A stretch of DNA of 30,415 nucleotides. It comes from a virus (lineage: Duplodnaviria > Caudoviricetes). The position numbers and the translations under genes were made by a program. Location: IMG/VR virus record IMGVR_UViG_3300033076_000518, positions 1 through 30,415 of that record, one strand, 5' to 3'. Below the pieces are notes generated by a model that saw only the letters and a list, made by a program, of their open reading frames with translations, was not told the origin of the DNA and did no database searches. Positions 1 through 30,415 of this stretch are shown here, piece by piece (within the stretch, counting starts at the first letter, position 1; each line of letters begins with the position of its first letter).

Positions 1-57
1 GTAACCTACTGTGAATGTTTGATTTAATGACGGTGATGATGGAAAACTTATTGCCAT
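1..57 (-). CDS. Tail fibre-like protein, N-terminal fragment (runs off the window)
   Basis: Manual translation from ATG at 57 gives MAISFPSSPSLNQTFTVGY. An AGGA RBS lies just upstream. The MAxxFPxSPxxNQ start is typical of fibre/decoration proteins in T4-like aquatic phages. Confidence 0.7.
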   Translation of the reverse strand, partial: MAISFPSSPSLNQTFTVGY

Positions 58-60
58 TTA

Positions 61-1554
61 TTATCCTAAGTATGCGACCGACCAGTTATCATTACTGTCA
101 AAGTTTATTTGTCCTGCTAAAACTTTCAGGACCATCGTATCACTCACCGCAAGTCTCAATATTGTTGATACGCCTGCATGGTTCATCGAAGAATTGGCTG
201 CAAATTCAAGCATACAACCAACACTACCTCCGGCACCATTTCCTCCAGTTGCATTTTTGACTATTGCTACTTGACTTATACCACTTGTATATCCTGCGTT
301 TCTGGCAACAACGTTAACTTGATATAAACCTGCTACGGGTGCGGTGAATACTCCCGTTGTGCTGTTTAAGTAACTGCCTTGTGTGTAATCAGCGGTCCAG
401 TTGTTTGCGGTTAAAGCACCAGTGCCGTTTTGTGTGGTCGTTAAGTTGTTTGTTGTCCCGCTACCGGTTACACGGAAAGCAGGACGATTAGGTGCATAAC
501 CAGCAAGTACACCATTGATAGTATTGTTGCCTGTGATAGTTAAATCACCTGCAAATATTCCTGTTGCGTTTGCTAATGCGGTATTTGCTTTGGTGAATGC
601 TGCGTTGGCCTTAGTGAATGCTGAGTTGGCATATTGTGACGCACCTGCAGCATCAGTAGTTGCAGTATTGGCTTTCGTAAACGCAGAATTGGCATATGAA
701 CCAGCACTTACTGCCTTAGAGTCTGCTGTTGCAGCATTAGTTACACCCGTATTGGCTTGTGTGAACGCAGCGTTTGCATATGTACTTGCTGCTAGTGCAT
801 TGGTTGTTGCAGTATTTGCTTGAGTGTATGCTGAATTAGCATAAGAACCAGCAGTAACTGCCTTGCCGTCTGATATTGATGCATTAGTTACACCCGTATT
901 GGCTTGTAGAAATGCTGCGTTTGCATAAACACCTGCACTAGGATCAGTTCCACTTGAAGTGTTTGCTTTTGCATATGCGGAGTTTGCATATGAACCGGCA
1001 GTTTGTATTGCTAACAATACATCGGTGTCGGCCACAGTCAAACTGGTTGCTGCGATTGCACCAGGCATCGTGTTGCCGGCTAGACCTGTTGGACCAACTT
1101 CTGCCCAAATAGGATGTGTTGTGTTACCAAAATTTTCATACACAACACCAGTATCAATGTTTCTCCAAACAGAACTTAAACTGTTTGCTGTGGTTGGTGC
1201 AACATTCTGTACGAATGTGTATGTCTTGGAATTGGCTTCGTTGTAAACAACCGAACCATCAATTGTGATTTGTTTGGATGTTGTGTTGGTTGATAGTGTT
1301 ATACCATTGGAACTATTGAATCCCAAAACATCCGTATTGGATGTTGCAACTATTAACTGTGAGTTGACATTAATTGTCGAAAAAGTAAAACCACCCATAC
1401 CACTGGCACTAGACAACATGCCAATCGCACCTTGTGCGGTCTTATAATACAGAATACCATCGGCGTAGTTCAACGCCAGTTCGCCATGGTTTAGTGAACT
1501 GGGTGTTTGTCCTTGTACGCCTGATTTTTTAACCTGTATTATTGTATTTGCCAT
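61..1554 (-). CDS. Tail fibre protein: Mtd_N-like N-terminus, coiled-coil repeats, C1q-like C-terminal domain
   Basis: N-terminus IQVKKS..PSSLNHGELALNYADGILYYK; central ANxAF/Y heptad repeats; C-terminus PAFRV...NSTTGVFTAPVAGLYQVNV matches the C1q/TNF-like signature. Confidence 0.8.
   Translation of the reverse strand: MANTIIQVKKSGVQGQTPSSLNHGELALNYADGILYYKTAQGAIGMLSSASGMGGFTFSTINVNSQLIVATSNTDVLGFNSSNGITLSTNTTSKQITIDGSVVYNEANSKTYTFVQNVAPTTANSLSSVWRNIDTGVVYENFGNTTHPIWAEVGPTGLAGNTMPGAIAATSLTVADTDVLLAIQTAGSYANSAYAKANTSSGTDPSAGVYANAAFLQANTGVTNASISDGKAVTAGSYANSAYTQANTATTNALAASTYANAAFTQANTGVTNAATADSKAVSAGSYANSAFTKANTATTDAAGASQYANSAFTKANAAFTKANTALANATGIFAGDLTITGNNTINGVLAGYAPNRPAFRVTGSGTTNNLTTTQNGTGALTANNWTADYTQGSYLNSTTGVFTAPVAGLYQVNVVARNAGYTSGISQVAIVKNATGGNGAGGSVGCMLEFAANSSMNHAGVSTILRLAVSDTMVLKVLAGQINFDSNDNWSVAYLG
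570..1000 (-). repeat. Intragenic coiled-coil repeats (AGSYANSAxxKANT), including a 147-bp unit
   Basis: gcattagttacacccgtattggcttgt occurs at 734 and 881, 147 bp apart (49 aa, 7 heptads). Confidence 0.85.
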
Positions 1555-1558
1555 TTAC

Positions 1559-1999
1559 TCAGAAACTTCCACCATCTTTGGTTTGTTCTTCGGATGGAAC
1601 CACAGATACCTCTTTGGCTTCATCCACTTTTTTTCTTTTACTAGGAGTTAATTGCAAATATTCAATCTTTTGTTCCAACTCTTTAATTTTGGAATCATAA
1701 TCGGAACGTGTTCGTTGGTGTTCTTCACGTTCCCTAATCAATTCGTTTCTATATGTGTCAATGTGTTCAATTTGGTGTTTCACATTATCATATGTACCAC
1801 GAATCTTTTCCAATTCTTCAATTCTTTTTCTCAAAGGTTCTGCCAATCCTTCCGCTTCAGCCAGTCGTTTCTCCATTTGTAGTAAAACTTCTTCTGTAAC
1901 CTTTGCGTTTGCTTGAAGTGACACGTTCCTTATAATACAATCAGTCATTGTTGAGGTCAATAATTCAACATAATGATTCAAATAACTTTCATTACCCAT
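1559..1999 (-). CDS. Coiled-coil protein ending in DGGSF (possible fibre chaperone or adaptor)
   Basis: Charged heptad-rich sequence, AGGAG RBS, located between two fibre genes. Confidence 0.7.
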   Translation of the reverse strand: MGNESYLNHYVELLTSTMTDCIIRNVSLQANAKVTEEVLLQMEKRLAEAEGLAEPLRKRIEELEKIRGTYDNVKHQIEHIDTYRNELIREREEHQRTRSDYDSKIKELEQKIEYLQLTPSKRKKVDEAKEVSVVPSEEQTKDGGSF

Positions 2000-2035
2000 T
2001 TCAATCTCCTATCAATTAACAATTATATAGTAACG

Positions 2036-3514
2036 TTAGAATTGACCTCCATCCAATGTTGTGGACCATACTGGAACACCTGCATTGGTTGTTGTAAGAA
2101 TTTGGTTAGACCATGTTTGGTCTGCTGTGCCTGCAGCATCAGTAACTTGCATTGAACCTGTGCCATTGCCGTACATGATACCCTTAGTTGTGAAGGATGA
2201 TGCACCTGTACCGCCTTGTGATACAGTCAAACCAGAGATTGCACTATATGTTGCAGCGGTGAAACGACCGTATGCGTCAACTGTAACGGAAGTGATTGTG
2301 CTGTTTGTTGCACCAGAACCTGTTGCAGAGAATGTTGTGTTTGCAAGTGTCTTAACTGCACTTGTTCCATCACCAACCAACAATGCGCCAGATGTGAATG
2401 AAGATGCGCCAGTACCACCTTGTGTTACTGTTAGACCAGAAATGTCTTGGTATGTTGCAGCAGTAATTCTACCGTATGCATCAGCTGTCAAGGACGTTAC
2501 TGTCTTGGCTTGACCACCAGAACCTGTTACTGTGAATGATGAGTTTGCAAGTGTTGTTAGAGCACCTGTACCAGAACCAACAACGATACCGCCGTTAGTG
2601 AATGTTGCTGCGCCAGTACCACCATCTACAACAGAGATTGTGTTCGCAAGACCTGCAACATAACCACCAACCAAGTTGGCATTAATAGAAGCACGGCGGA
2701 ATGTTGCGTCATTAACGTCAACGGTTGTGTCTGGTTCTTTGTCGTAACCAGTGAACGCATAGAATGTGTTAGATGCTGCGTGTCTGAAGAAACCAGCATG
2801 ACGTTGACCAACACCATCGTAGTAGTTACCAACGAAACCAATATCTACAGCGTCAGAAGAATAGTTGTTTGCAGCCAAATAAATCAATGGGTCTGCAACG
2901 TTCATTGAGTTTACGTTGATTGTTGTGGTTTGACCAGAAACAACCAAGTTACCAGAGATTTGAATGTTACCGTTAATTGTTTGGTTACCAGAACTTCTGA
3001 TAACTGTTCCGTCAACATCAAACAATGTGGTGTTGTTTGCACCGATTACGGTACTTGTGATACCATCACCACCCTTTAATGTCAATGTGTCGGATGCAAG
3101 TGCGATACCATCTGTACCAGTATCACCAGCAATTTGCAATGTGGTGGAGATAGATGATGTGGTTACACCAGTAACAATACCGTTTGCAGCAACTGTAATT
3201 ACTGGGATAGAAGTGGTAGAACCGTAGGAACCTGCGGTAACTCCACTATTTGTTCCTAGTGAACCGTAGATTGTACTGAATGATGCAGAACCGTTGGCAC
3301 TTCTCTTAACTAGGGTGTCGTTGGTTGCGTTATTGGTTGCATTGTCAATCGTTTGGGTGTATAGTAAACCACCTACGTTGATGACACCGTTGCCAGCAGC
3401 ATTACCTAAGAATAATGTACCAGACTGGTATGAGTACGCAAATTCACCAGCGGCAAGTGTTACTGGTGTTCTAGTGGTACTGGAACGTTTGATTAAAATT
3501 GAGGTATTAGCCAT
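2036..3514 (-). CDS. Tail fibre protein with Mtd_N-like N-terminus and 68-aa internal repeats
   Basis: N-terminus ILIKRSS...LAAGEFAYSYQSGTLFLG; G/T/S-rich; GGTG...DAYGR repeats; ends LDGGQF. Confidence 0.8.
   Translation of the reverse strand: MANTSILIKRSSTTRTPVTLAAGEFAYSYQSGTLFLGNAAGNGVINVGGLLYTQTIDNATNNATNDTLVKRSANGSASFSTIYGSLGTNSGVTAGSYGSTTSIPVITVAANGIVTGVTTSSISTTLQIAGDTGTDGIALASDTLTLKGGDGITSTVIGANNTTLFDVDGTVIRSSGNQTINGNIQISGNLVVSGQTTTINVNSMNVADPLIYLAANNYSSDAVDIGFVGNYYDGVGQRHAGFFRHAASNTFYAFTGYDKEPDTTVDVNDATFRRASINANLVGGYVAGLANTISVVDGGTGAATFTNGGIVVGSGTGALTTLANSSFTVTGSGGQAKTVTSLTADAYGRITAATYQDISGLTVTQGGTGASSFTSGALLVGDGTSAVKTLANTTFSATGSGATNSTITSVTVDAYGRFTAATYSAISGLTVSQGGTGASSFTTKGIMYGNGTGSMQVTDAAGTADQTWSNQILTTTNAGVPVWSTTLDGGQF
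2150..2640 (-). repeat. About 2.5 copies of a 68-aa (204-bp) fibre repeat
   Basis: GGTGAxxFT recurs at about 2611, 2407 and 2203. Confidence 0.8.
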
Positions 3515-3547
3515 TTATTATTATCCTTGTATAAGCTACTTGTCTAT

Positions 3548-3555
3548 TATTTATT
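3548..3555 (-). promoter_or_regulatory. T4-type late promoter (AATAAATA)
   Basis: One mismatch to TATAAATA; at the gene boundary upstream of the AAGGA RBS of 2036..3514. Confidence 0.6.
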
Positions 3556-3751
3556 AAAAAGAACCACCGTCTACCAGACTTACGGAAACATTTGCAATGT
3601 ATCCTTCTCCGCCAATTGGATTGACACCATTGGTGTCGTCTCCGATGAATAGTGTTTTCGAAACGAACGAATAGGCCAACTCACCGTCACTCAATGAAGG
3701 TGGTGCCGTATTTGCATACGAACGTAGGATTTGAATGGTTGTATTTGCCAT
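3554..3751 (-). CDS. Minimal Mtd_N-like domain protein ending in DGGSF
   Basis: MANTTIQILRS...PPSLSDGELAYSFVSKTLFIG is paralogous to the N-termini of the two downstream fibres. TAATG overlap with the upstream gene. Confidence 0.75.
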   Translation of the reverse strand: MANTTIQILRSYANTAPPSLSDGELAYSFVSKTLFIGDDTNGVNPIGGEGYIANVSVSLVDGGSF

Positions 3752-3972
3752 TAAAAGGTACCTGCGTCCAATGTTGGGGCCAATGCTTCTATGGAAGTGG
3801 TCTTAAATGCATTGTTTGCACTATCATAGGTGATAACATCACCATTTTGAACACCGGTCATGGTCAAATCCGATGACCCTTTAAGTGACCTGATTCCATA
3901 GTTGACAGATTTTACGGTAGGACTTTGTGAATTTACTTGAACTCTTATGCCGCCAATTGGTGATGTAGACAT
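3751..3972 (-). CDS. Small virion/fibre adaptor protein ending in LDAGTF
   Basis: Contains LKGSSDL..TGVQNGDVITYDS..NAF, a short fibre-associated repeat unit; GGGA RBS. Confidence 0.7.
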   Translation of the reverse strand: MSTSPIGGIRVQVNSQSPTVKSVNYGIRSLKGSSDLTMTGVQNGDVITYDSANNAFKTTSIEALAPTLDAGTF

Positions 3973-3981
3973 ACTTTTCCC

Positions 3982-4323
3982 TTAAAATACGGTAACTTGC
4001 GGTAAAACGTTCACAATTCCTTCTAAAACCCTTGTTTTTGAATTGTTACCATCTTTAATGACAACATCATATACGTATCTACCAGCAGAAATGTTTGCTG
4101 TGTTTGCTGAATTTAGAGACAGTAAAATCACACCAGTTTCTGGTTCGTTAATAGTAATAGCAAATTCTGCCGTTGCATTGGCAGAATAATAAGATTTTCT
4201 AACCTGACTCTTGGCGGTTACACCAGTTAAATCGAAAGGCAGGCCATTCACATCATCTAAATTGATTGATGTGTTGAAATCGGAACCTTGTTCTAAAAAT
4301 AATTCTTGATATCCTGCTGCCAT
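3982..4323 (-). CDS. Conserved T4-like virion protein (BppU-N-like Ig fold, fibre attachment)
   Basis: LEQGSDF...DLTG.TAKSQVRKSY...GRYVYDV...TRVLEGIVNV.PQVT motif set; AGGT RBS and upstream late promoter. Confidence 0.75.
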   Translation of the reverse strand: MAAGYQELFLEQGSDFNTSINLDDVNGLPFDLTGVTAKSQVRKSYYSANATAEFAITINEPETGVILLSLNSANTANISAGRYVYDVVIKDGNNSKTRVLEGIVNVLPQVTVF

Positions 4324-4340
4324 GTTTTACCTTTTTTAGG

Positions 4341-4348
4341 TATTTAGT
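4341..4348 (-). promoter_or_regulatory. T4-type late promoter (ACTAAATA)
   Basis: Intergenic TAAATA core upstream of the RBS of 3982..4323. Confidence 0.6.
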
Positions 4349-4366
4349 TTATGTTGGTGGTCACAA

Positions 4367-4864
4367 TTAGAAAAATTCTTGTGCATTAAACATTCTTGGA
4401 ATTCTATTCGGTGTCAAATCATCGAACGGAACATATGGTGGTCTGAGTTGTTGTCCTGTTTCCATGAAGTGTTTTTTCTGAGTATCTAATAAACCTGATG
4501 GTACAGGAATCATTTCTGGGTCAATAATAGTTTCCGTTTCATCCCTTAGAGCATGAATACAACATACAGTTGTTTCGTCCTCCAAAGATTCGATTTGGTG
4601 TGCAGCATTCTTTGCAATCATAATCATTGCAGGTGCTTTATAGACAACCGGATCCAACAACTTCTTACTCTCATCATCATACAATTGGACAGATACAGAA
4701 CCTGACGCAACTAAACTTGCGTGTGAGTATGGGTGTCTGTGTCCTAATTCAATAATGCCTTTTTCTCTGAAGAACATTCGTCTAACATAGACGTTTGAGA
4801 GACAAGAAATTTGTATTTCTGGACCCTTCGGAGTGGCACCAATATTATATTCATTATGTTCCAT
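4367..4864 (-). CDS. Cupin-fold (RmlC-like) protein
   Basis: NVYVRRM.F...GHRHPYSH.SLV.SGSV and APAMI.I.K..AH.I.SLE...CCIH give a His-based cupin metal site. Confidence 0.7.
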   Translation of the reverse strand: MEHNEYNIGATPKGPEIQISCLSNVYVRRMFFREKGIIELGHRHPYSHASLVASGSVSVQLYDDESKKLLDPVVYKAPAMIMIAKNAAHQIESLEDETTVCCIHALRDETETIIDPEMIPVPSGLLDTQKKHFMETGQQLRPPYVPFDDLTPNRIPRMFNAQEFF

Positions 4865-4873
4865 ATTAAACCT

Positions 4874-5101
4874 TTATGCTGAGAAAGAACCCACTTCAAA
4901 AATTTCAAACACTCTACTTCCATAGTTCCATTTTAGGATACGTGTTGCCGTTCTATTGGCAAGGTTAGATTCACGTAGTTCTACTGCCCATGTTGGCATA
5001 GGAACAATTGATACACCATCAGATTCAGAATATACAATTTCTTCCTCTGTGCCCAATCTATGTTCTACAATAGAACCGTTAATTACTCTCGCTAAAATCA
5101 T
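4874..5101 (-). CDS. Small hypothetical protein, possible fibre assembly chaperone
   Basis: AAGGA RBS; lies directly downstream of a fibre gene. Confidence 0.55.
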   Translation of the reverse strand: MILARVINGSIVEHRLGTEEEIVYSESDGVSIVPMPTWAVELRESNLANRTATRILKWNYGSRVFEIFEVGSFSA

Positions 5102-5109
5102 ATTTTTCC

Positions 5110-5937
5110 TTAACTAAAAATTCGTATTTGATAATTGTTTGGACCATAGTTTGCTGTATGGTAAATTTGGAAGTACCAAGAGTTTCCATATGTTGGGTGG
5201 TTCCATCTACGTGGACCTGTTGTAACTTCAAAGTAACCTTGTGATGCGCCACCCCATAATACCCAATAATCAAAACCTATTGTGTACGAACCCAATGTCG
5301 ATGTTGAAGCTGGCATCCAGCAATCATCATATGCAGCACTTGCGGAAGAATTGATTGAACAAGAAAAGTTTTGTGCCCAACTACTGGTCAACAAAGTGGG
5401 TTTTGAACTAACGTTACTCCATGCAACACCACCAGCAGACGAAGCATAGTTAACACTCTTGTTTGCATCGGCTGTATTGTCTACACTACCCAAACCAACC
5501 TCAGACTTTGTGTAAGATGGTTTTGTTGACTGTTTTGCCCAAGCATACACATCAGAAGCTGGTGCCGAACCAGCAGTTGCTGCATAACTAACACTCTTGC
5601 TTGAGTCTGCTGTGTTATCTACGTTACCTAGGCCAACTTTGGATTTAGATAGTGATAACCATGATGGGTCCGAATATGAACTTGATGTGTATACACCATT
5701 TGTTACTGTTCCAGCATTACCACTAACACTTATACCATAAGTTTGACTGTTTGCAAGTTGTGTTGGAGTTAATACACCAGTAATTTGTGTGTTTGCAATA
5801 CTTGGAGTTGCATTACCAGCATACGTCAACCTACCCTGTGCATCAACTGTGAATACGGAATGTTGTGTCGAACCACCATATGTACCAGATGTAACCGCTG
5901 TATTGGCTAATGTTGAACTTGTGACTTTTGTTGTCAT
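5110..5937 (-). CDS. Short tail fibre / receptor-binding protein
   Basis: TVDAQGR module, two VGLGxVDNTAD repeats 46 aa apart, aromatic-rich C-terminal tip; ATGA/TAA overlap with the upstream gene. Confidence 0.75.
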   Translation of the reverse strand: MTTKVTSSTLANTAVTSGTYGGSTQHSVFTVDAQGRLTYAGNATPSIANTQITGVLTPTQLANSQTYGISVSGNAGTVTNGVYTSSSYSDPSWLSLSKSKVGLGNVDNTADSSKSVSYAATAGSAPASDVYAWAKQSTKPSYTKSEVGLGSVDNTADANKSVNYASSAGGVAWSNVSSKPTLLTSSWAQNFSCSINSSASAAYDDCWMPASTSTLGSYTIGFDYWVLWGGASQGYFEVTTGPRRWNHPTYGNSWYFQIYHTANYGPNNYQIRIFS

Positions 5938-6497
5938 TTAATTTTTCCTTCTAATTCTTCAACACGTTTCTTCAGTTCTTTGATAGCTGCAAATGAAATG
6001 GCACACAACTTTTCATAATCAACTGCCAAGGTTCCATCTGGTTTGGTTCTAATTGCCAATGGAAATACTGATTGTACGTCCTGAGCAATTACACCAAAGT
6101 CTTGTTTACGTACAAAGTAACCATCTTCACCGCCGTGGTCATTGATATATTCATCTGTCCAATCGAATGTTTTACCACCAACAGTATCAACAATGTCTAA
6201 AGCATCTTGAATATCTTCCACATTTTCTTTGAATTTTTTGTCTGATGTGTAGTAACCTGTAATATTATTGGTAGCACGAATTTCACCAGTTGTTGCCGTT
6301 GCAGCAGTACCAACACCAAGTGATGTTATCTGTGCGTTGCCGTTGGTTGCTGGTGTGTAACCTAAAGCAGTTGTAACCGCACTAGAATCAATACCACTAA
6401 TTGGTGTAAATCCCAATGCGCCTGTCACCATACTGGATGTTATACCAGTTGATGAAAGTGATAAGGCCACATTGGCCAAATTTCTATTGATTGTCAT
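5934..6497 (-). CDS. Short fibre-like protein with C-terminal peptidase S74 intramolecular chaperone
   Basis: SDKKFKENV, GVIAQDVQSVFP, VDYEKL and a terminal coiled coil AIKELKKRVEELE. Confidence 0.85.
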   Translation of the reverse strand: MTINRNLANVALSLSSTGITSSMVTGALGFTPISGIDSSAVTTALGYTPATNGNAQITSLGVGTAATATTGEIRATNNITGYYTSDKKFKENVEDIQDALDIVDTVGGKTFDWTDEYINDHGGEDGYFVRKQDFGVIAQDVQSVFPLAIRTKPDGTLAVDYEKLCAISFAAIKELKKRVEELEGKIK

Positions 6498-6923
6498 TTA
6501 GTTTGTCCTTTTAGTTCATCAACTTCTGCTTTAAGTTCTTTGATTGCTTCAATCAATAGTGGTATAATTCTTTCATAGTGAACTGTTAAATACTTGTCAT
6601 CAATTGGTGCAGGTACAACAACTTCCGGCAAAACTGCTTGAACTTCTTGTGCCGATACACCAACTTCTTTTTTGACGGTGTAACCTAATGCTTGTGCAGT
6701 TTCGTTGGCTTCATAGTAGAAACCATTTAGTGTCATTACTTTGTCCAAGGCACCTTCAATATTACCAATACGAGTTTTTAGGTTGTCGTCTGAGTAGTAT
6801 GCGGTGATGTTGTTTGTTGCACGAATTTCACCAGTTGTTCCTGACGCAGCAGTACCAACACCAAGTGAGGTTATTTGAGCACTTGCGTTTGTTGCAGGTG
6901 TATAACCTAAAGCAGTTGTTACC
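6274..6923. repeat. Imperfect direct repeat of about 105 bp (6274-6378 and 6819-6923)
   Basis: gcacgaatttcaccagttgtt...gcagcagtaccaacaccaagtga...taacctaaagcagttgt is present in both copies, 545 bp apart; it encodes VTTALGYTPATN.AQITSLGVGTAA..TTGEIRATNNIT. Confidence 0.9.
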
Positions 6924-9550
6924 ATTGAGGAAGTAATTCCTGTAATGTAACCAGTTGGGTTTGTACTGTTGTATGGTGTGAAACCTAATGCGGTAGTAAT
7001 TTGTGAACTGTTTAATGACAATCCTGTTGGTGCTGTCCAGGTTGGTTTACCTGTACCGCCACTTGTCAATAGGTAACCTGATGTACCAACATCCGTGTTA
7101 CTTGTTGTGTTTGCGGCAGATTGGTATAGAACTTGACCTGCGGCACCACCTTGTCCGCCTGTGTAACTTGGTGATACGTTGTTAACCAATGTAACTGTGT
7201 ATGCAAAAATGTCAACCAAATCACCTGATGCACAAGCTGCACCCAAAACAATGGCTGTTCCTGATGATGATGTGTAGTCTGCTGCACGTAATAGAACACC
7301 GTTTAGATAAACTTGTACGTAACCAACAGTATATGTTGCAGCAAATGATGTTTGACCAGCTGTGGCAGTATATGTGCTTCTAGTGAATGTTGTTGCACCG
7401 ATACCAGCAGAACCACCAGTAATCAATGTTGTTGTTGCACCAGTAACTCTACCGTATGCGTCAATTGTTAGAATAGGAGTTGTTGTGGATGAACCATAGT
7501 TACCTGCAATAACACCAGATGATGCCAATGGTGTGTTGGCTGACGATGTTACACGACCTTTGCCGTCAACGGTAATAACTGGGATAACCAAACCACCACC
7601 GAATGTACCTGCGGTTGCACCAGAGTCGCCCAACCTTGCAGTAGGAATTGTACCTGCGGTCAAGTTGGTTGCATTTGCACTAAATGCAGTTGTTGCAAAT
7701 GATGTGTTACTTGTGCCGCCTGCCATTGTAACACCTTGAACATCACCAGTGAATGTTGCACCAGCCAATGCAGCCTTACGGGTTTCAATGTCTTGGATTG
7801 CCAACTGAATTGTGTTAGCAGAAGAAACAATACCACTAAATGGTGCGGTAAATGTAATGTTGTTTGCGTAATATGGATTTACATAGTAACCATCCACTTC
7901 AATCAATATTGAATCACCGTTTGGTGGTGTTGTTGTGAATGATATTGTATTTGCGCTTTGGTTCAGAGAATATTCAGATTCAAATTGACGCACACCATTA
8001 ATATAAGCACGAACTTGTGTGCCTGTTGTGAAAGTTGGTGTGTTGTATGTGTTGCCTGTATAACCTGCTGCGCCGTTGGCAGTATAACTCAAACGTGTGG
8101 AGTTAATGGATGTTCCTGGAACTGCGCCTGAAGAACCACCCGTGCCACCTGCTGCCCAATAGAAGTTACCTGGACCACCTGTTGTCAAAACATAACCAGC
8201 TGTTGTACCAGTTGGCAAGATGTTTGTCAATGCCGAAGCTGCTGATGTTGCACCTGTACCACCTTGACTTAATGCCAAAGGAGTTGTTAGTGTCAATGAG
8301 TTGAATGTTGGTGATGCAGTTGTTCTTAAATCTTGTGAAGTGCTGATAGCAAATGTGTTTGAACCAACCGATGTGATTGTTACGCCGTTGTTACTTGAGA
8401 AAGTAACTGTGTTTGCGGTAAAAGATCCTGTTGTACCAACAAATGTGGCAGCAGCTGCGTTCGCCTTTGCATATGCAGCAGTTGCATATACACCAGGATA
8501 ATCATCGGTCAACATACGGTAATATGTCGATGTGCCAACGTTCTTCACATCGAAGTATGCACTGGACTCATTCCAACGAATGGATGCGTTTGCACCAGAT
8601 GAACCACGGTTAACTTCAAATGCACTTATTTGTCCTGTACCAGAACCAGCATTCAAAGTGAAGTTGTTTGAGTTGTAAACGGTTGAACCGTTGATAACAA
8701 AGTTACCACCAACACTTAATTGACCCACAGTTTGCAATGAACCTGCAAAAACTGTTGCACTATTTGCATCAAGTGATGATGAAATGTTTGCTGTTGGTGC
8801 AAACAATGAGGTGTTTGCTCGCAATATATCTGTATATGTTGTATCAGAAACACTTAGGTCTACTGTATTGATAGAAGTATTACCCTGCAAAGTGTCGGTG
8901 TAAGTTCTTCCTGAAACACTTGCTGTTACCGCTTTTAATATTTCTGTGTTAACTGAGTTGTTTGCTTGAACAACACCTGTAAGGATACTGGTGTTTGCTT
9001 GTATAACTTCAGTTAGAATACTGTTATTGGCCTGCAACGCATCAGTCAACATACTTGTGTTTGACTGCAATACATCTGTAAGAATGCTTGTGTTTGCTTG
9101 TAATGTTGCAGTCAAAACACTGGTGTTTGCCTGAACTTTATTTGTGGTTGTTGTGTAACGAACTGTTGAATTTCCACCAACATATGCATTGTTGGCCACA
9201 GACAAACCGATACCAGAACCTTGTGCAACCAATAGTCCGTTTATGTTTGCCTGACCTGCGTTAGTCAAACCTAGAGTAGTATTTGAAAAGTATACTTGGC
9301 CACCAACAGTTAAGTTGTTTTGGATCGAAGCGGAAGAACCTGTACCTTGTACCAACAGTTGTTTTTGTACTACAATGTTACCGTTAGCTTGTAAGGAGTT
9401 TTGAGTTGTTTCGTTTAGATACAAAGTTCCGGATGATTTGGTGTAATCACCAGCCGCCAGAATATTGTTCTCGGAAATTAATGAGTCGGTTGCAACCAAC
9501 CAATCACCAAACGTGTTGGCATAACTTAATGTTGTTATTGTATTAGCCAT
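6494..9550 (-). CDS. Long tail fibre protein with C-terminal peptidase S74 chaperone
   Basis: N-terminus NTFGDW...T is typical of baseplate-anchored fibres. G/T/S/N-rich shaft with VYxNGV Ig-like modules; C-terminus YYSDDNLK...GVSAQEVQAVLPE...VHYERIIPLLIEAIKEL. Confidence 0.88.
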   Translation of the reverse strand: MANTITTLSYANTFGDWLVATDSLISENNILAAGDYTKSSGTLYLNETTQNSLQANGNIVVQKQLLVQGTGSSASIQNNLTVGGQVYFSNTTLGLTNAGQANINGLLVAQGSGIGLSVANNAYVGGNSTVRYTTTTNKVQANTSVLTATLQANTSILTDVLQSNTSMLTDALQANNSILTEVIQANTSILTGVVQANNSVNTEILKAVTASVSGRTYTDTLQGNTSINTVDLSVSDTTYTDILRANTSLFAPTANISSSLDANSATVFAGSLQTVGQLSVGGNFVINGSTVYNSNNFTLNAGSGTGQISAFEVNRGSSGANASIRWNESSAYFDVKNVGTSTYYRMLTDDYPGVYATAAYAKANAAAATFVGTTGSFTANTVTFSSNNGVTITSVGSNTFAISTSQDLRTTASPTFNSLTLTTPLALSQGGTGATSAASALTNILPTGTTAGYVLTTGGPGNFYWAAGGTGGSSGAVPGTSINSTRLSYTANGAAGYTGNTYNTPTFTTGTQVRAYINGVRQFESEYSLNQSANTISFTTTPPNGDSILIEVDGYYVNPYYANNITFTAPFSGIVSSANTIQLAIQDIETRKAALAGATFTGDVQGVTMAGGTSNTSFATTAFSANATNLTAGTIPTARLGDSGATAGTFGGGLVIPVITVDGKGRVTSSANTPLASSGVIAGNYGSSTTTPILTIDAYGRVTGATTTLITGGSAGIGATTFTRSTYTATAGQTSFAATYTVGYVQVYLNGVLLRAADYTSSSGTAIVLGAACASGDLVDIFAYTVTLVNNVSPSYTGGQGGAAGQVLYQSAANTTSNTDVGTSGYLLTSGGTGKPTWTAPTGLSLNSSQITTALGFTPYNSTNPTGYITGITSSMVTTALGYTPATNASAQITSLGVGTAASGTTGEIRATNNITAYYSDDNLKTRIGNIEGALDKVMTLNGFYYEANETAQALGYTVKKEVGVSAQEVQAVLPEVVVPAPIDDKYLTVHYERIIPLLIEAIKELKAEVDELKGQTK
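8935..9135 (-). repeat. Six tandem 11-aa (33-bp) repeats QANTS[IV]LTxx[LIV]
   Basis: QANTSVLTATL QANTSILTDVL QSNTSMLTDAL QANNSILTEVI QANTSILTGVV QANNSVNTEIL. Confidence 0.9.
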
Positions 9551-9551
9551 T

Positions 9552-9770
9552 TTAACCTTTTTTCAGTAGTTGAAGCATCATTTGTTTAATTTCCAGAACG
9601 TCACCTTTGATGCTATCCATTTCTTTCTTTACTGTATTTATTTCTTGCTTCTGGGACTCTATCAGTTTTCTTTTCAAATAGTATTCATCTCTTGCTGCAC
9701 TATCTTTGTTAACCAATGCCATGGTATTGGTATCACGATACATGTTGGTGCCTTCTATCTTCACCAACAT
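9552..9770 (-). CDS. Small conserved coiled-coil protein following VrlC-like genes
   Basis: MLVKIEG.NMYRD..TMALVN.D followed by a coiled coil. Start placed at ATG 9770, 1 nt after the upstream stop, rather than at 9800. Confidence 0.75.
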   Translation of the reverse strand: MLVKIEGTNMYRDTNTMALVNKDSAARDEYYLKRKLIESQKQEINTVKKEMDSIKGDVLEIKQMMLQLLKKG

Positions 9771-9771
9771 A

Positions 9772-11427
9772 TTACAATCCTGTTCCTGATGGTAGTGCAA
9801 TTGTTCGCATGTCTTTTACAAACGGTGCGAATGTGGAATCAGAGGACGACATAACAATCTTAATCATGTATTGGTAATATGATGTGTATGAGAAACCAGT
9901 TTTCTTACTTGTGTAACTCAATGCATTATCTGCAACACCATTTACACCAGGTGCAGCTTCATACTCAACAATGTTGTTCATTGAACTAGAGTATGTGGAA
10001 CCACCACTAACTAATGTCATTAATTGCCAATCACCATCGTTGATTGTTTGAGTATCTTCTCTAGCAACAACTTTGTAGTATACATTAATGTCTGTGTTCA
10101 CTGGTCTGTAAGCGGAGAAGAACACACGTAAGTCACCTGAATCATTACCTTCAGTCAAAGTAACTGGTTGTGTTACGTATCTTGCCAGACCATTACCACC
10201 AGTTGCGGAAGTTTCGCCGTTGATTTGTACTATGGATTGTGTGGTATTTGATGGTGTAACTGAGACTGTTGGTGTGGTTAAATAACCAGAACCTTCTGTT
10301 GTCACATAAACACTTACGATGTTGCCCATGTATACGTTTGCTGACACATATGCCTGTGAACCCCAAACTGCATCTGGTGCTGATACTGTAATATCGGGAT
10401 AAGATAGTGTGGTGTTTCCGTTTGCTGAATAACCTGTACCACCATTCACCAAGATGATATTATCGTTGGCAATACCCATGTTGTTGATGCGATAACGTGT
10501 TGTGAATAGTGTCAAACCATCCTCAGACACAACAGGACTTACAGAATCATCTGTACTTGCCAATGTTGCTTGCAATTTGAATGATGTATTTGACTGATAA
10601 TTCAATACACGACTACCTTTGTTGTCGTTCAGGTAAATATCTTCTGGCTTTGGCGTGCCATATTTACCAGGATTAACTGCGTATGGACCATCCGAATCAC
10701 CACTTGTTAGTGTTGATGTATATTGATAGTTGACCGATGTTCCTGGTGGTGTGAAGTCTGTTGTGGACACATTCAATGCATCATACAATGAGTTGGATGT
10801 GGCCGTTGCCATATTGTTTTCGATGGTTTTACGTTGTGGTAGACCTGCTGGTACCACAAAGGACAATGTTGGTGATGCTGATGTGGTAAATTTACATCTG
10901 TTGATAACAAACATCAAGTCTTTCAACAGGTCAGCTGTCCATGTCATACCGTTTTGTGATTCGAACAAGTCACCGATGTAAGGTGTCTTTGTAATCTTAG
11001 TTGCTACGGTTGGGTTTGGATCGGTGTATTCTGCCTTGGATGTGGACAACAATGCAGAATCATTCTGTTGTGCCATCCACATAGTGTATTCACTTGAACT
11101 AGACTGAACCACAAACGCATACAATACGTTAGGGTTGATATAAACCGGAGAAGAAAATGTGAACTTTGTGTATGTGCTTGGATCTTTGTGGTGTGGGTTC
11201 TCTGATACGTTAACTTGATTTGCATCTAGTGAAACGACTGAGTAATCCAAAGATGAACCAACTGGGTAACCATTCAAGGTTGGAACAATACACAATTCGA
11301 TTGGAATATTTGTAGAAGGTTTTGTACGGAAGAACAGACAAATGGAACTCAAAAAGGTTCCATTAGGGTAGTTTGCACCATCAATAATAAATGTCTGTGC
11401 TACAGGATCAATAAGTTTCGTTGTCAT
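9772..11427 (-). CDS. C-terminal part of the VrlC/DUF4815-type virion protein, encoded as a separate ORF
   Basis: Begins MTTKLIDPVAQTF..G.FLSSI.LFF.TK; contains GDLFESQNG.TWTA...DLMF and ends IKIVM.S....P.VKDMRTIAL. Has its own AAGGA RBS. Confidence 0.85.
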   Translation of the reverse strand: MTTKLIDPVAQTFIIDGANYPNGTFLSSICLFFRTKPSTNIPIELCIVPTLNGYPVGSSLDYSVVSLDANQVNVSENPHHKDPSTYTKFTFSSPVYINPNVLYAFVVQSSSSEYTMWMAQQNDSALLSTSKAEYTDPNPTVATKITKTPYIGDLFESQNGMTWTADLLKDLMFVINRCKFTTSASPTLSFVVPAGLPQRKTIENNMATATSNSLYDALNVSTTDFTPPGTSVNYQYTSTLTSGDSDGPYAVNPGKYGTPKPEDIYLNDNKGSRVLNYQSNTSFKLQATLASTDDSVSPVVSEDGLTLFTTRYRINNMGIANDNIILVNGGTGYSANGNTTLSYPDITVSAPDAVWGSQAYVSANVYMGNIVSVYVTTEGSGYLTTPTVSVTPSNTTQSIVQINGETSATGGNGLARYVTQPVTLTEGNDSGDLRVFFSAYRPVNTDINVYYKVVAREDTQTINDGDWQLMTLVSGGSTYSSSMNNIVEYEAAPGVNGVADNALSYTSKKTGFSYTSYYQYMIKIVMSSSDSTFAPFVKDMRTIALPSGTGL

Positions 11428-11857
11428 TTAATTCCTTCGGTATGTTATTTTCTTTTTCAAGAACGTCTAACATATTATTTATTAGATGTTTTGCATCTTC
11501 TTTCTTGTTTTCTACCAGTGCGGCCACTACATTCCTTATGTGTCTGTAATTGATTCCGCTATAAATTGATATTTGTTCGTGATAAGGTTTACTCAAAATT
11601 CCCATCTTAGTAATCAACTTATCACATCTAACATAATACTCCACATTATCTTCTTCAGTTGAGTTATCTCTAAAATCTCTCAACAGTTGGACTTCTTTGT
11701 TGGTGTAATCACCAATACCATAATGTGTGATGTTGTATACAAAACAATTTTCTTGTCTACTCAATAATGTGGTCACACAATGTTCTTCATTCCCATGTTC
11801 CGCACAATGAGGACATGCCTCTTTTTGTGCGAAATATTCTTCAACGGTTATACCCAT
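11408..11857 (-). CDS. Stand-alone CFI-box-CTERM-like protein with an N-terminal CxxC/His cluster
   Basis: CFV....YG......EVQLLRDFRD......VEYY fits the recalled pattern CFIATAxYG...EV..LR.FRD...YY; N-terminus contains CPHCAEH....HC. Confidence 0.65.
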   Translation of the reverse strand: MGITVEEYFAQKEACPHCAEHGNEEHCVTTLLSRQENCFVYNITHYGIGDYTNKEVQLLRDFRDNSTEEDNVEYYVRCDKLITKMGILSKPYHEQISIYSGINYRHIRNVVAALVENKKEDAKHLINNMLDVLEKENNIPKELNDNETY

Positions 11858-11860
11858 ATG

Positions 11861-14800
11861 TTACTCGTATAGTTTCTTCCAAGATTTCTTAGCGTACTTG
11901 GTTGTTACAACTGCACCAGTTACCATAAATGCGGCAATCCAGAACAATGAGTTTGGAATGGACAATGCATTGAACTTCTTACCCATCACCATTTGTGTAC
12001 CGTTATTCCAAGACCATGTTGCATACTTTTCAAACACCTTGTTGTCACTACGCAACGCAGGAACCAACAACTTAGAACCGATAACTTGGTAACCACGGCG
12101 GAAGCATTCACCCAATGTCTTATTGTGTAGATACTTTTCACACCATTCAATCAAAGTATTCTTCTGATTGTCTGACCAGATACCTTTAGTGTTCAATGCA
12201 GTTGCAACCACACAACAACCACCGCCACCGGATGGAGGAGCAGTTCTAGTTTCTTTCACAATGACATTTTCTTTTCTTTCGATTGTTGTCTTTGTGTTCT
12301 TTGCAGAAGAAACGGATGCAGAGTAGTTAACTTCTTGTGACTTAGTTGCCAAACCTTGTGCGTGGAACTTAGCTTCCGCATAGGTAGTTTCTGAACCATT
12401 ATTGTAGAAGAAGTCGTTTGCGCCTTGTGATACCACACGGTTGTCAATACGGAACATTCTTTCACCAGAATGGAAGTAACCACCAGGCAATGTGAACACA
12501 CCAGAGATACTACCATTTTCGTTTGTTGTCAATGGTCCAATGGAGTATGTGTCGCCAGCAGAGTAGGAGATATTTCTATCCAAAGTTGCCACTTTTGTTG
12601 TGGTGTTGTATGCAGAAATGGTTGCCTTAGAACCATTTGGAATAGAAGACACACCAGTTTCAGAACCTGCAACAATCCACAAGTCTAGACCTGTGTAAAT
12701 GTCTGTTGTAGATGCCAATGAAGATGACAAGTTGATTGTGTTGGTGTTTGTGCCAACAGCAATTGTTTTACCTGAGTAGTGTACGGTCGAATCTTTGATG
12801 CCAGATGCACTACTACTTTGGTAAACACCAGAAGTGTTGAACTTGGCGTTAACGATTGTTGAACCGTAATTGGTTGTATTCAAGTCATCGACAACATACA
12901 AACGAACATTGCCATTTGTATATCTGTAAACGTCTGTAACGTAACCTGTCTTATAGAAAACAGAACTTGAAACATAACCAATAACGTCACCTGCTTGGAA
13001 TGTTCCAGATACACTTGACAATTCGATGATGTTTGGTTTTCTTACCAAACGAGTCACACGTTTGTCATCAAAGAAGGCGTTAACTGTTGTGTTGAACAAC
13101 AAACCTTTTGCTTGGAACATAATGTACTGTCCACGGATATATGGAAGAATACTTACGTTGGTGATATAGTTGCCGGTTTGGTTATAAGACTGTGACCAGT
13201 AACCATATGTGTATTGGTTTGTCTTGGTTGCAGTTGTTGTTTCAACGGTATAGTTGGCCTCATCTGTCCAAGTTGTGGTCTTTTCTGTACCTGGAATTGA
13301 TTGCCAGTCAGCAACAGATAATGTTGGGTTACCTTCCAACAAGTTCAAACTCTTTGATGCTTCGTATGTTTTTAGGTTTGGATCAACAAACAACAACGAT
13401 GGTTGTGTGTCATTGTCCACCCAGTTATCAACCGGTGGTGTCAATGTGATTGTACCGATTGCACTAGAAACTGCAAATGGGTTTACGTTAATTGTACGAC
13501 TTGCAAGTGCTTGTGTTGCGATTGGTTGTTCTGTATATGGCAAAGTATACATTGGAGACAAACCAAGTTGTGATGCCTTGTAACTCAAAGAGTTGAATGT
13601 TGCATCAGATAGGTTCGAACCGTGTGCGTACAACAGATTCTGGTTGTGCAATGCATAGTTTTTAACCAACAAAGCAGGAGACAAATACTGCAAACGTGTG
13701 TTGATAGATGCAGAGAAGTCGTCGTTGAATGTATCACCAACGGAGAATGTGGAGAAGTCATCTACCAAAATACCATTCTTAAATCTGTTCAGACCATTCG
13801 CATCTGGGATTTGCAAGTTGGATGCTTTTTGTTCCAACAGGTTCAATGATGCGTAGTATTCTAGGTTGTTAACACGTGTTTGTAGGTCGGAAATATCGCT
13901 GAACGCCCAACGTTTGTGTAGAACAGGTTGAATATTTACGTTTGATGCCTTACCTGCCACTTGTCCTGGAACATATGCTGTGTATGGATCAAGTGTGATG
14001 TTGGCCAACAACAGAGAACCTTCTGGTGTAACTGGTATGATTGGATTGATTGCTGGTTTACCTTCAATCAACTTGATTGCCTTGTCTTTACCGATAATCA
14101 AAATGTCTCTACGACCCAAGTAGTATGTGTAGTTAGAAACAAATGTTGATAGGTCAGCAGGCAAGAATAGACCAGAGTTGTTGGTGCTTGTTGGTGTTAC
14201 TTTGTAACGGAACACAAACGAACCTTGACCATTCAATACAGCAGGTCTAAAGTCCAAACAATCTTTCAATTCGTAGTTGATACGATTTGATGAGAAGTAT
14301 GTTGGGCGTTCTGTGAAACCAACGTTACTGTATGATTGTGCAGAGAAGTAACCATCACCACCAGAATGTTCGTAGTGGTCAAATAGAATCCACAATGACA
14401 ATGGTTTTGGTTTACCTGGTTTCAATGTGATGTATGCGTGACCATAGTAACTGTCTGTCTGACCATTGTTGAATGTGAAATGACTTGTTACGTCTGTACC
14501 TGTTGTCAACATTGATACGTTCGGTGTTCCTGTTCCTGTATCAATGATTTTAACGATACGTTTAACGTCAGAAACATATAGACTTTGGTTATTACCATAA
14601 TCTAAAACACTACCTTGAGCAATCCAGATTTGACCATTTGTTAGGTCAACGTGTGTGCCATTAACGATACCATCTGGACCATAGTAACTTTCAATACTTG
14701 TGTTTGCTTCAACCAATGTTTTGGTCTTCAACACATAGTTGGTATCACTAGCGTTAGTTACGTTAAGTTTGGTGTAGATTGTTGCAACAAATGGATTCAA

Positions 14801-16900
14801 ATCCAATGCAGTCAAGTATACACCATTCTTGTCTGTATCAACAGCAATAGTTCTACCTGCAGCGGTGAAGTCGATAATATCACCGTTGTTGATAGTTGTG
14901 TTTGTCAACTTGTCTGTAACAACAACCACCCAGTTTTGTTTGATTGCGTCAATAGATTCCGTTGCACCAGTTCTAATCAGGTCAAATGTACCTGTTGTGG
15001 ATGGATCCAACTGTAAGTAACGGCGTGAACCAGTTGAGTAAGAACCAAAAGATTGTGCTCTAAATTCTTGTGCAGTTGTGTAGAAGGTATCTGTTACAGT
15101 TGCAACATATGGATTACCCAATGGGAAAATCAATTGTGGATTATTCGTGCTGAATAGTTGTGTGTCACCTGATGGAACAGTATTTGTTTTACCCAAAGAA
15201 CTCATACTTGCACTTGATGATAGTGTGCATGGTGTTCCTACTGTTGCTTGCACAACAGTTTCAAAATCAGCAACAGAGAATCGCAATGAGAATGTGTCGC
15301 CTGCACCTGGTGTGGTGTTAAATGGATATTCAACAGTTGCAGTATGTGTGCTGCCATCATAAGAAACGATTTGTCTTGTGTCACCAGCATCAACACCAGA
15401 ATCAATTGTCAATGTCACACCAATGTATGCGTTTGCAATATTGGAGAATTGGCCGTTGTAGGTGTTTGTGAATGTGATTGTAGATGATGTTGCAGAAGCA
15501 ACCAAACCACTCAACACTTTGTTTGAAACATCATACATGTGTGCTTTATACACATATGTTCTTGTGTTGGACGAATCTGATGCTTGAACATAAGACAAAC
15601 AGCGAATGTAACCAGTGCCTGCAAGTGTTGCATTGTAGGCAGTTGTGTTGGCTTTATTGATGTTAGATACACCAACTGTGTGGAAATCTACCGCATGTCC
15701 AGTTGTAATGTCGAAGAAACTACCACTCTGTCCTTTTACATCCTCAACATACAAATAGTTACCATAGTCAATGAAGTTGCCGTTGTTATCAACCGCTTCT
15801 GTTTCTCTTGCTCTATTAGATTCAATCTTAATTGTAGATTGGTTCTCTGCACGGTAACCCTGTACGTATGCAATACCAGGACCTACTGACAGAGTGTATG
15901 TGTCTGCGTTGATTGAGTTGGCGGATGGAGTAATTTTGAAATCGTTAACGATGTAATCACCGTTAGTTTCATGTGTTCTCTTGGCAAAGTAATCATCAAT
16001 TACAGAATATACTGTGTTGTCAACTTGTTTAACAACGTTACCCTCATCCACACGGATAAGTTCCACGAATTGGTCATCGTTACCCAATGTCAATGGAAGA
16101 GTTGTTAGTGTCAGGTTGATTTGATAACGGTCTGCACCTGGAGCCTGATAGTTTGATGCACCAACCGCTGGATCCAACAATGAACTGTCGTTGATGTAGT
16201 CAACAATAGTTTCTGTGATTGATAAACCGACACGATAAGATGGTGTGTTGCTGTATTTGTCTAGGATAACTGTCTGTGGTTGAACAGAAACGAAGTTACC
16301 GATAGAATACTTTGTGAAAGTACCATCATCATTTGCTGTGGATGATTGAGAATAACCATTCACAATGTAGAAAACACCTTCAGAGATAGATGCAACAGAA
16401 GATGGTCCAACACCAGTTGTACCACCAGCAGTACCAATAATTGTGGCAGAGATATTTGTTCCATCAACTGGGAAAATATCCATCGCATCGGTGAAGTGTG
16501 TACCTGTCAAGTAGGTAACAATCAATGTAGGTGGGTCACCAGCATCAACGGTAGTACCTGTAGCTTCTGCGGTCTTGATAACCTTGGCCAAGATACTGCC
16601 AGTAGAATCCATAATCAGTTTGTTTACAAAGTCTTGTGCAACAACGTTTGTGTTATTGTACTGTCTGTTTAGTTTCAGATAGTAACAGTTCAAGTTTGTT
16701 GTTACTTTACCGCCAGTTACTGGAGTATTCTGTGTAAAGATGTTGTCAGCAAACTTGGAGATTTGACTTTGTAGGATGGTTTGAGATTGTGTTAATTCTC
16801 TAGCCTGAACCGCTGCACCTGGTTTGAACAGAATACGATGGAAGTTTTTACTTTGGTCAAAGTCATCGTAATATGGATCAACGTTAAAATTCAGAGACAT
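11861..16900 (-). CDS. VrlC/DUF4815-type large baseplate-associated protein, N-terminal part, with a Cys-initiated C-terminal domain
   Basis: NFNVDPYYDDFD..KNFHRILFKPG.AVQARELTQ.Q, APGADRY, RV.NLEYYASLNLLE, NRFKNGILVDDF; located after gp8. Confidence 0.9.
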   Translation of the reverse strand: MSLNFNVDPYYDDFDQSKNFHRILFKPGAAVQARELTQSQTILQSQISKFADNIFTQNTPVTGGKVTTNLNCYYLKLNRQYNNTNVVAQDFVNKLIMDSTGSILAKVIKTAEATGTTVDAGDPPTLIVTYLTGTHFTDAMDIFPVDGTNISATIIGTAGGTTGVGPSSVASISEGVFYIVNGYSQSSTANDDGTFTKYSIGNFVSVQPQTVILDKYSNTPSYRVGLSITETIVDYINDSSLLDPAVGASNYQAPGADRYQINLTLTTLPLTLGNDDQFVELIRVDEGNVVKQVDNTVYSVIDDYFAKRTHETNGDYIVNDFKITPSANSINADTYTLSVGPGIAYVQGYRAENQSTIKIESNRARETEAVDNNGNFIDYGNYLYVEDVKGQSGSFFDITTGHAVDFHTVGVSNINKANTTAYNATLAGTGYIRCLSYVQASDSSNTRTYVYKAHMYDVSNKVLSGLVASATSSTITFTNTYNGQFSNIANAYIGVTLTIDSGVDAGDTRQIVSYDGSTHTATVEYPFNTTPGAGDTFSLRFSVADFETVVQATVGTPCTLSSSASMSSLGKTNTVPSGDTQLFSTNNPQLIFPLGNPYVATVTDTFYTTAQEFRAQSFGSYSTGSRRYLQLDPSTTGTFDLIRTGATESIDAIKQNWVVVVTDKLTNTTINNGDIIDFTAAGRTIAVDTDKNGVYLTALDLNPFVATIYTKLNVTNASDTNYVLKTKTLVEANTSIESYYGPDGIVNGTHVDLTNGQIWIAQGSVLDYGNNQSLYVSDVKRIVKIIDTGTGTPNVSMLTTGTDVTSHFTFNNGQTDSYYGHAYITLKPGKPKPLSLWILFDHYEHSGGDGYFSAQSYSNVGFTERPTYFSSNRINYELKDCLDFRPAVLNGQGSFVFRYKVTPTSTNNSGLFLPADLSTFVSNYTYYLGRRDILIIGKDKAIKLIEGKPAINPIIPVTPEGSLLLANITLDPYTAYVPGQVAGKASNVNIQPVLHKRWAFSDISDLQTRVNNLEYYASLNLLEQKASNLQIPDANGLNRFKNGILVDDFSTFSVGDTFNDDFSASINTRLQYLSPALLVKNYALHNQNLLYAHGSNLSDATFNSLSYKASQLGLSPMYTLPYTEQPIATQALASRTINVNPFAVSSAIGTITLTPPVDNWVDNDTQPSLLFVDPNLKTYEASKSLNLLEGNPTLSVADWQSIPGTEKTTTWTDEANYTVETTTATKTNQYTYGYWSQSYNQTGNYITNVSILPYIRGQYIMFQAKGLLFNTTVNAFFDDKRVTRLVRKPNIIELSSVSGTFQAGDVIGYVSSSVFYKTGYVTDVYRYTNGNVRLYVVDDLNTTNYGSTIVNAKFNTSGVYQSSSASGIKDSTVHYSGKTIAVGTNTNTINLSSSLASTTDIYTGLDLWIVAGSETGVSSIPNGSKATISAYNTTTKVATLDRNISYSAGDTYSIGPLTTNENGSISGVFTLPGGYFHSGERMFRIDNRVVSQGANDFFYNNGSETTYAEAKFHAQGLATKSQEVNYSASVSSAKNTKTTIERKENVIVKETRTAPPSGGGGCCVVATALNTKGIWSDNQKNTLIEWCEKYLHNKTLGECFRRGYQVIGSKLLVPALRSDNKVFEKYATWSWNNGTQMVMGKKFNALSIPNSLFWIAAFMVTGAVVTTKYAKKSWKKLYE

Positions 16901-16909
16901 TTTTTTCCT

Positions 16910-18274
16910 TTAGTAACCTAATACGAATCTAAATTGTTCTATACCATCATCACTTCTTTGTACCGCTGACCTATTTTCAATCATTGCGATAGACCCTGAG
17001 AAAGGTACGAAGTTGGAATTGCTGTAAGACAATAAAGTTCTTGTAGTTTTTGATGTATTTCCAAATACAGGTGCGTTTGTTGTTGGAGTTCCTGTTGTAT
17101 TTATCAAGTATAGGACATTGGTGAATGTGTCGAAACTCAAAATTCTTGCAGTAAATGTGGCTGTTTCTAACGTGGTACCTTGATAAATGATTTCATCTTC
17201 TTCATAGATACCGAAACCTGCAGCAACAACGAAGTCTGTTGTTGTTCTATAAATGGAACCGTTGGCCGCATATGGAGAACTTTCGTAAGTTACTGGACCC
17301 ATCAACAAACCAACTTGGTGATAGTCGTTGTTTGTTGGTATTGTACCACCTTCACTACCATTAAATTGACATGTATACATTACGTGCGCTGCGGATAATT
17401 CAGAGATTGGATCAAATCCGTGGCCACCGACAGGTGATGTTGGTGCAAACGCAACTGCACCTGTACCTTTACTGGAAGTAATAGTTACATCCGCATAGGT
17501 GTAATTTCCACCTGGAGAACTAACGATAATATCGTTAATACTACCATTAACCACGTTTGCGGTTGCTGTTAGACCTGAACCATCGCCTGTTACAGTAACA
17601 TAAATGATTGCATTGGCAGGATCATAACCGAAACCACCAGATGACACGTTAATAACGTCAATCGAACCAGAACCTGCACTTGATTGTAGTGGGTTTGGTG
17701 TGTTTGCACCAACCGGAACTGGCAACCATGTGTCGTCCATGAATTTTACTTTCAAACCGGTGTCGATTGTGTAAATAAATTTCCACTTATAGCCATCGGC
17801 ACCTTGGAAGATATTGTTTGTGTTGTATGTACCTGGTTCAAAGTATGGTTCTACGGTTGATTGAGCATCATTGTTGTTCCAAAGACACTTAAACACTTGG
17901 TCATATTTGTTCTTTACATAGTATGACTTCAACAATCGTCCGTTCTGGTCTCTAATGGACATATCAACATCATCAACGTAATAATCATACACAGTACCAG
18001 AAGACCAATCAATACGTTGTATTACAGGTGAAATATCACTGGTTGTAATCAACTTAGCTGCAAACATATTTTTGAATGTTTGTTTGATGTATCTTTGGTC
18101 ACCAGTTGGTTCTGGAATGTTTGTGTTGTTTGCCCAAGGATCCACTTTGGACAAGAAACAGTATGTCGTACCAAATGGTTTGTTTGATGGTGGAACCACA
18201 GCAACAGGTGAATAATACACCTGTTCTATTTGTGCAACCTTGGAGGTAGATGTGAGAATGTTTTTATTTGCCAT
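16910..18274 (-). CDS. gp8: Baseplate wedge protein gp8
   Basis: RIDWSSGTVYD.Y, VFKCLWN, DGYKWKFIYTI, and C-terminal ENRSAVQRSDDGIEQFRFVL. Confidence 0.92.
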   Translation of the reverse strand: MANKNILTSTSKVAQIEQVYYSPVAVVPPSNKPFGTTYCFLSKVDPWANNTNIPEPTGDQRYIKQTFKNMFAAKLITTSDISPVIQRIDWSSGTVYDYYVDDVDMSIRDQNGRLLKSYYVKNKYDQVFKCLWNNNDAQSTVEPYFEPGTYNTNNIFQGADGYKWKFIYTIDTGLKVKFMDDTWLPVPVGANTPNPLQSSAGSGSIDVINVSSGGFGYDPANAIIYVTVTGDGSGLTATANVVNGSINDIIVSSPGGNYTYADVTITSSKGTGAVAFAPTSPVGGHGFDPISELSAAHVMYTCQFNGSEGGTIPTNNDYHQVGLLMGPVTYESSPYAANGSIYRTTTDFVVAAGFGIYEEDEIIYQGTTLETATFTARILSFDTFTNVLYLINTTGTPTTNAPVFGNTSKTTRTLLSYSNSNFVPFSGSIAMIENRSAVQRSDDGIEQFRFVLGY

Positions 18275-18278
18275 GATT

Positions 18279-18286
18279 TATTTATT
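18279..18286 (-). promoter_or_regulatory. T4-type late promoter (AATAAATA), 4 nt before the gp8 ATG
   Basis: Minus strand reads TAATAAATAAATCATG. Confidence 0.6.
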
Positions 18287-20006
18287 AACCATTAATAGAA
18301 ACAAAGGTGTTTGCATTATCACCATCAATACTGAAGAATCTCAAGTACATAGAACTGCCTGCGGTGATAGTTGCAGTAGTTGATTTGTTTGTTGAACGTA
18401 ATGCAGCACAACCGTGAGTCACAGTATGGTTGGAGTTGTCTGTATTAATTAACCACACCTCAACAACTTTACCCGCAACATAATTACTGTGTGAAATTGT
18501 CACATCAGCTGCACAGTTGGCCTTGATAACGGAATCTGATGTGTAATCAATAGTGATTGCAGTTTGTGGTCCAGCAGGTAGTCTTGGTGTGTAAACCACA
18601 CCTTTGGCTGGGTTAACATAACCTGAGAATGTTACATTGTTTGCATTGAATGTTGCAATATTGACCAATGTATTTGAACCATTTTCAATGTTGTAGAACT
18701 TGATTTGTGAACCACGTGATGAGTTTGTGTATGTTTCGGTTGCAATAATATCAATACGGGCGATGCCAAGTGGTGCAAATTCAGATGTGCCATAACCGTT
18801 ACCAGAAATACGCATCAACACATCGCCAGATTGAACTGGTTCTGGATAATCTACGTTACCACGTGCTGTACGGCCAGCAATTAGACCATATGCTGCACCG
18901 TTTGCACTATATGAATCGAATACAATACGTGAGGAAACGTTTTGTTTACCTGAAATGTGCAACATATAACCATCATTAGATGGTACTGCTGTGTTTGCAG
19001 TTGCCTTGATTGTTACGGCAGCTTCTGTTGCAGTAAAGTTTGAATTGGCCATGATGGTTCTGGCATTCATTGTTACCACACCACCCATATACACGTTACC
19101 TGTTACGGTAGATGTACCGATAACAAGCAAGTTGTCTGTAATTAATTTTGGTGCATATACATTTCCGGTAAATCCGGATGATGGAGCAGTAAACAACAAC
19201 GTTGCTGGACTTGCAGATGGGCTGTATGTGATTGATGCGTCACCAGTCAACGAAATGTTACTTGATGTTACACTACCTGTAACCACTAAACTTCCCGCCA
19301 ATGTGCCTGATGCATTGGCCAATGCTGCGTTTGCCTTTGCGAAGGCACCGTTGGCATATAATGCAGCTGAATTTGAAATTGCGTGTGGAGTATTTGCACG
19401 AATGAATGCTGCATTTGCGGATGTACCTGCTGAAGCAGACGATGTGTTTTGTGTGGTACCGTCAGCGAACGTCAATGGTTTCTGTGTCAGTTGTAGACCA
19501 GTTGATGGTACAAACTTGGCAACCACATTAGATGGATCGAAACCACCTTGTGCAAATATAATGTCTTTACTTACCAACGAACCAATGATTAAGTTACCAC
19601 CTGGATTAGAACCATCACCTTGAACCAACAAGTAACCATCCAAAGGTTTCAATACACCTTGTGTCAGATTTGAACCTTGAATACCAACGTCAATAAAATG
19701 TATTGTATCTGTACCAGTATCTGCTGTTGCAACCAAGTCACTTGAACCATTACCATTCAGGTTCTGTACGTTTAGTTGCAAATAGTTTGCATTGTTACTT
19801 GCAAATTGTCCAATAACACCAGGGAAAAGAACTGCGTTGTTGCCTACGTTTAATGTATTGTTTGCGTACAATCCATTTGCGAGTGCAGTTGCAGTAATTT
19901 TACCTGTAACACCAGTTGATGCATCTGTACCAACTATGAAAGTGTTACCTGTATTAGAATTGATTGTTGTGATTGGTGTTAGTTCTGATATTTTTATTGT
20001 TGACAT
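18285..20006 (-). CDS. Fibre-like virion protein between gp7 and gp8
   Basis: N-terminal IKISELT motif; LTFADGTTQ; the ANAAF..AN coiled module is shared with 61..1554. Confidence 0.7.
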   Translation of the reverse strand: MSTIKISELTPITTINSNTGNTFIVGTDASTGVTGKITATALANGLYANNTLNVGNNAVLFPGVIGQFASNNANYLQLNVQNLNGNGSSDLVATADTGTDTIHFIDVGIQGSNLTQGVLKPLDGYLLVQGDGSNPGGNLIIGSLVSKDIIFAQGGFDPSNVVAKFVPSTGLQLTQKPLTFADGTTQNTSSASAGTSANAAFIRANTPHAISNSAALYANGAFAKANAALANASGTLAGSLVVTGSVTSSNISLTGDASITYSPSASPATLLFTAPSSGFTGNVYAPKLITDNLLVIGTSTVTGNVYMGGVVTMNARTIMANSNFTATEAAVTIKATANTAVPSNDGYMLHISGKQNVSSRIVFDSYSANGAAYGLIAGRTARGNVDYPEPVQSGDVLMRISGNGYGTSEFAPLGIARIDIIATETYTNSSRGSQIKFYNIENGSNTLVNIATFNANNVTFSGYVNPAKGVVYTPRLPAGPQTAITIDYTSDSVIKANCAADVTISHSNYVAGKVVEVWLINTDNSNHTVTHGCAALRSTNKSTTATITAGSSMYLRFFSIDGDNANTFVSING

Positions 20007-20009
20007 TGA

Positions 20010-22814
20010 TTACCCCACTAGAAGAATAGTACCATCTTCAGTTGTTATTGTGAATCCATCTTCAGTTATAAGTTCTGGATTAATGTATGATTGTCCCACA
20101 GGACCAAATATTGAAACTTGGTCGAAATTAAGTTTTGAATTTGCCACAAATGTTCTACTTACCGCAAGATAAGAATTCGCATCTGTTGTTATATCACTTG
20201 ATAGATAAATCTTGCCGTTGATGTAGTCAACAGAACTCACCAGACGGCTTGTGTTATTATCAACCAAAACATTATCGCCAGTATACACAATGTCCATCAA
20301 TGGATATGCTGTGTTACTATATTTTCCGTTGTTGATAATATCATACTTGCCAGTTAATGATGTAATATTTATCACGTTAGAACCAGCATTTGCAGTAACT
20401 GTGGCCACATTGGCAAATGTCAACCAAACATTAGAATCAATTACTGCGGTGTTGGATGCTGTATTAACAGAAACGATTTTACCAACAACATTAGGTCCAT
20501 TTGTTGGTCTCAAAGAAATTGTTGTGTTTCCTGAGAACAAGAATGTTTGTAGGTTGGCGGTACTAATATCATTAAACACCAAAATGTTATTACTCTTGTT
20601 GGTGAAATCTGTTTTTATGGAAACACTAGAACCAATTCCTGTGTAATTATATAATGGTTGACCTGTATACAATGCATCTTGTGTATGCAGTCTGAAGTTG
20701 TTTGAAGATTTCAATGCATGACGACCAAGAACCTTCATGCCTGTTGGGTGTAACAAGTTCAACAACACATCTCTGTATTTTGAAATTGATTCTTGTACTG
20801 TAACTTGGTATGTAAAGTTGTTGTAGATTGAACTCTGCAATACGTTAAATGAACTTGGTTGTCCTTGTGAGTTCAGGTATTGACCTTGAGAAATAACCAA
20901 ACCGTTCAAGAAAGAAGCGGCCGCCTTTGCGGTTGCGTCACCATAGTTTCTAACACCACTACTGTTGTAATTTGAATTATAAGCGGTGTTTGCCATCAAA
21001 TAATTGATGTTCTTGTCTACGACCAATGGCATCATTGGATCTGGGTTTGAGTTGTATTCAAACACACGTAGGTTCCACAATGACAATTCTGTATTTGCAT
21101 CAGAAGTCAGTTGCGAAATTGAGTTTACTCTTGCACGGTATGTAATGTTGTTTGCATCCGAACCTTGGTAAATAACATCACCTTTGTTTGGTAGGTTGGC
21201 AATCGACACATTCGATACCACAATGTCTTGTACCTTCAAAGATACGTTTGGTGTTTCGATGTAATCCTCACCTGGATCAACCAGGTTAATTGTGGTTACA
21301 GAACCCACACGGTCAACAACCACGGAGAAGGTCGCACCTTCACCCAAGATTCCTGGGACATACAATTGTGCATTGGCGGCTTGGTTATTTGCCGAATTTA
21401 CTGTTAGACCTGGTAAATCGGTTGTTTTATATCCCATACCACCCAAAGGATAGTCTTTGTTTGGACCAAAAACATAACCAACTGAGGTGATTGCACCGGT
21501 TGAGTTGACTGTCAAAACATTCGCACGAGCACCACGACCTGAACCACCAGTGAAAACAATAGTGTCGTTTGCTTGATACCCTTCACCACCACTTGTGATT
21601 TGAATTGGTGCCAACATACCGATGGCAGAAACTGATGCATTTTCTGCAACATCATTTGGGAAACCAGATAAAGCAGTTACAACTGGAGTCTTTGTGATGC
21701 CACCGCCACCGTTCATAACCGAAATGGATGATAGTGGATAAGTTGAAAAAGATTTGAACGTTAATGCCTCTGCCAACGTGGTGTTTGCATTTACTGATGC
21801 GCCGTTTGCAAAGTAGTAGTTTGAATTACCTAATTTAATGTATCTCTTTAGACTGATTGTGTCTATTGGAAACAATGCAATGTTTGCAGTTGTTGATGGT
21901 TTAGGGTCAACAGAACCCACAATCGCAATCGCACCCGGTGCATTTGTAATATCTATTTCTGTGTTCGGTGAGTAACTGTAACCAAAGCCACCATTGATAA
22001 CGTTGATACGTTGAATGGAACCTGATGTGGTAGAACCAACTACCGCAGATGCCCCAAGACCTGTGTTTGAAGATAGACCATCATAGATGACAACTGGATC
22101 ACCAACTTGGTACAACAAACCTCTGTTGTTTGGGTCAATTTTAACCTGACTAATCTGACCCACAATCTTTGCTCTCAACGGAGAACCATTGAACAATACA
22201 TCTTGGTTATTAGAGTCTACAACACGTACAAATTCACCTGATTGGAAAAGACGTTCGATGTTTGAAATGAAAACTTCTGTCTTTGTACCTGCCAATACAG
22301 AGTTTTCGACTGTTGCAATAGACTTTGTGGTTTCACCAAACAATCTGTAATTGTTGATGTTCAATAAATGTGGGTCAACTGACGCAAGTTTCAAACTCTT
22401 GGCAACATACCACTTACCATCGGATGCCTTCAGTACAGCTTCTTTTGTATAGAAAACGTCAAAGTCTGAGTCGTATAGAACTCTGAACAAGAACTTGTAT
22501 GATGCAGGTGTACCTTTGGTTTCATACAGTTGTCTTGCAACCTTGATTGCCTTCTCTTTACTCAACAGAGATTCTGCTGGAAAATAAGGCAAGAATTCGT
22601 TTGTGAAGTAATCTAGGAATTCATCAGTAGTTTTATCAATATCAGAATAACTTAAAAGATTTTTAGTTCTCTCTGTTACTTGACCACTCTGTTCCATCCA
22701 TTCATAGTATGCTTCTATGAACAGTTTGAAGTTCTCATAGTCACTATTTGCCTGTAAAAATTCAGGCAGTTGTGACCTAACCAGTAAGGAGGTTTTTTCG
22801 TTATTGTTTATCAT
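20010..22814 (-). CDS. gp7: Baseplate wedge protein, gp7-like
   Basis: QLPEF...F.EAYYEWME, LYETKGT..SYKFLFR.LY, LKASDGKW, LQ.S.Y..FTY, LLHPTGMK; located after gp6. Confidence 0.82.
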   Translation of the reverse strand: MINNNEKTSLLVRSQLPEFLQANSDYENFKLFIEAYYEWMEQSGQVTERTKNLLSYSDIDKTTDEFLDYFTNEFLPYFPAESLLSKEKAIKVARQLYETKGTPASYKFLFRVLYDSDFDVFYTKEAVLKASDGKWYVAKSLKLASVDPHLLNINNYRLFGETTKSIATVENSVLAGTKTEVFISNIERLFQSGEFVRVVDSNNQDVLFNGSPLRAKIVGQISQVKIDPNNRGLLYQVGDPVVIYDGLSSNTGLGASAVVGSTTSGSIQRINVINGGFGYSYSPNTEIDITNAPGAIAIVGSVDPKPSTTANIALFPIDTISLKRYIKLGNSNYYFANGASVNANTTLAEALTFKSFSTYPLSSISVMNGGGGITKTPVVTALSGFPNDVAENASVSAIGMLAPIQITSGGEGYQANDTIVFTGGSGRGARANVLTVNSTGAITSVGYVFGPNKDYPLGGMGYKTTDLPGLTVNSANNQAANAQLYVPGILGEGATFSVVVDRVGSVTTINLVDPGEDYIETPNVSLKVQDIVVSNVSIANLPNKGDVIYQGSDANNITYRARVNSISQLTSDANTELSLWNLRVFEYNSNPDPMMPLVVDKNINYLMANTAYNSNYNSSGVRNYGDATAKAAASFLNGLVISQGQYLNSQGQPSSFNVLQSSIYNNFTYQVTVQESISKYRDVLLNLLHPTGMKVLGRHALKSSNNFRLHTQDALYTGQPLYNYTGIGSSVSIKTDFTNKSNNILVFNDISTANLQTFLFSGNTTISLRPTNGPNVVGKIVSVNTASNTAVIDSNVWLTFANVATVTANAGSNVINITSLTGKYDIINNGKYSNTAYPLMDIVYTGDNVLVDNNTSRLVSSVDYINGKIYLSSDITTDANSYLAVSRTFVANSKLNFDQVSIFGPVGQSYINPELITEDGFTITTEDGTILLVG

Positions 22815-24889
22815 GTCTTGGCAGTTACATTAACAATGATTGCGTTTGGATCAAATGGATCTACTGTAATAATTCTATTGTATGTAGATGATATGATTGT
22901 AGTGGTTGGGTTTGCAGTAACGGTCATTTGACCTAAATCATTATCAACATTTACAGGACCAAACGAATTCAATGTAACAACACCGTTGATGTAGTCTACT
23001 GTACCAACGTTCGCATTAAAGATTGTCTTAACATTGTTTGTGTTATTGTAGTAACTTCTCAATGTACCATAACGTCCTTCTAACAACACAACTGCCGCAG
23101 CAAGTTGACCTGTCGTATCACCTGCAGCAGGAGTAATAACTGCAATCGCACTGGTGTAATTTGTACCAGCATTTGTAACGTTAATAGACTTGAGTGTGCC
23201 GTTGGCGTTAATGATTGCTGTTGCAGTTGCACCAGTACCATCACCCTTGATTGTTACTGTTGGTGCATACTGATAACCGAAACCTGGGTTGATAACGGAA
23301 ATGGATTCAACACCACCCGCAGAAGATGGAACTTCTTCAACATAGATGCCATCAATAATTTGTGCAACGTTCAATGGGTCTCTGAATTGTACCGCAGGAG
23401 AACTTACGATACCACTTTGGAACATACCCTTTTCCAACTGTGTGCCATAGTACAAGTTATATGTTGATGGAACAGTTAATTTTGGAAAGAATTTCTTTTG
23501 CAGTTTGATACTGATTTCATTTGCAACAATCGAACTATCTGTGTTTTTGATTATATCATTGAAGTCTGTTGCAGAGAATGTGGAATTAAAAGTGTTCAAA
23601 GACTTCACAGAATATGCGGAGATTGCGCTCTTAATTGCGGACTGTAATTGACCTGAAGATAAACTTGTCTTTCTTGGATCATACAATACATTTGCTGTGA
23701 TTTGGATGTATGTGTAATCTGGATCCACCAATGTTGGTTCAACTGTCATCACAGAGATTGGTTTGATAACGTCATTAATCAATCGTTGTTTCTGTGTTGA
23801 TGTGAATGTGTATGCACCAGATGGTTTTGCACAAATGAATACTTGTCCGTATACTGGTGGGTTGTTTTCTTCACCACCCCAAACGTTAACTGAATCGAAC
23901 GTCATGCCCAAAGTATTTTGTTGCAATGCAGAAATGTAATCTTCTTTGGTAACTGCACGACCTTGTGCAGCATAGGCCTTTGGTGCCTGAAACTTGATAG
24001 AAGAAATACTTTCTCTTGCAGAACCTGCGTCAGCAGATTCAACTGATATTACTTGATTGTTTGAGTAACCACCAACTGTGTTCAATAGAATGAAACTGTT
24101 TGCGCCATATGAAACTGTACCTGATGTGGTAATGTAAGACATTTGAACGATGTTACCATTTTTCAGTTTCTTACCTAGTACATTGTCACCGAAATACACT
24201 TCATAGTGACCACCAGTGCCTTCTTGTAAGAAGTAGACTGCGGAATTGCCTGTCAAATTTAATGAATCTGTGGCCAACGTGAATGTTTCCAACGATGTAT
24301 TGGTGGAAGACTCTTGTACCGCAACCAACAATGTGGATGTGTCCACGTTAGTTTCTGGTATCTGGAATGTGTATGTTGGATTCTGTGAAGAATCTACCAC
24401 ATAAGACATTGCCAAAGGAGTACCTTGTTTGATTTCCACGTTTGCAAATGTTGCTGTATTGTTAACAACACTTACTGTGGTCGATTCTGATGTGACGAAA
24501 GTGTAGTTGACGCCATCAATTGCTTCAGAAATGAAACTTGTGAATTTTGGTAGTGTCAATGACGCATCTGTGACCTGATTAACCTTCAGAGTGATGGTTG
24601 CCTTAGGTGCAGTTGCTGATTTTGGTGTGTAGTTCAACAATTTTGCCTGTGAAACAACAGAATCACGCAAAGTTGCTGTGTCCAAGAACATTTCATTGGC
24701 CACCATGTTTAGGTAGTATGCATTATATTGCGTGTTGTATGCCAATAGGTCTAAAAGATTGGAAAGTGCAGAACCTTCGTAGTTGTAATCTTTCAGTACG
24801 TCTTGGGACTTCAAAAATGTTTTCAGGTTGGTCTTTATGTCGTTAAAGTCCAACTCTGTGATATTGATTTGTGAATTTGCACCAGCCAT
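22811..24889 (-). CDS. gp6: Baseplate wedge protein gp6
   Basis: ELDFNDIK.NL..FL, DYNYEGSALS.LLDLLAYNT.YNAYY.NM..NE.FLD.A.LR.SVVS.AK, AQGRAVTKEDY, VWGGEEN.PP.YG.V. Confidence 0.96.
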   Translation of the reverse strand: MAGANSQINITELDFNDIKTNLKTFLKSQDVLKDYNYEGSALSNLLDLLAYNTQYNAYYLNMVANEMFLDTATLRDSVVSQAKLLNYTPKSATAPKATITLKVNQVTDASLTLPKFTSFISEAIDGVNYTFVTSESTTVSVVNNTATFANVEIKQGTPLAMSYVVDSSQNPTYTFQIPETNVDTSTLLVAVQESSTNTSLETFTLATDSLNLTGNSAVYFLQEGTGGHYEVYFGDNVLGKKLKNGNIVQMSYITTSGTVSYGANSFILLNTVGGYSNNQVISVESADAGSARESISSIKFQAPKAYAAQGRAVTKEDYISALQQNTLGMTFDSVNVWGGEENNPPVYGQVFICAKPSGAYTFTSTQKQRLINDVIKPISVMTVEPTLVDPDYTYIQITANVLYDPRKTSLSSGQLQSAIKSAISAYSVKSLNTFNSTFSATDFNDIIKNTDSSIVANEISIKLQKKFFPKLTVPSTYNLYYGTQLEKGMFQSGIVSSPAVQFRDPLNVAQIIDGIYVEEVPSSAGGVESISVINPGFGYQYAPTVTIKGDGTGATATAIINANGTLKSINVTNAGTNYTSAIAVITPAAGDTTGQLAAAVVLLEGRYGTLRSYYNNTNNVKTIFNANVGTVDYINGVVTLNSFGPVNVDNDLGQMTVTANPTTTIISSTYNRIITVDPFDPNAIIVNVTAKT

Positions 24890-24890
24890 T

Positions 24891-25283
24891 TTATCTATTT
24901 CTCTCTAGTAGGAGTGTTACTGTTGTTGGAATTGTTGCATTTTCCAAGAAAAATGTTATCGAAACCTCATATGCATTTTGTTCCTCTTTGGAAACCACCT
25001 GAATATCTTTCAATAAGACTCTAGGTTCATAGTTTTTAATCGTGTTTCTGACTTCAGCCTCTATGGTTGACGCAATCATTGGTGAAATTGGTTCAAACAA
25101 CATGGTTTCAATGTTGGAACCTAGACCTGGATTAAATGGTCTATCATAATGTTTGGTTTGTAGTAAGTTTCGAACAGAACGAACGACAGCTTGAGAATCA
25201 TAACTAAGTGCAACATCAGCCGTCACAGGTTTCTTTGTGAAGGTGAAGTCTATGTCTGAGTAGAGTTTAGTTATATTTGCCAT
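24891..25283 (-). CDS. gp25: Baseplate wedge protein gp25
   Basis: YSDIDF.F, AV.RSVRNL..T...RPF.P..GS, I.NYEPRV, L.LER.R. Confidence 0.96.
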   Translation of the reverse strand: MANITKLYSDIDFTFTKKPVTADVALSYDSQAVVRSVRNLLQTKHYDRPFNPGLGSNIETMLFEPISPMIASTIEAEVRNTIKNYEPRVLLKDIQVVSKEEQNAYEVSITFFLENATIPTTVTLLLERNR

Positions 25284-25287
25284 CTTT

Positions 25288-25295
25288 TATTTATC
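25288..25295 (-). promoter_or_regulatory. T4-type late promoter (GATAAATA), 4 nt before the gp25 ATG
   Basis: Minus strand reads GATAAATAAAAGATG. Confidence 0.65.
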
Positions 25296-25372
25296 GTAGG
25301 AGTAAAATCGCTTTTTGGAACTTTGAAGCTGTCGGAGAAAATTCTTAGGCCGGAACGCAAAAATTCGAAATT

Positions 25373-26176
25373 TTAGGAATTTGCCAACCTTGTCTTTATC
25401 TTGTTTGTGCCGATATGTGTGTTGATGAGATCCGTTTCAGTTTGACCTAAATTGGAAAAACTGCTAACCGCACCATATCTGTCCATAACCATCTTTGTGT
25501 TGGTATAGAAATTAATGTCTTGTTGACGATATGTTGTCATCATGTTATGGATCGAATTTGCAACATCATACAACGCATTTGCATCGGATGAAGAAATTGA
25601 AGAATTTGTCGTATTTGTCGTTGCTGTCAAAATATTGGTATATGACAGTAATGTGTTGGCATTCGCATTTATCGCATTTGCCTGAAATATGCTAGTAAAA
25701 CTACCAATCATTGGTGAGTTGTTTTGTATGTTATCTGTCTTATTCGTCAAATACATCATCATTTTACCATATCCAATGGATGTTTGGTAATGGGGATAAC
25801 CAATTTCAGCGTCCATAGGCACAACATTCGACATACGGTTGGTGTGCAACATGAAGTTATTTGCTGTGGCTGTGGATATTGTGCTTGCTAGACTGAATAT
25901 ATTACCTAGTTTTGTGGTGATATAATCACTTGTTCCTGTTTGGTTATTGGCCAACGCTGCAATCGTGTTTGCACAGTTCCATACAATTTGTGTACCTGAT
26001 TGTGCAGGGTTTTGATAATAACCATCGGTATTGGCAGTTGCAATGTCTTCCTGTTGCCATGTGTTCACTAGAGTCGGCATAAGATTCATTTGCACCAAAA
26101 CAGTTGGTGACAAATCTTGCACCATAGATTGTGCTGATGATGGAAAACCCAATAAAGAATAGATACTTGAACTCAT
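25373..26176 (-). CDS. Hypothetical helical protein between the spike gene and gp25
   Basis: 267 aa, ATGA overlap with the spike gene; N/T/S-rich; no motif recognised. Confidence 0.75.
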   Translation of the reverse strand: MSSSIYSLLGFPSSAQSMVQDLSPTVLVQMNLMPTLVNTWQQEDIATANTDGYYQNPAQSGTQIVWNCANTIAALANNQTGTSDYITTKLGNIFSLASTISTATANNFMLHTNRMSNVVPMDAEIGYPHYQTSIGYGKMMMYLTNKTDNIQNNSPMIGSFTSIFQANAINANANTLLSYTNILTATTNTTNSSISSSDANALYDVANSIHNMMTTYRQQDINFYTNTKMVMDRYGAVSSFSNLGQTETDLINTHIGTNKIKTRLANS

Positions 26177-27018
26177 GCCGATGTTTCCTGAGGTGTTGGA
26201 GGACCAGATGGACCCTTAGGTGTTGGATGAATATGCACTTTACGTAACATTTCATTCACAACGTCAAATGATAGAATAGAACCAGAAGTGCCGAATGTTG
26301 CGGTTGGTGAAATCATACTAGAATATGATGTAATTGCACCGACACACACAATTTGACCTGGAAGTGCAACAGGTTGACCAATACTCAGTCCACCAGTTGT
26401 AGATACGAAACCCAATGCACCAGCAGAAACACCAGTTCCTGCATCAACACGGGTTTTGGAAGTGATTAGTTTGCCTGTAATTGCACCAGATACACTAAGG
26501 TCACCAGTTAGGTTGATGTAATCTGGCACATTGATTGTCAATTTACCTAATGTGGATGCACCAGCATTGATTTCCATGTTACCGAATGATGATACAGAGT
26601 GACGACCTTCTACGGTTTGTGTGAAATTGCCTTTGATGTATTGTTCCACAGAACCATCCACCTGTTCAATCTTGTTACCTGTGATGTGCATATACGCATC
26701 ACCATAGACCGTAATATTCAGTTTCTTTGCATTTAGACCATCATCCACACCAATGGAGATATTGTGGTCACCTAGTGTAATCGAATACCCATCACGTATA
26801 ATCTTGTGTACTTCGTCACCATTTGGATGCATTTCCAAAAAGGTGCCTTTGCCGTGTTGTATACGGACACGTTCACGTGTTGGTGTATCATCCATTTCAA
26901 ATGAATGACCACCTTTAGTTTGTGTTACGTTATTATATGGATAGACAGGTTGGTAATTTGTATTCGCTGCCGATTCGGGTTCTGTCCATGCACTTACAAA
27001 ATCTGGTTTATCACTCAT
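26173..27018 (-). CDS. gp5: gp5 C-terminal part: beta-helix central spike with HxH tip
   Basis: YPYNNV..T..GH.FEMDDTP..ERVR..H..GTF.EMHP.G, VxG repeats, and terminal VHIHPTPKGPSGPP. Confidence 0.88.
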   Translation of the reverse strand: MSDKPDFVSAWTEPESAANTNYQPVYPYNNVTQTKGGHSFEMDDTPTRERVRIQHGKGTFLEMHPNGDEVHKIIRDGYSITLGDHNISIGVDDGLNAKKLNITVYGDAYMHITGNKIEQVDGSVEQYIKGNFTQTVEGRHSVSSFGNMEINAGASTLGKLTINVPDYINLTGDLSVSGAITGKLITSKTRVDAGTGVSAGALGFVSTTGGLSIGQPVALPGQIVCVGAITSYSSMISPTATFGTSGSILSFDVVNEMLRKVHIHPTPKGPSGPPTPQETSA

Positions 27019-27920
27019 GGTCTACCTTCTTTCGATGTTGCCTTTTGTAAGTCAGTTGCTTGCGAGTTAACATCTGTTGATGATGGTGTTGTGGAATTTA
27101 TATAACTTGTTACAGAATCAGCAACACTTGCGTCTGATAATGCAGCTGCAACTGCCGTTGGCATAGCATCACTTGATTGATTCAAAGAATCTGTCAAACT
27201 GGATTGTGTTAGTGTTGCAGCTGCAGCAAATTGTGCAGAAATCATTTCAACTTGTGCCTTTGACATGCTGGCAATTTGGTCTGGTATAGACTTGAATGTG
27301 TTTGCAATTTGTTTGATTGAGTTTGTGAAGTTTGACAAACATTGCAGCAACATATTCTTCAATTTTTCTGGTAGACTTTGTATCCAGTCTATCAGTTGTT
27401 TGATTTGTTGTGCGAAAAAGATCCATTCTGCAACTTCTTCAATCTTTTCTGCCACATATTCCACCGCTTCATTGACTTTTCTGACCAAGTCTTTACCAAT
27501 AGAGAATGCTAGTGACAGGGATCCTGAGGGATCCAATCCAAACGCATCTAATAACTTATCAATGATTGCACGTGCAGTCTTTGCTGCATCTTTCAGTAAT
27601 GCTCTCATTCTATTGGTTGCCTTCAACTTTGCATTTTGTAAGGCCTTTTGAATCGCTTCGACTGGATTAACCAATCCCAAAGTATCAAAATTTAGATTGA
27701 ATATGAATTTGAAATCACAGGCGTGTGCCAAGTTACCATTCATAAGTTGAATGGCTGAGTAATTTAAGTTTCCTCTTGCCAATGCAGGTGTCGTTTGTGA
27801 ACCTGGAGTGCTCATCAACTTTGCAAAAGGTGAATTTGGTGGTAGTGTCTCAACCACTTTCAAGTTGACTAGGTTGAAACCACCAACGTTTACTTGATAA
27901 TCTTTTTGTGTTGTTGCCAT
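27015..27920 (-). CDS. Alpha-helical protein between the two gp5 parts (probable gp5 middle segment)
   Basis: TTPALARG resembles the gp5 post-OB linker; long amphipathic helices; no lysozyme motif seen. Confidence 0.65.
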   Translation of the reverse strand: MATTQKDYQVNVGGFNLVNLKVVETLPPNSPFAKLMSTPGSQTTPALARGNLNYSAIQLMNGNLAHACDFKFIFNLNFDTLGLVNPVEAIQKALQNAKLKATNRMRALLKDAAKTARAIIDKLLDAFGLDPSGSLSLAFSIGKDLVRKVNEAVEYVAEKIEEVAEWIFFAQQIKQLIDWIQSLPEKLKNMLLQCLSNFTNSIKQIANTFKSIPDQIASMSKAQVEMISAQFAAAATLTQSSLTDSLNQSSDAMPTAVAAALSDASVADSVTSYINSTTPSSTDVNSQATDLQKATSKEGRP

Positions 27921-27921
27921 C

Positions 27922-28260
27922 TTAAATTACCGTATTGTTTGTTTTCTTATCATCTTCAGTTGGTATAAAACCTGGTAATACACCCATTATGATAGGAAAC
28001 TGTGCTGCTTCTCCGTCCATGAAGAAACCGACAACCCAATCACCTAGTTCTGGTGCAGAGAATGTCTTGGATGCATTGCATGGAACCAATGGTGTTGCCC
28101 ATGGCAAATCTTTTGTTGGAACTTTCAATGCAGTATCTTGGTTGCCATCATCGTGCCAACCGAATATTCGAACCTGACATTTACCGAGGCCGAGTGGATC
28201 CATTCTGTTCTCAACAGTACCTATCCACCAAATGAAACCTTCTTTACCTAAAAAACTCAT
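27922..28260 (-). CDS. gp5: gp5 N-terminal OB-fold domain, stand-alone
   Basis: F.WWIG.VE.R.DPL.LG.C.VRIFG.H...LPWA...GDWVVGFFMDG..AQ.P.IMG.LPG. Confidence 0.92.
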   Translation of the reverse strand: MSFLGKEGFIWWIGTVENRMDPLGLGKCQVRIFGWHDDGNQDTALKVPTKDLPWATPLVPCNASKTFSAPELGDWVVGFFMDGEAAQFPIIMGVLPGFIPTEDDKKTNNTVI

Positions 28261-29639
28261 TCTAAATTCGCCTGTCTATATTCTGTGTTTGTTGGACTTA
28301 CCGATTGGTAAGGATTTGCTGGACTTTCTTTGGATATTTCCAATACGGTCTGAAATACACCTTGTGATTGAATGATGTGTCTAACAGCTGTCACCAAATA
28401 CTTACCTGAATAAAACTTGTCCAGTTCTTTTTTGTTGTCTTGGTTTGATAGTGACATTAAATTGAAGTTGATGGTTGTTCCTGCCGTAATTGCAGAATCA
28501 CCAGGAATTCTAATCTTCAAAACAGTATGACTTGCCAATGAAAGTTGTGCGGTTCTACTAGGAACAAATGTCTCGATGTATATATCTTGTCCGATGGTGT
28601 CAATTCCATCTTGTAAATATGGTTTCTTCTTTTGTTCGGAGTTACCGACCGCAAGTTTCAAGACACCTTCATAGTTTTGGTTTTGTGTCTTGCCTAATCT
28701 GTTCGGTGAAGAACTCAATGCACTTGTACCATTCAATGAACCTGCTTGTGCCACATACTTGTTGTAGTCAAAGTCTGTAACTTTCTTGGTTCTATTTAAT
28801 GGATCCAACGAAATCAATCTGTTGGAGAATGTACCAGACTTGGCATCATCCAATGAATTGAATGTGCGAATGAACTCATAGTCCAGAACGGTTGTCAAAT
28901 CTTCTTTGAATGAATTGGTTTCCACGTTCTTTGGTTGATACTTGTATGTTGCGTAAACAGGTTGTCTGTATAATGAACTGAGTGACCTGAAATTGAAACC
29001 GTTTTGAGTTTCGAAGAACAACATATCCGCACCAACCAAGTTGTTGATTGATGGTCTTGCATAGTTTGACACCCAACTGATTGCTTCAAATGCACTAATT
29101 GCAGGCACGTTGAAGTCGTATACACCAAGGCTGTTCTCAATCTTGTGTATTTTTTTAGAAGGCACCTTCAATCGTTGTGTCAATATGTCTTTAACGATAT
29201 AGGATATTTCTTTACCCTTATATGTTCTGGTTGCTTTGGTTTGTTGTGACAAAAACAATTCTTCAGAACAGAAGTATAATTGTATGAATTCTGCGTTCTG
29301 ATTGCCGGATGGTGTTCTCTTTGGAATTGCATACAGTCGATAAACTTGGTCATTGTTTCGATTATTACCACGTGCTTTACCAAAATTGATGTGTAAGAAT
29401 TCTTTACCAGTCAATTGTAGTTTTTCAACCAAACCCAAGGCATCCCTCAACATAATGTAACCAGAAACCACAAAACTATACACATCCTCAAAATATGAGA
29501 ATTCAATTAGTAGTTTTTTAACGTCAATTTTCTGTCCACTTACGGTCAATATCTCCATCTTGTCGATACTGCCATCCTGTGAAAAGAATGCCGTATCTCT
29601 TGGAGATTCTACTGTTGAGCTTTGTACTTCATCAACCAT
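28257..29639 (-). CDS. Baseplate hub protein (gp27-like)
   Basis: Located between gp53 and gp5; motifs FFET..GFNF.SL, I.IPG......G..I, SGKYLVTAVRH. Confidence 0.75.
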   Translation of the reverse strand: MVDEVQSSTVESPRDTAFFSQDGSIDKMEILTVSGQKIDVKKLLIEFSYFEDVYSFVVSGYIMLRDALGLVEKLQLTGKEFLHINFGKARGNNRNNDQVYRLYAIPKRTPSGNQNAEFIQLYFCSEELFLSQQTKATRTYKGKEISYIVKDILTQRLKVPSKKIHKIENSLGVYDFNVPAISAFEAISWVSNYARPSINNLVGADMLFFETQNGFNFRSLSSLYRQPVYATYKYQPKNVETNSFKEDLTTVLDYEFIRTFNSLDDAKSGTFSNRLISLDPLNRTKKVTDFDYNKYVAQAGSLNGTSALSSSPNRLGKTQNQNYEGVLKLAVGNSEQKKKPYLQDGIDTIGQDIYIETFVPSRTAQLSLASHTVLKIRIPGDSAITAGTTINFNLMSLSNQDNKKELDKFYSGKYLVTAVRHIIQSQGVFQTVLEISKESPANPYQSVSPTNTEYRQANLE

Positions 29640-29640
29640 G

Positions 29641-30237
29641 TTATGCCATTAAATTTTTAAGTTCTGTTTCAATTTGTGTTGCCAAGTCTTTTCTCAACAA
29701 CTTAATGTTTCTCTTGGCTTCATTTGTCTCAACTTCATATTCGAATAATGTTACTGCATTTTTAGAAACTGTAACTGTTGTTGTACTTGTTGGGAAACTG
29801 TATGTGTTGCTTGAAGTCACCAGATTGTTGTAAGTATCTTCATCAATTGTGAATTTATTGATTGTCGTGGTCAATGATGCAGAATCATATTGTGTCACAA
29901 CCTTTTCGTAGTGATGTATAGTTGTATATGGATCTACGGAAGTATACTTATCTGCAATGTATTTGTTGAAGTTGGTGGAACTTAATGGCCAATCCCATTG
30001 TGGATCCAATATGTTATTTGCAAGTAGAATCATCCAGTAACGATAACTGTCACCATAATACTTGTCGGCTATAATTTCTGGTGTTTCACCGTCTTGTATA
30101 TCGTATGAGTAAAACAAAAGTGGATTACCCAACACGTTATTAATTAAACTTGAACGTGCCAACAAATTGGTGTATACTGTTGATACACCTTTGTCGTCAG
30201 TCATCAACATTTTTGGTAATGTTCTAAAATATTGCAT
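29641..30237 (-). CDS. gp53: Baseplate wedge protein gp53 (LysM-like)
   Basis: YF..LP, YDIQDGETPEIIADKYYGD....W.IL..N.I.DP..DWP, IHHYE, YE...NE.KR.IKLL. Confidence 0.93.
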   Translation of the reverse strand: MQYFRTLPKMLMTDDKGVSTVYTNLLARSSLINNVLGNPLLFYSYDIQDGETPEIIADKYYGDSYRYWMILLANNILDPQWDWPLSSTNFNKYIADKYTSVDPYTTIHHYEKVVTQYDSASLTTTINKFTIDEDTYNNLVTSSNTYSFPTSTTTVTVSKNAVTLFEYEVETNEAKRNIKLLRKDLATQIETELKNLMA

Positions 30238-30238
30238 T

Positions 30239-30415
30239 TTAATAACCCTGTTCGATAGCAGTCTTGTCGACCAATACCATTTCTTTGAAACTTAAAGTTA
30301 GTGTTGTTTGTACTGGTGCACCATCTTCGTGCGATGCCCAACCATTAGGTGCATAGTTCACATCAATGTTTTCGATAACACTACGTTTGATGTAATTTAG
30401 GTTAGGGTTTTTCTG
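30239..30415 (-). CDS. gp48: Baseplate tail-tube cap gp48, C-terminal fragment
   Basis: Manual translation: QKNPNLNYIKRSVIENIDVNYAPNGWASHEDGAPVQTTLTLSFKEMVLVDKTAIEQGY*; immediately upstream of gp53. Confidence 0.88.
   Translation of the reverse strand, partial: QKNPNLNYIKRSVIENIDVNYAPNGWASHEDGAPVQTTLTLSFKEMVLVDKTAIEQGY

What the first reader, a model, noticed from the sequence alone, without database searches (positions are those of the whole stretch)
9772..12240. VrlC/DUF4815 gene split by a two-part Cys-box cassette: candidate protein processing or ligation system
Seen: the 1679-aa ORF loses its structural character at ...ETRTAPPSGGGG|CCVVATAL and ends 118 aa later. A 149-aa ORF with CFV..YG..EV.LLRDFRD..YY follows. 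A new ORF with its own AAGGA RBS then restarts at IDPVAQTF. Known (from recall): in cyanophage-type T4s the DPxAQ[ST]F region is normally continuous with the upstream DUF4815 chain, and Gly-Cys junctions are the cleavage sites of Hint/Hedgehog autoprocessors. Inference: the roughly 800-bp cassette provides a non-Hint Cys-nucleophile module. It may cleave at G|C and either release the N-terminal part or join it to the separately translated C-terminal part, in the manner of a split intein.
Basis: partly seen in the sequence, partly recalled or inferred. Interest (0 to 1): 0.85.

Follow-up and report, generated by a model that had tools for sequence, protein, structure and literature searches.

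The report
Cysteine-led cap cassette splitting baseplate gene
In this freshwater-type T4-like phage, the gene for a large baseplate protein is cut in two by a conserved, mobile two-gene insert whose cysteine-led helical cap is likely trimmed off at a glycine-cysteine bond with help from its partner protein, rather than stitching the two halves back together.

Summary
The VrlC/DUF4815 baseplate-tripod gene is split at the linker before DPVAQTF by a 790-bp insert: a 118-aa Cys-led C-terminal cap plus a 149-aa partner gene. Both are under purifying selection, and the layout recurs in 17 of 38 cap loci. The cap is not a Hint: it is predicted all-helical (pLDDT 92) and is a distant, below-cutoff relative of the CFI-box. 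It also ends other virion proteins, often without the partner. The partner was always directly behind a cap (49 of 49 loci). All 30 distinct partner-linked caps, of two cap types, begin Gly-Cys, against 4 of 14 caps without a partner. Split-intein-like ligation of the halves is unlikely: most relatives are unsplit, some are split here with no cap, others carry in-frame Hints here, and the second half has no IntC-like part. Best reading (0.4): an optional cap cut at Gly|Cys with the partner's help, the halves assembling non-covalently. No cleavage is shown; a retained thiol- or metal-bridged tag is nearly as likely. The scan noted this cassette before on another genome (e1-5728379). Ten paper searches found no description.

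The parts
11861..16900 (-). Gene for the N-terminal part of the VrlC/DUF4815 baseplate tripod homologue (1561 aa) fused to the cap (1679 aa in all)
   Evidence: PF16075 E 1.6e-61; PHROG 358 positions 5-1415; phage 812 tripod protein 9euf E 1.1e-26
12218..12241 (-). Pro/Gly tether APPSGGGG before the cap
   Evidence: Sequence. Length varies in relatives, but the last Gly is kept in 30 of 30 partner-linked caps
12212..12217 (-). Cys pair: C1562 (first after the Gly run, tied to presence of the partner) and C1563 (invariant in the cap family)
11864..12217 (-). Cys-led cap, 118 aa, predicted six-helix domain, basic (pI 9.6), Trp-rich; conserved C1563, T1567, W1586, G1603, Y1604, G1662; distant CFI-box relative
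   Evidence: AlphaFold2 pLDDT 92; conservation; hhalign against NF041770-type proteins, probability 67.5, E 5e-5, 66 columns; composition
11408..11857 (-). Partner gene, 149 aa, acidic (pI 5.1): Met-Gly start, CxxC...HC segment, then a CFI-box-like helical part from C38
   Evidence: C15, C18, C27, C38 invariant in 56 sequences; predicted helical, pLDDT 86; NF041770 15.8 bits against cut-off 40; hhalign probability 60.5, E 8e-5, 34 columns
11433..11437 (-). AAGGA ribosome-binding site of the C-terminal gene, inside the end of the partner gene
   Evidence: Sequence; AGGA kept before the start codon in the window and all 11 relatives printed
9772..11427 (-). Gene for the C-terminal part of the tripod homologue (551 aa), starting MTTKLI-DPVAQTF
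   Evidence: PHROG 358 from position 1421; in an unsplit relative this region aligns to 9euf residues 769-951

Best explanation
The insert is an optional, mobile two-gene cassette that ends the first half of the baseplate tripod protein with a cysteine-led helical cap, which is likely cut off at the Gly|Cys bond with the partner protein's help, while the separately made second half likely joins the first without a covalent bond. Shown: the gene is split at a variable linker; cap and partner are conserved under purifying selection; the cassette occurs on unrelated virion genes; the tripod gene also occurs whole, plainly split, or with a Hint at this linker. Inferred: the acidic partner binds the basic cap and engages the first Cys (C1562) through its own invariant cysteines. 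Inferred: an N-to-S acyl shift at Gly1561|Cys1562 followed by hydrolysis or thiolysis frees a mature N-half ending PPSGGGG. Inferred: the cap serves transiently in folding or assembly, as a removable tag. It would work like a Hint/BIL cleavage cap without being one.
For: Gly-Cys starts all 30 distinct partner-linked caps, of two cap types, even where the tether is not Gly-rich (NNDG|C, TEDG|C, SSG|C), against 4 of 14 caps without a partner. The partner follows a cap directly in 20 of 20 viral and 29 of 29 metagenome loci (four of the latter show only the cap's end). Cap and partner have opposite charge. dN/dS is 0.04-0.28 for the cap (10 of 12 pairs, 2 saturated) and for the partner (12 pairs), against 0.06-0.24 for the host N-half. 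In-frame Hints occupy the same linker in L035, L310, L353 and L394 (profile-confirmed for L035, by motif for the others). Hints directly precede distant caps in P0215, P0251 and P0282. The cap is C-terminal on many hosts: 114-127 residues from Cys to the end in 147 close hits. The halves need no ligase: plain splits with no cap exist.
Against: No cleavage was observed. The predicted all-helical fold is unlike the self-cleaving domains I recall, and there is no invariant His (H1592 in 179 of 241). The family-invariant Cys is C1563; C1562 is present in 132 of 147 close and 2 of 97 distant caps. The related IICT-type cap has Lys, Ser or Arg at the C1563 position and a Cys three residues on (homology only E 8e-4), which fits a thiol placed in space better than a scissile-bond nucleophile. 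Seven caps at the second site keep the first Cys with no partner next to them. The 30 of 30 count is not 30 independent events: the partner-linked CC caps form one weakly supported group (82) and the IICT ones a second, so about two origins.
Confidence: 0.4

Rival explanations
1. Retained handle. The cap is never cut. It stays on the N-half as a basic amphipathic domain that binds membrane or the partner, its cysteines being lipidated or sharing a zinc ion with the partner's CxxC...HC segment (a zinc clasp), and so places or times baseplate assembly.
For: A Cys near the first helix is kept although its sequence position shifts between cap types. Four invariant Cys in the partner. Cap pI 9.6, six Trp and a hydrophobic stretch 1648-1666, mean hydropathy 1.56. 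Lipidation of an invariant Cys is the model proposed for MYXO-CTERM tags (PMC11980579, passages read).
Against: It does not explain why the Gly before the Cys is fixed when the partner is present. Hints placed before caps would release them (P0215). The host has no evident signal peptide (sequence).
Confidence: 0.3
2. Effector and immunity pair. The cap is a membrane-active cargo carried on virion proteins and the partner neutralises it during assembly, as in polymorphic toxin cassettes (architecture recalled, not from a call).
For: Variable C-terminal module after a Gly tether or Hint, with a small, oppositely charged gene directly behind it. One of 12 caps weakly hits the aureocin A53 bacteriocin model (E 0.029).
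Against: 14 of 44 distinct caps with context have no partner next to them. One partner family serves two very different cap types and is itself CFI-like and sometimes fused to a cap.
Confidence: 0.12
3. Split-intein-like trans-ligation. A thioester at Gly|Cys is attacked by the N-terminus of the C-half, which restores one chain.
For: The break removes almost nothing from the host. The C-halves start Met-Thr, Met-Ser or Met-Ala, so a free small N-terminus is expected after Met removal. The cassette also cuts a Gly-rich domain at profile position 111-112 of 226.
Against: No IntC-like part on the C-half. Plain splits at this site (L295, L358, L381/L429) and upstream (L264/L452, L291/L431, L400) lack any cap. 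L068 has no downstream half and L100's downstream piece has its own cap. Many hosts carry the cap at their natural end.
Confidence: 0.06
4. Selfish passenger. The module spreads by recombination at Gly-rich linkers and is kept only because it must stay folded or removable, with no benefit to the phage.
For: At least three insertion sites in DUF4815 genes and several unrelated hosts. Caps at the two main sites belong to different lineages although the hosts are sister groups.
Against: It is retained across a deep clade (51-79% host identity to the window) with low dN/dS. No nuclease or other mobility gene lies in the cassette.
Confidence: 0.12

Closest known systems
CFI-box-CTERM domain (NCBIfam NF041770)
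   Same: Cys-led C-terminal domain after a Gly-leaning linker. Cap and bacterial CFI-box profiles align from the Cys on, with Cys1, Thr5, Gly and Tyr in register. The partner shares YG...LR.FRD...YY.
   Different: Both score far below the 40-bit cut-off. Here they form a two-gene cassette that splits virion genes, and the partner adds a Met-Gly start and CxxC...HC. No paper naming the CFI-box was found.
Hint superfamily: bacterial intein-like (BIL) domains and Hedgehog C-terminal domain
   Same: Cys-led module at a host's C-terminal junction; occupies the same linker in relatives (L035, L310, L394). BILs give mostly cleaved products (PMC7664689, passages read).
   Different: The cap is predicted all-helical and is shorter (118 aa), has no block-B His or terminal His-Asn, and has a dedicated partner gene.
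VrlC/DUF4815 (PF16075, PHROG 358); phage 812 tripod protein gp119/ORF65 (PDB 9euf)
   Same: The host is a homologue. The tripod is a trimeric multi-domain baseplate protein with putative receptor-binding domains that move on contraction (PMC13433997, passages and section 15 read).
   Different: The solved protein is one 1152-aa chain. Here it is encoded as two genes, broken just before the motif that lies near residue 791 of 9euf. Domain borders were not found in the text or the one supplement held, so which tripod domain starts there is not established.
Cys-containing C-terminal sorting tags (MYXO-CTERM and myxosortase)
   Same: An invariant Cys near the C-terminus is needed for cleavage by a separate protein (PMC11980579, passages read).
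   Different: Those are short motif, transmembrane helix and basic tail signals on exported proteins, cut by an intramembrane protease. This is a folded 118-aa domain on phage structural proteins with a small soluble partner.

Membership tests
Hint / intein / BIL | Cys or Ser at the first position after the host chain | tested here: met
   C1562-C1563 follow the Gly run
Hint / intein / BIL | Mainly beta-strand Hint fold (recalled) | tested here: not met
   The AlphaFold2 model, pLDDT 92, has six helices and no strand. This is a prediction.
Hint / intein / BIL | Match to Hint or intein profiles; block-B His; terminal His-Asn | tested here: not met
   No Pfam or NCBIfam Hint or intein hit for cap or partner, while L035 does hit. 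No invariant His. The chain ends KKLYE.
Split intein | IntC fragment and a +1 nucleophile at the start of the second gene | tested here: not met
   Only 5-6 variable residues precede DPxAQ in the site-A C-halves
Split intein | Ligated product | not testable with these tools
   Needs biochemistry or virion mass spectrometry
CFI-box-CTERM (NF041770) | Score at or above 40 bits | tested here: not met
   Partner 15.8 bits (1 of 56 members hit). Cap: no hit in the window, 1 of 12 members at E 0.11. Ten of ten motif-found control proteins scored 75-112 bits.
CFI-box-CTERM (NF041770) | Remote homology by profile comparison | tested here: inconclusive
With the selected motif removed, 19.3 and 24.7. 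Cap against partner directly gave nothing.
CFI-box-CTERM (NF041770) | C-terminal position on varied hosts | tested here: met
   (cap only; the partner is a separate gene)
MYXO-CTERM-type sorting tag | Short Cys motif followed at once by a transmembrane helix and basic tail | tested here: not met
   The only hydrophobic stretch begins 85 residues after the Cys, inside a predicted helical bundle
MYXO-CTERM-type sorting tag | Cys lipidation and a cognate intramembrane protease | not testable with these tools
   The record is an 18% complete fragment
VrlC/DUF4815 tripod | Profile match and position in the baseplate gene cluster | tested here: met
   neighbours match gp6, gp8, gp25, gp53, gp5 and tail fibres
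Polymorphic toxin and immunity pair | Toxic C-terminal domain neutralised by the next gene | not testable with these tools
   Only the gene order fits

The most novel reading that the evidence does not exclude
An all-helical, non-Hint protein-processing system: the partner triggers thioester formation at Gly|Cys of any virion protein that carries the cap and resolves it by transpeptidation, for example onto its own conserved N-terminal Gly (55 of 56) or another nucleophile. That would give the first biochemical function for CFI-box-like domains, which a pattern scan estimated in about 4800 stored stretches of prokaryote genomes.
Probability: 0.12. Interest if true: 0.9.

Novelty: new variant of a known kind. 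Interest (0 to 1): 0.6.

Why it matters
CFI-box-like domains are common in bacteria, archaea and phages, and I found no paper on them. This cassette supplies what the family lacks: a dedicated partner gene, a junction (Gly-Cys) that is fixed when the partner is present, and natural controls (whole, plainly split and Hint-bearing versions of the same gene). That makes a simple fusion assay decisive. If the cap is cleaved, it is a new small helical processing module of possible use as a protein tag. If it is not, it defines a new assembly handle on virion proteins. It also shows that the VrlC tripod tolerates being made as two chains.

Tried and rejected
Fold searches gave no clear solved match for the cap: Foldseek PDB best E 2.6; VIA-align best Z 4.4, rmsd 3.1, 71 aligned, to IpaH-type ligase domains, which is below the noise level for helical bundles and was not used. 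This does not show a new fold. In BFVD the cap model matched unnamed phage proteins (TM 0.47-0.73, best E 0.009) and the partner one unnamed 113-aa protein (E 0.0015). The wide PDB search for the partner never ran. Complex prediction of cap and partner was not available, so binding is untested. PDB sequence searches with both alignments gave only chance hits; the cap profile there was diluted by Gly-rich leaders. ESM Atlas gave only unnamed viral clusters, best 0.90; the partner query did not complete. The partner was not found elsewhere in 5 of 5 records with second-site caps, but these are 13-46% complete. No RNA holder listed. No cassette-skipping joint was seen in four contig sets, only one of which covered the region. 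Promoter and terminator scans were near chance. The CPHC resemblance to a DsbA site (recalled) was dropped because the inner residues vary. The DPLAQ survey covered 3 of 64 parts of the collection and, by requiring Leu, excludes the window's own DPVAQ clade; no cap or partner hit was found in its 120 loci. The host tree is the quick tree, midpoint-rooted, on the first 1150 residues of 39 rows, and its groups were sampled by different queries. Literature: ten searches found nothing on this cassette in the listings; the library lacks most subscription papers.
Full report
Observation. The window is a 30.4-kb fragment (18% complete) of a T4-like tail and baseplate operon on the minus strand. The three ORFs, the PPSGGGG|CCVVATAL junction, the 118-residue tail, the 149-aa partner and the AAGGA site before MTTKLIDPVAQTF are all as described. 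PHROG 358 is matched to position 1415 by the first ORF and from 1421 by the third, so one gene is split by a 790-bp insert. The host is homologous to the phage 812 tripod protein (9euf), a trimeric baseplate protein with putative receptor-binding domains (PMC13433997: passages and section 15 read; its one held supplement gave no domain borders). VrlC is described as replacing gp7 in pelagimyophage and cyanomyophage baseplates (PMC7029224: passages).

What occupies the site in relatives. With the C-half as query, 26 of 27 loci are one continuous ORF; one of these, L035, has an in-frame Hint directly before DPLAQSF, while its near-identical sister L036 has none. Of the 80 best loci of 570 in a wider scan, 72 are continuous over the flank held and 8 are split: one with cap and partner at this site, three with caps about 165 residues upstream, and four with no cap. 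A pattern survey gave 120 confirmed loci. L295, L358 and L381/L429 restart 1-6 residues before the motif; L295's upstream ORF is a VrlC N-half with a plain tail, L429's tail also lacks a cap, and only the last 100 codons of L358's are visible. So the tripod can be encoded whole, plainly split, Hint-bearing or capped. Splitting is uncommon but does not need a Cys module, which argues that the halves assemble without ligation (inference).

The cap. It is a widespread C-terminal domain: 148 longer proteins and 176 cluster representatives match it. The 38 viral loci fall into 17 at this site with the partner, 10 at a second site in the same gene without it (one cut by the contig end), 2 cutting a Gly-rich tail-gene domain and 1 ending another gene, all three with the partner, and 8 ending other genes without it. 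A third DUF4815 site is seen in P0200, and P0215 has two Hints followed by a distant cap. Caps at the two main sites are different lineages. AlphaFold2 gives a confident six-helix domain with no strands. Conserved among 241 aligned caps are C1563 (241), T1567 (234), W1586 (239), G1603 (240), Y1604 (241) and G1662 (238); the set was chosen by starting at a Cys, so that count is partly built in. There is no invariant His. The residue before C1563 is Cys in 132 of 147 close hits but 2 of 97 distant ones.

Relation to the CFI-box. I collected 122 proteins by a recalled CFI motif; ten of ten tested pass NF041770. Their profile aligns to the cap over 66 columns from the Cys (probability 67.5, E 5e-5) and to the partner over 34 (60.5, E 8e-5), well above shuffled and reversed controls, but weaker once the selected motif is removed. 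Neither part reaches the family cut-off, and cap and partner do not align to each other. I treat both as probable distant relatives, not members. A second phage cap type (K/S-IICT) aligns weakly to the cap (E 8e-4, score 26 against at most 16 in 20 shuffles) with its Cys shifted three residues.

The partner. It has 49 close homologues, four invariant cysteines, Gly at position 2 in 55 of 56 and a helical model. It lay directly behind a cap in all 20 viral and all 29 metagenome loci (these sets overlap), behind either cap type, and some copies are fused to a further IICT-type cap. Among distinct caps with context, all 30 followed by a partner begin Gly-Cys, against 4 of 14 without one (one at a contig edge and three inside partners were set aside). 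Kinship reduces this to about two independent associations. Cap and partner are oppositely charged and both are under purifying selection like the host.

Mechanism. The fixed Gly-Cys bond, the dedicated cysteine-rich partner and the exchange with Hint domains at one linker point to processing at that bond, with release of the N-half (0.4). BIL domains likewise give mostly cleavage (PMC7664689: passages). Against this stand the helical fold, the lack of a His and the shifting Cys, which suit a retained metal- or lipid-binding handle (0.3; compare MYXO-CTERM, PMC11980579: passages). An effector-immunity pair (0.12), a selfish passenger (0.12) and ligation of the halves (0.06) remain open. No chemical step is shown here.

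Novelty. Searches for the CFI-box by four spellings and its accession gave no papers; the other seven searches listed nothing on this cassette, judged from titles and abstract starts. The scan recorded the same cassette on another genome (e1-5728379), from which I reuse the word 'cap'; my odds were set before I saw it. Several notes on Hint-capped split VrlC genes gave the tripod lead, which I checked. These notes are not independent support. I rate it a new variant of a known kind, interest 0.6, with a 0.12 chance of a new transpeptidation chemistry.

Noticed in passing
window 26173-28260 (-): The gp5 spike gene also appears split: a 112-aa OB-domain ORF (27922-28260) and a 281-aa C-terminal ORF (26173-27018), with a 301-aa ORF of no clear family between them.
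   Followed up: no
window 5934-9550 (-): Two consecutive tail-fibre genes each end in a Peptidase_S74 chaperone domain, a known self-removing C-terminal module, just downstream of the split gene.
   Followed up: no
L035 943-7668 and L036 1387-7668: Near-identical hosts (branch lengths 0.003) differ by an in-frame Hint at the same linker, which suggests a recent gain or loss.
   Followed up: partly
L070-L075, L078-L081, L383, L384, L388: Second split site inside what looks like a hairpin loop; both halves have gained short extensions, and different cap types occupy it.
   Followed up: partly
L099 5001-5834; L122-L124, L129; P0311: Partner fused to a further IICT-type cap and followed by a conserved 59-aa ORF.
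   Followed up: partly
L100 5421-6152: The downstream piece of the split Gly-rich gene ends in a near-copy of the upstream cap.
   Followed up: partly
L103 9757-11904 (Roseobacter phage CRP-1 gp49): A cultured phage has a distant cap on the gene after the portal, the only hit among 50,697 phage records; a practical test case.
   Followed up: partly
L136 around 601: A true CFI-box is preceded by a stretch that looks like an HNH motif ending His-Asn, possibly an intein end (motif recalled, not tested).
   Followed up: no
L137, L139, L140: CFI-boxes with no hydrophobic tail follow TPR-like sequence, so the family is not only a membrane tag.
   Followed up: no
window 4367-4864 (-): A 165-aa ORF with a weak cupin match (E 0.0016, below cut-off) lies among the tail-fibre genes.
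   Followed up: no
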